A stretch of DNA of 61,907 bases from a virus. Taxonomy: Duplodnaviria; Caudoviricetes. The position numbers and the translations under genes were made by a program. The notes beneath the pieces were generated by a model, which did not search any database, was not told the DNA's origin, and was given only the letters and a program-made list of their open reading frames with translations. The DNA lies in the IMG/VR virus record IMGVR_UViG_3300023184_000128, positions 1 through 61,907 of that record; one strand, given 5' to 3'. Shown here in pieces: positions 1-61,907 of the stretch; the stretch's first letter is position 1; the number at the start of each line of letters is the position of its first letter.

Positions 1-155
1 GCACCACGCTCCTAATGGAAATTTATCTTTATCTCTGTAACAAAGATTTCCCATTTTAAGAACATAAGCACAAACAGTTGTCATTTGAATTGTATCTTTA
101 GAAGTATCAGATAGAATAATTCCACCCTTAGTTTGAGCTGGTCCAGCATAAGGCA
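1..155. repeat. Terminal overlap, left copy (circular assembly)
   Basis: 1-155 matches 61753-61907 except at positions 127 (c/t) and 130 (a/g). Confidence 0.95.
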
Positions 156-315
156 AAACTAAAAGTCTCCAACCCGTAGGCTGTGGCAGTCTATCTAAAG
201 TAGATTTATCTATTGAATTTGGGTTGAGAACTTTCTCAACCACTTCTTTGTCTTGATAAACTTCTTTTAAACCTTCATGTATAGAAGGAATATCAGTCGT
301 TACTGTCGTCGTCAT
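1..315 (-). CDS. groES: Co-chaperonin GroES, 5' part (continues at 61752..61615; 150 aa total)
   Basis: ATG at 315 with GGGAG upstream; manual translation gives LPQPTGWRLLVLP..TKGGIIL, in frame with KEGDWVIFGRYAG..ILNDDEI across the junction. Confidence 0.9.
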   Translation of the reverse strand, partial: MTTTVTTDIPSIHEGLKEVYQDKEVVEKVLNPNSIDKSTLDRLPQPTGWRLLVLPYAGPAQTKGGIILSDTSKDTIQMTTVCAYVLKMGNLCYRDKDKFPLGAWC

Positions 316-502
316 CTTCACTATTCTCCCGTTTCAGCAGGTCATTAAGATCCTGAAGCAGAGTTTCTAAAGCTCTGAGTTGACCTCTAGCATAGTGAAG
401 TTTATCAAGCGTGTCTATACCATAGCAAAGATCATCCTTTATTAAGGCTAGTCGCTTGTTTATTAGTTTTTTTATATCTTGAACTGTATCAATACTTAGC
501 AT
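293..502 (-). CDS. Hypothetical protein upstream of groES
   Basis: ORF packed in operon; helical YARGQLRALE segment. Confidence 0.7.
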   Translation of the reverse strand: MLSIDTVQDIKKLINKRLALIKDDLCYGIDTLDKLHYARGQLRALETLLQDLNDLLKRENSEDDDDSND

Positions 503-1365
503 TTTGTTAATTTACGGATAATATTATATTGTTCATGATTGTCAAATTCTTTTCCTAAACCTATTTTATGAGCATGTTCTTTAGCATAAGTTCCCTTAAT
601 AAATATTTCTGTTAAATCTTCTCCCCATTTTTCTACACCTTTTTTTAGATACTGGTCTCTTCTAACTTTTTCTTGTTCTGTAGATTCTGCTCCATCCCAA
701 GATGATTTACCGTGAAAGTGTAATATGAATGGATGTAATGCTAACATTGTTTTATATCCTTTAATCGCTGCTCTAATTCTATAATCCATATCTTCTCCAC
801 CACAATTAGAAAACGTATGATCAAAATAACCTACTTCATTATGAACTTTGTAAGGAATTCTTGCTAAATACATTTGTATAAATATACGTTCTTGAATTAC
901 ATCTAGTTTAAAATTGTTTTGATGAAATCCTACAATAGCTTCTAAGTAAGGTTCTTTACCAATATATTCATCATAATGCATTGTAGGCATTGTTGAAAAA
1001 TTAGGACTTCTATACATAAAGTTTACATTACAAGCAGGAATTAAAATCATATCATCTGTTTGTTTTAATGCATCCAGCCAACCTTTAGTAAATACAACAT
1101 CGTTGGTTATAACGACAAAATGTTTTTTAAATTTCTTAGCTATTCTTAAACCTTTATTAAAATTCTCAGCCCAGCTTTTAGGTGTTTTATTATTAATATA
1201 AATATCTATTGGATAATCTTTTTTAAATGCATTTGTTCCATCATTGTTAACAAATACAAATATATCGTTGGGTTCTATTTTAGTATTTTTAAAAAAACTA
1301 TCTAATGCTAATTTAGAATAATTTTCTGTGATCTTAGAACTTACAAAACAAAATACATGGCTCAT
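496..1365 (-). CDS. Glycosyltransferase family 2-like
   Basis: NFNKG, ITNDVVF, VGYFD..GGEDMDY..R and ILHF GT-A motifs. Confidence 0.8.
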   Translation of the reverse strand: MSHVFCFVSSKITENYSKLALDSFFKNTKIEPNDIFVFVNNDGTNAFKKDYPIDIYINNKTPKSWAENFNKGLRIAKKFKKHFVVITNDVVFTKGWLDALKQTDDMILIPACNVNFMYRSPNFSTMPTMHYDEYIGKEPYLEAIVGFHQNNFKLDVIQERIFIQMYLARIPYKVHNEVGYFDHTFSNCGGEDMDYRIRAAIKGYKTMLALHPFILHFHGKSSWDGAESTEQEKVRRDQYLKKGVEKWGEDLTEIFIKGTYAKEHAHKIGLGKEFDNHEQYNIIRKLTKC

Positions 1366-1913
1366 GCTATTCTTTTTAAAACAGTCAAACCATTATTATT
1401 AGTTAATACTTCTTTTATCTCCCAGTCTTTATTCAATTTTATAAATTCATTTATAGCTTTAACGACTCCACTACAAGTTGCCGTATCATGAAATATTAAA
1501 TACTTTTTAACTTTATGTGCATGCATTTTTAATTCTTTAGAACATTGATCATAAGTATGTTCTGTATCTATAAATAATAAATCAGTTGGTTCTATATCTA
1601 ATTTATCTGCAATTGTACTTACACAAGTAAATGTAAAATCTTTATCTATTTCTCTTAAAGCTAAGAAATGAGTTTGCAAATGAGATTCTACTTCTTTATC
1701 AATATCAAAACATCTAATTGTTTTAGCTTTAGAAGTTAACCATGCCCAAGTACTAACACCTGTTCTAGTTCCAAATTCAGTTATATGTTCACATTCATTT
1801 GCATATTCAGTAAGAACTGGAATATGTTCATTGATATCCGATCTATTCGTACAAGCATGGTTGTAACCAAACTCAAGAAGATTATCTACTGTTAATGTTA
1901 TTTTATATGGCAT
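1362..1913 (-). CDS. Class I SAM-dependent methyltransferase (Methyltransf_24-like)
   Basis: EFGTRTGVST, DLLFIDTEHTY and IFHD motifs. Confidence 0.8.
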   Translation of the reverse strand: MPYKITLTVDNLLEFGYNHACTNRSDINEHIPVLTEYANECEHITEFGTRTGVSTWAWLTSKAKTIRCFDIDKEVESHLQTHFLALREIDKDFTFTCVSTIADKLDIEPTDLLFIDTEHTYDQCSKELKMHAHKVKKYLIFHDTATCSGVVKAINEFIKLNKDWEIKEVLTNNNGLTVLKRIA

Positions 1914-2920
1914 TAAATTAATTTTTTAGTCCAAGTACTTGGAGTTTTATCATTTATAATTTCTATGTCTAGATGATATTGAAAGGCCCGTGGTCCGTGG
2001 TGCTTAATATATTCATACGTTTTCCTAATACCTTCCTTTGTATTAGTCATCGTCTTATATCCTAAAAGTTTTCTTGCTTTATCTGAGGAGCAAGTCGCAT
2101 GTTTAACTTCTTGTGGGCGATCAGGGACATAGACAAAGTCTCCGTTGAAACCAGTAAGATTGGCACACGTCTCAGCGACCTCTTTTATTGTAACGAATTC
2201 TTCATCAGGTCCGATGTTAATTACTTGGCCCACGACTGACGGATCTTCGACCATTTTAAGTAAGCAACTTAAACAATCATCTACATAAGAGAAACATCTT
2301 GTTTGTAATCCATCTCCATAAATAATTGGAGGCTTTCCTTGTAACATTCTATTAATAAAAATAGATACAGCATTTCTAAATGGATCATCATATTTTTGAT
2401 TCGGTCCAATAATGTTATGAGGAACTGCAATGACTAATTCAACTCCGTGAACTTTGCATAATGTTTTTAATATTTCTTCTCCAGCAACTTTTGATATACC
2501 ATAAGGATCTACAGGTTTGGTTGGCATGTCTTCTGTAAATGGACTCGGTTGATCTCCATATCTTGCCATAGAAGAGCAATAAATAATTCTTTTAACTCCG
2601 TTTTGAATAGCTGCTGTTGCAACTCCTACTGTTGCCATAATATTATTTTGTGTAATGGTATAAGGTGAGAATACAGATAATCCTTCATGAGCGGTTGCTG
2701 CACAATGAAATAACACATCAATGCCTTCAGTAATTTTGAGCATTGATTTAAAATCTGCACAATCTAATTTATAAAAATTATCTAGGAATGGAATATTATC
2801 TTTATCTCCACCTAATAAATTGTCTACACCTATAACTTCATAATTTCTATTAAGAAGTTCTTTACAAATATGTGAACCTAAAAATCCAGCAGCCCCTGTG
2901 ACTAAAATTGTTTTAGCCAT
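1913..2920 (-). CDS. NAD-dependent nucleotide-sugar epimerase/dehydratase (extended SDR)
   Basis: TGAAGFLG, SS..YG, YGISK catalytic motif, GDGLQTR. Confidence 0.92.
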   Translation of the reverse strand: MAKTILVTGAAGFLGSHICKELLNRNYEVIGVDNLLGGDKDNIPFLDNFYKLDCADFKSMLKITEGIDVLFHCAATAHEGLSVFSPYTITQNNIMATVGVATAAIQNGVKRIIYCSSMARYGDQPSPFTEDMPTKPVDPYGISKVAGEEILKTLCKVHGVELVIAVPHNIIGPNQKYDDPFRNAVSIFINRMLQGKPPIIYGDGLQTRCFSYVDDCLSCLLKMVEDPSVVGQVINIGPDEEFVTIKEVAETCANLTGFNGDFVYVPDRPQEVKHATCSSDKARKLLGYKTMTNTKEGIRKTYEYIKHHGPRAFQYHLDIEIINDKTPSTWTKKLI

Positions 2921-3011
2921 TTTTTAATTTCTTTTTTAATTGTTTAATTTGTTTTTTTAAATTAAAAATTATTTTATCAAGATCGTTTGGACCTTTATCC
3001 TTAATAGACAT
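2913..3011 (-). CDS. Small basic coiled-coil peptide (32 aa)
   Basis: Manual translation MSIKDKGPNDLDKIIFNLKKQIKQLKKKLKNG; TAATG coupling fills the gap. Confidence 0.5.
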   Translation of the reverse strand: MSIKDKGPNDLDKIIFNLKKQIKQLKKKLKNG

Positions 3012-3208
3012 TATTCAATAATTTTCTTTTCTCTTTTGATATGTCCTAGGACTGTTCCTTTGTGAGAACCTTCTTTAATAGTATAACCAGAAGTTCCGTT
3101 GCCATTAATCTCAACTTCTTTTCTGCTTCTAAGTAAAGCATCATTTTTCTTTTCTATTTCTTTATTAGAAAAGTTTTTAGCTATTAAATCTTTTAATCTT
3201 TCTATCAT
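3011..3208 (-). CDS. Hypothetical protein
   Basis: ORF in operon; EVEINGNGTSGYTIKEG. Confidence 0.7.
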   Translation of the reverse strand: MIERLKDLIAKNFSNKEIEKKNDALLRSRKEVEINGNGTSGYTIKEGSHKGTVLGHIKREKKIIE

Positions 3209-3209
3209 A

Positions 3210-3311
3210 TTAAAATGTCTTTTCTATTTTTAATAATGTTATATTGTCTATATAAGTTGAATTTACATTATTGCAAGAATAAAGCAATAACAATATAACT
3301 ATGTATTTCAC
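3210..3311 (-). CDS. Putative small lipoprotein (33 aa) downstream of holin
   Basis: GTG start overlapping holin stop; MKYIVILLLLYSC lipobox-like signal. Confidence 0.4.
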   Translation of the reverse strand: MKYIVILLLLYSCNNVNSTYIDNITLLKIEKTF

Positions 3312-3739
3312 TATCCGTTTTCTTGGTCTTTTGATGAGGGTTTATTAGCCATGGTTCTAGCCACAGATTCTGCGGATCTTCCTACCACGTAACCTCCTAG
3401 ACCTATCTGTAATAGTGTCCAAACATCCCCTGGAAGCGTTATAGTTATAGAAGCCTTAAAGAAAAACAATATTACAGGTCCTAATACATAATTCCATACT
3501 AATATAAATATAAGCACATACATTAATAAAGGTCTCCAAGAACTAGCAAACCAACCTGCTTTTGCTTCAGCTTCAATAATTCTAGAAGCCGCTTGTAACT
3601 CTTGAGTATGAGATTGTAACATTTGTGTTTGTAATTCTGCTTTTAATTTAGCAGCAAGATCTTTATCTGTTACAGCTTTATCTACTGTGTTAAAAAGTAT
3701 TTTAGCTAATGGAGCTACAGCTCCTAACATCTGTAACAT
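3311..3739 (-). CDS. Holin, GTA 3TM-holin-like
   Basis: AEA..WFASSWRP motif followed by TM helices and LGGY..GRS.E. Confidence 0.8.
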   Translation of the reverse strand: MLQMLGAVAPLAKILFNTVDKAVTDKDLAAKLKAELQTQMLQSHTQELQAASRIIEAEAKAGWFASSWRPLLMYVLIFILVWNYVLGPVILFFFKASITITLPGDVWTLLQIGLGGYVVGRSAESVARTMANKPSSKDQENG

Positions 3740-3741
3740 AA

Positions 3742-3852
3742 TTATAATTTTTTTAAATTTTTATCTACAGGTGGTATTTGTGGCATTGGTCCTTTTAAAG
3801 GAGGTGGGCCAAATCTTTTACCAAGTACTGGAGCTTTTTCTTTTTTAATCAT
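3742..3852 (-). CDS. Small Pro-rich peptide (36 aa)
   Basis: ATGA overlap with portal stop; MIKKEKAPVLGKRFGPPPLKGPMPQIPPVDKNLKKL. Confidence 0.55.
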   Translation of the reverse strand: MIKKEKAPVLGKRFGPPPLKGPMPQIPPVDKNLKKL

Positions 3853-6203
3853 TGTTTATTTTGTTTTTCTCTGGCTAATTGAATTTTTTGTTTAGCAATA
3901 TCTAATCTGTCATAAGATTGTTTATCTTTAACTTCAATCTCATGTTGTTTCATTAAAGTATCAACTTTAAATTGAGAAGCATTTAATGCATTATCAGTTG
4001 CAATATTATTTTGTTTAATTTGTAAATCCATTGCTCTAAGATCTAATTCTCTTTGTTTAAGAGCAACAAGTGGATCTACTTTCTGTTCACCAGCAGCTTC
4101 TGCAGCTTGTAATTGTGCAGTAAGTTCTACAGTTCTTTGTGCAATCAAACCGTTCATTTTAACTGTAAACATTTCTGGATTTGTTTTTGCTAATATTTTC
4201 TCTGCAGGATTAGATGCTAATGCTTCTACAACTTCTTGTGAAGCTTTTTGAGAAATATGTTCTGAGATATGTCCTTGTAATAATGCATACACTGCAGGAT
4301 TAATTTGTACCATTCTTGTTTTAATAAATAATGAGTGTGCTGCTATATGAGCATCATGATCTTGTGTAGGAAATGCTTTAGGTAATTTCATTTGTAATGC
4401 TTCCATGTTTTCCATAGCAGGATCTTTTGGAAGTTTAGGTTCTTCTGGTTTTAATAAATCTTCTATATGTTGAGTTCCTAATGCAGTATAAACTCTTCTG
4501 TAAGCTTCTCTAATGTCATGTAACTCTGGAGCTGACATTGCAATCTTTAATGTTTCATTAGCAAGAGTAACTCTTTGTGATAATGAAAATACGTTTGGAT
4601 CAGCAACAGGTATTACATCTACTCTGTCATCAAAGTCTGTAAGTTTTACAAAACGATCCCCACCATAAACTGCATATGGATATACAGGAGGTAAATACGT
4701 TGCGAATATTTTATGTAACAATCTAAATTCAGTTCTCATAGAATAATAACATCGCTTATGAATAGCTGACATTACTCTTGAGCCTCTTTCTAATAATGCA
4801 ATCGTTGTACCAACAGCGGCTTGTTGATTACCATCTCCAACTTGAATATCTGCGATTGCTGCAAATCTTTGTCCAGCTTCAACACAGAAACCCATTAATT
4901 GATAAAGGACTGCACTTGGTTCTTTAAATGGAAGTAATTGGAATTGATCTTTAATGTTTCCTCCTGGTGCGTCTACATCTCTAAACTCACCTGGTTGAAA
5001 TGGTTGATCATCATCTCTAATTCTTAAACCTCTAGCTTTAAATCCAGCGGGTAAGTTAGCTAATGTTCCAGCATCTAATAATTGTCTTAGAGCTTGAGTT
5101 GCTGATCTAGATAATCCACCGATCATATGAATTAATCCAAATCCATAAAATCCTAAACCTGGTAAAAATTTAAAATGTACAAAGTAATCTTTTCTAATCT
5201 TTAATGGATCTTTCTCATCCCAGTTTCTATAAATAGATAATATCTTTTGTGAACCTTCATCTAAAGTTACAATGTAAGGAATCTTAACATTTTTATTTTT
5301 ATCATTAGAGGTTTTTTCAAATTCTGCTAAATCTAAATCCACATGCATTTCTAATATATTAAATTGAAAATCTATATTATTGCCTGGTGAATTAACTCCT
5401 TCTAATTGATCATATTTCTTTTGAATATCACTTTCATTAGGATTTGTTTCTTGTAATTCTACATCTCTATAAAATCCCGCTTCTTGTTTTTTAAGAATGT
5501 CATTCTCAGACATTTTAACAACATGGGTAATTCTTTCACAATCTTTTAAATCTGTTGCATAGTATGGAACCACTAAATCTTCTGCAGGTATAAATTTAGA
5601 TACTGCACGTTCCATAATCTCATCATAGTAAATTTTTTTAAATGCAGATCCTGCTAATGGTAAATAAAATAATAATTGATCAAATTCTGGAGTATATTCT
5701 TCCATTTGTTCCATCAACATATAGTTCATAAAATCTTCTACACGTTGTGCTTGGTTTTCAACTTCTTGTGTATCTTCACCAATAACTTGTGTTCTTACAG
5801 GTCCTGATGCTGGTAATAATTCTTTATAAGCTTGTGCTTGAAATTGTGTAACGGCTTCAGCAAGTAACGGATGTGTTACGCCTGATGCTCCTTGAAACGG
5901 TCTTGTTTGATCTCTGTATCTAAATCCTAATAGATCTAAACCACTTACATAACCTTGTTCCCAATCTTGTCTAGATTCTTTATCTCTTTTGTAATCATTT
6001 AATAATGTATAAGCAATTTTGCTTAACATTTTATCATCCATATCTTCTGCAAGATTACGGTAAAAATCTTCTTTAGGTGCTTCTTCAACTGGAGGCTCTT
6101 GTCCCTCTATTTGAACGTTAACAGGTTCTGCGGGTACAGACATATCTGTTTGTACTGCGGAAGGATCTATTTCTCCTATTGGGTTGTTATCTTCAATTGC
6201 CAT
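3849..6203 (-). CDS. Portal protein (P22-like podovirus)
   Basis: 784 aa downstream of terL; HPLLAEA..FQA, GSAFKKIYYD, PGLGFYGFG; C-terminal coiled coil. Confidence 0.9.
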   Translation of the reverse strand: MAIEDNNPIGEIDPSAVQTDMSVPAEPVNVQIEGQEPPVEEAPKEDFYRNLAEDMDDKMLSKIAYTLLNDYKRDKESRQDWEQGYVSGLDLLGFRYRDQTRPFQGASGVTHPLLAEAVTQFQAQAYKELLPASGPVRTQVIGEDTQEVENQAQRVEDFMNYMLMEQMEEYTPEFDQLLFYLPLAGSAFKKIYYDEIMERAVSKFIPAEDLVVPYYATDLKDCERITHVVKMSENDILKKQEAGFYRDVELQETNPNESDIQKKYDQLEGVNSPGNNIDFQFNILEMHVDLDLAEFEKTSNDKNKNVKIPYIVTLDEGSQKILSIYRNWDEKDPLKIRKDYFVHFKFLPGLGFYGFGLIHMIGGLSRSATQALRQLLDAGTLANLPAGFKARGLRIRDDDQPFQPGEFRDVDAPGGNIKDQFQLLPFKEPSAVLYQLMGFCVEAGQRFAAIADIQVGDGNQQAAVGTTIALLERGSRVMSAIHKRCYYSMRTEFRLLHKIFATYLPPVYPYAVYGGDRFVKLTDFDDRVDVIPVADPNVFSLSQRVTLANETLKIAMSAPELHDIREAYRRVYTALGTQHIEDLLKPEEPKLPKDPAMENMEALQMKLPKAFPTQDHDAHIAAHSLFIKTRMVQINPAVYALLQGHISEHISQKASQEVVEALASNPAEKILAKTNPEMFTVKMNGLIAQRTVELTAQLQAAEAAGEQKVDPLVALKQRELDLRAMDLQIKQNNIATDNALNASQFKVDTLMKQHEIEVKDKQSYDRLDIAKQKIQLAREKQNKQ

Positions 6204-6206
6204 TGT

Positions 6207-6458
6207 TTAATATAGTTTAGTTGGTTTACTTCTTGCTAATTTATTTCCTCTAGCTATCACAGATCCGCCTTTTTGCAAAGGAGTAAATGTAGTAGATCCT
6301 TTAGCCGATGCATTAGACATTGGAACTACTCTAGGTTCATTAATACTAACGGGTCTTGGTGATCTATTTAAATCAGTACTAGTTTCTGTTTTTCCTAATG
6401 CTTGTCTAAATAATCTTTTAAATAGAGGATGATTCCTTAATAAACTTCCTAATGCCAT
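6207..6458 (-). CDS. Small late protein with GG tag and KPTKLY end
   Basis: LQKGG..KPTKLY C-terminus shared with neighbours. Confidence 0.75.
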   Translation of the reverse strand: MALGSLLRNHPLFKRLFRQALGKTETSTDLNRSPRPVSINEPRVVPMSNASAKGSTTFTPLQKGGSVIARGNKLARSKPTKLY

Positions 6459-6466
6459 AATCCATC

Positions 6467-6757
6467 CTAATACATCTTAGTAACTTTTTTTCTATCATTC
6501 ATTACTTTGCCACAACCTTTAGCAATGAACCCGCCTTCCTTAATACCAATTGGTTCTTTAAAACCAGGTGGCATTGTTCTAGCCTGAGGCATTTCATTTT
6601 CAAATTCTGTAAAAACTTCTGGCATTACTCTCATCATATCTTCTTCTTGAATTTCATAATTAGGTTTTTTTGCATCAATATTTTCTAATAATTCTAATTC
6701 AGAGTAAGATTTATACTTACTTAAATTTTTTTCTGCTCTACTTTTCTTCTCCGCCAT
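6467..6757 (-). CDS. Small late protein with GG tag and KVTKMY end
   Basis: IKEGGFIAKGCG..KVTKMY. Confidence 0.75.
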   Translation of the reverse strand: MAEKKSRAEKNLSKYKSYSELELLENIDAKKPNYEIQEEDMMRVMPEVFTEFENEMPQARTMPPGFKEPIGIKEGGFIAKGCGKVMNDRKKVTKMY

Positions 6758-7149
6758 TAGTATAATTTAGTCGGTTTAGTTTTAGCAAGTTTAGTTTTAA
6801 CCGTAACGGATCCACCAGCAGAATAAGACATACTATCATCTGGAATCTCATAAGTAGGTGGTGTATTTTTTCTACCTGTACCATACATAGTATCATCCGT
6901 AATAGGAGGCTTATCGGGTTGATCGTAGAATCCTGGTTTGAATTCATTACGACTCATATAAGGATCTTTATCTTTAGATTTTTTTTGAGAAGTAGGCATT
7001 CCTCCTTTTTTTAACATAGGACCATAGAAATCATTAAAATATTCTTCTGGAGAATTATACCCCATTGGAATTCCTTCTTGCTCGTATTCTTTAACGATCT
7101 TTGGATTAATTTTAGTTTTAACTTTTTTATCTTTTTTATCGTCTGGCAT
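6757..7149 (-). CDS. Small late protein with GG tags and KPTKLY end
   Basis: LKKGG, YSAGG..KPTKLY. Confidence 0.75.
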   Translation of the reverse strand: MPDDKKDKKVKTKINPKIVKEYEQEGIPMGYNSPEEYFNDFYGPMLKKGGMPTSQKKSKDKDPYMSRNEFKPGFYDQPDKPPITDDTMYGTGRKNTPPTYEIPDDSMSYSAGGSVTVKTKLAKTKPTKLY

Positions 7150-7151
7150 AA

Positions 7152-7628
7152 TTAATACATTTTAGCTTTTTTAATTCCTCTAATCGCTGCACCAGTGCCA
7201 CGGACCATGCCGCCTTCTTGTAATGCTGCACCCATACCAGCCATAGCCATTCCACCACCACGCTTTTTCATTTTAGATTTACCAGCTTCTGATAATGCAA
7301 TTGCAATTGCTTGTTTAGGATTTTTTACAACGGGTCCTTTTTTTCCACCCGAATGTAATTTACCTTCTTTAAATTCTTTCATTACTTTACTAACTTTTGC
7401 TTGAGCCTTAGTTGGTTTCATAGCACCTCCTCTAACCATTTTAGATTTTTTCATTCCACCCATTTTCATATATTGTTTTCCTGGTTTAAGTTTTTCATCT
7501 TCAAGTCCCATACCCATTCCATCTGCTGGTGGTTTTGGTCTTGGTTTCAATGGTCTAAAATATTCTTCCATTGCATCTAATTCTTCTTGTGTTGGTTTTC
7601 TTTGATTTTTAAAATCATCTTTAGACAT
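7152..7628 (-). CDS. Basic late protein (DUF6496-like KVMKEFKEGKLHSG..KQAIAIALSEAG) with GG tags
   Basis: Recognisable conserved basic motif; several Phi-x-x-GG; ends KKAKMY. Confidence 0.75.
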   Translation of the reverse strand: MSKDDFKNQRKPTQEELDAMEEYFRPLKPRPKPPADGMGMGLEDEKLKPGKQYMKMGGMKKSKMVRGGAMKPTKAQAKVSKVMKEFKEGKLHSGGKKGPVVKNPKQAIAIALSEAGKSKMKKRGGGMAMAGMGAALQEGGMVRGTGAAIRGIKKAKMY

Positions 7629-7637
7629 AGTTATCTC

Positions 7638-9125
7638 CTAATAATATTTATATTCTTTTGGCGGACGCTCTTCGTCCATATAATCCATATATGTACTGAC
7701 AAAGCTACCTTGGCGGTATCTTAACACGGCTTGAGTAGTACTGTCCACATAATCGTCATATTCTCCATGGGGAAATGCAGCACATTCCTCAATAACATCC
7801 ATAGCAAACTTTTCACCATCTGGATAGTAAACATTACCAGCTTCAAATACTGGAGCACATGAATTGATCCTAGTAAACTTATCATTTCCTTTATTAGGGC
7901 TAAAATCTACAGCAGGAATACCCGCTCGTCTAAACTCTTGTAATAAAGGTTGTCCAGAAGCTTTAGCTTCAATTAATACAGTTTCTGGTTCCCAATATTT
8001 ATATTGTTCAAATGCTATATTCTTTAACTCTGGAAAATCAAACTTACCTTTAATAGCATCTAATAATATCATTGCATAAGGCTGATCTTCCTTAGGTTGA
8101 AATATACCCCATGTAGTAATAGCAGAATAATCGGCAGTTTCCTTTTTACTAAAAGCAGTATCATAACTTTGTATGACATGATGTAGATTCGGTATGTCTT
8201 CGTACTTCCATGGTCTCCACCACTCTCGTTTAATAATAGCTCCTTCTTCAGATGTAGGGTTCTGCATATATTGTGCAGACCAGTTTCTAATACTTAACGA
8301 TGCTTTTACTTTTTCTAATTCTTCTAAACTCCAATACTCTGGCCAAACAGGAGTCCCTGATTCTAAAATTGCTGGAAATGAAATTAATTTCCACTTGTCT
8401 GCTTTAGGTTCTGACTGAGCCTTGATTAATCTACCAGTAAGGTCATCTTCAGCCCACCTAGTCATAACTAACAATATGGAACCACCTGGTTGTAAACGTT
8501 GTCTGGGTCCTGATAAATACCATTCGTATGTTCTTTCCATTGCAGTATTAGACAATGAGTCTTGTTCTGTATGGGGATCGTCAATAATCAACAAATCCGC
8601 ACCACGTCCTGTAATGGAACCACCAACACCAGCAGCATAATATTCACCGCCGTGATTTGTTTCCCAACGACCTTTTGCTTTAGAATCTTCTCTGAGCCTC
8701 ACATCACCAAAGATTTGTTTATACTGTGGCGAATCAATCAAGTTACGAACCTTACTACCAAATCTTCCAGATAATTCTGCATTGTGTGATACCTGCATTA
8801 ATTTCATCTTAGGATACTTCCCTATAATCCATGCAGGAAAATAGATTGAAGCGAACTCAGATTTAGTATGTCTAGGTGGCATGTTAATAATGAGCCTCCC
8901 TTTTTTATTACTTGCTATCTTAGTAAATTCATTTGCGATTATCTGATGGTGTCCCCAACGGGTCCTATCTGTTTCTTTACGAAAAATGAAGTCAGGCCAC
9001 ATCTCTCTAACAAAATATAAAAAATTATCCTGGCACAACTTGATATGTTGGATCCATGCACGCTCAACTTTCTCCCTTAACTGTTCTGTAGTTAATAGGT
9101 CAACATTAGAAATATTAGGTTCCAT
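7638..9125 (-). CDS. terL: Terminase large subunit (ATG at 9125 preferred; ORF open to 9164)
   Basis: INMPPRHTKS Walker A variant, IIDDPH Walker B, SYDTA/DYSA/DDYVD RNase H nuclease motifs. Confidence 0.95.
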   Translation of the reverse strand: MEPNISNVDLLTTEQLREKVERAWIQHIKLCQDNFLYFVREMWPDFIFRKETDRTRWGHHQIIANEFTKIASNKKGRLIINMPPRHTKSEFASIYFPAWIIGKYPKMKLMQVSHNAELSGRFGSKVRNLIDSPQYKQIFGDVRLREDSKAKGRWETNHGGEYYAAGVGGSITGRGADLLIIDDPHTEQDSLSNTAMERTYEWYLSGPRQRLQPGGSILLVMTRWAEDDLTGRLIKAQSEPKADKWKLISFPAILESGTPVWPEYWSLEELEKVKASLSIRNWSAQYMQNPTSEEGAIIKREWWRPWKYEDIPNLHHVIQSYDTAFSKKETADYSAITTWGIFQPKEDQPYAMILLDAIKGKFDFPELKNIAFEQYKYWEPETVLIEAKASGQPLLQEFRRAGIPAVDFSPNKGNDKFTRINSCAPVFEAGNVYYPDGEKFAMDVIEECAAFPHGEYDDYVDSTTQAVLRYRQGSFVSTYMDYMDEERPPKEYKYY

Positions 9126-9342
9126 AGCAAAATCAACTGTACTGTATGTATAAGTCCTGCACAAGGGTACATCACGAAGACACTCTTTTTTTTAAAAATT
9201 CCATTAAAAGTTGCACAATTCTAAGTTGTATTGGGCTTTGGTTATGAGCCTCAACGGCTCAAGTATCACGGCTCAAGGCTAAGTTATGCTAGGTTATATA
9301 ACATAATATCATAAGTGATAAGTAAAGATTATCGGAAAATAA

Positions 9343-9768
9343 TTAAGCAATACAATGTTTTTTAGCGACGTGCTCAAGCAACGTGGCTACGCCGTCGACG
9401 CTATAGTCTACGCTTAATTGCTCAGTCATCACGTGGCACGGCTCAACCCTATAGAGTTTGAGACCACGCTCCTCGAGGGGTCTATTCAAGATGTAGGCAA
9501 CGCCTCCCGCTTTCATATGGTTATATATCCAGTTGAATTGGTACTTTGAAACGTTGCAATTCTTTAAGTTATTACTTTTTATTTCAAGCCAAAATTCAAC
9601 TGATTTATTAATCAGTTTAGAATAATAAACTATGTTTAAATCTGGTATACCTTGCAAGGTATAACCGCTCTCAACCCTTGTTAAATGACAATTTAATTTA
9701 AGATTTACAACGGCTTTTTTAATTAGTTTATATACATTACTTTCAGTTGTTTTATTCATTAAATGCAA
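9343..9768 (-). CDS. VRR-NUC/Holliday junction resolvase-like nuclease
   Basis: RVES..GIPDL..FWLEIK..Q..W PD-(D/E)xK pattern. Confidence 0.7.
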   Translation of the reverse strand: MHLMNKTTESNVYKLIKKAVVNLKLNCHLTRVESGYTLQGIPDLNIVYYSKLINKSVEFWLEIKSNNLKNCNVSKYQFNWIYNHMKAGGVAYILNRPLEERGLKLYRVEPCHVMTEQLSVDYSVDGVATLLEHVAKKHCIA

Positions 9769-9906
9769 CTTATAATTGAATAACTAAGGGGTCAATATGT
9801 CATTGTTTTTATTATCTTATTTCTTGTAATATTTTGTATTTTTTTCTTTTATTTTGTATCAAATTAATTTAATTAAATATTTATTAACTAACAAAGGTAA
9901 ACAAAA

Positions 9907-10185
9907 ATGACTAATAATAAAAATGAACAATTATTAAAAAAATTAATATCAGTAGCTTTAAACTTTGATAAAACATTTGATGAGTTAATGGCTGATAATG
10001 AATTTCAAAATCATTTTGCTAATAACAAAATTTTTAAAAATGAAATTAGTGTTATGAGTAAATTTTTATGGCTAGAAATTCAAACTTTATCGGACAAAGT
10101 ACAAAAAAGTTTTATTAAAAATACATATAAAACGCCCGATAATTCAAAAATTGATATTGAAGAATTTAACAAAAAATTTAATTAA
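9907..10185 (+). CDS. Early hypothetical protein (first gene of early operon 1)
   Basis: Leader CTAACAAAGGTAA at 9888-9900. Confidence 0.75.
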   Translation: MTNNKNEQLLKKLISVALNFDKTFDELMADNEFQNHFANNKIFKNEISVMSKFLWLEIQTLSDKVQKSFIKNTYKTPDNSKIDIEEFNKKFN

Positions 10186-10235
10186 CGTATAACGCCTTTA
10201 AATAGGCGTTATACGATAGTTAAAAAACTATCATA
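10186..10235 (+). promoter_or_regulatory. Two-hairpin RNA module, copy 1
   Basis: 12-bp stem 10186-10197/10204-10215 then GATAGTT-AAAA-AACTATC. Confidence 0.6.
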
Positions 10236-10267
10236 AAAAACTAACAACTAACAAAGGTAAAAAACAA

Positions 10268-11200
10268 ATGACTAATAACTTAAACAAAGTATCGGCCAAA
10301 GACTATTTAACTACAATTAGAGATAATTTAGTTGAACAATTAGAAAAAAATTCAAATAACTGGCATAAATCTTTTATCAATAAGAATATGCCAGTCAATG
10401 CCGTGACTGGTAAACATTATAACAGCACGAATTTTTTTAATTTAAACTGGGTAGCCAATAGTAATAATTATGCTCAAAATATCTGGGCATCTTTTTTAGA
10501 CTGGAAAAAAATCGGTTGTAAAATTAAAACTGGAGAAACACACAAGGCCAAAGTTTTATATTATGGCTCATTTATTAAAGAGAATGAAAAAACAAAAAAA
10601 GATGAGACAATCGCATTTTTAAAAGCAACGCCAGTTTTTAACATTGCTCAAGTTGATTTGTCGGAATGTAAATTAAAATTTGATAATACGGACAATGTAA
10701 ACAAAGTTGTATCTATTCAAGAAATAGATAATTTTGTTAATGATACTGGGGTTGAAATTAAACACAGTAGTGACGGCCGTTGTTATTATGCAAAAACAAC
10801 TGATTATATTCATATGACAAACAAAGAGAATTTTGTTAAAACTGAATATGCCAATGAGACAAATAACTATTATTCCGTGTTATTTCACGAATTAATACAC
10901 TCAACTGGCCACGCTCAAAGGCTTGACCGCTTTAAAGATAATGACAAAAAATTTAAAGACGACGCTCAACAGTCTTATGCCTTTGAGGAATTGATTGCGG
11001 AATGTGGGTCTATAATGCTGTGTCAACAGTTTAACTTAGAAAAAACAATTAGAGTTGACCACGCTCTATATATTAAAAGTTGGATATCAGCTTTAAAAAA
11101 TGACGTAAAATTTTTAACATCGTCATTAACACGGGCATATAAAGCAACTGATTATTTACTTAAAAAAATAAAAAAAGTTGAATTAAAGGCGGTTGCTTAA
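10268..11200 (+). CDS. ardC: ArdC-like antirestriction/ssDNA-binding protein with zincin domain
   Basis: P.N..TG..Y...N, W.SF..W, VFN..Q; HELIHSTGH..RL.R; YAFEELIAE; Y..SW. Confidence 0.88.
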   Translation: MTNNLNKVSAKDYLTTIRDNLVEQLEKNSNNWHKSFINKNMPVNAVTGKHYNSTNFFNLNWVANSNNYAQNIWASFLDWKKIGCKIKTGETHKAKVLYYGSFIKENEKTKKDETIAFLKATPVFNIAQVDLSECKLKFDNTDNVNKVVSIQEIDNFVNDTGVEIKHSSDGRCYYAKTTDYIHMTNKENFVKTEYANETNNYYSVLFHELIHSTGHAQRLDRFKDNDKKFKDDAQQSYAFEELIAECGSIMLCQQFNLEKTIRVDHALYIKSWISALKNDVKFLTSSLTRAYKATDYLLKKIKKVELKAVA

Positions 11201-11909
11201 TATGGAATATAAACCGCAAAAAAGACTATTAGGCATTAATAACATTAAAATGCTTAAAAGTATAAAACTAGGTTATTTGACCGCAATTTTGCATTTAGCC
11301 CCGCACAAGTTAAGCGGGGTTAACATATGCCCTAAGGCGTCACAAGGTTGTGCTATGGCTTGTTTAAATACAAGCGGTAGAGGTCGATTTGAATTTACTC
11401 AAAAAAGCCGTTTAAATAAAACTTATTACTTTTTAAAAGACCGCCAAAAATTTTTATTACAACTTGATAATGAAATAAAAAACTTTAAAAAAAGAGCAAT
11501 TAAACAAGGTTTAAAACTTGCTATACGTTTAAATGGTACTAGTGATTTAATCTGGGAGAGATATCCAGTAAGGGACAATAAAAATATTATGGAATTAAAC
11601 CCAGATATAATATTTTATGATTATACAAAAATTAAAAATAGATTAAATGATAAGTTGCCTAAAAATTATTATTTAACATTTAGTAAGTCGGAAAGTAATG
11701 ACGACGAAATAAAAGATTTATTAACAACAGCTTTTAATATAGCGGTTGTTTTTAAAGATAAGCTACCTAAAACTTATCTAGGCCGTAAAGTAATTGACGG
11801 TGATATAAGTGACCTAAGATTTTTGGATAAAAAAGGGTCAATAGTAGGCTTAGCAACTAAGGGCAATGCAAAAACCGATAATACGGGGTTTGTAGTAAAT
11901 GTAAACTAA
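11193..11909 (+). CDS. Phage gp88-like Cys-motif protein (start likely 11202, MEYK)
   Basis: CP.AS.GC...CL..SGRG, RLNGTSD, FYDYTK, GD.SDLRFLD. Confidence 0.75.
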   Translation: MLNMEYKPQKRLLGINNIKMLKSIKLGYLTAILHLAPHKLSGVNICPKASQGCAMACLNTSGRGRFEFTQKSRLNKTYYFLKDRQKFLLQLDNEIKNFKKRAIKQGLKLAIRLNGTSDLIWERYPVRDNKNIMELNPDIIFYDYTKIKNRLNDKLPKNYYLTFSKSESNDDEIKDLLTTAFNIAVVFKDKLPKTYLGRKVIDGDISDLRFLDKKGSIVGLATKGNAKTDNTGFVVNVN

Positions 11910-11928
11910 CAATGGAGGATAAAACAAA

Positions 11929-12135
11929 ATGAGACAATTAACAAAAAAGCAAAAAAAAATATTAGATAATTATAAAAATATTTTTAGAATTGAGGAATTG
12001 CCAAACGGCGTTTTTGAGCAATTAGAAAAAATAAACGATACTGAAATTTTATGGAGTGAGACAAATCGTTATTTGTCGGATAACTACTATAAAAATTTGT
12101 ATAATAAAAATAACAATGGAGTAATTAAGTTATGA
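11929..12135 (+). CDS. Early hypothetical protein
   Basis: GGAGG RBS; ORF track. Confidence 0.7.
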   Translation: MRQLTKKQKKILDNYKNIFRIEELPNGVFEQLEKINDTEILWSETNRYLSDNYYKNLYNKNNNGVIKL

Positions 12136-12293
12136 TTTATAATATATCAATAACAACTATTTTTATAATTTTATTAATAGTTGTATTAAAGAATTTTATT
12201 GAGGTTATTTATTTTACTAAAAATAATAATTTTGATAAAAAATATAAAGCAACACGAATTAATGCTAATAAATACAGCGTTGATAAGTGGTAA
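12132..12293 (+). CDS. Small membrane protein (53 aa)
   Basis: ATGA overlap; MIYNISITTIFIILLIVVLK hydrophobic N-terminus. Confidence 0.45.
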   Translation: MIYNISITTIFIILLIVVLKNFIEVIYFTKNNNFDKKYKATRINANKYSVDKW

Positions 12294-12318
12294 ACTAAAC
12301 AATAACAAAGGAAAAAAT

Positions 12319-12507
12319 ATGACTGAAAAAAATAAAACATATAAATTAGAGACACGAACAGTTGAAATAATAACACTTAATGCTAAAAATGAAGAACAAG
12401 CAAAAGAAATGGCAATTAGTGGATATTCTGATAATGTAAGGTCTATGGAATTTTACATTGATGAGATTGAGGATATAACACCAACTGAAAAACTAACTAA
12501 CAACTAA
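12319..12507 (+). CDS. Early hypothetical protein (true start MTEKNK)
   Basis: TAACAAAGGAAAAAAT leader before ATG at 12319. Confidence 0.7.
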   Translation: MTEKNKTYKLETRTVEIITLNAKNEEQAKEMAISGYSDNVRSMEFYIDEIEDITPTEKLTNN

Positions 12508-12519
12508 AAAGGAAAAAAT

Positions 12520-12708
12520 ATGAGCAATAGACAAGTAAAAACGGCTTATGAATTTACAAATTATAAGCCCATTAGCGTACATAAAAAAGTATATGATGAG
12601 TTAACCGACTTATCCAATAATATTTATGACGTAAAATTAAGTTATGCTAAAACGATTGAGCATTTAATTAATTACTATAAAGAAAATAAAATAAAGAGGT
12701 TAAAATAA
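12520..12708 (+). CDS. Small ribbon-helix-helix-like DNA-binding protein (putative)
   Basis: YKPISVHKKVYDEL..LSYAKTIEHL beta-alpha-alpha pattern. Confidence 0.55.
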   Translation: MSNRQVKTAYEFTNYKPISVHKKVYDELTDLSNNIYDVKLSYAKTIEHLINYYKENKIKRLK

Positions 12709-12709
12709 T

Positions 12710-13045
12710 ATGGCTCAACATATATCGATTAAACACTACTTAAATGAGGAGTGGCTATTTAATTTAATAGACAAGTGTAAGACGATAGCGTGGCAATTTA
12801 GAGAAATAGAGAATAGTAAAGACTATTTTAAAGAAATAAATAAAAATCTTAAATTGCTACCTATTGAATATGCTTGTGATTATGACAAGCCAAAAATAGT
12901 TAGGAGGGTTAATAAGGTTTTTAATTATAAATGCGATATAGACAAGCCATTAACAAAAGAGGATGACAATCTTTTATTAAGTGATTGTAATATAGAAATA
13001 CATTTAGATAAAAGTAAATTGGTTGATATTTTTATAGTGGCTTAA
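12710..13045 (+). CDS. Hypothetical protein
   Basis: ORF ending early operon 1. Confidence 0.65.
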   Translation: MAQHISIKHYLNEEWLFNLIDKCKTIAWQFREIENSKDYFKEINKNLKLLPIEYACDYDKPKIVRRVNKVFNYKCDIDKPLTKEDDNLLLSDCNIEIHLDKSKLVDIFIVA

Positions 13046-13338
13046 ATCTTTTTAATATCGATTATTACTGAAGTGGGTATTAAAGTTGTATTGGCAATCT
13101 CATCAATTACGCCCGTTTTTTCGTCTTTAAGAGCGTAATCTCCAAAGACCCTAGCAACGCCTTTATTATGGCTTAATAAATGCCCCTTTGTAGTACATAT
13201 TGGCAATTTTGCTGTCATTAAATCATCTATTGATTGCCACGTGCTATCACTAGTTATGTCATACCATTTAATCTCTACTAATGGGTATTTCTCTATTTCT
13301 TTTTTTGCTTTTTTATTTATTAGTTTTCTTTTTATCAT
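13042..13338 (-). CDS. Conserved-type phage hypothetical protein
   Basis: LVEIKWYDITSDSTW..C.T.G..IP motif. Confidence 0.7.
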   Translation of the reverse strand: MIKRKLINKKAKKEIEKYPLVEIKWYDITSDSTWQSIDDLMTAKLPICTTKGHLLSHNKGVARVFGDYALKDEKTGVIDEIANTTLIPTSVIIDIKKI

Positions 13339-13424
13339 TTATATTTATATGTACGTTGCCAACGCTTGAATTTAAGTGCTTATTATGTACCTCATTAAAT
13401 TGATTAATGAAAGTTTTCCAGTCA

Positions 13425-13940
13425 CTATTTTTCAATAATCGTTTCTGCTGTGATGTCGATGATTTGTTTATTTTCATTTATATTTTTTTCTAATTCCGAC
13501 AATCTTTTTTCCAACTGCTCTCTATTCATACCCTCAAGTCCTATATGATTAATTTCTTTTTTATCTACAAAAAAACCCGCCATTTGTCCCGCTCTAAATT
13601 CTGCATTAATTGCGGAGGCAAACTGATTTTTTTCTTCTGCTTTATTTCTTAATCGCTCAAATACTTTATATGTTTTTAATTTGTCCTTTTCATATTTATT
13701 TAATTCCTGAGATAATCTTTTTTCTAAGTATCTACATATATGAGGGTTAATTTCTGGGTTTGTTAACCTTGAGGCAATTTCAAAAGGTTTTCTATTCGGG
13801 TCTTTGGTTGTATATCCCGCTTGTATACAAGCGTCTACTTTGGATATTTGTCCCCAGTTAGCAACTAATATATCTACAAAAGCCCGTTGCTTTGGAGTTA
13901 ATTCCGTGCTAAGTTTTACTTCGTTTTTTCTACGTCCCAT
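13425..13940 (-). CDS. terS: Terminase small subunit
   Basis: LTPKQRAFV..ACIQAGY..ASRL HTH pattern; AINAE..G..AG. Confidence 0.82.
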   Translation of the reverse strand: MGRRKNEVKLSTELTPKQRAFVDILVANWGQISKVDACIQAGYTTKDPNRKPFEIASRLTNPEINPHICRYLEKRLSQELNKYEKDKLKTYKVFERLRNKAEEKNQFASAINAEFRAGQMAGFFVDKKEINHIGLEGMNREQLEKRLSELEKNINENKQIIDITAETIIEK

Positions 13941-14019
13941 AAATTATTGACCTCATAATAATATAAATATGTTATTTTAGCTATACACTCAAAAAATCCT
14001 TATAAATAAAGGCTTATGC

Positions 14020-14577
14020 TAAAAAAGTATTTAAAATCAATGACTTAACAATGTACCTATCATTTTACGCCATTTTTTAAGTACAAAGTGAAATAACCCG
14101 CATAGTTCTAACCCTCATTTACACGGAATGCAAAAAAGTATTTAAAATCAATAACTTAACAAGATGACAAAAATGAACGCTGAAAAGTTAAAAAAATAAA
14201 CAAGCATTTACGCCATTTTTCCGTTTTTCAGTCCTAAACCCTTTGTATAGAAAAAAAATACTAAAAAATTTTTGCAAAAGGTAGAAATATCGCTGAAACG
14301 CTGAAAAGCTATATAGAATGAGGGTTATTCGTTCAGCGTCACGTGGGATAATCCCAACTATCGCTGAAAAACAGCCAAAATAGCCCCTCATTTTTTTTCA
14401 GCCACTGAAACACTGGGAACTATGTGGCTTATTTCATTTTAGTGAACTTTTACTGTCCTATCTACTATAAAAGGTATATAAATCAATGACTTAACTATTA
14501 AAAAATGCCTTTTTACCCTCAATTTATCCCATGTAATTTACTACCCTATCAAAAAAGCTATATAAATCAATAACTTA
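14020..14577 (+). promoter_or_regulatory. Four direct-repeat IHF-consensus sites with upstream A-tracts
   Basis: AATCAAT(G/A)ACTTA at 14035, 14146, 14481 and 14565 matches WATCAANNNNTTR. Confidence 0.7.
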
Positions 14578-14629
14578 CAAGCCCCGTGGCTCGTGGCTCG
14601 TGGTAGCTGATATATGACACACTAGCCAA

Positions 14630-14775
14630 CCAACACGGCTCACGACAACCTATGATTGCACAACTTACGATTGCACAATTTATACGAGTACAACTTACAC
14701 GAGTACAACTTACACGAGTACAACTTACGATTGCACAACTTATACGAGTACAACTAAAAGTTGCACAACTATAAA
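14630..14775. repeat. 15-bp-periodic tandem array (ACAAC core)
   Basis: Core starts at 14645, 14660, 14675, 14690, 14705, 14720, 14735, 14750 and 14765. Confidence 0.9.
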
Positions 14776-14878
14776 TTTAAAAAAATTATTTTTACATTTT
14801 TTAAAATACAACTATAAAGTGATTTACATAATATATTTTATATGAAAATGTAATATGTAAACTAACAAAGGAGAAAAT

Positions 14879-15106
14879 ATGCCTAGATATGCACTAACAG
14901 AAAGTACAAAAAACTTAAATGGAAAATTTCCATTTGAAAAAGTGCAAGTACAAAAATATAATATCTCAAAAGATAAAATTGGATATTTTATTCAAGTGCT
15001 AGAGTGGGATAAAAAAGCCGAAATTTACAAGGCTCTTTATACCATTGATAGTAAAGAGTTTAACTTTGAAGATAATTCGGACAAGGCAAGAGAAATTTCC
15101 GAATAA
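14879..15106 (+). CDS. Early hypothetical protein (first gene of early operon 2)
   Basis: Leader CTAACAAAGGAG. Confidence 0.75.
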   Translation: MPRYALTESTKNLNGKFPFEKVQVQKYNISKDKIGYFIQVLEWDKKAEIYKALYTIDSKEFNFEDNSDKAREISE

Positions 15107-15117
15107 TTTAGCTAACC

Positions 15118-15165
15118 CAATGCCCTCAACACAGGGCATTGAGATAGTTAAAAATAACTATCATA
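15118..15165 (+). promoter_or_regulatory. Two-hairpin RNA module, copy 2
   Basis: 9-bp stem 15118-15126/15133-15141 then GATAGTTA-AAAA-TAACTATC. Confidence 0.6.
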
Positions 15166-15178
15166 ACAAAGGAGAACA

Positions 15179-15310
15179 ATGAAAAAACGAGAAGAACAAA
15201 AGTTAGTTAAACTTTTAAAAAGTCTTTACGGAAAAAATTGGCTTTTTAATTGGCAAGGTCAAGACAATGGCTTTGAACTAACATTACAAGTATGGAAAGG
15301 AAAAAAATGA
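15179..15310 (+). CDS. Small early protein (43 aa)
   Basis: TAACAAAGGAG RBS; MKKREEQKLVKLLKSLYGKNWLFNWQGQ..; ATGA coupling to next gene. Confidence 0.65.
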   Translation: MKKREEQKLVKLLKSLYGKNWLFNWQGQDNGFELTLQVWKGKK

Positions 15311-15558
15311 AAAGTCCATTTCATATTTTAGATAGTGCAAAAAACTTTGGCGATGCAGTTAAAGAAAAAGCAAAGCCGATTGAATATCATTTCAAAGCAA
15401 TAGACAAAGACGGCATACCAAGAGTTTTTGGATATGGCAGAAATAGACTTGAGGCTAGATTACAATGTGAAATAGCCTTGAGAGAATATCTTCTGAGAAA
15501 ATTAGAAAACAATGTAATAATGTGCCCAGAAGATTATATGATTAAAGAAGATAATTAA
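15307..15558 (+). CDS. Early hypothetical protein (start MKSPF)
   Basis: GAAAGG RBS; D.DGIPRVFG motif. Confidence 0.7.
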   Translation: MKSPFHILDSAKNFGDAVKEKAKPIEYHFKAIDKDGIPRVFGYGRNRLEARLQCEIALREYLLRKLENNVIMCPEDYMIKEDN

Positions 15559-15563
15559 AACTT

Positions 15564-15591
15564 TAGTACCCCCTAATTTTAGGGGGTACTA
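15564..15591. terminator. Perfect inverted repeat, putative terminator or processing stem
   Basis: TAGTACCCCCTAA..TTAGGGGGTACTA; no clear U tract. Confidence 0.55.
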
Positions 15592-15681
15592 CACCTCATC
15601 AAACCCCAAAATCGTGCGTCTACGGGCTTTTAAATAAGACTTTTATACAACTAAATAGTGAAAAATAAGGCTTTTTATCGT

Positions 15682-15720
15682 TTGACAATAAAAACGAATA
15701 ATGGGAGATTGTGGGATAAT
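15682..15720 (+). promoter_or_regulatory. Putative sigma70 promoter overlapped by TGGGA repeats
   Basis: TTGACA at 15682; ATGGGAGATTGTGGGATAAT downstream. Confidence 0.5.
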
Positions 15721-15742
15721 AACAAACTAACAAAGGAAAAAA

Positions 15743-16294
15743 ATGAGAAACTTACAGTTAATAAAAGAAATAAAAGTTAAGGATAATACTTTTATTTTAA
15801 ATTCTAATGAAATAGATAAATTAGAATTAAATGAAAATAAAAATTATGTAAAAACTGTTTTAACTAAATTAAAAAATAGTTTTACAAAATTAAATATTAA
15901 ATACATCGTTGGAGAATTTTCTGGTGGCAACGATGATGGTGGTTTTGATAGTGTATATTTAGCAAACGCTGAATTAGACAAAGTAGAAATACCCGAAGAA
16001 GATAAAAATCTTTTTAGACAATGGATAGATTATAAAAAAATCTATACCTATGAAAATGAGAAAGATAAAAAGATTTCTGTTTATTCAACTAACACAGATA
16101 GAATGGTAAATGTTTTAGATGACCTTGAGGACTTACTTTATAAAGCGGGTTGCCTTGAAGAATATGGCAGTTTTGCGGGAGAGTTTAGTGTAAGAGGAAC
16201 TGTGAAACTAAATGTACTTACTCATAAATGGGAATTAACTGGAGAACAATCAGTTGAACATTATGAAGATGTGACAGAAAGTGGGGAACTATAA
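15743..16294 (+). CDS. DUF6878-like protein
   Basis: EFSGGNDDGG motif; paired with a DUF6915-like gene. Confidence 0.55.
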   Translation: MRNLQLIKEIKVKDNTFILNSNEIDKLELNENKNYVKTVLTKLKNSFTKLNIKYIVGEFSGGNDDGGFDSVYLANAELDKVEIPEEDKNLFRQWIDYKKIYTYENEKDKKISVYSTNTDRMVNVLDDLEDLLYKAGCLEEYGSFAGEFSVRGTVKLNVLTHKWELTGEQSVEHYEDVTESGEL

Positions 16295-16638
16295 TGGCTA
16301 CACCCGTAATACACGCACAAGCAACAGTAAATCGTTATGGTGGACGCATTGAAGATTATATTGCTATCCATAAGTGGTTTGACTTTACAAAGTCTTACCA
16401 CCCAGATTTTAGACACAGAGCATTAAGACATCATTCACTTGGTGTTGAAGAATGTGTTGAAAAGTTTGGCGATTATATTATCAACTCAGATAATAAAAAA
16501 GTACCCGTTAAAACAATCGGCGAACAACATATTATGGAAGACTGTGGTTTTATTCCATCCGTTAGTGATTGGTTAGTAAATTTACAGCCTAAAAGATTTA
16601 TGATGGACGCTAAAAAACTAGAAAGGAAAGTAGCATAA
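16294..16638 (+). CDS. DUF6915-like His-rich protein
   Basis: H..A...GG..EDY..IH.WFD.K..DFRHRALRHH..G..EQH..ED.G.IP. Confidence 0.7.
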   Translation: MATPVIHAQATVNRYGGRIEDYIAIHKWFDFTKSYHPDFRHRALRHHSLGVEECVEKFGDYIINSDNKKVPVKTIGEQHIMEDCGFIPSVSDWLVNLQPKRFMMDAKKLERKVA

Positions 16639-16796
16639 TGAAACCAAACAAAGACTGTATAAACTGTGATGTTTCAAGCAATTACGTTTGTTTTGAAACC
16701 GAAGATATGTTTATGAAAGAAAACTATCCCAATTATTTTTACAATGATGATTGTGAATGGGAGTTAAAACCAACAACTAAGAAAGGAAAACTATGA
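16638..16796 (+). CDS. Small Cys-containing early protein (52 aa)
   Basis: TAATG coupling; MKPNKDCINCD..VCFE. Confidence 0.55.
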   Translation: MKPNKDCINCDVSSNYVCFETEDMFMKENYPNYFYNDDCEWELKPTTKKGKL

Positions 16797-16960
16797 AAGA
16801 AGATATAAAAGTTATTAAACAATATATCAAAACTTTTAATGACAGAAAGTTAAGAGAGGAATATAGATTATATACCTCACTTGAAAGACCAACGATACTT
16901 GAAAACTATTTCAAGGACTTTATTAAACAAGAAATAAACCAAAGGGGGATAGGAGTATGA
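16793..16960 (+). CDS. Small early protein (55 aa)
   Basis: GAAAGG RBS; ATGA overlaps at both ends. Confidence 0.6.
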   Translation: MKEDIKVIKQYIKTFNDRKLREEYRLYTSLERPTILENYFKDFIKQEINQRGIGV

Positions 16961-17181
16961 GAATAGCCATAGGTAATTCTTTTGATTTAAAAAGTGTATC
17001 AGATGTAAAGAACTATCTAAAGATATGTACCGACAGCAGATTAGAAAATGAATTTTATTCTATTTCTAATCAAAATTGGACAGATAGTATAAGTGATACT
17101 TTTAAAACGCTTATTGAGAATGAACTTTTATCACGTGGATATGAGTTTGGTTCACAATTAATTAAACCATACGAGGAATAA
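16957..17181 (+). CDS. Early hypothetical protein
   Basis: AGGAG RBS; ORF track. Confidence 0.7.
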   Translation: MRIAIGNSFDLKSVSDVKNYLKICTDSRLENEFYSISNQNWTDSISDTFKTLIENELLSRGYEFGSQLIKPYEE

Positions 17182-17183
17182 GT

Positions 17184-17393
17184 ATGAGCCATAAAAATAG
17201 AATGTTTTATAACTATATGACTGAACAAGACGCTTGGGACGAGTACCTTGAACTCATAAAAGAGGACGAGCATTTTGCAGAACAATGGACAAATACCAAA
17301 GACGATTTTTTAGATTGGTGTGAGGCAGATGATATTGTTCTGGTGGACAATAAACAATTAGCAAACGAACTAGAGGAGGCACAATTACAATGA
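17184..17393 (+). CDS. Small acidic early protein
   Basis: Strongly D/E-rich 69 aa; GAGG RBS. Confidence 0.7.
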   Translation: MSHKNRMFYNYMTEQDAWDEYLELIKEDEHFAEQWTNTKDDFLDWCEADDIVLVDNKQLANELEEAQLQ

Positions 17394-17674
17394 GCGATAA
17401 GTTAGAGGGCTATACTAAATTTAGCGAAATAGAAGAAAATAATTTAGAACTACGATGGCTAGAAAGAATAAATAAATTGTTAATTGGTAAAAAAATAGTT
17501 AGAGTAGTATATATGTCTAAAAAACTAGCAGAAGAACAAGGTTGGTATAAAAGACCTATCCAAATAAGATTAAATGATGGCACGTGGTTAACGCCGTCAA
17601 TGGATGATGAGGGTAATGATGGAGGTGCATTATTCACAAATGATGAAAAATTACCAACTATACCCGTAATATAA
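17390..17674 (+). CDS. Early hypothetical protein
   Basis: L.GKKI..V.Y..W..PSMDDEGNDGGALFT. Confidence 0.75.
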   Translation: MSDKLEGYTKFSEIEENNLELRWLERINKLLIGKKIVRVVYMSKKLAEEQGWYKRPIQIRLNDGTWLTPSMDDEGNDGGALFTNDEKLPTIPVI

Positions 17675-17688
17675 ACAAGGAGGAAAAA

Positions 17689-17955
17689 ATGGACAATGAA
17701 ACAATACAATATAAAGGCAAAACTATTTGTCAAAAACATATAGTGCATTTTTGTTTAGAATGTTTAGGAGAAGATAGCAGATGTGATACGTGTAATGGCA
17801 TAGGAGAATGGGAAAGTACAGTAGATTTAGATTTTGGATATGACCCACGATCTTTAAATGAATTGTATTTAGTGGACACAGACGATAATTATTATGAAAT
17901 TAAAGAAAAAGATTTTCATAAATATATAGACCCAATAAACAAGGAGGAAAAATGA
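17689..17955 (+). CDS. Early protein with CxxC..CxxCxGxG zinc-finger
   Basis: CLECLG..CDTCNGIG; AGGAGG RBS. Confidence 0.7.
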   Translation: MDNETIQYKGKTICQKHIVHFCLECLGEDSRCDTCNGIGEWESTVDLDFGYDPRSLNELYLVDTDDNYYEIKEKDFHKYIDPINKEEK

Positions 17956-18179
17956 AAGACGTAAGATACGTAATAGACTGGCTAGAAGAAGAACTAGCAC
18001 ACTTTGAAATGGCAGTAGAACAACATAACTATGTATCTAAAGCAGATGAGATTAGATACAGAATGGCACAAGAACTATTGGCTTGGATATTGGAATACAA
18101 GTTTGATCCTAAGTATTCCGTGAGCCGTGTTCCTTGCGATACGGGACACGATACAAAGGCCTTTGGGGGTAGAACATGA
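17952..18179 (+). CDS. Early hypothetical protein
   Basis: AGGAGG RBS. Confidence 0.7.
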   Translation: MKDVRYVIDWLEEELAHFEMAVEQHNYVSKADEIRYRMAQELLAWILEYKFDPKYSVSRVPCDTGHDTKAFGGRT

Positions 18180-18268
18180 ATATAAAAAAATATGAACGCA
18201 ATATTTGGTTATTGGTAATTATTGTTGCTTGGCTATTATTAATTGTTAGCATTATTGTATGGAAGTAA
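18176..18268 (+). CDS. Membrane micropeptide (30 aa)
   Basis: MNIKKYERNIWLLVIIVAWLLLIVSIIVWK; ATGA overlap. Confidence 0.55.
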   Translation: MNIKKYERNIWLLVIIVAWLLLIVSIIVWK

Positions 18269-18447
18269 GAGATTTTAGAATTACTTTTGAAAGCAGAAGT
18301 GCTATAACTGATAATGCAATAACTGAATTTACAGTTAGGGCTAAAAATTATTGTGATGCTGAAAAGAAAGCATTAGCAAGATTTGATAAAAGAGAAAAGC
18401 ATAGCTGTATAATTATTATTGAAAAAATGAAAAAGGAAAAAAGATGA
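18259..18447 (+). CDS. Early hypothetical protein
   Basis: ORF track. Confidence 0.65.
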   Translation: MEVRDFRITFESRSAITDNAITEFTVRAKNYCDAEKKALARFDKREKHSCIIIIEKMKKEKR

Positions 18448-18546
18448 TAAGCAAATACGTTAAAGATATAAAAAAATTACTTAAAAACTATCATAAAAAA
18501 TATGATTGCTTTGGTAATAAACTAAAACAAACAAAGAGGAAAACTA

Positions 18547-18864
18547 ATGGCTGACATAAAAGAACTATTAGACAAAAAAATAGAAGAAAGATTGAATGAA
18601 GAAATATGCAAACTTGCAAGTGAAGTTTATTTTTATTTTATAAACCGATTAGAAATAGAAGATAAATGCGTTGTAAATGTTGATGACTATACTGAGAATA
18701 CTGATTTAGGTAGAGAAATCTATTATCGTATTGAAAATATTCTTTTTGAGAATATGAAAAAACCACCGACTAAAAATTGGAGTATGTTTGGCGATGTAGA
18801 TTTATTTGCTGAAATTAAAGGACTTGTTAAACGTTGGGAAAACAATAAAAAGAGGTTGCATTAA
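18547..18864 (+). CDS. Early hypothetical protein
   Basis: AGAGG RBS. Confidence 0.7.
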   Translation: MADIKELLDKKIEERLNEEICKLASEVYFYFINRLEIEDKCVVNVDDYTENTDLGREIYYRIENILFENMKKPPTKNWSMFGDVDLFAEIKGLVKRWENNKKRLH

Positions 18865-19151
18865 TGACTAAACAAAAACCAATGAATGTTTTAAGACAAG
18901 CACAATTATTAAAAGTTTATAATGACTTGCTTGATGTCGTTAAAGAAATGCTTGATAACAAAGTAGAGCCAGATATTCTAGCCTCTACCTTAGTTGCACA
19001 AGGACTTAGATTATATAGAGGAGTTTTAGATGATGACACCTTTAAAGCAACGATTGATGTGATTGTAAAGAACGCAAGAGAAATGGGCATACGGCCTTTG
19101 TTTGAGCCACACCCACCTAAAGAAGAAAAAAAGGAAGAAACAATAAACTAA
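18864..19151 (+). CDS. Early hypothetical protein
   Basis: TAATG coupling; QGLRLYR. Confidence 0.7.
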   Translation: MTKQKPMNVLRQAQLLKVYNDLLDVVKEMLDNKVEPDILASTLVAQGLRLYRGVLDDDTFKATIDVIVKNAREMGIRPLFEPHPPKEEKKEETIN

Positions 19152-19210
19152 CATGGATCAAATAATAGAGGGAATATTAGCATTTATATTATTATTTTTA
19201 ATATTTTAAT

Positions 19211-19300
19211 ATGATTGCGTTAGTATCGGACTTAGGCTTTTGGTGGTTTACACTATCGGTAGTGCTGTGTCTTTTAATTTATACCATATATAGAAAATAA
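19211..19300 (+). CDS. Membrane micropeptide (29 aa)
   Basis: MIALVSDLGFWWFTLSVVLCLLIYTIYRK. Confidence 0.45.
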   Translation: MIALVSDLGFWWFTLSVVLCLLIYTIYRK

Positions 19301-19337
19301 TATTTGACATTAGTGGTTTAATAAATATATTAACACT

Positions 19338-19445
19338 ACTAATAGTGTCGTAGCTATTAGGTCTCTTTTAGATAAGAGTATAAACATATCTTACCTTTGT
19401 TAGACAATGGAGGGGTTAGTATGCGGTTTCTAATCCCTCTTTAAA
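19338..19445 (+). ncRNA. Candidate anti-RBS small RNA 1
   Basis: TTGACA(19304)/TATATT(19326) promoter; stems 19339-19360, 19363-19378 and 19409-19440; unpaired CATATCTTACCTTTGTTAG antisense to early leaders. Confidence 0.6.
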
Positions 19446-19448
19446 CTT

Positions 19449-19640
19449 ATGAGATTACAACATATAAAAAATTTATTAGAAAAAATAGAAGATATTGAGT
19501 GGTTAGTAGAAGCACTTAATATTGACTTAGAACAATACCCTGAGTTTGATAGCGAACTTTTAAAAGATAAATTTTGGAAACTTTTAGAAGAAAAAAAATT
19601 AAAAGATAAATTTAAAGTTTATATAGGCGAATGGGAATAA
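19449..19640 (+). CDS. Hypothetical protein
   Basis: ORF track; no clear RBS. Confidence 0.55.
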   Translation: MRLQHIKNLLEKIEDIEWLVEALNIDLEQYPEFDSELLKDKFWKLLEEKKLKDKFKVYIGEWE

Positions 19641-19720
19641 TCCTTACACCAGAATTTTGGTTAGTTATTGGATGGGCTGTATTTTTGATATGGCTCACTT
19701 GGCTCAGTCATAAAAATTAA
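19631..19720 (+). CDS. Trp-rich membrane micropeptide (29 aa)
   Basis: MGIILTPEFWLVIGWAVFLIWLTWLSHKN. Confidence 0.45.
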   Translation: MGIILTPEFWLVIGWAVFLIWLTWLSHKN

Positions 19721-19754
19721 CTAAGCCAAGTAGCTTCATCTTCGTTATAAGGCA

Positions 19755-19829
19755 TCATTTGTAATTTTTATAAATTAAATAAAATACTAAAATGAAACTA
19801 ACAATAAAAAATATTGTTATTGTAGTCAT
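19755..19829 (-). CDS. Membrane micropeptide (24 aa) coupled to hsp20
   Basis: TAATG overlap; MTTITIFFIVSFILVFYLIYKNYK. Confidence 0.4.
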   Translation of the reverse strand: MTTITIFFIVSFILVFYLIYKNYK

Positions 19830-20251
19830 TATTTAATATCTATTTTAACGCCTTCAATTTCTTTAGGCTCATTATAACCAAGTTTAATTTTTAATAAACC
19901 ATCTTTCATTTCAGCTTCATCAACTATTACATCTTTAGCTAATTCAAATTGTTTGAAAAACTTTCTAAAAGCTAAACCTTTTTGAACGTAATCTACGTTC
20001 TTATCTTCTACTTTACCCTCAATAGTTAAAATACCGTCTTTAACTTCTACAAGTACATTTTCTTTATTGTATCCAGCTAAACCGATTTCTAAACCATATT
20101 TACCTTTTGAGTATTTTACTACATTGTAAAATGGGAATGATTGAACTTTTGACCAACTGTCAAAAATTGTTTCAAAGGCATCATCAAAAAACTTTGTTGA
20201 TCCGTTGAATAATTGTTTGTTTAAATTATTGAAAACTTCTAGGTTTGTCAT
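19829..20251 (-). CDS. Small heat-shock protein Hsp20 (IbpA-like)
   Basis: FPFYNV, LAGY, L.IEG, KGLA.RKF..F.L, A.MKDGLL.I alpha-crystallin motifs. Confidence 0.93.
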   Translation of the reverse strand: MTNLEVFNNLNKQLFNGSTKFFDDAFETIFDSWSKVQSFPFYNVVKYSKGKYGLEIGLAGYNKENVLVEVKDGILTIEGKVEDKNVDYVQKGLAFRKFFKQFELAKDVIVDEAEMKDGLLKIKLGYNEPKEIEGVKIDIK

Positions 20252-20339
20252 AATTTACTCCTTTTTAAGCAAGTTAATTAGGTCTACCCACATGGTACAA
20301 CCTATGACAGTATATAGTTAAACCTCCCCCTTTTTCAAG
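20252..20339 (-). promoter_or_regulatory. RpoH-like promoter and ROSE-like thermometer 5' UTR of hsp20
   Basis: CTTGAA-N15-ACTATAT; UTR hairpin; ACTTGCTTAAAAAGGAG with UUGCU opposite the SD. Confidence 0.55.
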
Positions 20340-20392
20340 GGGGAGGAAACTTTAAACAATGAAAGGAAAAAATAGAGTGTGATACTCTATGT
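20320..20392 (-). ncRNA. Candidate anti-RBS small RNA 2
   Basis: TTGACT(20426-21)-17bp-TAAAAT; 5' stem ATAGAGT/ACTCTAT; unpaired TTTTTCCTTTCATTGTT; 10-bp GC stem with GAAA loop followed by TTT. Confidence 0.55.
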
Positions 20393-20447
20393 CATTGATT
20401 TTATTACCAAATTTAATATAAGTCAATTACACTAAATTTGCTTGTAT

Positions 20448-20585
20448 TTACTCATCTTCGTCTTCATCATCAAAATCAGAGTCATCATCTTGAGATTCTA
20501 ATTCTTCGATCTTTTCTCGGATAGTATCAATGTCTTCTTGAATTCTATCTAAGATGTCTTGTAATGTTTCTTTTTTCTTAGCCAT
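20448..20585 (-). CDS. Very acidic coiled-coil peptide (45 aa)
   Basis: GAAAGGAG RBS; MAKKKETLQDILDRIQEDIDTIREKIEELESQDDDSDFDDEDEDE. Confidence 0.75.
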   Translation of the reverse strand: MAKKKETLQDILDRIQEDIDTIREKIEELESQDDDSDFDDEDEDE

Positions 20586-20641
20586 GAAATACTCCTTTCG
20601 GCAGGTATGATCTCAAATAAAATTTATGGGATCAACTATGT

Positions 20642-21073
20642 TTATGAAATTAAAAACGAGGAAACTAAAGCAGTTGTACTATTAAGAACAATGGTTCGCC
20701 ATTTATCTGCCATCTTTTTACATTCTTTTCTTTTATCTTTATCAGTTTCTTTTTTGTAAGCCTCGTAATGTCTATAATATTTAATCCAATTAATTTGTTT
20801 TTCTGTAAATTTAATATCTCCTCTTTTAACTGCTTGTAAATATTTTTCTTTAACTAAATCAGGATCAAAGCCTGACCAATAACATACTCTTTGAAAATCT
20901 TCGTCATTATTTATTATCCATTCATGAGCTTCCATTTTAAAGATACTTGTCTTACGATCAGATAAACCCTGCATAGTATCTTCAATAGCATTACATAAAA
21001 CACCACGCCATAGCTTTTGCTCAGAAGCTATTTCCTTATCTTCTAGAATGGTTTGAGCAAATTCAATGCCCAT
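20642..21073 (-). CDS. Conserved-type phage protein (start likely MGIEF)
   Basis: E.KLWR.VL..A..D..A..W..DF..VC..G.DP. Confidence 0.7.
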   Translation of the reverse strand: MGIEFAQTILEDKEIASEQKLWRGVLCNAIEDTMQGLSDRKTSIFKMEAHEWIINNDEDFQRVCYWSGFDPDLVKEKYLQAVKRGDIKFTEKQINWIKYYRHYEAYKKETDKDKRKECKKMADKWRTIVLNSTTALVSSFLIS

Positions 21074-21269
21074 AAGTTTTAATAAGTCTACTGAGTATGT
21101 CATGGTAATACAGGATCATCTCAGGACTATGTTTGTTTTTAACAAAATAATCATAGTTATCATGTACTGCTAATAACAACTCTGTGATTTCCTGTCCAGA
21201 CCATGTCGAATAATCTATATCCAGCACGTTTTCTAGTCTATGTGGTTTAAAGATATTTGTACGTTTCAT
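21063..21269 (-). CDS. Hypothetical protein (start MKRTN)
   Basis: Non-overlapping part of the 126-aa ORF. Confidence 0.6.
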   Translation of the reverse strand: MKRTNIFKPHRLENVLDIDYSTWSGQEITELLLAVHDNYDYFVKNKHSPEMILYYHDILSRLIKTYGH

Positions 21270-21285
21270 ACGTACATTGTAAATC

Positions 21286-21573
21286 TTATTTTTCTTTTTT
21301 GCCACCATCATACACTTTAAATATTGTAGCTTTTCCATCATTTTCAGGAATAATTTTTGAATTAAAATCATTTTTACCTTTACTATGCCAATATATTTTA
21401 CATAATGGCAAAAATCTTTCATCAAATGCAGGATCAAAACCATAAGTTTTACCCATGTAAAGATTAAACATTATATGACATACAAGTTCGTATTGAAATT
21501 TTGTTAATTTCTTAGATAAGAAACTAAGACAGTATAAAAATTCTGTTTGAATGGGGTCGTTTTCGTTATTCAT
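21286..21573 (-). CDS. Hypothetical protein
   Basis: ORF track. Confidence 0.65.
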   Translation of the reverse strand: MNNENDPIQTEFLYCLSFLSKKLTKFQYELVCHIMFNLYMGKTYGFDPAFDERFLPLCKIYWHSKGKNDFNSKIIPENDGKATIFKVYDGGKKEK

Positions 21574-21609
21574 GTAAATTTAATAACATAAATAACGAAA
21601 GATACAACC

Positions 21610-21807
21610 TTAATGTTTTCCGTTAAGTAGATTTTTTATAAAAACTTCGTATTTTACTTTTTCTTTTGTGGCTTGATACTTGCAATAATCATGAACTAAT
21701 TTAGATATCATACTTGCAGGAGCTCTAAATTTCTTTCCACAAAGACTTTTAAGTATTTTGTAGTCATCAATTCTTATTGCAACGCTTTTCCATTTACTAA
21801 TGTCCAT
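21610..21807 (-). CDS. Putative RHH-like transcriptional regulator (start MDISKWKSVA)
   Basis: AGGA RBS; KSVAIR beta strand then two helices; near divergent promoters. Confidence 0.6.
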   Translation of the reverse strand: MDISKWKSVAIRIDDYKILKSLCGKKFRAPASMISKLVHDYCKYQATKEKVKYEVFIKNLLNGKH

Positions 21808-21815
21808 TGTATTTC

Positions 21816-22007
21816 CTATGGGTGTAATCTTCGCCAATAATCCATTCTTTCTTCAAAGGTAGGCTCAGATTTTAGTTTCCAAAATATATGTAATCTTTTT
21901 AATAAAGGCGGATAAGACCTACCATCTGGATGTTCATCCATATAATATTGCTTAGACGTATATTTTTTAAAGTTATACACATATCTTTTTATCATTGTTT
22001 TAATCAT
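21816..22007 (-). CDS. Hypothetical protein
   Basis: ORF track. Confidence 0.55.
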   Translation of the reverse strand: MIKTMIKRYVYNFKKYTSKQYYMDEHPDGRSYPPLLKRLHIFWKLKSEPTFEERMDYWRRLHP

Positions 22008-22015
22008 AATATTTG

Positions 22016-22079
22016 TTTTTAAGGATGTTTCATGATAATGTCAAGGAATATTGACAATGCATCCCAAGTTATATAAGAT
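22016..22079. promoter_or_regulatory. Back-to-back divergent sigma70 promoters
   Basis: TGTCAA(22039)-GGAATA-TTGACA(22051); + strand -10 TAAGAT at 17-bp spacing; ATCCCA in spacer. Confidence 0.7.
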
Positions 22080-22085
22080 AATCTT

Positions 22086-22277
22086 ATGAAGTCATATCGC
22101 TTTACCGCTAGATATGCTGGTCAACGTATAGTACTTGACGTAAAAGCAGTAGATGATGATGAAGCGAAAAATAACTTCATTAAAGAGCTTAGAGAAGGCC
22201 GAGGAACTTGGAGTAAAGAAATTACATACTCCCCATCCAAAGTCTTCCTAACATATGAGGAACTTAATGTTTCATAA
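22086..22277 (+). CDS. Hypothetical protein (possibly leaderless)
   Basis: ATG 7 nt after the -10 box. Confidence 0.7.
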   Translation: MKSYRFTARYAGQRIVLDVKAVDDDEAKNNFIKELREGRGTWSKEITYSPSKVFLTYEELNVS

Positions 22278-22473
22278 TGAACAGTCTCTTATCGCTAGAA
22301 AAATGATTCTAGAAGCTAAATGGAATCATATGTTTTTAGAAAAAGGATCAGAGACAATAGATATGATGCAGATTGAACTCGAACTGAAAGAAATTAAAAG
22401 ACAGTTAAGAGAACAAGCTGTATTCAAAGTAAGAGAAGAATTACAAGAAGAAGATTTAGATATCGCTTCTTAA
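22255..22473 (+). CDS. Hypothetical coiled-coil protein
   Basis: LEAKWN motif; GAGG RBS. Confidence 0.65.
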   Translation: MRNLMFHNEQSLIARKMILEAKWNHMFLEKGSETIDMMQIELELKEIKRQLREQAVFKVREELQEEDLDIAS

Positions 22474-22478
22474 ATTTT

Positions 22479-22958
22479 TTATCTTAACAACTTATCTTTG
22501 GGAACGCCTTCAGAGAATAAGTAAGTACACTTTGCTGTGTAGTCAACGATATCGTCTTGAAATAAAAATTCAAAACTTCTAATAACTTTTTGTTCTGTAT
22601 GAAGTTTAAATACTTTTTTATTCATTTGTTGTAAGAATTTTTCTTCATCAACATTTTTAGCAATATAACATATAGAAGAATTTGCATATTCTTTTACAAA
22701 GTTATATCGGCTACACCCATCAGTTATGATATACTTATCGTCTTTTTTAGATAAAACTATTGGACAAATTAATCCAATGTCCTCTATTGAATCATTAATA
22801 TCAGTTGCATGTTCTTTATGATCACAATTAATTATATTATCAAAGTGAACCATTTCTAATCGCATTGGAAACACTTGATACAAGGGATGTATAATTCTTA
22901 AAGGTCCAAGAGCCGAGATCCCTGTGATGTGATTGTCTTTACCAATTTCGTTCTTCAT
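22479..22958 (-). CDS. ParB-N/sulfiredoxin-like domain protein
   Basis: SIEDIGLICPIVL..YIITDGCSRY. Confidence 0.6.
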   Translation of the reverse strand: MKNEIGKDNHITGISALGPLRIIHPLYQVFPMRLEMVHFDNIINCDHKEHATDINDSIEDIGLICPIVLSKKDDKYIITDGCSRYNFVKEYANSSICYIAKNVDEEKFLQQMNKKVFKLHTEQKVIRSFEFLFQDDIVDYTAKCTYLFSEGVPKDKLLR

Positions 22959-23454
22959 AAGCCTTTAATATAGCGACACAAAGTTCTTTTGTCACTGCCC
23001 CTTTCATATTGTTAACTCTATTAGATACAAATATTATATTATCTTCGGTATAGCCAATTTCTGGATTTAATCTATCTACACTAACCCCATCGTTTTTTAC
23101 AGAATCTTTATGATTGGTTCTTTTAAATATTATGTTCTCTTCACTTAAAGCACATTTATATCCATATCTTAATTTATGCTCTTCCCATTTTTTTAAAAAT
23201 TGTTCTTTTGTCATATAACAACGATGTCTATTTTTTTCTTCTTCAGAAAAATCATTATAACGAGGATTTCTTATTTTTCTTCTTATAGCACTATAAAGAA
23301 TACCTAATGCACCGTTTTCTGTATTTGCATATCTAAAGTCAATTTTTTTCCTACATTTTCTACATTGTGGAGATAAACCATCTTTCTTATGCGATTTATT
23401 TTTACTAAAATCTTGAAATGGTAGTAGTTCTTTACATATAGTACATATTTTCAT
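22939..23454 (-). CDS. HNH-like (homing) endonuclease
   Basis: CxxC..CxxC; CALS..SVDRL.PE.GY..DNI.FV...N..KG. Confidence 0.72.
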   Translation of the reverse strand: MKICTICKELLPFQDFSKNKSHKKDGLSPQCRKCRKKIDFRYANTENGALGILYSAIRRKIRNPRYNDFSEEEKNRHRCYMTKEQFLKKWEEHKLRYGYKCALSEENIIFKRTNHKDSVKNDGVSVDRLNPEIGYTEDNIIFVSNRVNNMKGAVTKELCVAILKAYEERNW

Positions 23455-25322
23455 TTTACTTCACCCCAACTATCACCAATGGCTACATCAACTAAGCTAG
23501 GGATTTTAAACTCTATACAATTCTCCATAGTCTTTTTAATTAGTTTAACATCTTTAACTTCGTCTTTAATGTTAAAACATAACTCATCATGGATCTGTAG
23601 TAATGGAGTATGTCCTGCTTCGTGGCAATCAATGATTGCTTGTTTAGTTTGATCGGCTGCGGAACCTTGTATCAATCTATTTAAAGCTTTATACGTTCCA
23701 GATCGTTTAATGTTTTCTTGTCCACCAAACTTAGCAACTGCTGTCTCAAAGTTTTCTGGTGTTGTCATTGTCCAATCTTTAGGTTCCCATTTATCAAATC
23801 TACATTTACGACCTTTTTTAGTTCTAATAGCACCTTCTTTAGATGCTTTATCCATACAAAGATTAATAAGTTTTTTAACAAAAGGAACTTTCTTATTGTA
23901 TTGAAGAATAATATCTCTTGCCTCTTGTTCAGATAAACCAAGTGAAGTTGCAAGTTTAGTATTACCCATACCATACATTAAACCTAAACCAATGGTTTTA
24001 GCTTGTGAACGATCTATACCGATCATGTCAGCAACTGTTTGGTGAAAGTCTGCTGAAGCATTTTCATATGCTTTAACTAACTCTTGTGTTCCATCATAAC
24101 CAACAGAAGATGCATAGTGCACAACCATTCTTGGTTCTTGCTGTGAATAGTCAAATGATCCCCATTTATGATCTTCATCAGGTAAGAATAAAGATCTAAT
24201 TTTAGGGCCAAAATCTTTATTACGAGCAGGAATTTGCTGTAAGTTTGGATTAGACATAGAGATACGTCCTGATACTGTACCACCATTGTCTGATCTTAAT
24301 TGATTGATTTCAGCATGAACTCTACCATTTACTTGGTATTTCATAATACTTTGTAAAAATGTAGCATGAAATTTATTTATCTCTCTAGCTTGAACAATAA
24401 GTTTAGCTATTTCATGATTACAGTTTGTTAACCAGTTTGCTGTAAAGCTAGGTTCATTACTCTTAGCAGTTCTAGGATAAGGTATTTTTAATTTATCAAA
24501 AGCTTCTCCTATTTGTCTTGCGGCCCAGATATCTATATCCTTACCTGCTATTTTATTTATTTTAAGTAAAGTTTCTTTCTCTTGTTTTTCAAACTCTTTA
24601 ATCATCCTTTGAGCTTTTTCCACATCTACTCTAATTCCTTTTTGTCTCATTAAAATTAAAATAGGAAGTAATTTAGATTCCATGTCCCAAATGGTAGTTA
24701 AATTTTGTTTGATGATTTCATTTTTTAGAAATCCCCATAGCTTTAACGTGAGCCGTGCATCTTGCTCCGCATAAAATCCAACATGTTCAGCAGGAAGTTT
24801 CCACATTTCAGCTTTAGGATCAATGCCATGATCTTTAGCGGCTTCTTTCAAATCCGTTTCAGCTTTAATCTCTCCCAAATAATCTTTTGCTAATGCATTT
24901 AGATTGTATGCCCATCTATTTTCATCAACGATGGCTGCTGCAACCATTGTGTCTACAATCTCTCCATTAACTTTGATACCCATAGATTGCAACCAACCTA
25001 AATCGTATTGAGCATTATGAAATATTTTTCTACAAGGAAGTGCACAAATTTCTTTCATATAACTAATAACTTGTTTAGGCACCATGTTGCCACCGCCATA
25101 ATGTTTGAATGGGTAATAACCTTGCCAACCTTCAACAGCGACTGCAAAACCGATTACATAACCTTTACCTATTGCCCAACCAGCACCTAGTCCTTCATTA
25201 ATACCATCATCTCTTGTTTCTAAATCTATTGCTATTTCAGTTGCATTAGATAAATCTTTATACTCTGATGGACATAGCCACATACTTTTCTTAAACGTTA
25301 ATGAATATTGTAAACTTGTCAT
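23451..25322 (-). CDS. polA: DNA polymerase family A with 3'-5' exonuclease (Leu762 type)
   Basis: DLET, HNAQYD, YAEQDA exo motifs; PNLQQIP, DYSQQE, RSQAKTIGLGLMYGMG, QIHDEL. Confidence 0.96.
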   Translation of the reverse strand: MTSLQYSLTFKKSMWLCPSEYKDLSNATEIAIDLETRDDGINEGLGAGWAIGKGYVIGFAVAVEGWQGYYPFKHYGGGNMVPKQVISYMKEICALPCRKIFHNAQYDLGWLQSMGIKVNGEIVDTMVAAAIVDENRWAYNLNALAKDYLGEIKAETDLKEAAKDHGIDPKAEMWKLPAEHVGFYAEQDARLTLKLWGFLKNEIIKQNLTTIWDMESKLLPILILMRQKGIRVDVEKAQRMIKEFEKQEKETLLKINKIAGKDIDIWAARQIGEAFDKLKIPYPRTAKSNEPSFTANWLTNCNHEIAKLIVQAREINKFHATFLQSIMKYQVNGRVHAEINQLRSDNGGTVSGRISMSNPNLQQIPARNKDFGPKIRSLFLPDEDHKWGSFDYSQQEPRMVVHYASSVGYDGTQELVKAYENASADFHQTVADMIGIDRSQAKTIGLGLMYGMGNTKLATSLGLSEQEARDIILQYNKKVPFVKKLINLCMDKASKEGAIRTKKGRKCRFDKWEPKDWTMTTPENFETAVAKFGGQENIKRSGTYKALNRLIQGSAADQTKQAIIDCHEAGHTPLLQIHDELCFNIKDEVKDVKLIKKTMENCIEFKIPSLVDVAIGDSWGEVK

Positions 25323-25814
25323 TTATTTAATTAACTCCTTTGCTGTTGATAATTTTCTTATATCTTCAAACGGCACTAATGTTATTTTGTCTTTTCTATT
25401 TAAACGTGTGTATATCATGTATTTTCCTTTTCCTGTTTTATAGTTATTTTCTTTTAATTTAGATGTTGTAAAATCTAAAAGTTCTTGTCTTTCTACTAAA
25501 AGCCAATGATTGTTTCTTTCAAAAACAATATAATCAGCATTTCCTTTCAACCAACCTTTTCTTCCATCTACTGCGGTTCCTTCAACCCAAGCATTTTCAT
25601 CTTGATAAGCATTATCTGAACGATTTATTTTCTTTAATCCTTTAACATCAAATCTTAAACTATTTAAACTAATGACAGCACAAATACCTTTGACATCCCA
25701 ATGTTCAAATATATCTTGTTCTTTATTAGCTAATATAAAATCTTTTAAATATTTATTAGCAAAATTCAATTCTGTTTGTTTTCCCTTTTGTAAAAAAGAT
25801 TGATATTCATTCAT
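25323..25814 (-). CDS. PD-(D/E)xK-like nuclease-fold protein
   Basis: G..E, EHWD..FDVK, WVE..G.KGWL.G.ADY. Confidence 0.55.
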   Translation of the reverse strand: MNEYQSFLQKGKQTELNFANKYLKDFILANKEQDIFEHWDVKGICAVISLNSLRFDVKGLKKINRSDNAYQDENAWVEGTAVDGRKGWLKGNADYIVFERNNHWLLVERQELLDFTTSKLKENNYKTGKGKYMIYTRLNRKDKITLVPFEDIRKLSTAKELIK

Positions 25815-25901
25815 TTAAAGTACCATTAGTAAAAAATAAAAAATACAAATACAGGTAAATAAACCCATATCACCAATTATAGTTTTTTTAAGATTAAACA
25901 T
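25815..25901 (-). CDS. Membrane micropeptide (28 aa)
   Basis: MFNLKKTIIGDMGLFTCICIFYFLLMVL fills the gap exactly. Confidence 0.4.
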   Translation of the reverse strand: MFNLKKTIIGDMGLFTCICIFYFLLMVL

Positions 25902-26109
25902 TGTAATCTCTTTCTAAAACCATTTCTAAATAGTGAATAGCTTTTAATATGTCTTCTTTTTTTCCTTTTAACTTATGTCTGCATATGTACTTGATTGCAT
26001 TACCTTCTGCAAATGGCAAGTTGTTTTCATTAATAAACTTAGAAGGCTGTATCTTCATTTCTTTGTAATGAGATCCACCTACTTGTTTAAAGAAAGCTTT
26101 ATTAGTCAT
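25894..26109 (-). CDS. DUF3310 family (T7 gp1.7-like)
   Basis: QVGGSHY..GNAIKYI.R..K...ED..KAIHYL. Confidence 0.85.
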   Translation of the reverse strand: MTNKAFFKQVGGSHYKEMKIQPSKFINENNLPFAEGNAIKYICRHKLKGKKEDILKAIHYLEMVLERDYNV

Positions 26110-27748
26110 TTTGTTTCTCCTGTAAATATTTAAAGTAATCTTCCCCTATTGGATAGTTGTACTTATGATCAGAACTTAATAAATGTAATGAACATTTAGC
26201 TCTTGTCACTGCAACATAAACTACTCTTTTTTCGTCCATTTTTTCCTGTACTGTTTTGTTTTGATATTGAGAAGCATAATCAGCTTTGAAATAGACTAAA
26301 ACATTATCAGCTTCTCCTCCTTTTACAGAATGTACAGTATCTATAATCATATTAGGCTCTTTGCTTAATTGATCTTCTCCGTACTTCTCTAATAGAATAT
26401 TTATATAAGTTACTTCTGTGGGTGTGATATTTCTTTTTAAAACATGAAACCATTCTTGTCCTACAAGTTCATCTTTTATAGTTAAACCGCACCATGCTTT
26501 TAAATCTTCAAAAGAATATTCATTAAATTTATCTTGTTCATCCCAAAATTCTTTCTTTCTATATAATTCTTTAGCTAGATATCTAGTGTATTTATAAAAG
26601 TTTTGTGCTTCTTCTTTATTTATCTTTTCTCCATTACATAATCTTTTCCAAGTTTTAATAGCTTTCCATTTGTTATTTGTAAAAGATTTATTACCTTTGT
26701 TATCCATAAAGTATAAACCTTTATTCTTTGCCATCATTCTAAGTTCATTAACAGTTGCACTAATTCTTCCTAATAAATACCAACTTCCTTTATATTCATC
26801 AAAATCAACATCAAAAAATGATCTGTAGGCTTTTACACTATCTTTAATATCAGGGTTTGGTAGATATTCTTTTTCTTCACTATCTATAATGGACTTTCTT
26901 ATTACTTGAGAAAATTTATATATCTCTTTTCCAAAACGTCTTGTTTGAGATAAAACTCTTTTTTCTCCTGGAAAATACTTTGTAAAATATCTATGATCTG
27001 ATCCATTCCATCTATAAATAGCTTGGTCATCATCTCCTGCTAAATATACTTTATTTGCATTTTGAGCCATCTTATAAACTACTGACCATTGTAATGGTGT
27101 AAAATCTTGTGCTTCATCTAATATTAAAACTTCTAATGGTGGAAAATTAACTTCATCAATGGAACGTTCAATCATATCGGTGAAGTCCATGTATTTAGTT
27201 TCTCCTTCTTTTTTATATGCATTATAAGCATCAATTTTTCTTAATAGTAAATGTAAAGATTCTCTTTTATAGGTCTCATTACGATAAACTTCTTCAACAG
27301 GCTGCATCATATTTCTAGCTTTATCATAAATATGTAATGACCAATCTTTATAAACAAATGAATCATCGTCTAATCTAGAATCAGAACTTTTTATAATTTT
27401 ACTTTCTAAAGCAAAATCAATCATACATCTTTGTGGATCAAAGACTTCTTGAGTAAAGTATTTCTTACAATACTTATGTAACGTTTTAAATCTTTGAAAA
27501 TCTTTCATACTATATTGTGGAAATGTTTTTAAAACTCTATCTATTGCTGTGTTAACAGCTTTATTTGTAAAAGATATGAAAGCTATATCTTGTGGCAAAA
27601 TACCTTCAGCTAAATGTTTAGTAAGTATTTCTTGAACTAATGTATTAGTTTTTCCAGTTCCTGGCGGCCCATAAAACTTAATAGTTTTACTTCTAATACT
27701 ATTAGATCTGTTTAGGTTCTCTAAATTGTTGTGCATGATATTCATCAT
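26102..27748 (-). CDS. Superfamily 1 (UvrD-like) helicase
   Basis: GPPGTGKT, DEAQD, GDDDQAIY, T.H..KG.E, YVAVTRA. Confidence 0.93.
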   Translation of the reverse strand: MMNIMHNNLENLNRSNSIRSKTIKFYGPPGTGKTNTLVQEILTKHLAEGILPQDIAFISFTNKAVNTAIDRVLKTFPQYSMKDFQRFKTLHKYCKKYFTQEVFDPQRCMIDFALESKIIKSSDSRLDDDSFVYKDWSLHIYDKARNMMQPVEEVYRNETYKRESLHLLLRKIDAYNAYKKEGETKYMDFTDMIERSIDEVNFPPLEVLILDEAQDFTPLQWSVVYKMAQNANKVYLAGDDDQAIYRWNGSDHRYFTKYFPGEKRVLSQTRRFGKEIYKFSQVIRKSIIDSEEKEYLPNPDIKDSVKAYRSFFDVDFDEYKGSWYLLGRISATVNELRMMAKNKGLYFMDNKGNKSFTNNKWKAIKTWKRLCNGEKINKEEAQNFYKYTRYLAKELYRKKEFWDEQDKFNEYSFEDLKAWCGLTIKDELVGQEWFHVLKRNITPTEVTYINILLEKYGEDQLSKEPNMIIDTVHSVKGGEADNVLVYFKADYASQYQNKTVQEKMDEKRVVYVAVTRAKCSLHLLSSDHKYNYPIGEDYFKYLQEKQND

Positions 27749-29291
27749 CTAGTTCAGTTAATGTAGCTTGTTTTGTTGATTCTTTTTTAGTTTCTGTTTC
27801 TTTTTTGCTTTTAAAATCTGGTAATTCCATCTTCCATAAGTTTTTTTGATTTTTGTGATAATCTATTTTTACACACTGCATTGCTTGTAATGCTTCTTGT
27901 GAGTTTGCGAATAATTTATTTGATGATCTCTTAACAAATTCATCTAATGTACTTTTCTTAAAATATATAAAATCTTTATTATCTATTTCTTCTCTAACCA
28001 AATAATTATTTTTAAGTTGATCAAAGTCATCTACTATTAAATGTGTTTCAAAGAATTTCTTTTTAAATGAGAATACAGTATCTTCTAATGTATCTTCATA
28101 TTTAGCATCTGTATTTTCTTTAGCTTTATCAAATAAACCTTGAACTAACATTTCAAAAGGATTAGGTCCTTTTTTAGGTTTAGGTAATGTCATCCAATTT
28201 ATAGAATAGATTAACATCTTTTTTCTAAATGATTTTTCGTCAATTAAATCATCATCGGTTTTAAATATCATATTTGTTCCTTTATATTTAAATTCAATAA
28301 AAGTTTCTTTTACATTTCTTGTAACAACTACATCTTCAAATTCATCTATGATATCTGGAACCTGACAACCGATTCCAAGTTTTCTCATTTGGCATAATTG
28401 TTTATTACAAATAGGTATCATATGAGGATATCTTGGTGGGCATTTATAGTTATAACTTTTCTTTGCAGTTGATTTAGCAACACTACCTAATATTTCTTTT
28501 TCAGTTAAAGGTTTAGTAAATATTGCCTGATTTCTTTCTAATAAGGTACTTACTAAAGTTTTTTTATCTATATTGCCGTCTGATTTTTTCATTTCAAGAA
28601 CAGCCATATTAAACATAATGTCGTTTCTATTATCTCCAGCCCATTTATCTGTAAGTAAATTTTGTATACACGGTGGATATTCGTTCCAATCTAATTCTGG
28701 TTCATATTTTTTAGTTTTAAAATTTATTAAATCATCAAATGATAATCTTTTTTTAAATGCTAATTCTATAAATTGTTCTAAATCTAATCCTTCTCCTCTA
28801 TCGTCATATGCATATTCAACTGTTCTTGCCTCTTTGTGATAAGGCATTCCTAAATGTTTATTACGAGGAAATACTTCTTTTGCTAAAAAATAACTTTCAT
28901 TCCATTTATCTAAAATTTCTCTAACTTTTTTTTCATCAGACCAATCTGTTAAAAATAAAATTAAATGTAGTCCCCCTGATTTTGATCTAAGAGGTACAAG
29001 TGGAAGACTATTTTGTTTAATAATTTCTATAAATTTCTTTGCATTAAAATCTTTATAACTACCAGGGTCCATATCAATACAACCCCATTTTGTTTTACCA
29101 TTTATTTCTGGTTTAATTCCAATAATAGTTTCTCCGTCTAAATGTTTTTTCCAAAGCTCCGCCGTTACTGGCTTATAGACAGTTACATATTTAGCTTGCC
29201 TCTTACCTCGCTCATCAAGGTCACCCGTTAAGGTGACCTCAATGTGCTGATTAGAATCGCCTTCAAACAGTTCTAATAGCTTTGTTTCCAT
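27702..29291 (-). CDS. AEP-type primase with helical C-terminal domain
   Basis: HLDG..GI.P..WGCIDMD..RSKSGGLH; PPCI..RN; Cys cluster. Confidence 0.8.
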   Translation of the reverse strand: METKLLELFEGDSNQHIEVTLTGDLDERGKRQAKYVTVYKPVTAELWKKHLDGETIIGIKPEINGKTKWGCIDMDPGSYKDFNAKKFIEIIKQNSLPLVPLRSKSGGLHLILFLTDWSDEKKVREILDKWNESYFLAKEVFPRNKHLGMPYHKEARTVEYAYDDRGEGLDLEQFIELAFKKRLSFDDLINFKTKKYEPELDWNEYPPCIQNLLTDKWAGDNRNDIMFNMAVLEMKKSDGNIDKKTLVSTLLERNQAIFTKPLTEKEILGSVAKSTAKKSYNYKCPPRYPHMIPICNKQLCQMRKLGIGCQVPDIIDEFEDVVVTRNVKETFIEFKYKGTNMIFKTDDDLIDEKSFRKKMLIYSINWMTLPKPKKGPNPFEMLVQGLFDKAKENTDAKYEDTLEDTVFSFKKKFFETHLIVDDFDQLKNNYLVREEIDNKDFIYFKKSTLDEFVKRSSNKLFANSQEALQAMQCVKIDYHKNQKNLWKMELPDFKSKKETETKKESTKQATLTELDDEYHAQQFREPKQI

Positions 29292-30124
29292 TAGAACGGA
29301 ACTGATTCTGAGTCTTGTTTAATTTGTTGAGATTCTTCTTTGCCAAAATCAACTTTACCAAAGATATCTGACTTCATAGCACTTTCATAAAATGCTTTAG
29401 TCATCTCTAACACTTTAGCATACTTTGGATCATTCAAGTATTTATCAAACTCTACAATCCAACCATACCAACTGTTACCAGAATTAGATTCTTTAGTTGT
29501 GGTTAATTTATAAGCAGTTGCCCATGATGGCGGACAAAAGAAACCTTTCTTGCCTTGTAGTCTTCTACTTTGAATCATAGAATTCCAAGTTTTAGATTTT
29601 TTCTTTTGAGTAGACTTCATAGCAATCAATGCTGTTTCAACTGGATTATAATCTTTATCCAATATGTAAACGAAATGATTACCAGTGTCTTCTATATAAT
29701 TACCATTTGGTAATCTATCCTTATTGTCATCTCCTCTAGTAGTTTGTGACATAACAGACGGATCTGTATGTATTCCTACTGGACGACCTGGACTATCTCC
29801 TCTATCTTTCCATTCATTAAATGTATTGATGTACAGACAAGGAACAACAATTACACCTTCTTTACCTTTATAAAGGCTTCCTGTTGTTTCATTATAAATG
29901 TCTCCTTGTTTTGCACTTTCAATATATTTTCCATCACTTTCATCTAATACTTTAGAATTAGCGTATAAGATTTTAAGTATTGGAAGTTTTGTATCACGTG
30001 CTGTGACATACTCCGAACCCTGACCTGATGCTGATTCTAAATCTAACATCGCTGGCAGTGGAGCTTCTTTCTTAACTGCAACCTCAGCTTTTGCTGAAGC
30101 ATTTTTCGCTTGTGCTTGTACCAT
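29291..30124 (-). CDS. Putative ssDNA-binding protein
   Basis: Replication module; MKSTQ.K.S..WNS; acidic C-terminal ..SESVPF tail. Confidence 0.6.
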   Translation of the reverse strand: MVQAQAKNASAKAEVAVKKEAPLPAMLDLESASGQGSEYVTARDTKLPILKILYANSKVLDESDGKYIESAKQGDIYNETTGSLYKGKEGVIVVPCLYINTFNEWKDRGDSPGRPVGIHTDPSVMSQTTRGDDNKDRLPNGNYIEDTGNHFVYILDKDYNPVETALIAMKSTQKKKSKTWNSMIQSRRLQGKKGFFCPPSWATAYKLTTTKESNSGNSWYGWIVEFDKYLNDPKYAKVLEMTKAFYESAMKSDIFGKVDFGKEESQQIKQDSESVPF

Positions 30125-30126
30125 GA

Positions 30127-30669
30127 TTACTCCTTCGTGGTTATTTTTGTTTTGTTTGCAACGTAAACGCCGAATATATCGGAAGGAACGTTCTTTCCTT
30201 GTTGGATTTGTTCTTTAACAAATGCCTTCAAGGTCATTGGTTCTACCTTTTCGGTCTGGTTCACATTATGCCCTTTTTTTCGTAAATCCGCAACTACGTT
30301 TTTAGCTACGTCATCTTCATTACGACCAAAAGTTAATGTTACGTTGTTCTTAATTAAATCCCCAAAACCATTTTGACGAAGCCATTCAAATGCTTCCTCA
30401 GTTTTAGTAGAGGGAATTCTTGCAGAATAAAATGGCTTAACTTCAACTGACGATCCGTCAGCAAGTTTAAGCAATGATATACCTGCTTGTTGCATTAAGT
30501 TTGGAATTGTCTGTTCGGAAAGCAATGATTCAGCTTCTTGTAACTTCTTTAATTGTTCTTCAGTTGCTGTTATTTGTTTCTGAACGTCCAATAACTTATT
30601 GCAAGATTTAGCAATGTCCGAAGACATTGCAGTATCAACTCGTATGGTTGATTCTGCTTCTAAGTCCAT
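30127..30669 (-). CDS. Conserved replication-module protein
   Basis: AF.WLR.NG.GDLIK..V.P.TLKAFV.E. Confidence 0.7.
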   Translation of the reverse strand: MDLEAESTIRVDTAMSSDIAKSCNKLLDVQKQITATEEQLKKLQEAESLLSEQTIPNLMQQAGISLLKLADGSSVEVKPFYSARIPSTKTEEAFEWLRQNGFGDLIKNNVTLTFGRNEDDVAKNVVADLRKKGHNVNQTEKVEPMTLKAFVKEQIQQGKNVPSDIFGVYVANKTKITTKE

Positions 30670-30768
30670 AAGACCTCCTTGGCAAAGCTGTTTATTTTAT
30701 TTGTTTGACAATGTAAAGCAAAAAATGTAAAAAAGATTAAATACTTTTAAAGTATGGAATGACGAAAC

Positions 30769-32187
30769 ATGGACAAGAAAAAATATACATATAAAACAAT
30801 ACCTTACGAGCATCAACGTAATGCTTTAATTAAAGGTGCTAAAGAATTAAATTTTGCATATTTCTTAGAGATGGGGACTGGCAAAACAAAAGTTGCCATA
30901 GATAATATAGCTTATTTATACCAAGAAAAATTAATTACTACTGCAATAGTTATTGCACCTAATTCTGTTTATAAAAACTGGATAAAAGAAATTGAAACAC
31001 ATTCTCCAGTAACTGATTATACAATGTTTGTTTGGAAAGATGATAATGAAATTAATTATCAAGCTGATAAATTAAATTATGTATTAATGAATGTAGAAGC
31101 TTTATCTCATAAAAATGGATTTGATTTTTTAACTAAACTTGTAATTAATACAGGTCAAAAAGCTATAATGATTGTAGATGAAAGTACTACAATTAAAAAT
31201 GATAAAGCAAAACGATCTAAAAATATTTGTAAATTATCTCCACATGTTAAATATAAAAGAATACTAACGGGCTCACCAGTGACCAAATCACCATTAGACT
31301 TATATCAACAATGTGCTTTCTTGTCTAAAGACTTACTTGGATATCCTTCTTTTGTAGCATTTAGAGCTAGATATGCAGTAATGAAACAAATTAATATGGG
31401 GCCAAATAGAGTTGTACTTATTCCACAATATTATACGAACTTAGATGAACTAGAAGCAAAGATTAAAAAGTTTTCTTTTAGAGTTAGAAAAGTAGATTGT
31501 TTAGATTTACCAAAAAAAATTTATCAACAACGATATGTAAATTTAACTAAAGAACAAATTAAAGTTTATGAAGATTTAAGAAAATATGCAAGATCTATTA
31601 TTGAAGATAAAGAAGTTAGCTTTGCAAATAAACTTACAGAGATATTAAAACTACATCAAGTTTGTAATGGATATTTAAAAACAGATGACGGAGAAATAGT
31701 TCCATTTGATAATGATCCTAAACTAGAAGAACTATTAAGTATTATAGAAGAATCAGATGGTAAATTTATTATCTGGGCTAATTATATCCATAACATTAAA
31801 ACAATCGTTAAAACTTTAAGAAAAGAATATGGAGATGAAAGTGTTGTATCTATTTATGGAGAAATAACTACAGAGAACAGAAAAAAAGCTGTAGAAGAAT
31901 TTCAAGGTAATGATAAAGTTAGATTCTTTGTTGGCAATCCAAGTACAGGAGGATATGGATTAACTTTAACTGCTGCAAGTTATGTAGTTTATTATTCTAA
32001 TAATTATAATTTAGAAGTTAGAGAACAATCAGAAGATAGAGCACATCGTATCGGACAAACAAAAAGTGTAACTTATATAGATTTAATTATAGATAAAACA
32101 ATTGATAGTCATATTATCTCTGCATTAAAACGTAAGATTAAAATATCTGCCGAGACGATGGGTGAAGAAATTAAAAATTGGATTTAA
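30769..32187 (+). CDS. SNF2-like DEAD/H helicase
   Basis: EMGTGKT, DEST, LTGSP, G.GLTL, QSEDRAHRIGQ. Confidence 0.93.
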   Translation: MDKKKYTYKTIPYEHQRNALIKGAKELNFAYFLEMGTGKTKVAIDNIAYLYQEKLITTAIVIAPNSVYKNWIKEIETHSPVTDYTMFVWKDDNEINYQADKLNYVLMNVEALSHKNGFDFLTKLVINTGQKAIMIVDESTTIKNDKAKRSKNICKLSPHVKYKRILTGSPVTKSPLDLYQQCAFLSKDLLGYPSFVAFRARYAVMKQINMGPNRVVLIPQYYTNLDELEAKIKKFSFRVRKVDCLDLPKKIYQQRYVNLTKEQIKVYEDLRKYARSIIEDKEVSFANKLTEILKLHQVCNGYLKTDDGEIVPFDNDPKLEELLSIIEESDGKFIIWANYIHNIKTIVKTLRKEYGDESVVSIYGEITTENRKKAVEEFQGNDKVRFFVGNPSTGGYGLTLTAASYVVYYSNNYNLEVREQSEDRAHRIGQTKSVTYIDLIIDKTIDSHIISALKRKIKISAETMGEEIKNWI

Positions 32188-32594
32188 TTATTTGATTTAA
32201 CAAAACCAATAGTATGCAGTTCTTTTAAATCATGTTCTCTATCTAAGAATTTATATTCTATTTTGTGTACTATAAAATCTTTATCTATTTTTTTACAAAT
32301 AGTTTCTGGATCAAACTCTCCACAACTGTAAACATCAAATTGCATTAGTGCTGGATGAACTTCATCCCAAATATGCATTACGATGTGGGATGTTTCAATT
32401 ATTGCTGCTCCAGTAATTCCTCTGTTGCCTTCCATGTTAGAATATTTAACATAAGGCCCCATCATTACTTTCATTCCAATTTGTTCTATGAATTCATTTA
32501 ACCAACGCCTAAGAAACTCCTCGTCCATCGGTGGCCGATAGACTTCTGCTCTCACTATTAAATGTTTATGAACTAATAATTTATTTTCATTCAT
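32184..32594 (-). CDS. speD: Pyruvoyl-dependent AdoMetDC/SpeD-like decarboxylase (start MNENK)
   Basis: HLI, G.TG..IIETSH..H.W.E, DVYSCG. Confidence 0.8.
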   Translation of the reverse strand: MNENKLLVHKHLIVRAEVYRPPMDEEFLRRWLNEFIEQIGMKVMMGPYVKYSNMEGNRGITGAAIIETSHIVMHIWDEVHPALMQFDVYSCGEFDPETICKKIDKDFIVHKIEYKFLDREHDLKELHTIGFVKSNN

Positions 32595-33306
32595 TAACTG
32601 ACATTGTATAAAACTTTTCGACTCTGTCAAACCACTTGGACTCATATTCTGATAATTTTATTTTATCCATTTTGAACTCTTGGTACTTGCCATCCTTAGT
32701 ACAAATAGCGATAATACCCTGTTCAATTGGTCCATAATTTTTTTTATGAGCAATAGAGTAAGCTGCAACTTGATAGAAGTAGTCTTCAATCCATTCTTCT
32801 TTTTTTAATTTGTTAGCTTGTTTAAAGTCTATAATTGTATCTTTACCATCATACTTACCCACAAGATCGGTTGATCCTGCCCATTTAGATTCATATTGAA
32901 GATTTATTTCATTACCATAGACTTCTTTTAAAGGTTCTAGGTTATCTATGATCTTATGTGCCATGAGCCGTGATTGTGCCCCATCAGAGCTTAAATTAAG
33001 ATATCCTATGCCATTTATGTAGTTCTCTAGCACATAATGCATTTCGGTGCCTCTAGAGGCCGCTTTGGTGGTTATAGCCTGTGCTTCTTGGTACCCAACA
33101 CGTTCTCTCCAAGCATCTAAGGCTGCTTTTTTATCTTTAGAAGCTGTTTTAGCTAATATGGTCGTAACGGATGGAACTTTAGTTTCTCCGACTAAATAGG
33201 TCCGTGGGCCGTGGTCATCGTCTCTTGTATATCGGACATAAGGATACTTATCTATTCTTTTAAAGTCAGTAACTATGAAGCTGGAATCTTGTCGGATTAA
33301 TTTCAT
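32587..33306 (-). CDS. PD-(D/E)xK exonuclease
   Basis: PSVTTIL, RGT.MH, AGSTDL..IIDFK, Q..AY. Confidence 0.85.
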   Translation of the reverse strand: MKLIRQDSSFIVTDFKRIDKYPYVRYTRDDDHGPRTYLVGETKVPSVTTILAKTASKDKKAALDAWRERVGYQEAQAITTKAASRGTEMHYVLENYINGIGYLNLSSDGAQSRLMAHKIIDNLEPLKEVYGNEINLQYESKWAGSTDLVGKYDGKDTIIDFKQANKLKKEEWIEDYFYQVAAYSIAHKKNYGPIEQGIIAICTKDGKYQEFKMDKIKLSEYESKWFDRVEKFYTMSVNE

Positions 33307-33343
33307 AGTTCTTATTAAATTAACTATGAAGAATGGTCAATGA

Positions 33344-33574
33344 TTATTTAACAAACTTAAATGCTATAACTATTAATGTAAGGATCAAGGCTCCCATACC
33401 ACCAATCATAGACCAAAGGATCTTATCTACTTTCTTTTCAATCTTATAAATAGCACAACTCATATGTTTTAAGTGATTATTTTTAATTATAGAAATATCT
33501 TTTTTTAAGTTATCTACTCTATGGTATAAATCTATCATATGATCTTCTAATCGTGATTTTATAATTCTTTTCAT
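33344..33574 (-). CDS. Small coiled-coil protein with C-terminal TM
   Basis: IKNNHLKH followed by a hydrophobic tail. Confidence 0.65.
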   Translation of the reverse strand: MKRIIKSRLEDHMIDLYHRVDNLKKDISIIKNNHLKHMSCAIYKIEKKVDKILWSMIGGMGALILTLIVIAFKFVK

Positions 33575-35922
33575 CCTTGTCTCGCAATTTGCTGACCTGT
33601 TACATCAAATGGAAATAATCCAGCATATTGTTGTGCTTTATCCATTGGTTGTGCTGTTGGTGTAACTCCTGTTGTCATTGGAGTTCCTGGTGTATTAGCT
33701 GCAAATATATTTGCAGGCGGTGAGGTTGGTGTTACTGGAGCTTCTGATCTTGGACTTGTTTGTACTGGAGCTGGCGTTACAGGTGCTGGAGTAGGTTTTA
33801 CTTTTCCAGATTTTAAACCTTTAGCTTCAGAAGTAACAAAGTCTGTTTCTTCTATAACTCTTTTTGCTTCATCTCTATCAATAATTCCTTCATCACCTAA
33901 ATGAGCAACAAATTGTTTAAAAGCACTTCCTTTTATTGTTGGGTCTGTAGCTTTTATTGTTTTAGTTAAATATTCTACTGCTTTTGGACTTGTTAACATC
34001 CATCCTATTGCTCTTGGTGAAGCTAATACAAGAGAAGCCCCTATTAAACCTTTTCCTGTTTCACCTTGATATGCCCCTAATGTAAGTACTGCTCCAGCAG
34101 CAGTTGCAACTTTAGCTGTAGCTCCAGCCTGTTCAAATTGAAAATACATTGCACCAGGTCTTGGGCCAGCATCTCTTACTAATTTACCTTGTGAAAATTT
34201 AAGTGCATTTTGTAATTCTTGTAAACGAGCATATTCTTGTTTTGTAAATAATTCTTTTGCAATATCTTCATATTTTCCAGGTTTAGCTCCTGTAGCATTA
34301 GATCCTATTAAAGCTTCTAATTTATTTGCATTTACTCTATTATATTGTCCGATAGCTTCAGTAGAATCTCCTATAGCTTTTTTTAATAACTCACCTTTTA
34401 ATCCTAATTTTAATTGTTCAGCTTCTGCTTTTAATGCTGGAGTAGTTGCTCTTTTATCAATAATTTTAAGAGCCTCTTGCATAGGAACTACTTCTCCTCC
34501 GCTTCTTACAAGTTCTTTAAATACTAAATCAGGTCTTTTTTCTACAAGTTTTGTAATAATTGTATTATTAAAATCTTCTAATCCTTCTCTGTAAAACCTA
34601 TTAGCTTCAAAAAATGCTGCTTTTGCTTCTGGAGAAACTGCTGCATTTTCTAATAAACCAGTTATTTCTTTTTCTAAAATATTATATTCTTTTGTAAAAG
34701 AAGCTATATTTTTAGTATTAGTTGTATTAGCAGATCTTCCTAATTGTAATAATTTTTGTCTATATTGGTTTATTAAAGAAAAATCTGCATTGTAAGGAAG
34801 AGTTTTTTGAAACTCTAATAATTCTAAAGCAGCTTTATCTTGAGATCCTCCTGCTACTTTTTTAAGATCATTTATTCTTGCATCTAATAAATCATGATAA
34901 GGTTTAGTATCAATTAAAGGAGATTTACTAGATATAACCACTCCTGTTTTAGGATCTTTAACTATTCCTAATAATTCATCTACATTTTTATATTTAGCAT
35001 CAACAATTGCATCAAATGCGTTTCTTTGTTTAGCTAAAGATTCTTGTACTAATTTACCAGTAGCTAATTTATTATCTGTTATTACAAATTGATTAACAAA
35101 ATCATCTATTCCTGATTTTGCAATTGTTTCAGCCCCTTCTATTGTTTTTCTTAATCCGCTTGATCCAAATATACCTGATTTAACAATACTTTGTAATTGA
35201 TCTAAAAATTCACTATCTGTTGCTATTCCTGGAGTAAGAAATCCTTTTTTAGCTGCTTCATCTAATGCTATTCTATCTACTTCGTCTGTAAATGCTGCTT
35301 TTCCAGTTTTAATAATTTCTCTTTGTTCTTCTATTGTTTTAATAGCATCATCAGCACCTTTTAATAATTTAAAACCAGGGGCTACAACTTTTTCTACAGC
35401 TTTTACTGCTAATCCTCCAATTCCTTCTCCAGCAGCATTTTCAAAAGAGGCTCTTACAATTTCTTTTACCATATCATCTTTTGGATCTATGGGTTGAGCA
35501 GCTATAGATCCTATGGCTCCACCAGCTCCAGCACCTGCACTTCTAATTGCTAATTGTCTTAAAAAAGGTTGAGCTACTGTTGCAACTCTAGCTACAGTTA
35601 AAGGAGCTGTTGCTCCTCCAGTAAATGCTGCTCCAGCAACACCTCCACCTATCTCTAATACTAGTCTTGCAAATTCAGGTGACGTTACAAAATCTGCAAC
35701 TGCTTTATCTATATCAGATCCAGCACCAACCATTTCTCCAGTTAATTCTTTATCTGATACGTAAGTTTCGCCTGTAGATTGTTGATATGCATATGCATCT
35801 GCATTTGTTTTTTCTGATTTCTTAGCTTCAGCTGCTTTTAAAATAATACGTGCTTCTTCAGGAGTAGGTTGATCTCCTTTTATTTGAACAGCACCGATAC
35901 CTTCAACATTTATAGTACCCAT
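33571..35922 (-). CDS. Large internal virion/ejection protein
   Basis: 783 aa, Ala/Gly-rich amphipathic segments; last gene of tail/ejection block; ends LFPFD. Confidence 0.65.
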   Translation of the reverse strand: MGTINVEGIGAVQIKGDQPTPEEARIILKAAEAKKSEKTNADAYAYQQSTGETYVSDKELTGEMVGAGSDIDKAVADFVTSPEFARLVLEIGGGVAGAAFTGGATAPLTVARVATVAQPFLRQLAIRSAGAGAGGAIGSIAAQPIDPKDDMVKEIVRASFENAAGEGIGGLAVKAVEKVVAPGFKLLKGADDAIKTIEEQREIIKTGKAAFTDEVDRIALDEAAKKGFLTPGIATDSEFLDQLQSIVKSGIFGSSGLRKTIEGAETIAKSGIDDFVNQFVITDNKLATGKLVQESLAKQRNAFDAIVDAKYKNVDELLGIVKDPKTGVVISSKSPLIDTKPYHDLLDARINDLKKVAGGSQDKAALELLEFQKTLPYNADFSLINQYRQKLLQLGRSANTTNTKNIASFTKEYNILEKEITGLLENAAVSPEAKAAFFEANRFYREGLEDFNNTIITKLVEKRPDLVFKELVRSGGEVVPMQEALKIIDKRATTPALKAEAEQLKLGLKGELLKKAIGDSTEAIGQYNRVNANKLEALIGSNATGAKPGKYEDIAKELFTKQEYARLQELQNALKFSQGKLVRDAGPRPGAMYFQFEQAGATAKVATAAGAVLTLGAYQGETGKGLIGASLVLASPRAIGWMLTSPKAVEYLTKTIKATDPTIKGSAFKQFVAHLGDEGIIDRDEAKRVIEETDFVTSEAKGLKSGKVKPTPAPVTPAPVQTSPRSEAPVTPTSPPANIFAANTPGTPMTTGVTPTAQPMDKAQQYAGLFPFDVTGQQIARQG

Positions 35923-35924
35923 GA

Positions 35925-37007
35925 CTATTCTCCAATCATTTTTTTAAGTTCGTCTACTGAATAAACTTTTTGTTTAGATTGTTCTTCTTTAGGAGCTGGC
36001 TTATTATATCTTTTTTCAGAAGATTTAGCTTGTTCTTTAGGAGCAAGCGACAATGGAGTTGTTTTATATTTTTGTTTAATAGTTGAACCATCAGGTGTTT
36101 GAAATATATAATAACTATCTACTACTGGATTACCTTTTTCATCTAAAACTTTTTCTGATGTAAAAGTAGTTAACTTAGTTCCTTTAGGAGCATTTATTTC
36201 ATTACCTTCTTTATCTTTTATTTTTTTAGGTCTTAAATCAGAATCAATAAATATATTTTCTTGTTCTACACCTTTCTTTTTAGCAATATCTGCTATTGAA
36301 TCTCTATAAGAATCTAAAGCAGCTTGTTGTGTTTGAAAACCATTAATTGCACCTTCTGTAAATTGTCTTCGTTGGTCTGGAGTTAATCTTTCTCCTTTTA
36401 AAATTTTATTATGTATAGCTATTAAACCTTGTGGTGCACCTCTTGATTGTTCAACAGTTGCAAACTCTCCTTCTCTTACAGTAGATCCTGGATCTAATAT
36501 TTTAAGAAATCCAAATATAACTCCATAATCTCCAGCTGCATCATCTCTAGAAGCACCTTCTATAACTTTATTAATGTTTGTTTGACTTTCATTAAAAGAT
36601 TTTACAATAGGGCTATTTGAATACATTGTTCTAAATTCTTTTTCATCTTCTCTCAGTAATTTACCAGGTTCACCTTTAATTTTTTCTAGTTTAGCTAATT
36701 GATCTAATCTTTCATTTTCAGCTTTATCTATATCTAATCTAGTCTTAACAACTTGTGGTAAAGCAGCTCCAATATTAGAAGCAACAGCACCTAATTGAGA
36801 TTGTCCTGGTTGTCTAGTTCCTGTTAATAATTGTGATGCAAGAGGAGCCAATAACATTGCTGTTTTTTCTCCTTCACTTAATCCACCTTCATAGAAATGT
36901 TTTGCTCTTAAAGAAGCAAGCCCACCTTCTTTAAAACGAGATACTTCTTTATTTACTGTTTGTAAATATTTATCTCTAAATAATTTTCTTGTTAATACTT
37001 TATCCAT
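35925..37007 (-). CDS. Internal virion/ejection protein
   Basis: N-terminal RKLFR..FKEGG..FYEGG; LDPGSTVREGEF. Confidence 0.6.
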   Translation of the reverse strand: MDKVLTRKLFRDKYLQTVNKEVSRFKEGGLASLRAKHFYEGGLSEGEKTAMLLAPLASQLLTGTRQPGQSQLGAVASNIGAALPQVVKTRLDIDKAENERLDQLAKLEKIKGEPGKLLREDEKEFRTMYSNSPIVKSFNESQTNINKVIEGASRDDAAGDYGVIFGFLKILDPGSTVREGEFATVEQSRGAPQGLIAIHNKILKGERLTPDQRRQFTEGAINGFQTQQAALDSYRDSIADIAKKKGVEQENIFIDSDLRPKKIKDKEGNEINAPKGTKLTTFTSEKVLDEKGNPVVDSYYIFQTPDGSTIKQKYKTTPLSLAPKEQAKSSEKRYNKPAPKEEQSKQKVYSVDELKKMIGE

Positions 37008-38047
37008 TATGCAGTAGCCTTAGGTTGTAATGCTTGATACGTAGCATACGCTCCTAAACCACTACCTAAAGATTGAGCTAAAGGACTCGTTGTTGGAGCC
37101 GTTGCAGCTGTAATTCCTGAAGTTGATTTAGGACCAGCAGCATATACGTTTGATAAAAATTCTACTCTTTGTAGAGGTTCAGTAGCTTTTTGTAATGCAG
37201 ATTGTCTTTCAGCATCTAACGCTTGTTGTGCAAGTTGTCTTTGTAATCCACCCCCAGCCATCAATTGATTAATGTCAGCTTGTGACATAGCTTGTTGTTG
37301 AACTCCAAGTTGTCCTAATTGTTGTCCAGCTTGTAAACCAATTTGTTGTTGTTGTGTAGCTGCTCCTAATGCAGTATTAAATCCAGTTCGTTGTGCTTCT
37401 CCGATTGCTCCGAGTCTTGCTCTTTCTTGTTCAGCTCTTTGTACACCTTCTCTTCCACCACCAAATGCACCTGCTTGAACAGCTTGTCCTGCTAATTGAT
37501 TTTGTGCCATTGCAGCTTGTCTATTAATTTCATCTAATACATAGGATTGATATGGATTATAAAATTGTTGAATGTTTGGACCTTGTTGTGCTTGTAATAT
37601 AGATCCAATACCAGCTTGAGTAGTCGGAGCACCAACACCTGTTGTTGCAGCTTGTCCTAATCCTTGTTGTTCTAATCCTGAAAGTCCAGCAACTCTTACA
37701 TCTGGTACATTTGCATATAATGGTTGTTGTGCAGCACTACGTGCTATATCCATTAATTCAATTTTACGTTCTTCTATTCCTGGAGCTTCTCTTACGAATT
37801 GTGTAGTAGTATCTGGTTGAGAACTTCCTCCACCTCCACCTGATCCTCCTCCACCAAAATATTGTCTTAATCCTGTTTCTTCATTAATAGTACCAGCACC
37901 TCCATACATTTTAAGAATTCTAGATTCAAATTCATTAATATGTGCAAGTTCAGTGTCTCCTTTAATACCTTTACCAGAAATTTCTTTATAAAGATTTTTA
38001 AATAGTTCTACTTTTTCTTTTAATGTAAGGTTCTTTAAATCAATCAT
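37007..38047 (-). CDS. Gln/Gly-rich ejection (pilot) protein
   Basis: GDTELAHIN..GGAGTINE.TGL; F.NPY, GAFGG.R; Q/G-rich. Confidence 0.65.
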   Translation of the reverse strand: MIDLKNLTLKEKVELFKNLYKEISGKGIKGDTELAHINEFESRILKMYGGAGTINEETGLRQYFGGGGSGGGGGSSQPDTTTQFVREAPGIEERKIELMDIARSAAQQPLYANVPDVRVAGLSGLEQQGLGQAATTGVGAPTTQAGIGSILQAQQGPNIQQFYNPYQSYVLDEINRQAAMAQNQLAGQAVQAGAFGGGREGVQRAEQERARLGAIGEAQRTGFNTALGAATQQQQIGLQAGQQLGQLGVQQQAMSQADINQLMAGGGLQRQLAQQALDAERQSALQKATEPLQRVEFLSNVYAAGPKSTSGITAATAPTTSPLAQSLGSGLGAYATYQALQPKATA

Positions 38048-38532
38048 AATGCTTTCTCTAATTGTACATGTGTTTTTACAAAACCCTTATGTTTAAGAAT
38101 TCTTTCCCAACCTGGTCTTGTAAATATTTCCATTTTTTTACATCCTATAGATCTTGCCCAGTTAACTACATTATCCATAAAATCTACCCAACTTCTATAG
38201 TCTGTTCCTGTAGTTATTTTACAATCACAAACTTTGTATTTTGGATACTGTCTTATTTCAGTAACCGTAACACATTTAATCTTTTTATCTTTACCATCAA
38301 ACGCTACCCATAATTGCATAGTTCCTTTTTCTAACCATGCTTTTATATCTTCAGCATCTGCAAAAGCTCCTGCTCTATCACAAGCTTTTTGTATAAGGTT
38401 TTTGACTAATACCCATATACCAGCAACTTCATTTGGTTTAAATACTATTAAGTCTAATTTACTTTTAGTATTTTTGGTATTAATTGGTAATACCGACACA
38501 TTATCAATATGCTGTTGCTTTTCTGCTTGCAT
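38044..38532 (-). CDS. GNAT-fold-like virion assembly protein (P22 gp14/T7 gp13 position)
   Basis: QLW..GC...E...R.GW.R.L..GF. Confidence 0.6.
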   Translation of the reverse strand: MQAEKQQHIDNVSVLPINTKNTKSKLDLIVFKPNEVAGIWVLVKNLIQKACDRAGAFADAEDIKAWLEKGTMQLWVAFDGKDKKIKCVTVTEIRQYPKYKVCDCKITTGTDYRSWVDFMDNVVNWARSIGCKKMEIFTRPGWERILKHKGFVKTHVQLEKAL

Positions 38533-39655
38533 CTAGTAAATCATAAATTCTTTTAAAACGTTTTTGTTGTTCATAAAAGAATTCAGCTCCTAATTTTCTC
38601 ATTTCTTTAGCATTTTTAGGATTAGCCCCTGCTAATATACCAGCTCCTAAAACACCATCTGTTCTTGTAACAAATTCTCCATCTGCTAATTGAGCTAACA
38701 TTGTATCTTCTTCTTTATCTCCATTACCAGCACCATCTTCTACATATCCATTAACTCTCATATAATTATCTTCATTATCTTCATCATGAATAGTTTTTGA
38801 AGGTAAATAATTAATTCCGCCATCTCTAAAATGATTTAAACTAGCAATACCACCTTGTTGTAAAGTAAGTACTTCTCTTTTATATGGTCCAAATTGTTGT
38901 TCTGGACTTGTAATACTTTCTTTAGCTTTTTCTTCTGGTATATAAGCTTGTTGTTCTAATTCTTTTACTTCTCCAGTTTTTGGATCTTGTACATACATTT
39001 TTCTAGATCTATATAGTTCTGGATAATTTACGTTATATGTAAATTGATTTCTTTGATATGGTTCTCTTTCAAAAGCACCTGATAAATAAGTTAATGCAGG
39101 TATACCCACTAAAGCAGCATTACCTAATTTAATTCCTTTATCTTCATCATAAAAAGTTTTTTTAGCTATTCCACCAACTTTATCTAAAAATGATTCTTCT
39201 TTAGTTGGAATATTTGGTGTTGGTGTAACTGCAGGAGTTGCTGCAGATGTTGCTGAAGATAATGTTTCTAATGGTTGAAAACCTAAATTTGTTTGTGCAA
39301 TTCCTGTGTATGGATTAAATCCTGCTGATAATCCAGCTTGTGTTCCACCTTCTAATGCTGCTTGTGTAGCGGCTTGTGTAGCTGCATCAGTAAGTGCTTG
39401 TGTACCTGTATTTTGTAATGCTGCAATTCCTGCTTGATTAGCAAGAGCAGATACTCCAGCTTGAGTTCCACCTTCTATTGCAAGATTAGGAGCCGTGTTC
39501 ATTAAACTTCCAATTCCTTGTCCTAGATTGTATCCGCCGTATGCTCCAAGAGCTGTACCAAATATTCTTCCTAAGCCATTTGCACCAGCTTTTTTAGCAC
39601 TTCTATATCCTTGATATCCCCCATATATGGCGAGGGCAATTGTTAATGGATCCAT
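38504..39655 (-). CDS. Internal virion protein with D..A.L.DGEFV domain
   Basis: G/A-rich N-terminus; LQQGG, FRDGG; EDTMLAQLADGEFV. Confidence 0.6.
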   Translation of the reverse strand: MDPLTIALAIYGGYQGYRSAKKAGANGLGRIFGTALGAYGGYNLGQGIGSLMNTAPNLAIEGGTQAGVSALANQAGIAALQNTGTQALTDAATQAATQAALEGGTQAGLSAGFNPYTGIAQTNLGFQPLETLSSATSAATPAVTPTPNIPTKEESFLDKVGGIAKKTFYDEDKGIKLGNAALVGIPALTYLSGAFEREPYQRNQFTYNVNYPELYRSRKMYVQDPKTGEVKELEQQAYIPEEKAKESITSPEQQFGPYKREVLTLQQGGIASLNHFRDGGINYLPSKTIHDEDNEDNYMRVNGYVEDGAGNGDKEEDTMLAQLADGEFVTRTDGVLGAGILAGANPKNAKEMRKLGAEFFYEQQKRFKRIYDLLDASRKATAY

Positions 39656-39698
39656 ATATAATAAAATAGTTAACTAATTAACCATTTTAACGAATTTA

Positions 39699-40526
39699 TT
39701 AGCTCTTAGCAATATCAGAGCTATTAACTTCTACATCATTATTGATTGTTTTTCCCTCTATTTGTGTAGAGGTTTCTGTCTTTTTGAATTCATCTAAAAG
39801 TCTTCCTGTGTAACTATGTTCTCCATGATGAGATATATATTCATCTACTAATGCATACATTTTAATACCAGCATGTTTACATAATTTACAGAAATAAAAA
39901 TCTTCTCCAGTATATGTTTTATCTTCTTTATTCCAATAAGTGTCAAAGAAGTTATACATATAGTTTCTTTTAACTAATTTACCATCAATCAAAGTATGTT
40001 GATTAATTGTAAATTCTGGATATTCTTTAATTAATTTATTAATTACTTCTTTTTTAATTAACATACATCCAGCAGGTCCTCTTTCTACTTCTATAAAACC
40101 ATTAGTAACTTTAACATTAGATGGATCTGGAACAGCCATTGTATATTGATTACCTAATAATAATGGATCTAAAGTATCTCCAGCTAATATTCTTGCTTTC
40201 ATTTTATTAGAATCCATTCCTTTAATAGGATAAGGAACAAGACAAATTTCTTTGTCAAAATTAATCATTCTTTCAATCATCTTAAAATTAAAAGATATAT
40301 CCGAATCTATAAATAGCATATGTGTACAATCTGATTCCATAAATCCAGATACACATAATTGTCTTCCTTGTGTTACCAAACTACTTTTCATAACTTGGAA
40401 CATTACAGGTATTTTTCTAACAAAACATTCTTTTTGAAATTCAAGACATGCTTTGAAATAATGAATAGATACATCCGAATGAACGGGCGTTGCTACAAAT
40501 ATACGAAACGGTTGTTTATACCCCAT
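39699..40526 (-). CDS. GT-A fold glycosyltransferase-like protein
   Basis: IFVATP, SLV..GR, THMLFIDSDI, GEDFYFC, H.G. Confidence 0.75.
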   Translation of the reverse strand: MGYKQPFRIFVATPVHSDVSIHYFKACLEFQKECFVRKIPVMFQVMKSSLVTQGRQLCVSGFMESDCTHMLFIDSDISFNFKMIERMINFDKEICLVPYPIKGMDSNKMKARILAGDTLDPLLLGNQYTMAVPDPSNVKVTNGFIEVERGPAGCMLIKKEVINKLIKEYPEFTINQHTLIDGKLVKRNYMYNFFDTYWNKEDKTYTGEDFYFCKLCKHAGIKMYALVDEYISHHGEHSYTGRLLDEFKKTETSTQIEGKTINNDVEVNSSDIAKS

Positions 40527-41430
40527 TTAAAAAATTCTCCCAATATGTCTTTATTACATTCCAATGATAAAACTGTCTATAGTATTGTTGTTGAAGTTTC
40601 ATTTTATTTTCATCTGCATTCTTTAACATATCTGGTAATTGATTAATGGTATCTGCAAATTGAGTAGCTAATAACTTTCTACTATTTTGATGAGGAATAT
40701 AAATTGGAAATTCAGCACAAGTTTCATATAAAGCACCGAGGTCCGTGGTCACTACAACAAGGCCCGCTGCTAACGATTCCATAGCCGCTACACAGAAAGT
40801 TTCTTCAAATGTAGATGGATGAACATAACAATCATAAATATGAAGTACTTTCATCAATTCTTTATGATGCAAATAGCCTTTATAATTTACATTTTTTATT
40901 GTTTTTGCTTTATCATACAAAGCCACAAATTTATCATCATTATATTTCTTAAACTGATCTCCATAGATTTGCGTACTTGAATAAATGTCTAATTCAACTT
41001 TATCTGTTTTAATTTGTTCCATCGCATCTAGGAGCACGTCTAATCCACGCCAAGGAGTTGAAGTATAAACTAATTTTATTTTATCTTTTATTTTAAAATC
41101 TTTCTTTATTATTAAATCATCATCAAAACCATTTTTAATAATTAAACATAGTTCTGTAGGAATACTAAAGAAATATCTATATTTTTCATAAGTCCAATGA
41201 GAATTAAATACATACCAATCATATTTACCGTGGTTTAATTTATTTTTAAACCAAGGCATTACATTGGGTTGATCATAACTATTATGTACCCAAAGTATAT
41301 TAGTTTTATCTATAACTATTTTTTCTTTTTCTGGAACAGAAGTTGTTATTTTAGCTTTGTTAAGTAATTCTGGTGATACGTATTTATGTAGATATTCTAC
41401 TTGTATTTCAGTTCCGCCGTATGGATTCAT
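40516..41430 (-). CDS. GT-B (family 4-like) glycosyltransferase
   Basis: GGTE, YTSTPWRGL, PSTFEETFC...ESLAAG. Confidence 0.85.
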   Translation of the reverse strand: MNPYGGTEIQVEYLHKYVSPELLNKAKITTSVPEKEKIVIDKTNILWVHNSYDQPNVMPWFKNKLNHGKYDWYVFNSHWTYEKYRYFFSIPTELCLIIKNGFDDDLIIKKDFKIKDKIKLVYTSTPWRGLDVLLDAMEQIKTDKVELDIYSSTQIYGDQFKKYNDDKFVALYDKAKTIKNVNYKGYLHHKELMKVLHIYDCYVHPSTFEETFCVAAMESLAAGLVVVTTDLGALYETCAEFPIYIPHQNSRKLLATQFADTINQLPDMLKNADENKMKLQQQYYRQFYHWNVIKTYWENFLNGV

Positions 41431-41651
41431 TATTTGGTTTTACCAAATACTGTCAAAGATGCAACTGTTATTTTAAGGTCTTGTTGTAAATCTTCTGCTT
41501 TTGTAGGTGTATTAGGATTTGCTACATCTGCATGGAATTCTTCTAAACTTGAGTAAGTTTGTCCAGTAACTTTATTCTTTATAATTTCTTCAGCTTTTGC
41601 TGGAAGTACAGGAACTTCTTGTCCGTCTATGATTACTGTTTTGTCAGCCAT
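41430..41651 (-). CDS. Hypothetical protein
   Basis: NKVTGQTY..D..NPNT.T. Confidence 0.7.
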   Translation of the reverse strand: MADKTVIIDGQEVPVLPAKAEEIIKNKVTGQTYSSLEEFHADVANPNTPTKAEDLQQDLKITVASLTVFGKTK

Positions 41652-41785
41652 TAATTAAACCCCATTGGACATTTTCTTTTAACTTCTTTATTTTCTACAA
41701 CTTTATTTTTACCAAGTCTGTAACCCATAAAAAATGCAAAAGTTATAAATACTAATACTAGTAATGTATGCCAAATATAAAACAT
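41651..41785 (-). CDS. Membrane micropeptide (44 aa)
   Basis: MFYIWHTLLVLVFITFAFFMGY..KCPMGFN; TAATG coupling. Confidence 0.55.
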   Translation of the reverse strand: MFYIWHTLLVLVFITFAFFMGYRLGKNKVVENKEVKRKCPMGFN

Positions 41786-41803
41786 AAAATTTAATATATA
41801 CTA

Positions 41804-41935
41804 TTAACGTCTACCTTGTCCACGATATTCTTTACGACTATTTCGTTTATTAGGTCGTTTACTATGTCTTCCAGGTCTTTTTTTATTTGTATGTTTAATA
41901 AAAGTACCCGAACCTGATTGTACTTTTCTAGCCAT
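41804..41935 (-). CDS. Small highly basic peptide (43 aa)
   Basis: MARKVQ..KRPGRHSKRPNKRNSRKEYRGQGRR. Confidence 0.65.
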   Translation of the reverse strand: MARKVQSGSGTFIKHTNKKRPGRHSKRPNKRNSRKEYRGQGRR

Positions 41936-42266
41936 TCTGATCGTTTCTATTCATTTCTAATATAGATAATACAGCAGATATAGCTGTTGTATCGCTAGTT
42001 TGCAATAGTATAGAATCACTTTCTTCTAATATAATTGGACCCTCTGCAATATTACAAATAGTAGGTCCTGATATACTTGCATAAGCTATTTGAAAACTTG
42101 TATTTACAGAAGAATCTATAATAGAAGCTTTTAATATTTTAGATCCAGATTCATTTGTTATTTGTATGTTTTGAATGATGGCTCTTGAATTAGAAGGACA
42201 TGCATATACCGTAACCGTATTAGTTGTTGTTGGATCGTAGAATGCATTTTTATAATAATTAGCCAT
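41928..42266 (-). CDS. Virion structural protein (beta-rich)
   Basis: MAN.YKN..VY.CP..ILEESD..S.LE. Confidence 0.6.
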   Translation of the reverse strand: MANYYKNAFYDPTTTNTVTVYACPSNSRAIIQNIQITNESGSKILKASIIDSSVNTSFQIAYASISGPTICNIAEGPIILEESDSILLQTSDTTAISAVLSILEMNRNDQNG

Positions 42267-42270
42267 AATA

Positions 42271-43539
42271 TTATTGTGTTAAATCGTAAAATGATAATGA
42301 TCCTACACCACTTCCTTTAGTAGCTCCAGACACTGTTCTAACTCCTACTGTATAGATATCACTAACACTAGTTAATGAAGATCCTAATTGTAAATCTAAA
42401 TTATATCCAGTTGGAATAGAAGTATTAATAGTACCACCAGATCCTGTACTAGTTACATAATCTTGTTGAACAATTGTACCTGCTGCAGTTATAGCAGTTG
42501 CCGCAACATCATATTCAACACTGGAATCTGAAGATACTGTTGCTGCCCAAGTAGCACCACTTAATGTTGGATTTTTTAATAACACAACTTCATAGTTTTG
42601 AGACGTTAAAGGTAAAAATTGAACTCTATTTGGTATTACAACTGCATTTAATGCAGTAGAAGCTAATCTAATAGATACTATTGGAAAAAATGTAGAAGTC
42701 GTGTCAATGTTTGTAAATTCTGTTGTTCTTATTGCAGTATGATCAATTGATGTTTGTTCAAATCCAGCTTCTGATACGACGGATGAACATATTTGTTTCA
42801 TTGTAGAAGAGGATGCTGTTCCTGCAGTATTTGTTATTTCATATCTAACTGGTAATATTGCTGTAGTCATATAAACAGATGAACCATAAACGTTTGCAGT
42901 ATTATAAGTATGACATACAATGTATTGGCCATTAATAATAAATCCGCATCTTACGGATCCAACACCTAACCATTCAAAATCCATCCATAATATTTGAGGA
43001 TGAGTTAAATCTAAAGTATATCCACTAGGTCCAGTTCCATCTAATTTATCACCATTCCATGAAGATTGTTCAACTCTACGTGATGTATTATCTACAGAAC
43101 CACTAATATAAGTTCTTAAAACAAATGCTTTAGTTCCAGGAGATGCTCCACTTAATTCAAAATAAACTCCGTTTTGAGTTCCAAAATAACCACATCTTTG
43201 TCTTAAACCATCTTTAGTGGTGGCCATTTGAAATGTTCCAAGAAATAATAAACCTTTTCCTGGTTGATAAGGCATACATCTATAAGACTGTCTAACAACT
43301 TCAGCACCAGAAGCGGTTGTATTAATCATAGCAACAGATGCTTCATTAACTAAAAAACTAGTACTTCCTCCAGTTACAGTTGCAGTATCAAATTGATTAT
43401 CTATTGCGTATCTATTTTGTGAGTCAAATAATGTATAAGGTTGAGATACTCTTAATCTTCCAAATGCATCTGTATTTGTTCCATCTATTGCAACATAGAT
43501 TGGATAAGCAGGTCCTGAATTTACATTATCACAACTCAT
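42271..43539 (-). CDS. Tail-associated/receptor-binding structural protein
   Basis: DAFGRLRVS.P.TLFD; YQPGK; D.EWLGVG.VR.G. Confidence 0.65.
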   Translation of the reverse strand: MSCDNVNSGPAYPIYVAIDGTNTDAFGRLRVSQPYTLFDSQNRYAIDNQFDTATVTGGSTSFLVNEASVAMINTTASGAEVVRQSYRCMPYQPGKGLLFLGTFQMATTKDGLRQRCGYFGTQNGVYFELSGASPGTKAFVLRTYISGSVDNTSRRVEQSSWNGDKLDGTGPSGYTLDLTHPQILWMDFEWLGVGSVRCGFIINGQYIVCHTYNTANVYGSSVYMTTAILPVRYEITNTAGTASSSTMKQICSSVVSEAGFEQTSIDHTAIRTTEFTNIDTTSTFFPIVSIRLASTALNAVVIPNRVQFLPLTSQNYEVVLLKNPTLSGATWAATVSSDSSVEYDVAATAITAAGTIVQQDYVTSTGSGGTINTSIPTGYNLDLQLGSSLTSVSDIYTVGVRTVSGATKGSGVGSLSFYDLTQ

Positions 43540-43715
43540 TAGCAGCCAAACCTCATACTAAACCAAGTAAATCTTTCTGAATTTTGTAATTGTTCTTCTA
43601 GATAACTAGTATTAAGTTGTTGTCTAAGCGTAGCCAATGCTTGTAGAACTTGTCTCTGATTATCTGGAGAAAATTGTTCTGTTGGTTCTGGTATAAAATA
43701 ATCAATTTTTGCCAT
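43539..43715 (-). CDS. Small tail protein (start MAKID)
   Basis: PEP..Y/F..NQRQ..QLN follows the tail nozzle gene. Confidence 0.55.
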   Translation of the reverse strand: MAKIDYFIPEPTEQFSPDNQRQVLQALATLRQQLNTSYLEEQLQNSERFTWFSMRFGC

Positions 43716-43716
43716 A

Positions 43717-45672
43717 TTAATTTTGTGGTGAACTTCCACCCATTCCATCTGGTTGGATATCTACTCTAAATATTCCGTATCTCCAGTTATCATTTAAGGC
43801 ACTATTTTCTATTTTAATAGATGCTAATCTTGCTCTAGCACGAGTATCTACCTTATCAGTAGATGTAGTTATTGTAAATGGTCCAATAGAAGTTTCTCCT
43901 TTTGCAGTTGTAGTGTCTGCTGGATATGCTCTTAAATATAATGTTACATTCGCAGATCCTTCTAAATTTTTAAAGTCTGGTATAAATCTTCTAATCTTTA
44001 AGAAGTATTGTCCATCTCCATCTGCATCCAAATCAAAGTCTCCAGATCTAACATAAGCAGATATAGCTAAATTAGTTATATTAGTAGTTGTTAAATTTAA
44101 CACTTCATTTTTACCTTTGTCTTGTGCAAAGTAATAAGAAGCTCCAGCCGATACTCCATTAATAGTTGGTACTGTTGGTGTTGCTGTTGAATCATATTTA
44201 GTTGCATATGGAAATTTAAATACTTTAGAATCTTCCCAAGTGGTTCTAGATAAAGAACCTGTAGTCCAAGTATTATCTGCATAATTAAGAGTGGTTACTC
44301 TATCAATTTGTGTAGATCCTGCTTTTGGATAAAACCAGCTTATTTCAGTAAAGAGTGTATTTAATCCAGCATAAACAATATCTCCTGCTGCAAAATTAAT
44401 GCCTAAATTATCGGTTCCTTTTGTAGTAAATACAAAATCTTCAACTAAAGAATCAACATCTTTAACTGTACCATCATACATATTAAATCCACCAGAATCT
44501 CCCATCCACCAAACTGCTCCGTTGACGAACGCCATAGCATGTTGACCAATGCATCCACAATTAGAACCTACTTTTCTAATACTAAATGTATAAGGAGTTC
44601 CAACGTATTGAATACTATAAGCTGCAGTATCTGTTAAAACTAATATATAATCTTTTGCTCTTACGGCTCCAATAATAGTTGTTCCATCATCTAATCTAAA
44701 TGTACCTGCCGTATTCGTAGATGTTGGTTCATAAACTTCTATATCTTCTTGATCAGAAAATCTTATAAACATTGGATCTTGAGAGGAAGATACTCCAATA
44801 ACTGTTTCTGTTCCTAAATGTAATAGATGTCTATCCCTATCAGATACAATAGTCATAATAGAAGCTGTTGGGTTATTTGGAACTAATGATGCTCTGGTAT
44901 TTACTCCTGTTCCTGCACTTGGATTCCATTTAAATGTATTTCCATTTTTAATGGTAGCTATTAGTAATTCTCCAAAATTATCTAAAGACCAGTTACCAGC
45001 TTCAATAGTTGCATTAGAAGTTGTTCTAGGTGTTCCCCAATAAGATTTTCCCCATGGACCTGCTCCCCAACCATAACCAACTGTAGAAGTTAATGGTCCA
45101 ATAATATAATAAGGACTTATTGCTAAAGTTCCTCCAGCAGTTACTCCTGTACCAGTCTCAGTAACTGGCATTGTAATTGTAAATGTATTTATAGTAGGAG
45201 CAGTCTTAACTTCAAATGCATTTGTTGTAAAATCTGATGATGTAAAACTAGTTGTTGGACTACCAGGTGTTGTTGCAGCTGTAAAAATAAATAATTCGCC
45301 AGGAAGTAAACCATGACTTGATTTGGTTATAGTAACCGTTTTAGATCCTGTTGTAGATGTATAAGTACATGCTGTTAAATTTCTTGAAGTATCTAAAGGT
45401 GTAATATCATATATTGAATCGGCATCATAAACATATAAACACTTATTGGTACCAAGAGCTGCATAACGTCTACCAGTCAAATCAGTCCATGACCATTGAC
45501 ACCTAACTGCTCCTACCATTAATTTATCAGTGAGTTGTTCCCATCCACCTATTTTTTCAGGAGAACCATAACGAAAACGAACATTATCTCCATCAATCCA
45601 TTGGCCTTCAGCTTGTGAAGCCGTTGCTTGTTTGTTAAAGCCTGGCTGTAAAGGTATTTTTTTTAATGGCAT
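43717..45672 (-). CDS. Tail tubular/stabilization (nozzle) protein, P22 gp10-like
   Basis: W.D.DNVRF..PEKIGGW; IRFSDQE; WFYP; WR.G..R.D..PDG. Confidence 0.8.
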   Translation of the reverse strand: MPLKKIPLQPGFNKQATASQAEGQWIDGDNVRFRYGSPEKIGGWEQLTDKLMVGAVRCQWSWTDLTGRRYAALGTNKCLYVYDADSIYDITPLDTSRNLTACTYTSTTGSKTVTITKSSHGLLPGELFIFTAATTPGSPTTSFTSSDFTTNAFEVKTAPTINTFTITMPVTETGTGVTAGGTLAISPYYIIGPLTSTVGYGWGAGPWGKSYWGTPRTTSNATIEAGNWSLDNFGELLIATIKNGNTFKWNPSAGTGVNTRASLVPNNPTASIMTIVSDRDRHLLHLGTETVIGVSSSQDPMFIRFSDQEDIEVYEPTSTNTAGTFRLDDGTTIIGAVRAKDYILVLTDTAAYSIQYVGTPYTFSIRKVGSNCGCIGQHAMAFVNGAVWWMGDSGGFNMYDGTVKDVDSLVEDFVFTTKGTDNLGINFAAGDIVYAGLNTLFTEISWFYPKAGSTQIDRVTTLNYADNTWTTGSLSRTTWEDSKVFKFPYATKYDSTATPTVPTINGVSAGASYYFAQDKGKNEVLNLTTTNITNLAISAYVRSGDFDLDADGDGQYFLKIRRFIPDFKNLEGSANVTLYLRAYPADTTTAKGETSIGPFTITTSTDKVDTRARARLASIKIENSALNDNWRYGIFRVDIQPDGMGGSSPQN

Positions 45673-45774
45673 ATTTATGACTATTATACCACTAATTGAA
45701 TATAGCTAAAAGATTATAGATATTTTTAAAGGCATAAATGTTTTTATACCATATATCTATATAATTAATAATAA

Positions 45775-46362
45775 TTAATAAAATTTAACATTTATTTGTT
45801 TATCTAATGTATGTTCTTTTTGCACTAAATCAAAATCTATATTAAATGATATAATTGTTTTTCTTATATCTGTTAAATTTTTTTGAGAACGATGGATAAA
45901 ATATGAAGGAAAAGTTATTATGTCCCCTTCTTCTACATCAATAGTAAAACATTTATTTAAATCATTTGGAAATAAGAATTCTGTCCTAGGCGAATTTTTA
46001 TTAAATTCTAAATAATATACTCCAGTATAATTAGATCCATGAATATGCCAATTATGAATATCTCCTTTATTGTATTGTTGATACCATAATTCTCTTAATA
46101 AAATTCTATCACAACCAATTATTTTTGAAAAATTATTTAATTGTTCAAAAAAATGATTAATTATTAATTTAACCCAAGGTCTTTCAAAATTTTTTGCTAA
46201 ATCCCAATCTAATTTTGATATATCATCATTCATATTATTTGTATGATCATTTAAACCATTATCTTTAGTTTCATGTATTAATTTTAATAATTGTTCTTTA
46301 AAATTTTCATGATATTTAAATTTTTCTTTTAAAATTAAAGATGGTATTTCAATTTTTTTCAT
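45775..46362 (-). CDS. 2OG-Fe(II) oxygenase-like
   Basis: HNWHIH..GVYY..EGD...FPS...H..R..ISFN. Confidence 0.8.
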   Translation of the reverse strand: MKKIEIPSLILKEKFKYHENFKEQLLKLIHETKDNGLNDHTNNMNDDISKLDWDLAKNFERPWVKLIINHFFEQLNNFSKIIGCDRILLRELWYQQYNKGDIHNWHIHGSNYTGVYYLEFNKNSPRTEFLFPNDLNKCFTIDVEEGDIITFPSYFIHRSQKNLTDIRKTIISFNIDFDLVQKEHTLDKQINVKFY

Positions 46363-46577
46363 TTTCCATTTATTTCAGTATCTTCAAATGTTTCTTTATT
46401 AGATATTTTTTGATTAAATTTTATATTCCAATCTGCAACTATTCTTACAAGATTATTTCCAAAATGCCTTAGATTTTCATCTGATAAATGTAATTTTCCT
46501 TTTTCATTTAATATTTTTATTTCTTCTTTAGAAAATTCTATATCACAAGATCCGTTCTCATATTGTATAAATCTCAT
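46359..46577 (-). CDS. Hypothetical protein
   Basis: ATGA-coupled ORF. Confidence 0.65.
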   Translation of the reverse strand: MRFIQYENGSCDIEFSKEEIKILNEKGKLHLSDENLRHFGNNLVRIVADWNIKFNQKISNKETFEDTEINGK

Positions 46578-47119
46578 TTTTGAACTCCATATGTTAATCT
46601 TTTATCTTTAAACCATTCTTTGTTAAATCCATTCTTATCTACGTAATGTAAAAAAGTTTGTGCATGCCAATCTCCTTTAAATTCTTCTCTCCAGTGTTCA
46701 ACCTCACATCCCAAATATATTGCAGCATCTCCAGGTTCCATGTTTATTTCTTTTCCATCCATATATATTGGCCATTGAGTTCCATCAGAACCAATCATTA
46801 CAGTAACACTTATTTCACAAGAAGATCTATCTTTATGTTTTTTTAAATCTGCAAACATTGTATACATTCTCCAAAAAGCGTAGGTGGGTAATAATTCTAA
46901 ACCAGTTTCTTTTTGCATTAATTCTAATTTATTAACCATTAATGATTCCATCAATGCATCTCCATAGAAAAAAGTATCCCCATTATTATTTTGTCTAAAA
47001 TCAAACGAATCGAAATTAACTCTATGTTTTATTCTACAATAATCATTTAACAATTTAATTTCTTCTTTGGTTAAAAAATTTTTTATTAATTTATATTTAA
47101 AATCTTTTATAGTATTCAT
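46574..47119 (-). CDS. 2OG-Fe(II) oxygenase-like
   Basis: LKKHKDR..CEIS..GD..Y.G...HWR..Q.FLHYV. Confidence 0.8.
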   Translation of the reverse strand: MNTIKDFKYKLIKNFLTKEEIKLLNDYCRIKHRVNFDSFDFRQNNNGDTFFYGDALMESLMVNKLELMQKETGLELLPTYAFWRMYTMFADLKKHKDRSSCEISVTVMIGSDGTQWPIYMDGKEINMEPGDAAIYLGCEVEHWREEFKGDWHAQTFLHYVDKNGFNKEWFKDKRLTYGVQK

Positions 47120-47120
47120 A

Positions 47121-47633
47121 TTAAAAATAATTTATATTTATTAAAATTCTTCTTTTAGTATCTGATTGTATTAATGCACAATGTTCTATTTGTGAATCAA
47201 AAATAACCATTCTGTTTTCAATACTATCTATTTTTATTTTTTTATTTTTATCTAAAATAGTAGCACCATTATTAGTATTCATATAAAATATAGATGTAGT
47301 ACATTTAAAAGAATAATCTGTGTGAAAATATAATTTTTTAATTTTATCTTGTCTTAAAAGTAAATTTGCTCTTGATTGTATAATTGCCTTACATTTTAAT
47401 TTTTTATATATTTTATGTAAAAAATAATTAAATTGATTAAAATCATTATTAAAATCATTAAAAAAATTTAATGAAAAATATCCAATATCATCTACATCAT
47501 CTTGAGATTCTTTTATTTGGCTATTTCTATAGAACCAAGGAGTATTCTTAGTATCAAATATAATTTCTTTAAATTTAAAAAAATCTTCTTTTTCTAAAAA
47601 ATTATCTATTATTTTATAATCTAGAGTGCCCAT
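47121..47633 (-). CDS. 2OG-Fe(II) oxygenase-like
   Basis: FHTD..IFYMNTNNG.T..NR...FD...H..R..ININY. Confidence 0.8.
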   Translation of the reverse strand: MGTLDYKIIDNFLEKEDFFKFKEIIFDTKNTPWFYRNSQIKESQDDVDDIGYFSLNFFNDFNNDFNQFNYFLHKIYKKLKCKAIIQSRANLLLRQDKIKKLYFHTDYSFKCTTSIFYMNTNNGATILDKNKKIKIDSIENRMVIFDSQIEHCALIQSDTKRRILININYF

Positions 47634-48190
47634 GCTACAACTGAATATCTTATTCCTTTTATTACTGGTTTAACTGTATGTGGATATAAAAAAATACTTG
47701 GCCAAAGTATCATTCTATTTGGTTTAACTTCTACTTCCCATTCGCCACTTCCATCTGGGTTTCTAAAACAAAGATTACCACCTTCATAATCATTATTTAA
47801 TAATAATATACAACTCATTGTTCTTGGAATTTCTGCAAAATGGTCTACATGCCATGTATAAAAACCAGTATTTTCATACTTTAAAATTTCAATATCAAAA
47901 ATATCCTTATAGGCATAATCTAATATATTTAAATCAGTTTTATATTGATTTAATTTTTGATTAAAAAAATTTTTTAATAAATTAAACCAGTGTACATTAG
48001 TTAAAGAATTATTTAAATTAGATAAAGGAAGAGTATAGGTTCTCCTTATATTAAAATCAGTTTTTGTTTCATTACCACCGCCTACTTTTGTTTCCTCAAA
48101 AGTAGAATTATTTGCAAAACGAATTATATTTGATACCATGTTCCATGGTAAAACTTCATCATATATCTTTATAAAATTTTTTATTTCCAT
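47621..48190 (-). CDS. Prolyl-4-hydroxylase-like 2OG-Fe(II) oxygenase
   Basis: Y.WHVD..LNNDYEGG.L..PH.V.PV..G.RYSVVAW. Confidence 0.85.
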   Translation of the reverse strand: MEIKNFIKIYDEVLPWNMVSNIIRFANNSTFEETKVGGGNETKTDFNIRRTYTLPLSNLNNSLTNVHWFNLLKNFFNQKLNQYKTDLNILDYAYKDIFDIEILKYENTGFYTWHVDHFAEIPRTMSCILLLNNDYEGGNLCFRNPDGSGEWEVEVKPNRMILWPSIFLYPHTVKPVIKGIRYSVVAWAL

Positions 48191-48936
48191 GATTTTTTAC
48201 TCCAATATTTTTCTTTATATGTATTTATTAATTTTAATCCGTAAAAAAGCCTAGAATTTTGTATTTCTTTTTGTTCTCTTTTTTTAAAAGTCATTTTCCA
48301 ACAATCTCTTTTAAAAGGTATTATTTGAACATAAGGAGTTCCTTTTTTAATAGTTGTTTCTAATACTGTATATTTGTCTCCATTAATAACTATTGGAAAA
48401 TTTATTTCCCCTGGGAAGGTATCCGTATCAACAATACCTGGAATAATAGAAAATCTATCATCTGAGTTATTTAAAGGTGATACAAATAAACAAGAATAAC
48501 CTTTTGGAGTTTTGATTTTCCAAGGATTTACTATTTTATAAAATGGTAATTTTTTATTTTTTTCAATGAGTGGAGATCCTTCTAATTGTTTTATTGGATG
48601 GATATCAATCCCAGAATTTAAATTTATCCTTTTGGCACTTAATAAATGTGATTGATCATGAAGTCCATAAGTTTGAAATGAATCTTTAAAAATTTCTCCC
48701 TTTTCATTTTTATTATCTACATTATGTTTGATATGAAAATCTTGTGGCATCTTTAACAAATAACCCGATGTTAAAGTATCTAAAAAAGGCATACATCCTT
48801 TTACTGTTCTATTTTCAATGATATGATCTAATTTTTTATACCATTCTGGTATATTTAATTTTGTAGGAATAGGATAATCTTCTTTAAGTGCAAAATAATC
48901 TTCATGGGCACTAAACTCTATTTCTTTATCAAACAT
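48181..48936 (-). CDS. Conserved protein associated with phage oxygenase clusters
   Basis: P.WYK..TVK.C.PF.D..GY; PW.I.TP.GYS; GTP..Q.IPF.R. Confidence 0.65.
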   Translation of the reverse strand: MFDKEIEFSAHEDYFALKEDYPIPTKLNIPEWYKKLDHIIENRTVKGCMPFLDTLTSGYLLKMPQDFHIKHNVDNKNEKGEIFKDSFQTYGLHDQSHLLSAKRINLNSGIDIHPIKQLEGSPLIEKNKKLPFYKIVNPWKIKTPKGYSCLFVSPLNNSDDRFSIIPGIVDTDTFPGEINFPIVINGDKYTVLETTIKKGTPYVQIIPFKRDCWKMTFKKREQKEIQNSRLFYGLKLINTYKEKYWSKKSWK

Positions 48937-48955
48937 GCTAATTAATTAGCAATTA

Positions 48956-49411
48956 TTAAGGTAATTGTAAAGGATTATAAGAGGGTTGGCCTAAATTATA
49001 GAAATATTGTTCTAAAGATACATTTAAAGGTAAAGGTATAGATGATGTATCTAAATTAGATAATTGATTATAATAATTATTCCATCTTGAATACAAAAGA
49101 CTGTTTTTATTATTATCTAAAAAACATTTAATAAGGTTTTTAAAATTACTGATATATTTATCTATAGTATATTGATTATCTGCAAAAAGAGTAGATTCAA
49201 TATTTACATATATAATAGCATCATTTTGATAACCTGTAATACTTTTTGTACCATATTTGACTGCATTAAAATTTTCTTGTGTGTCTTGTATAATTTTGTA
49301 AGTGGATAAATTAGTTATGTTAAGATTATCTAAATCATATTGATTTTCTGCAATTCTATAAAGTGTTCCAGAAATATTATTTTGATTATTTTCAAAAATA
49401 AAAAAAGCCAT
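48956..49411 (-). CDS. Putative tail fiber chaperone
   Basis: Directly downstream of the fiber gene; ends PLQLP. Confidence 0.5.
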   Translation of the reverse strand: MAFFIFENNQNNISGTLYRIAENQYDLDNLNITNLSTYKIIQDTQENFNAVKYGTKSITGYQNDAIIYVNIESTLFADNQYTIDKYISNFKNLIKCFLDNNKNSLLYSRWNNYYNQLSNLDTSSIPLPLNVSLEQYFYNLGQPSYNPLQLP

Positions 49412-49414
49412 ATT

Positions 49415-50698
49415 TTATGTACCAGAATTTTCAAAAACAACTATTGCACCAGGATTTCCTGGACTTCCAAACCAATTACTTGTATTACCACCATCATTTC
49501 CCCCACTACCACCACTACCACCACTAAATCCTGTTACAAAACCTTTAGACGGTGCATTAAAATTGGATAAAGGAGCCGTTCCTGCATTACCTGGATTACC
49601 TGGAGCAGTATTAGGACCTCTATTTCCACCATTACCACCATTAGCAGTTAGATTAGTTGCAATAGTACTAGCACCTCCTGCACTTCCTCCAGAAAAACCA
49701 CCAGGTCCTCCACCACCGCCGCCTCCAACTGAGTAAGGAACTGCATATGGTCGAGTTATAGGGACGTTAAAATAACCATATCCACCTGGTCCACCAGCAC
49801 CACCACTTATTCCACTACCTGATGTTCCACCTCCTCCACCACCTGCTCCGTAAATATAAAGAGCTAATCTATTTGTATTATTTCCAGCTGTATATGTACC
49901 TGAAGTTGGTCCAGTGTACCATTGAGTTGGAACAAATCCTCCAGCTCCTGCTGATCCAGAAGATGCAGCTGTAATTCTACCTTGAGCATCAACAGTAATT
50001 GATGCAGCTGTGTATGATCCTGCAGTAACTGCAGTATTTGCTAATTGAGTTGGTCCTACAGCTGCTGCTGCAATTTTAACTGATGTAACTGATGCTGTAT
50101 CTAACGCACCTGATGTAACTGCAAATGATGCAATCTTAAATGATGTAACTGCGGATGTGTCTAATCCTGAAGATGTAACAGCAAAAGATGCAACTTTAAA
50201 TGATGTAACTGCTGCTGTATCTAATGCACTAGCTGTAACAATAGAGTTTGCTAATGCTGTACTAGTGTTAATTGATCCACCTAATGTACTAAGATCAATT
50301 ACGTTTGCATTTGTTCCATTTAAATAAACTTGTTTAATATTTTTTTCTGCTGTTCCCCAAATGACAGAAGCTCCACCAACTTGATTTAATGCTAATGTAA
50401 ATGCACCTGTTGTACTATTTTTAATTGTGTATGTTTTTTCAATTCCACTTTCAACATATACTGTTGAGTTTGCTGCTAATACTCCTGTAAATTCTAAAAC
50501 AGCATTTCTTGCATCTGAAATAGTAGCATTTGTCATAGACAAAGTAGTGTTTGTAGATGTAAGTGCTATAGCTTGATAACCAACAACTGCTTGTTGTAAT
50601 AGATTTAAATTTGTATTTGTTTTATCACCCCATGTTCCAGAGTTTTCCCCTGTTACCATTAGCTCAAGTTTGAGGTCTGTAGAATAACTAGATGCCAT
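49415..50698 (-). CDS. Tail fiber protein with Gly-rich C-terminus
   Basis: GENSGTWG.KTN.N anchor; VT..K/L repeats; AGSY..ITVDAQGRIT; GGGGG-rich tip. Confidence 0.85.
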   Translation of the reverse strand: MASSYSTDLKLELMVTGENSGTWGDKTNTNLNLLQQAVVGYQAIALTSTNTTLSMTNATISDARNAVLEFTGVLAANSTVYVESGIEKTYTIKNSTTGAFTLALNQVGGASVIWGTAEKNIKQVYLNGTNANVIDLSTLGGSINTSTALANSIVTASALDTAAVTSFKVASFAVTSSGLDTSAVTSFKIASFAVTSGALDTASVTSVKIAAAAVGPTQLANTAVTAGSYTAASITVDAQGRITAASSGSAGAGGFVPTQWYTGPTSGTYTAGNNTNRLALYIYGAGGGGGGTSGSGISGGAGGPGGYGYFNVPITRPYAVPYSVGGGGGGGPGGFSGGSAGGASTIATNLTANGGNGGNRGPNTAPGNPGNAGTAPLSNFNAPSKGFVTGFSGGSGGSGGNDGGNTSNWFGSPGNPGAIVVFENSGT

Positions 50699-50740
50699 AA
50701 ATTCCTTTTAAATTCGTAATAATACTCAATTTTAGTTTGA

Positions 50741-51592
50741 TTAAGCTGCTATGTCAACAACTGCCCAACTGTTACTTATACCAATATTTACCACTGCCCA
50801 AGCATTTATAAAGACAGTTCCAGTATAAGTAGTCATTTGTAATCCAGTAATATCTGGTGCTACATCTATAGTTACAGATACTGAACTTACAGTAGTATTT
50901 GCAGATACTGAAGTTACATCTACTAAAGTATTAGCATCTAATTTAGCTGTTCCTACACTTGCAGAAAGTGCATCGCAAGTTACAAATACAGTAACAGCAA
51001 TATCAACTTCCTCATCTCCTAAAGATACAGTTAATGAACTTCCATTTACATCTATATCAGCTCCTGCTGTAACAGAAACTGTATCTACTGTAGTTGATCT
51101 AGATTGTCCTGTAACAGATACATCAACATCTATTTGAGAGGTTACTGTTCCTGTAGTTACAAGAGAACTTATTCCAGTTAAAGTAAAACTTCCGTCTCCT
51201 GTAATAGATAAAGTTCCAGTAGTCGTGTTTAATTGATTACCAACTACATCAACATCTATTACATTTATACCTTCAGCTGTTCCAGTGGTTGTATTTAATA
51301 GATTTGTAGATAAATCTATACTTCCATCAATTGTAAAAGATAAACTACCTACAGTTGTATTTAATAGATTTGTAGATAAATCTATACTTCCATCAATTGT
51401 AAAAGATAAACTACCTACAGTTGTATTTAATAGATTTGTAGATAAATCTGCAGAAACATCTATTGTGACTGTCGCACTATTTTGATCGGATTGTAATCCT
51501 GAAATTTGTCCCCATGCATTAGATCCCCAAGTAGAGTATCCCCATGTGGTAAGAGTACCAGGCGACGTTACTTCTATTGTAATATCTGCCAC
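50741..51592 (-). CDS. Repeat-rich virion fiber/structural protein
   Basis: WG..WG..WG N-terminus; approximately 22-aa V/T/G repeats. Confidence 0.7.
   Translation of the reverse strand: MADITIEVTSPGTLTTWGYSTWGSNAWGQISGLQSDQNSATVTIDVSADLSTNLLNTTVGSLSFTIDGSIDLSTNLLNTTVGSLSFTIDGSIDLSTNLLNTTTGTAEGINVIDVDVVGNQLNTTTGTLSITGDGSFTLTGISSLVTTGTVTSQIDVDVSVTGQSRSTTVDTVSVTAGADIDVNGSSLTVSLGDEEVDIAVTVFVTCDALSASVGTAKLDANTLVDVTSVSANTTVSSVSVTIDVAPDITGLQMTTYTGTVFINAWAVVNIGISNSWAVVDIAA
51288..51449. repeat. Exact 66-bp tandem duplication (about 2.45 copies)
   Basis: Unit starts at 51288, 51354 and 51420. Confidence 0.9.
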
Positions 51593-51607
51593 CTGGCCCT
51601 CCTAAAA

Positions 51608-52045
51608 TTATGCGATTCTTAATATAGCTGCTGCTGATGTAAATGCTGGAAATACGATTGTAAATGTTCCTGATGTTGCAGTTTTGTCAGCACCGAAGTC
51701 TAACACACAAACTGATCTTTTAGTTGCAGTTGTTGTGTTGTTATAAATTAATGCTCCTCTAGCAGTTAATGTAACTCCTGTAAAAGATAAATCTGCAAAA
51801 TCTACTATACCTACAGAACCATCAAGTGATACTTGTTGGCTTTGTAAAACTCCACCACCTGCTGCATATTGTCCTGATGCAGAAACTTCACCAGATGTTG
51901 TGTAAACTGTTGTAGCTGCTGATAGGTTAGCTGCAGATGTATACAATGCTAAATTAAAAGATTGTCCTGAACCTGAATCGAAATCATGTACAGCACCTAA
52001 AAGTTCTGACTTAAATGTGTTGCACACTGCTTGTGATATTGCCAT
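51608..52045 (-). CDS. Virion structural protein
   Basis: FK.ELL...H.F..ALYT..Y..GG..DFAD..ARGALIYN..VLDFG.DK. Confidence 0.7.
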   Translation of the reverse strand: MAISQAVCNTFKSELLGAVHDFDSGSGQSFNLALYTSAANLSAATTVYTTSGEVSASGQYAAGGGVLQSQQVSLDGSVGIVDFADLSFTGVTLTARGALIYNNTTTATKRSVCVLDFGADKTATSGTFTIVFPAFTSAAAILRIA

Positions 52046-52066
52046 ATGTTGTACTCCTTATAGTTA

Positions 52067-52750
52067 TTATGGTGATGGTGAATTAATTTTAATTCGTAAC
52101 ACACCATCTTGAAACTCGTCTCTGCGTCTTCTACCTGTTTGCTCTAACGCAAATCCTTGTAATGCTGTATTATACTTGTCCTGATATAGTTTGTACATAT
52201 CCATAGGTCCTTTTAAGTATGCAAAGGCTTCTACTAAACAAGCATATAATAATAATTCTGGGGCATTTTGACTAATATAAGTTGTTGTATTTGTTGAACT
52301 TAAATTATCTGGTGTGTATATATAATCTAAAGTAACTGGATAATTATCATTTGGTATAGGAGCTACTTGAATAGCATTTTCTTTGTACATTGAATAATAT
52401 TTAGGAAAACCACTTGTTCCAGAACTATTATATTCAGTAATAAAAGTATCATCTCTAGGTTCTAAAGATATTTGAGCTGAAGAAGTATTTGTTACAACAA
52501 CAGATCTTACTATAAAAGCTCTTCTAACTGTTGTAGAACCTTCATCTGTATTATCATCTGGTAATAATAAATATTTATTTCCAGAATTAAAAGTTGATGT
52601 TGCATATTCTCTTGAATAATCAGCATCTGCTTCTCTAAATATTCTATATTCAGAATTTTTAATAAATGTATCACAAATAGAGTTAGTTAAGACAGAAGAA
52701 TCTACTTCTGTATAATCTCTAATTTGTTGTAATAGTTCTGCGTATGTCAT
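52067..52750 (-). CDS. Head-tail adaptor-like protein
   Basis: TY.EL...I.DY.E; PKYY; P.LLLYA.L.EA..YLK. Confidence 0.7.
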   Translation of the reverse strand: MTYAELLQQIRDYTEVDSSVLTNSICDTFIKNSEYRIFREADADYSREYATSTFNSGNKYLLLPDDNTDEGSTTVRRAFIVRSVVVTNTSSAQISLEPRDDTFITEYNSSGTSGFPKYYSMYKENAIQVAPIPNDNYPVTLDYIYTPDNLSSTNTTTYISQNAPELLLYACLVEAFAYLKGPMDMYKLYQDKYNTALQGFALEQTGRRRRDEFQDGVLRIKINSPSP

Positions 52751-53106
52751 GTTATATCTATAGTTACATCTCCTACATCGGAATAAGCTTGTCTTCTAGC
52801 ATTAATTACATCACCACTAATTGCTGGTTCCATACTACCTGGATTTGTTGTTTCATATTGTCCTGGCCAGTATTGTAAATCTAATTGTACTAAACATCCT
52901 CCACCTGGAACAGTATCTGATCTAGCATTTTTAAGTCCTTGTGGATCTGCTTTATGATGTCTTGGATCTAATTGAGGTTGTTTTGGTTCATATTCACTAT
53001 AATGAACCCACGAACCATTCCACTCTCTTTTCATTTCCACATATGGAAATTGCATTCCTGATCTATCAGAAATAGCTAATGATCTTTTACCTCTAGAAAA
53101 TGCCAT
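52747..53106 (-). CDS. Conserved-type late protein
   Basis: DRSG..FPY..M..EWNG..E.K.PQL. Confidence 0.7.
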   Translation of the reverse strand: MAFSRGKRSLAISDRSGMQFPYVEMKREWNGSWVHYSEYEPKQPQLDPRHHKADPQGLKNARSDTVPGGGCLVQLDLQYWPGQYETTNPGSMEPAISGDVINARRQAYSDVGDVTIDIT

Positions 53107-53795
53107 TAGATTCCATCTCCAAAGTAAGAATAAGGTGAAATGTAAGAGCTTGTTCTTTGAGAGTCTTCTTCTAAAGCTCTTTGTAATTCATCTTCGTATA
53201 TTAATTTTAATCCTTGAACTCTATCTGGAGCAACTTTTTGTCCTAGATAATAAGCAAGTCCAGAAATCATACATGGTAAAAATCTGTAAGGTACATTTGC
53301 TTGATCACTATATGCACCTGCATCTTGTATTCTACTAATATAATAATATTTTAAATAAATATATTGAGCACAATCTGGTGTTAAATATAAACTAATAGTT
53401 GGATTAATTTGACGATTCACATAATATTGTGATGGTTGTCCAGTTTGTCCTTTATTAGGAAGAGCTGCATAAGCAGATCTATCAATTTTATCTAAAGAAA
53501 TATCGTTTGTTGTTTCAGTTACAGTTAAAGCTGTAGAAACATACGCTTCTAATACGTCACTACAATCAGATGGAGTAGCATAAGTTGATGTACCTGCAGT
53601 CAAAGCTTGTTCTTTAAGAACAACTTTCCAAAGATGAACTCCTCTATTTCCCCATTCAGAAAATAAAATGTTTAAACTTCTTCTTGCTGACTTTATATTG
53701 TATCCGCTGTTAGTTCTTACACCACAACGTTCGTAGGCTTCTTCAATAATATCGTCTATGTCTAAATCGAATGATGTAGTTCCTGAAGTAGCCAT
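53106..53795 (-). CDS. Tail tubular A/adaptor-like protein
   Basis: IEEAYER.G; RRSLN..W.NRG..LW; G.P.QY; P.RF.P....GLAYY. Confidence 0.7.
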   Translation of the reverse strand: MATSGTTSFDLDIDDIIEEAYERCGVRTNSGYNIKSARRSLNILFSEWGNRGVHLWKVVLKEQALTAGTSTYATPSDCSDVLEAYVSTALTVTETTNDISLDKIDRSAYAALPNKGQTGQPSQYYVNRQINPTISLYLTPDCAQYIYLKYYYISRIQDAGAYSDQANVPYRFLPCMISGLAYYLGQKVAPDRVQGLKLIYEDELQRALEEDSQRTSSYISPYSYFGDGI

Positions 53796-53922
53796 TAGAC
53801 ATTATTTTTTCTTATTGTTTTTAGAAACTTTCTTAGCACTAAATCCTTTTAACATACCTGCAACTTTTGCTGGTGTGTTTTTTGGAACTATTCCTGCTTT
53901 TAAATATGTTTTCATTCCCATT

Positions 53923-54261
53923 TTAATATTCTCCGAAGTATTGTTTGTTAACTTGTATTGCTTTTTGACCTTTAACCAGCATTTTACCCTTTTGTGCACT
54001 CACAGGTTCTTCAGACATTGATTTTTCAATGGCCATTCCTCTTTTTTTCTCATAAGAAGATAGTTTTCCATCTTTATTCAAGTCTGCTTTTGAAGATAAT
54101 CCCATCATTTTGCCTTCTTGTGCTTTCATAGGTCTCATTTTTCCACTTTTAGTTTCTTCATATCCTTTTTTTTCAAGCATAGTTTCTTTAGCTTCCATAG
54201 CTTTTGATTCCATACCTTCATGTTTCATGGACATGTCTTGATATTTTTTAGATTTTTTCAT
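53923..54261 (-). CDS. Small basic late protein with AQxGK tags and EF-hand-like ADLNKDGKLS
   Basis: ORF track; motifs visible in translation. Confidence 0.7.
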   Translation of the reverse strand: MKKSKKYQDMSMKHEGMESKAMEAKETMLEKKGYEETKSGKMRPMKAQEGKMMGLSSKADLNKDGKLSSYEKKRGMAIEKSMSEEPVSAQKGKMLVKGQKAIQVNKQYFGEY

Positions 54262-54266
54262 AATAC

Positions 54267-54734
54267 TTAAATATACCTCATTTTTGTCATGTTATATATA
54301 CCACCGTCTTTCATTTTTTTTGATTTATTTACTATTGTTTTAACATTTTTTGGTTTTGGACCTGTGTTAGATACAGCTCTTTTCCTAATTATCGCTGATC
54401 TTTTTTGACTTTCTGTCATTCTTGCTGCTTTTGCAGCAGGAACACATTTTGGATATCCTCTTTTTGAATTATTTGCAGATTTTCTTCCACATTCTTTATA
54501 TCCGCCTTCTTTTTTAGGAGCAGAAATATCAACCCATTTTTCATTAAACCATTTTGCAAGACCACCTTGCTTTAAACCAAGATCAAGATCAAAATAATAT
54601 TGTCCAGTCTTTTCAAAATTATTTTCTTGCTTTAATTTTGCTTTTTCAGCCGTAATAATTCTTGCTGCTTCTTTAGATCCAACTCTTTTAGCAAGTTCTA
54701 TTACAGATTCTTCTTTATTTTTATCTTCAGGCAT
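54267..54734 (-). CDS. Small basic late protein (GL..WF.E.WVD..CGR..YP.C.P type) with GG tags
   Basis: Conserved Cys motif; LKQGG, MKDGG. Confidence 0.75.
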   Translation of the reverse strand: MPEDKNKEESVIELAKRVGSKEAARIITAEKAKLKQENNFEKTGQYYFDLDLGLKQGGLAKWFNEKWVDISAPKKEGGYKECGRKSANNSKRGYPKCVPAAKAARMTESQKRSAIIRKRAVSNTGPKPKNVKTIVNKSKKMKDGGIYNMTKMRYI

Positions 54735-54979
54735 TATTTTAATAAATCTCCATAGTAACTTTTTAAAGATTCATTAGAATAATTTTTATTATTCATTTCT
54801 ACTTCTATAAATTTACCCATATAAGCACCTTTAGGCTTCCAATCTTTTCTTTTTTTACCAGAAGGATCTTTTATTTTACCTGCACAAATTTTTGAAGCAT
54901 ATGCATTTGCATATGCAGAGGGATATACTGCAAATTTTCTTTTTGCTGCTGATTTTCCTCTAGAACAAAGTTTTGTCAT
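54734..54979 (-). CDS. Small basic late protein (YPSAYAN type)
   Basis: KLC.RGK.AAKRKF.VYPSAYAN.YASKIC. Confidence 0.75.
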   Translation of the reverse strand: MTKLCSRGKSAAKRKFAVYPSAYANAYASKICAGKIKDPSGKKRKDWKPKGAYMGKFIEVEMNNKNYSNESLKSYYGDLLK

Positions 54980-55086
54980 TTTATTTTTTTCTTTCTTTTT
55001 TTATATGCAAGCATGGCTTTAGATGGTTTTGCTCCACGAAGTTTTCCTTCTATTTGTTGGGGTATTTGGGATCTTCCTATTGGCAT
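54976..55086 (-). CDS. Small basic peptide (36 aa)
   Basis: MPIGRSQIPQQIEGKLRG..KKRKKKIK; ATGA coupling. Confidence 0.6.
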   Translation of the reverse strand: MPIGRSQIPQQIEGKLRGAKPSKAMLAYKKRKKKIK

Positions 55087-55088
55087 AA

Positions 55089-55547
55089 TTAAACCATTGG
55101 TGAATATACAATTTTACCATTTACCTTCTGTGCCTTCAAGTACTGCTTCCTATTACCATTTATTGAATAACTACAATGAACCCACCCACTATTAGGTTCA
55201 TTTTCATTCCAGAATTCAAGTATACATTGATCATAATCAAGATTTTGTATAATGAAATCTGCAACATCTTTATTTGCTACACCAAATATTTCAAAATCTG
55301 CAGCTTGACCCTTAGTATGCTGACTCTTGGCAGAAGATCCTATAGCTTCGCAAAGTGCAACTGATCTATAACCAGAAGATATAGAAACAGGTAAACCATA
55401 ATAATCTCTTAAAGGTTGTAATATTTTTTCACAAAGTATTTTTAAATTTTCTATATGTTCTTTGTTTGGAATATTTTCTATTCCGAGTCTTATTGCTTCT
55501 TGAGACTTTATTAATTCATTTAATGTAAAACTTTTACTTAGTTCCAT
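55089..55547 (-). CDS. Peptidase M15-type endolysin
   Basis: SSGYRS..SQH.KGQAADF..WVH.S. Confidence 0.88.
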   Translation of the reverse strand: MELSKSFTLNELIKSQEAIRLGIENIPNKEHIENLKILCEKILQPLRDYYGLPVSISSGYRSVALCEAIGSSAKSQHTKGQAADFEIFGVANKDVADFIIQNLDYDQCILEFWNENEPNSGWVHCSYSINGNRKQYLKAQKVNGKIVYSPMV

Positions 55548-55607
55548 TTTAATAAAAATATGTATAGTATGTCCAAACAGCTATATTGAAAAGTAGTAAT
55601 GCTTCTA

Positions 55608-56213
55608 TCATTTAATATTTCTTAATTTATTTATAACCTCAATAACATGTTTTTCATATTCTTTATTTGTAGAAAAACTATCTAATGCTTTTGCCATTCT
55701 TATTGGATCTCTATTAAATGACATATCTCTAGCTTTTCTAAATTCTGCATACACTTGTTTTGTATTTAAAATCTCTATGTAATATTTAACAGAATCACAT
55801 TTAGTTTTAAATACTCTTACACGCCATTCTATATGATCTGGCTGTCTATAAGGCAACATACCTTCTTTAGACCATACTCTTATACCAAATAAATTGTTTC
55901 CTTCAATGGCAAATCGTGATGTTCCATAATTACTTTCAACTATAGCTTGAGCTACTATGAGTTCTGTATTTATGTGATTTCTTGTTGGAATTTCAAAATT
56001 TAGGTAAGTGATACACTTTTTAAGGGAGGTAATGAATTCTTCGTTATTATGATATTCAAACCTTGGAGGACCAAACCCTAGGCTTTTAGCCCAGGCGATA
56101 ATGGCGTTTTCAGTTTTCTTTTTTGCAACTGGATTCGGAAAAAACGTACCTAATAAGAAGGCTAAGATCGCTATAATTATGTATTTCCAGATCGTTAAAA
56201 TCTTTGTTGTCAT
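55608..56213 (-). CDS. GH73/Bax-like glucosaminidase with N-terminal TM
   Basis: AQAIVES..G.SRFA.EGNNLFGIR. Confidence 0.85.
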   Translation of the reverse strand: MTTKILTIWKYIIIAILAFLLGTFFPNPVAKKKTENAIIAWAKSLGFGPPRFEYHNNEEFITSLKKCITYLNFEIPTRNHINTELIVAQAIVESNYGTSRFAIEGNNLFGIRVWSKEGMLPYRQPDHIEWRVRVFKTKCDSVKYYIEILNTKQVYAEFRKARDMSFNRDPIRMAKALDSFSTNKEYEKHVIEVINKLRNIK

Positions 56214-56306
56214 AACATTTACAGTGATTTAATAAACAGCATCCAGATGTTAAATTGTTGATACAATTAATTTTTGACTTTTGGTACAAAGTTTTTGTAA
56301 AACATT

Positions 56307-56969
56307 TTATTTTTTTTCCTCATTCATTATATCATAAAAAAATTTATCTGTGTCATCTGTAATTAATCCTTTATTTTCAACATTCCAAATTGTAGTTTGC
56401 ACTTTATAATCTGGTACAGATGATGAAGTAGTAAAACTAGGGATACTCCACAAAATACGATTATTAGGCATAATTGCATAATTACCGTTATCGAGAGCCA
56501 AAACATGTCCACACTTATGTTGATCAGGAATTTCGGAATGTTCAGTATCCACAATATTAGATTCTGGATGTGCCCAATCAATCGTAAATAAATATTCACC
56601 ATGATAAAGTTTATTTTTATTTTTACTAAAATATTTACAGCGTTGTCCTTTTAAAAAATCAAAAACAGTAACACTAGGATAATAACTAAATGAATTCCAT
56701 AACTGAAGATCTTCGAGATCTTGATGTTCCATTTGTGTGCTATGCACATTACTGCTGATTCTTCTTTGAACAAAAGCAGAGATAGGAAGTCTCCAATATA
56801 TTGCACCGTTGCCAAGTAAACAATGAAACAACGTTGCACGGCCGCTAATACTCCCCAAACCAAATACCACACAGTCTTCAGTTTCTCCTTGATGGTCTCG
56901 TAAGTCATACAAATATTCCTTTCTTATTTTACAGTATATGGGTGGTATGTTAGCATTTAAATAAGACAT
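56307..56969 (-). CDS. Conserved-type marine phage protein of unknown function
   Basis: YLNANIP, RLPISAF, LQLWN.F, GEYLFT.D, HK..H, PNNR. Confidence 0.75.
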   Translation of the reverse strand: MSYLNANIPPIYCKIRKEYLYDLRDHQGETEDCVVFGLGSISGRATLFHCLLGNGAIYWRLPISAFVQRRISSNVHSTQMEHQDLEDLQLWNSFSYYPSVTVFDFLKGQRCKYFSKNKNKLYHGEYLFTIDWAHPESNIVDTEHSEIPDQHKCGHVLALDNGNYAIMPNNRILWSIPSFTTSSSVPDYKVQTTIWNVENKGLITDDTDKFFYDIMNEEKK

Positions 56970-56978
56970 TGCAAGAAA

Positions 56979-57482
56979 TTAACATTTCCATCGTCTTCTT
57001 GCTTGTCTTAATCTAGAATTAGGGTCTTTTGCAGCTTTTGGAAACATTTTCATTTGTCCTGCAGATCTTGCACAAAATGATTTTCTTCTTTTAGCTGCTC
57101 TGCTTCCTGGTTTAACTTTACCAGTAACTGCTGTGGATAACTTTGAACCTGGGTTTTCTCTTCTATATCTTTCAACTCCAGCTTTAGTCATTCCAGCACC
57201 AGACTTTGTTGGTCTAAAATATTTTTTAGTTTTAGGTGGTTGCACATCTCCACCTCTAGCCATGCCTTCTTTTTTTTCTTCTGATTTTTTTTCAGTTTCT
57301 GGAGGTGGTGAATATCCTGTTACTTGAGATGCTTGTGGAAATAAAGCTTGTGTATAATATCTTTGTTCATAGTCGCCTGGTTTTCCTTGATATGCTCCAG
57401 ATTTAATAGCTAAAGCTCCACCTAAAGACATTTTTCTAACAGCTTTACCTGTCCCACGCTTTTGAATACCGAAGCCAGACAT
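56979..57482 (-). CDS. Basic late protein (DUF6321-like) with GG tags
   Basis: NPGSKL..RRKSFCAR..DPNSR....RRW.C; MSLGG, MARGG. Confidence 0.75.
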   Translation of the reverse strand: MSGFGIQKRGTGKAVRKMSLGGALAIKSGAYQGKPGDYEQRYYTQALFPQASQVTGYSPPPETEKKSEEKKEGMARGGDVQPPKTKKYFRPTKSGAGMTKAGVERYRRENPGSKLSTAVTGKVKPGSRAAKRRKSFCARSAGQMKMFPKAAKDPNSRLRQARRRWKC

Positions 57483-57486
57483 TTTA

Positions 57487-57825
57487 TTATTTATCTATAA
57501 ATAAAGTAACAATTATTCCAGAATTATTAACTACGCCTATTCCGTCTACACAACCAACAGCATTGTTAATACTATATAAAACTCCATCTTCTGGAATATT
57601 TAATGTAGATGTTTGTCCAGCACCAACTGATCCTAATATATAAACTTGTGTATTAGTAGAAACACTAACAGTAGTGGCGTTTGCTAAACCATTGATAACA
57701 ACAGTTCCAGAAGTTCCAACAGATTGTAAAGCATAACCTCTTAATCTTGTTCTTCCAGTAAAAGCAACTGCACTTGTTTGTGTATTTAAAATCACAATTG
57801 GTTTTACATCACTTTTAAAACTCAT
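57487..57825 (-). CDS. Virion structural protein
   Basis: R.RL.G..IP.DG.L beta-sandwich pattern. Confidence 0.6.
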   Translation of the reverse strand: MSFKSDVKPIVILNTQTSAVAFTGRTRLRGYALQSVGTSGTVVINGLANATTVSVSTNTQVYILGSVGAGQTSTLNIPEDGVLYSINNAVGCVDGIGVVNNSGIIVTLFIDK

Positions 57826-57839
57826 TTAAACTCCTTTTA

Positions 57840-57865
57840 TTAAGAGCTCCCGAAGGAGCTCTTAA
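57840..57865 (-). terminator. Intrinsic terminator/stem with cUUCGg loop
   Basis: TTAAGAGCTCC-TTCG-GGAGCTCTTAA on - strand. Confidence 0.75.
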
Positions 57866-57875
57866 AATTAATTAA

Positions 57876-58391
57876 TTATACTGCAGCACTAAATGGTGTA
57901 GCTACTGCTCCTGTAGCACCAGATACTACATTAACTTTGTATCTGTTAGCTCCAATTACTGTAGCAGTAATAGTCGCTCCACCTACTCCACCTTTAGTTG
58001 TTCCATCTAAAGTAATAGTGTCAGATGCAGTTACTGTACTAAATACTAATGCAGTAGTACCAGAACCAAGAATGGCTGTTCCTACCATAGTATCACTAGA
58101 ATTAGCAACTTGTACTTTAAAATCACCTGTTACAGTTGTTGAAAGTACAAAACTAAAAGTTGCACCATAGTTATTAGACTGATTTGGATCAGTTGGATCA
58201 CTTGGTGTAGTTGTATTTACAGCTGGCAATGTGAAAGTTGCTGTAGCTGTGCTTGTGTAATAGATTTGTTTTCCAGCATAATTAGCAACATCTAAAGTTG
58301 CACCTACTGCTGTTGTTACTGAGTTTGATACTCCAGAACTAATAAAACCTGCTAATGATCTTACTGGTCCTGAAAACGTTGATTGTCCCAT
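57876..58391 (-). CDS. Head decoration/fiber-like protein
   Basis: TFSGPV.S..GF N-terminus; FTLPA; ATPF C-terminus; downstream of MCP. Confidence 0.65.
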   Translation of the reverse strand: MGQSTFSGPVRSLAGFISSGVSNSVTTAVGATLDVANYAGKQIYYTSTATATFTLPAVNTTTPSDPTDPNQSNNYGATFSFVLSTTVTGDFKVQVANSSDTMVGTAILGSGTTALVFSTVTASDTITLDGTTKGGVGGATITATVIGANRYKVNVVSGATGAVATPFSAAV

Positions 58392-58397
58392 ATTATT

Positions 58398-58472
58398 CTC
58401 CCGTATAGTGGTTAAGCTTTGTAGTCTCTATACAGTCTGTCTAGCCAGTCTACAAAACTATTATATCTAGAT
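58398..58472 (-). ncRNA. Structured RNA downstream of capsid gene (Mu-gpT-DE-like candidate)
   Basis: 10-bp P1 58415-24/58450-59; crossing pairings 58401-08/58428-35 and 58440-44/58467-71. Confidence 0.55.
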
Positions 58473-58491
58473 TATTTATGATTATAAAAGA

Positions 58492-58523
58492 AAAAGGGGC
58501 CAAAGTAAACCTTGGCCCCTTTT
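58492..58523 (-). terminator. Intrinsic terminator after MCP
   Basis: AAAAGGGGCCAA..TTGGCCCCTTTT stem with U-tract. Confidence 0.85.
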
Positions 58524-58540
58524 ATGAAAAGACTTAATTA

Positions 58541-59452
58541 TTAAGCCGCTCCTGGAGTTCCGAAAATTCCTCTAGGGTCAGACCAACCGAAGCTGTATCT
58601 TTCTCTAGCTTTGAATCTTACGTTACCAGTATCAAAATCGCCTTCGATAGCTGTTTTGATTGGACTTCTAACGAATTCTTTTAATCCATTAGGAGCGTCT
58701 GTAATGATAAAGAATGCATCTGTGTCAGTTAAGAAGTGATTCACTCTGTAACCTTCTGGAATCATTCCCATATTTAACATTGCATTAATGTCATTATCAG
58801 ATGTAGATGTTCTAAGTGGAGATCTTAATACTCTCTCAGCAGTAAATTGTAATTCTTTTGGAATAATCAATTTTCTACCTTGAAGAGCAATTTTTAAACC
58901 TCTTTCATCTACAAATCCTGCAATATCAATTAACGATTGTTCTAATGAAGTTTCGTTAAGATCCGCTGCAGTAGCTAAAATGTTTGAAAAAGTTGATCCA
59001 TTAGCAAGAGGATGGTTACTAGCTAAAAGCTGAACTCCATCACCACCTGTGTAATTTGAATCAAAACCATTATTCAAAATATTAGCTGCGATTGTTTGTT
59101 TAGTTTGTGACATTGAACGAGCTAAAGCTCTAGTATATCTAGAAGCTAATCTATCGTACAAGTTATCTTCAATAGCTTCCTCAGTTATAGCAAATGCTAA
59201 AGCAATTGTTTGATGAGTGTATCTTGAAGTGTAGGCTTCAGAAGCTTGATCGAACTGCACTCCTGCACCTTCTTGTTTGATAGCAGCACCTGCGAAACCA
59301 GTTAACATTACTTCTTCTTCAAAAGCTCTGTCTGAAGATTCAGATGTAAAGATTTCTGTGTGCTCGTTGTCGTATCTGTTGTATTCCAGGCCGAATAGGG
59401 CATTCAATCCTGGCTCTAGTTCTTTAACTAGCTGTGAACGTGATATAGCCAT
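58541..59452 (-). CDS. Major capsid protein (Mu gpT-like / 37-F6-type)
   Basis: MAISRSQLVKELEPGL, ITEEAIEDNLY, RERYSFGWSDPRG. Confidence 0.92.
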   Translation of the reverse strand: MAISRSQLVKELEPGLNALFGLEYNRYDNEHTEIFTSESSDRAFEEEVMLTGFAGAAIKQEGAGVQFDQASEAYTSRYTHQTIALAFAITEEAIEDNLYDRLASRYTRALARSMSQTKQTIAANILNNGFDSNYTGGDGVQLLASNHPLANGSTFSNILATAADLNETSLEQSLIDIAGFVDERGLKIALQGRKLIIPKELQFTAERVLRSPLRTSTSDNDINAMLNMGMIPEGYRVNHFLTDTDAFFIITDAPNGLKEFVRSPIKTAIEGDFDTGNVRFKARERYSFGWSDPRGIFGTPGAA

Positions 59453-59466
59453 AGTTTATTCTCCTA

Positions 59467-60045
59467 TTATAGTCCTGAAGTAGCTGATCTATAGAAGTGG
59501 TTGTTAATTCTAACAAGCACGTTCGCATTAGATACAGCTGCATCGCTGTTAAGTACGTCGCCTGATATATCAATAGCTTGTACTAAGAATGTCGAAGCCG
59601 TTCCTGAATTCGCCATATCTAATTGTACATATGATATACCTGTTTTAGTATTTCCAGTCTCATTAGAGATTGAAAAGTTTTTAAAGATGTCAGCAACTGC
59701 AAAAACATCATTAGCGTTCACTTCGAACACTGTGTCTGGTCCGTCAATTACGAAAGCGATGATATCGCTAGCAACTGTAGAACCTGGAAGATAATTCTTC
59801 CATGTTGGTTTTTGCGTTGTTGGATCTGTATAAAAACATCCATTGAAAACTCCCACAACAGGTGTAGATGAGTTAGCAATAGCTCTTCCAACGTTACCAG
59901 AAGCAAATGGGATCACCACGTCACCTTGATAAATGTTAGTAGAGTTATTGTTTGCTACTCTATATCTGTTTTGAGCGTTAATGAATGGACTACCGTTAAG
60001 TTGTCTACTTGGTCTAAGACCAAATTTTTCTGTTACGTTTGCCAT
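59467..60045 (-). CDS. Capsid-associated structural protein
   Basis: FGLRP..I..GD.V..GVF.GC.YTDP; immediately upstream of MCP. Confidence 0.7.
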   Translation of the reverse strand: MANVTEKFGLRPSRQLNGSPFINAQNRYRVANNNSTNIYQGDVVIPFASGNVGRAIANSSTPVVGVFNGCFYTDPTTQKPTWKNYLPGSTVASDIIAFVIDGPDTVFEVNANDVFAVADIFKNFSISNETGNTKTGISYVQLDMANSGTASTFLVQAIDISGDVLNSDAAVSNANVLVRINNHFYRSATSGL

Positions 60046-60102
60046 TTATTTTATACTCCGTTTATTTATTTTAATTTACAGTAGTTGACTTTTGCCAAAA
60101 AT

Positions 60103-60579
60103 TTATGACTTTCGTCCACCACCAAAAGTTACACGGGTCTGTCTATCAATATTGATAGGCATTCCTGGTCGTTGTTCCTTCATCAGATCAGCATCAATCG
60201 ACTTAATTCTATCCTGAGTAATTCTTTTAAAATACTCGGAACGACTTTTGACAATCTCTTCAGGTATCCTTGCCAACACAAGGCCGCCAACCCCTACTAA
60301 CCCAGCATATTTTCCCTCAGCGATTACTGGATAGTCATGATCACCCATAGAATTTTTAATTTCTTCGGCTCTCACAAATTCCCAACCTTCTCTGAGTTTT
60401 TTAGATACGTTTGCAGTATCCTGAAAACCCTGCGATTCTGTTCTAATCCATCTGTGAACAAAACCCGCTGGTGCTTTAGGTGCATCCAGACTTGACGGTG
60501 GAGTCCAAGGCTTCTTACGAAGATCCTTATTTCTTACTTCTGACTCGCGTGAAGTTCTTTTATTTAATTTATCGCTCAT
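60103..60579 (-). CDS. Conserved head-module protein
   Basis: W.PPS.LDAP..G..HRWIR..REGWE. Confidence 0.7.
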   Translation of the reverse strand: MSDKLNKRTSRESEVRNKDLRKKPWTPPSSLDAPKAPAGFVHRWIRTESQGFQDTANVSKKLREGWEFVRAEEIKNSMGDHDYPVIAEGKYAGLVGVGGLVLARIPEEIVKSRSEYFKRITQDRIKSIDADLMKEQRPGMPINIDRQTRVTFGGGRKS

Positions 60580-61602
60580 TTATACCTCCTTCACGTATTT
60601 AGCGTACTCTTCTAGTGGCACCCCTAATTTTTTAGCAATAGCCACCTGTGATTTGGTGAGTCTCACGGTTCTGCGTCCTGATTGTTTTCTACCAGCAGAA
60701 GCAACAGTTTGGACGGGTTTTCTGTTCTCCTCTGTAACCTCAGTTTCCTGAGATTTAGCAAACTTATGAGGATATAAATCTCTCATACGTTTATCTACCT
60801 CATTATAATACTCATCACTCTCTGCGTCAAACCCCTGACTTACCAAGTCTTCATGAAGCATAAATGCTGAGTTTGTCATGTATTTATCATTACCAAACCA
60901 CTCATTTTTTTCAGCCCATGACTTAGCTTTTGTACTTGGAGTAATTGGTTGTTGAGGTGCTTTTTGCACAGCTTGAGCTTTTTGTTGTTCCTCAAAAGAT
61001 TTTCTAGCTGCCTCACGCTCGCTCATAACGATTCGTGCCTTTTCTTTCTCAACGGACAACCTTGTCAGTTCATCTTGTGCAGATGCAATTTGTTCCGCAT
61101 CTTGAGACTCAATGGCAAGCTTTAACTTAGCTTTTGCTTGTGCACGTTGAGCATCAACTCTTGCGTCAAATTCTTTGATGTAGTTTGTATCCACATCCAT
61201 ATACTTAGATTCAGCATCTGAGTATTTTTTTTGTAGACCTTTAGCATATTCTAAAGCAGCTTTTTCTCTTCTTTCTGCTTCACGTATTTTATAAGTTAAT
61301 TTATCAATACGTTTTTTTACGCTTTCAGTATACTCTTCTAGATTTTCACCTGCTGGTTTAGCTTCAGTTTTAACTTCTGTTTTAGTTTCAACTTTTGGTT
61401 GTTCTTCTATTTCTTCAACAGAAATTTTTTCTTTTTCTTTTTCTGCTTTACCATCATGTGTTGTGTATCCTAAATCAACTTCACCAACATTTAAGTTAGG
61501 AGCTTTTTTAGTATCTTCTTTTTCCTTTAATTCTACAGATGTTTCTTTAGCGTCGTCTAGATCTAATTCAACTTCTGGTTGTTTTTTTGTTTCTTTATCC
61601 AT
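60580..61602 (-). CDS. Putative scaffolding protein
   Basis: Acidic coiled coil; W...N.WFG; LT.SQ.AIAKKLGV..EEYAK end. Confidence 0.7.
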   Translation of the reverse strand: MDKETKKQPEVELDLDDAKETSVELKEKEDTKKAPNLNVGEVDLGYTTHDGKAEKEKEKISVEEIEEQPKVETKTEVKTEAKPAGENLEEYTESVKKRIDKLTYKIREAERREKAALEYAKGLQKKYSDAESKYMDVDTNYIKEFDARVDAQRAQAKAKLKLAIESQDAEQIASAQDELTRLSVEKEKARIVMSEREAARKSFEEQQKAQAVQKAPQQPITPSTKAKSWAEKNEWFGNDKYMTNSAFMLHEDLVSQGFDAESDEYYNEVDKRMRDLYPHKFAKSQETEVTEENRKPVQTVASAGRKQSGRRTVRLTKSQVAIAKKLGVPLEEYAKYVKEV

Positions 61603-61614
61603 GTTGTTCTCCTA

Positions 61615-61907
61615 TTAGTACATGTGCAAAATATCAGCAGGGTTATCTATCTTAGCAATAATTTCATCATCATTAAGAATTCTAACTTCACCACCTTCTA
61701 TTTTGAATCTGCTACCTGCATATCTTCCAAAAATTACCCAATCACCTTCCTTGCACCACGCTCCTAATGGAAATTTATCTTTATCTCTGTAACAAAGATT
61801 TCCCATTTTAAGAACATAAGCACAAACAGTTGTCATTTGAATTGTATCTTTAGAAGTATCAGATAGAATAATTCCACCTTTGGTTTGAGCTGGTCCAGCA
61901 TAAGGCA
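61615..61907 (-). CDS. groES: GroES, 3' part
   Basis: TKGGIIL..KEGDWVIFGRYAG..ILNDDEI. Confidence 0.9.
   Translation of the reverse strand, partial: PYAGPAQTKGGIILSDTSKDTIQMTTVCAYVLKMGNLCYRDKDKFPLGAWCKEGDWVIFGRYAGSRFKIEGGEVRILNDDEIIAKIDNPADILHMY
61753..61907. repeat. Terminal overlap, right copy
   Basis: Matches 1-155 with two mismatches. Confidence 0.95.

Follow-up and report, generated by a model that had tools for sequence, protein, structure and literature searches.

Genomic context of the locus

The window, i.e. the whole stretch of DNA that was analysed (61,907 bp, G+C content of about 30%), corresponds to an entire IMG/VR virus record that was judged to be complete. Its large terminase is 77.7% identical to the terminase of the Pelagibacter phage HTVC023P. 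The genes for DNA polymerase, helicase, primase, portal and terminase are carried by the minus strand, and a block of approximately 10 kb on the plus strand (9907-19720) contains an ArdC-like gene, GP88, DUF6915 and many small ORFs; this plus-strand block presumably represents the early class of genes. The element described here lies at the far end of the block, just before a convergent Hsp20 gene (19829-20251). The window contains no tRNA or tmRNA genes.

All DNA samples that contained the element or the phage originate from lakes, ponds or other freshwater sites; therefore, the host is probably a freshwater relative of SAR11 (LD12). In a report on HTVC027P, a phage of the HTVC023P type, this phage is described as lytic, phages of this type are described as lacking an RNA polymerase of their own and relying on the host enzyme, and the function of all HTVC027P early genes is given as unknown (PMC12753301). 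Given this dependence on the host polymerase, a sigma-70 promoter is the expected signal in such a genome.

The features of the locus and of the genes related to it are collected in Table 1. The promoter, the stems, the unpaired stretch, the leaders and the 25-aa ORF had all been named in a preliminary description of the window, and each of them was recovered at the position assigned to it there. The label ardC given to one of the genes also stands, the domains of its product being those of an ArdC-like protein.

Table 1. Positions of the RNA element, its promoter, the neighbouring genes and the complementary leaders in the window
Feature	Position	Strand	Remarks
Leader CTAACAAAGGTAA	9888..9900	+	Before ATG 9907; candidate target; predicted duplex -17.7 kcal/mol
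Leader CTAACAAAGGTAA	10248..10260	+	Before ArdC-like gene; candidate target; predicted duplex -17.7 kcal/mol
ArdC-like gene	10268-11200	+	ArdcN and zincin peptidase domain
Leader TAACAAAGG	12303..12311	+	Before ATG 12319
Leader CTAACAAAGG	14862..14871	+	Before ATG 14879; predicted duplex -18.0 kcal/mol
Leader TAACAAAGG	15164..15172	+	Before ATG 15180
Leader CTAACAAAGG	15727..15736	+	Before ATG 15743; predicted duplex -14.8 kcal/mol
Sigma-70-type promoter	19304..19331	+	TTGACA 19304, 16-nt spacer, TATATT 19326-19331; 11/12 positions match
25-aa ORF	19310..19387	-	Behind consensus leader; judged not a conserved gene
Structured RNA, ~105 nt	19338..19440	+	5' end inferred from the -10 box; 3' boundary at the foot of stem 3
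Stem 1, 7 bp	19339..19360	+	CTAATAG 19339-45 with CTATTAG 19354-60; loop of 8 nt
Stem 2, 5 bp	19363..19378	+	CTCTT 19363-67 with AAGAG 19374-78; loop UUAGAU
Candidate pseudoknot, 4 bp	19370..19391	+	Loop-2 AGAU 19370-73 with AUCU 19388-91
Unpaired stretch CATATCTTACCTTTGTTAG	19385-19403	+	Between stems 2 and 3
Seed tract CCTTTGTTAG	19394..19403	+	Predicted single-stranded; invariant; complement of leader CTAACAAAGG
Stem 3, 11 bp	19409..19440	+	19409-19 with 19430-40; GGAGGGGTTAG in the 5' arm; variable loop
First ORF after the RNA, 63 aa	19449..19640	+	Optional cargo; ATG 8 nt after stem 3, no SD between
28-29-aa membrane peptide gene	19631..19720	+	Constant cargo, conserved downstream of the element

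Promoter and RNA element

The sigma-70-type promoter is the best promoter-like site within 17-22 kb, and the pattern TTGACA-16-TA[T/C]ATT is kept in 34 of the 35 distinct variants of the element described below, the 35th being cut by a contig end; on this motif evidence, the element has a promoter of its own. The predicted fold of the plus-strand RNA has an energy of -30.9 kcal/mol (z = -3.3), and stem 3 folds with -15.0 kcal/mol. The loop of stem 1 is 8-10 nt long across the variants, and the loop of stem 3 occurs in five types between nearly invariant arms. The preliminary description had called stem 3 GC-rich; its 11 bp are indeed formed, but the term is generous for a helix with five G-C and two G·U pairs out of 11.

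Stem 3 does not resemble an intrinsic terminator: no T-run follows it on the 3' side, and a terminator scan was negative. The tail reads TTTAAAC or TCTAAAT, varies in sequence and has at most 3-4 U before AAA. The search of the whole window against Rfam 15 gave no match at gathering scores, and when E-values up to 10 were accepted for the region 19250-19520, the only hit was IS128 at chance level (13.3 bits vs a gathering score of 80).

Conservation and distribution of the element

In the first relative, which was found via the 63-aa neighbour, the sequence from the promoter to the ATG is nearly unchanged, while the flanking coding DNA has diverged freely; within the element, the two sequences differ solely by the hairpin loops and a 2-nt insertion. 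Pattern scans yielded 41 further loci, located on viral contigs, on 32 contigs from metagenomes and on one MAG contig, and all loci collapse to 35 distinct 170-nt variants. With the covariance model R1, a single copy was detected in the window and in each of 34 relatives, at scores of 108-146 bits. The RNA has a mean pairwise identity of 92%, whereas the downstream peptide gene reaches 82% and the 150-nt upstream stretch 70%; the first value is inflated by a few points, as the majority of loci had been collected with a 20-nt search pattern that lies in the RNA. Two retrievals that made no use of the seed sequence, one with a stem-2 pattern and the other with the downstream peptide, resulted in eight viral contigs, and the seed is intact in all eight.

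The element is not a constant part of the genomes of this group. The genes of the plus and minus blocks are common to the relatives L153 and L155, where the element is absent along with the whole 18.3-20.4-kb segment. Its absence from two otherwise related phages indicates that this segment is an accessory module. The covariance model did not find the element in the HTVC023P genome either, and the blastn search of 18500-20300 against the isolate-phage collection gave no match.

Several other search anchors were tried. The 95-aa neighbour retrieved no loci. With Hsp20 as the anchor, 80 loci were kept, and the 72 that were not already known to hold the element gave two chance-level hits (E-values of 0.27 and 0.4); Hsp20 is a module shared with unrelated contexts and hence is uninformative on the element. 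The pattern TATATTAMCACTACTAAT matched 18 new loci, none of them with the element, and these were discarded as chance matches.

Covariation, fold and coding strand

The secondary structure was evaluated on alignment A2, a MAFFT alignment of 30 distinct sequences, under a model of three hairpins and a 4-bp pairing of a loop with the linker. Under this model, 99.6-99.8% of the paired cells are occupied by complementary nucleotides, A2 and the model-guided alignment being in agreement, and this fraction drops to 43-65% when the 3' partner is slid by 1-3 columns. Six pairs show changes on both sides (three in stem 1, two in stem 2 and one in the candidate pseudoknot), a result matched by none of 500 shuffles.

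The support is distributed unevenly over the parts of the model: (i) in the three covarying pairs of stem 1, A-U is replaced by G-C in five sequences and by G·U in two, and stem 1 is fully rebuilt in the L013 lineage; (ii) all cells of stem 2 pair, and its two both-sides changes occur only in L013/L017; (iii) all cells of the candidate pseudoknot pair, and one of its pairs has changed on both sides, from A-U to G-C, likewise in L013/L017 alone, so that the loop-2/linker pseudoknot AGAU/AUCU is suggested tentatively; and (iv) stem 3 has no compensatory change in the 30 sequences, its arms being conserved in sequence. The minimum-energy structure proposed by RNAfold for the middle part (GUCU/AGAC and UAAGA/UCUUA) was rejected: it is broken by L013 and by indels, and at one of its pairs 14 of 30 cells are unpaired.

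The G·U pairs allow the strand to be assigned. Of the two in stem 3, one is kept in all 30 sequences and the other in 29, and G·U or U·G intermediates are observed in stem 1 in three sequences. On the minus strand, these pairs would be C·A mismatches, which places the RNA on the plus strand. Taken with the conserved promoter motif, the comparative evidence argues that the locus is a real, conserved structured RNA that is encoded on the plus strand behind a promoter of its own.

The invariant tract and the leaders of the plus-strand block

The linker between stems 2 and 3 contains the core tract CCUUUGUUAG, which is invariant and is the perfect complement of the RBS leader core [C/A/U]UAACAAAGG common to the genes of the plus-strand block. 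The seed CCTTTGTTAG is unchanged in 35 of 35 variants, including the L013 lineage with its rebuilt stems 1 and 2, and the invariance extends to UUAG, which is not an anti-SD sequence. Insertions of 1-2 nt (A, AA or C) are found just 5' of the core, giving six forms of the seed flank.

In the window, six leaders that match the seed over 9-13 nt are each located 6-10 nt upstream of an ATG (Table 1). The sequence CTAACAAAGG occurs five times in the 61.9 kb: four copies precede ATGs on the plus strand, and the fifth lies within the element on the minus strand. For the 19-mer with up to three mismatches, two matches were found vs 0.03 expected. The resemblance between seed and leaders is not due to chance. 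When duplexes of the linker with 94 start regions were predicted, the five best all involved genes of the plus-strand block (-14.8 to -18.0 kcal/mol), and the plus-strand block differed from the rest (Mann-Whitney p = 4e-4); three of 200 shuffled seeds reached five sites at -14 kcal/mol or below. The conserved 10-bp A/U-rich duplex alone is predicted to have a modest -11.7 kcal/mol, and in single-sequence folds a part of the seed is paired, differently in each homologue.

The leader consensus [C/A/T]TAACAAAGG(A/T) and a second form, AACAATGGAGG, precede many genes of the plus-strand block in the window, in the relative G001 and in many other relatives, and the relatives carrying the element have the same leader type before the genes of this block. 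The 13-nt complementarity reported in the preliminary description was confirmed for the leaders at 9888 and 10248, but it is confined to the seed type of the window (5 of 35 variants), and the complementarity conserved among relatives is 8-10 nt. The preliminary description had also suggested that conservation and co-variation of the seed with the leaders be looked for in relatives. The core was found to be invariant, and no co-variation was observed among the relatives: the core never varies, and the flank insertions are not mirrored in the leaders. In G001, for example, the seed has an AA insertion, yet the ArdC leader is still ATAACAAAGGTAAAC.

The leader motif CTAACAA recurs before many genes and is also present in HTVC023P, which has leaders of the CTAACAAAGGAG type, e.g. 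CAACTAACAAAGGAG before gp26. Since HTVC023P has this leader type and no element, the leader motif is older than the RNA and independent of it.

Downstream operon and membrane peptide

The start codon of the first downstream gene is found 8 or 10 nt 3' of stem 3 in all 35 variants, i.e. 9 or 11 nt (once 10 nt) after the CCCTC motif, with no SD between. The first ORF itself differs by locus: it encodes the 63-aa protein in the window and, elsewhere, proteins of 59/77 aa, membrane peptides of 23-28 aa, or the 28-29-aa peptide itself. The latter follows the element wherever the sequence of a locus extends far enough; its consensus is MxIIFTPEFWLVIGWASFLIWLTWLG.., with 14 invariant columns across 20 sequences. 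Among viral contigs, it was found only with the element (8/8), a ninth contig beginning at the peptide. No Pfam or PHROG family matched the small ORFs beside the element. Thus, a conserved small hydrophobic ORF lies behind a structured leader on the plus strand, as it does in type I toxin mRNAs; a conserved promoter-like site on the minus strand, as would suit an antitoxin RNA, was not seen.

Lack of a terminator, proximity of a start codon and constancy of the peptide together make the element look like the leader of an operon rather than a free-standing sRNA gene of about 100 nt. Two further ideas on how the leader might be connected with translation were rejected. A 7-codon uORF in the loop of stem 3 (MRFLIPL) has its ATG in only two of the five loop types, and a role of stem 3 as a bridge in a split RBS is not convincing, as by reasoning on geometry about 13 nt would be left to the ATG.

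Proposed function and alternative explanations

The best reading of these features, which we put forward tentatively and as possible rather than probable, is an antisense RNA that forms part of a leader and occludes the RBS leaders common to many genes of the plus-strand block. According to this scheme, the host RNA polymerase would start at the sigma-70-type promoter, and the first ~105 nt of the plus-strand RNA would fold into a 5'-terminal hairpin, a second hairpin with a possible loop-to-linker pseudoknot, and a stable third hairpin, so that CCUUUGUUAG would be displayed single-stranded between hairpins 2 and 3. The RNA would head a small operon whose last gene is always that of the 28-29-aa membrane peptide, and the tract, as part of the full transcript or on an RNA released by cleavage behind hairpin 3, would pair with the leader [C/A/U]UAACAAAGG of many genes of the plus-strand block, including the ArdC-like gene. 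Such pairing would cover the Shine-Dalgarno sequence and lower the translation of these genes. Two observations favour this action in trans: the full 10-mer is invariant including UUAG, which has no anti-SD role, even in the lineage with both upstream hairpins rebuilt, and the tract is located between hairpins behind its own promoter. The preliminary description had proposed a multi-target anti-SD sRNA. Of this proposal, the conserved plus-strand RNA, the invariant complementary tract and the position of the top five predicted targets in the plus-strand block stand, whereas the independent sRNA does not, as no U-tract end exists at 19445 and the layout is that of an operon leader. Nor can the element be the core early shut-off switch of the whole phage group, given that HTVC023P has the leaders without the element and two relatives with the plus-strand block lack it; a latency switch is unlikely in view of the lytic growth described for the HTVC023P-type phage HTVC027P (PMC12753301).

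The main rival is a purely cis-acting leader, i.e. a 5' UTR through which the small-peptide operon is controlled at the level of stability, termination or translation; we consider it a serious, though unlikely, explanation. In such a leader, the hairpin at the 5' end would serve to protect the transcript, and CCCUCU in stem 3, or for a short time the upstream CCUUUGUU, would sequester the SD-like GGAGGGG. The complementarity to the leaders of other genes would be a by-product of an anti-RBS for the RBS-like sequence of the RNA itself, and the peptide would perhaps be toxic, as in type I toxin mRNAs. The fixed spacing of the first ATG despite differing ORFs, the lack of a U-tract terminator and the one-to-one link with the peptide on the eight viral contigs retrieved through it all point to a role in cis, and the absence of the element from relatives that keep the same plus-strand block genes fits with it. 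In addition, the plus-strand GACAATGGAGGGG is similar to AACAATGGAGG, the second type of leader, which is found at genes such as 11929, and GACAATGGAGGGG can form an alternative 8-bp hairpin with CCUUUGUU. However, this hairpin has a predicted energy of -3.9 kcal/mol vs -15.0 kcal/mol for stem 3 and no covariation support; no conserved start codon is present at SD distance after GGAGGGG, the loop ATG being restricted to a minority of loop types and the real ATG being 35 nt away. A ligand-specific riboswitch is argued against by the diversity of the first ORFs, no cis-regulatory family of Rfam matches, and the invariance of UUAG in the seed is left unexplained by a role in cis. As an alternative to RNA pairing of either kind, the conserved sequence might be a protein-binding site on DNA, such as the imperfect palindrome TTGTtagACAA (19398-19408), or on RNA; the likeness to the leaders would then reflect a shared recognition motif, and the hairpins would serve other roles, e.g. 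that of a partial terminator. Conservation of the stem 3 arms and the linker in sequence and not just in pairing, with no compensatory stem-3 change in 30 sequences, would be accounted for in this way, and the CTAACAA motif before many genes, in HTVC023P as well, would suit a common RNA-binding translational regulator. We nevertheless regard a protein site as improbable, in view of the RNA-type covariation and the G·U pairs in stems 1 and 2. No candidate for a binding protein came to light, and the neighbouring small ORFs belong to no family. A position ~60-100 nt downstream of a start site is also an unusual one for an operator.

The complementary strand offers a further explanation, in which CTAACAAAGG-N6-9-ATG is the gene start of a small peptide and the plus-strand RNA is its antisense partner in a type I toxin-antitoxin pair, the alternative named in the preliminary description. 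A hairpin followed by CTAACAAAGG and, 6-9 nt further on, an ATG is indeed how genes of this phage typically start. No variant has lost the ATG, most variants have almost the same first 11 codons (MF[I/M]LLSKRDL..), and a constraint on two strands could help to explain the very high conservation. The ORF is not preserved as such, however. Across 42 sources it has 26 distinct products of 12-41 aa, and the 1-2-nt indels in loop 1 shift the frame after codon 12, so that the tail is either the hydrophobic TLLVVLI or the polar NTISSVNIIIETLMSN. In L013, six of the first 11 residues of the minus-strand ORF differ, mostly through changes in the first codon position (by a manual count), although compensatory changes preserve the RNA stems; therefore, the constraint is on the RNA and not on the protein. 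The G·U pairs favour the plus strand as well, and downstream of the element no conserved promoter-like site is present on the minus strand, the sequence there being a variable gene. A functional minus-strand product is thus highly improbable, and the 25-aa toxin of the preliminary description is contradicted.

Comparison with known regulatory systems

The c4 RNA of P1/P7 and the CI RNA of P4 are leader-embedded phage antisense RNAs that have their target sites in their own operon and act in immunity of temperate or satellite elements; they are released or active without a classical terminator of their own. Like them, the element is a small structured RNA that directly follows a promoter and heads an operon transcript, and it has short, putatively single-stranded stretches complementary to RBS or leader regions of phage mRNAs. 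Unlike them, it has complementary sites in the RBS leaders of at least six other genes, belongs to a phage group described as lytic, and matches no Rfam family in sequence or structure. RsaE/RoxS are chromosomal C/U-rich anti-SD sRNAs with terminators and CCCC motifs. The element shares with them a pyrimidine-rich motif between hairpins that could pair with the G-rich SD of several mRNAs, and differs from them in being phage-borne, in having no U-tract terminator and in the predicted pairing with both the SD and the upstream leader (CUAACAAAGG).

The type I toxin mRNAs of tisB/IstR-1, zorO/OrzO and aapA1/IsoA1 have structured 5' UTRs. Here, too, the gene for a hydrophobic peptide of ~30 aa has a long structured leader in front of it, with an SD-like sequence that is predicted to be locked by a CU-rich anti-SD, and the single-stranded region could be a standby or target site. 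In contrast to these systems, no antisense or divergent antitoxin RNA gene was found at the element, optional ORFs are located between the leader and the peptide, and 35 nt separate the putatively locked SD-like sequence from the first ATG.

T4 RegA is a protein, a translational repressor that recognises degenerate AU-rich sites. The common feature is a single phage factor proposed to lower the translation of many phage genes at their ribosome-binding regions; in the present case, the factor would be an RNA pairing with a 10-nt shared leader, and repression itself is a proposal. Taken to its full extent, the comparison would describe a riboregulator of lytic SAR11/LD12-type phages in which one invariant 10-nt tract, made as the leader of a membrane-peptide operon, occludes the shared leader of a gene class of the phage itself (the ArdC-like anti-restriction gene and other accessory genes), i.e. 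an RNA equivalent of T4 RegA. We hold this full version to be rather doubtful. If it is true, shut-off of the leader-sharing gene class would be coupled to expression of the membrane peptide, and silencing in trans would make the element a small regulon switch built of RNA alone in a lytic phage. If it acted in cis only, the element would still be a structured leader not described before and linked to a conserved mini-membrane protein.

To our knowledge, nothing is known about gene regulation in this phage group. We found no report of a regulatory RNA in pelagiphages in the literature searched, and the terms 'promoter' and 'small RNA' do not occur in PMC9599517. This undescribed phage RNA motif is real, and a trans-acting role for it is plausible. 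With its covariation support, its own promoter motif and its invariant anti-RBS tract, it is a specific candidate, open to direct testing, for control after transcription in phages that infect SAR11-type hosts.

Occurrence in metatranscriptomes

In the assembled contigs of four lake metatranscriptomes, the element is covered in two, at low depths of 2 and 2.35. One RNA-library contig starts at 19294, 44 nt upstream of the predicted transcription start, and includes the promoter; as the contigs carry no strand or end information, this one may reflect read-through, the other strand or DNA. The same RNA libraries show heavy cover of the Hsp20 gene.

Genomic context of the element

Comparison of the window with Pelagibacter phage HTVC023P (MN698239.1), which lacks the element, revealed a difference in strand layout: in HTVC023P, nearly all genes from DNA polymerase to terminase are oriented in one direction, whereas its freshwater relative studied here carries a 10-kb accessory block (9907-19720; ArdC-like, GP88 and DUF6915 genes) on the opposite strand. 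The element, a promoter followed by a structured plus-strand RNA, lies at the far end of this block. Just upstream of its promoter are two tiny hydrophobic ORFs, the shorter of which is well kept in the relative L002; the locus around the element is a cluster of mini membrane peptides.

Features of the accessory block and its surroundings
Feature	Position	Strand	Remark
Hairpin-motif unit	10195-10247		leader at 10248
Repeats of ~31 nt (D3/D4)	14016-14577		3-5 copies
Tandem 15-nt units (D1)	14630-14779		~10 units
Hairpin-motif unit	15120-15163		leader at 15164
Third copy of AACTATCATAAAAAA (D7)	18482-18500		
Hydrophobic ORF, 18 aa, MDQIIEGILAFILLFLIF	19153-19209	+	just 5' of the element's promoter
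Hydrophobic ORF, 29 aa	19211-19300	+	just 5' of the element's promoter
Hsp20-family gene	19829-20251	-	

In the assemblies of four lake metatranscriptomes, no other part of the region is covered as heavily as the Hsp20-family gene. Its relatives are encoded in 108 viral stretches, 80 of which were kept; most of these stretches represent unrelated contexts that share only ~19736-20320 with the window, and the gene is a mobile module. The element and its neighbors were also found in a 5640-bp contig (RFVO01000098.1) of a MAG labelled Chitinophagia. The likeliest explanation is that a phage contig was binned into that MAG, rather than that it bears on the host.

Upstream ORFs in the third hairpin

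An ATG is present in two of the five loop types of the third hairpin (stem 3) of the element (L026, 1479-1596; window, 19421-19444). As deduced from the variant sequences, each loop ATG starts a 7-codon uORF ending 1-4 nt upstream of the main ATG, the start codon 8-10 nt after stem 3. The majority of element variants lack such a uORF.

Repeats and candidate signals in the plus-strand block

Immediately upstream of two of the CTAACAAAGG leaders, which are shared RBS sequences, lies ATAGTTAAAAA(N)AACTATCA or AAAAACTATCATAAAAAA, itself preceded by a G+C-rich hairpin that lacks a T-run. The AACTATCATAAAAAA portion of this hairpin-motif unit recurs at 18482. The unit might serve the block as a signal for processing or as a promoter. 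Two further repeat types occupy the large intergenic region upstream of the plus-strand gene at 14879. The ~31-nt repeats, AAAAAAGTATTTAAAATCAATGACTTAACAA and its variants, may represent promoters or binding sites present in several copies. The tandem 15-nt units, composed of ACAACTTAC and either ACGAGT or GATTGC, form an array resembling iterons or a series of operators.
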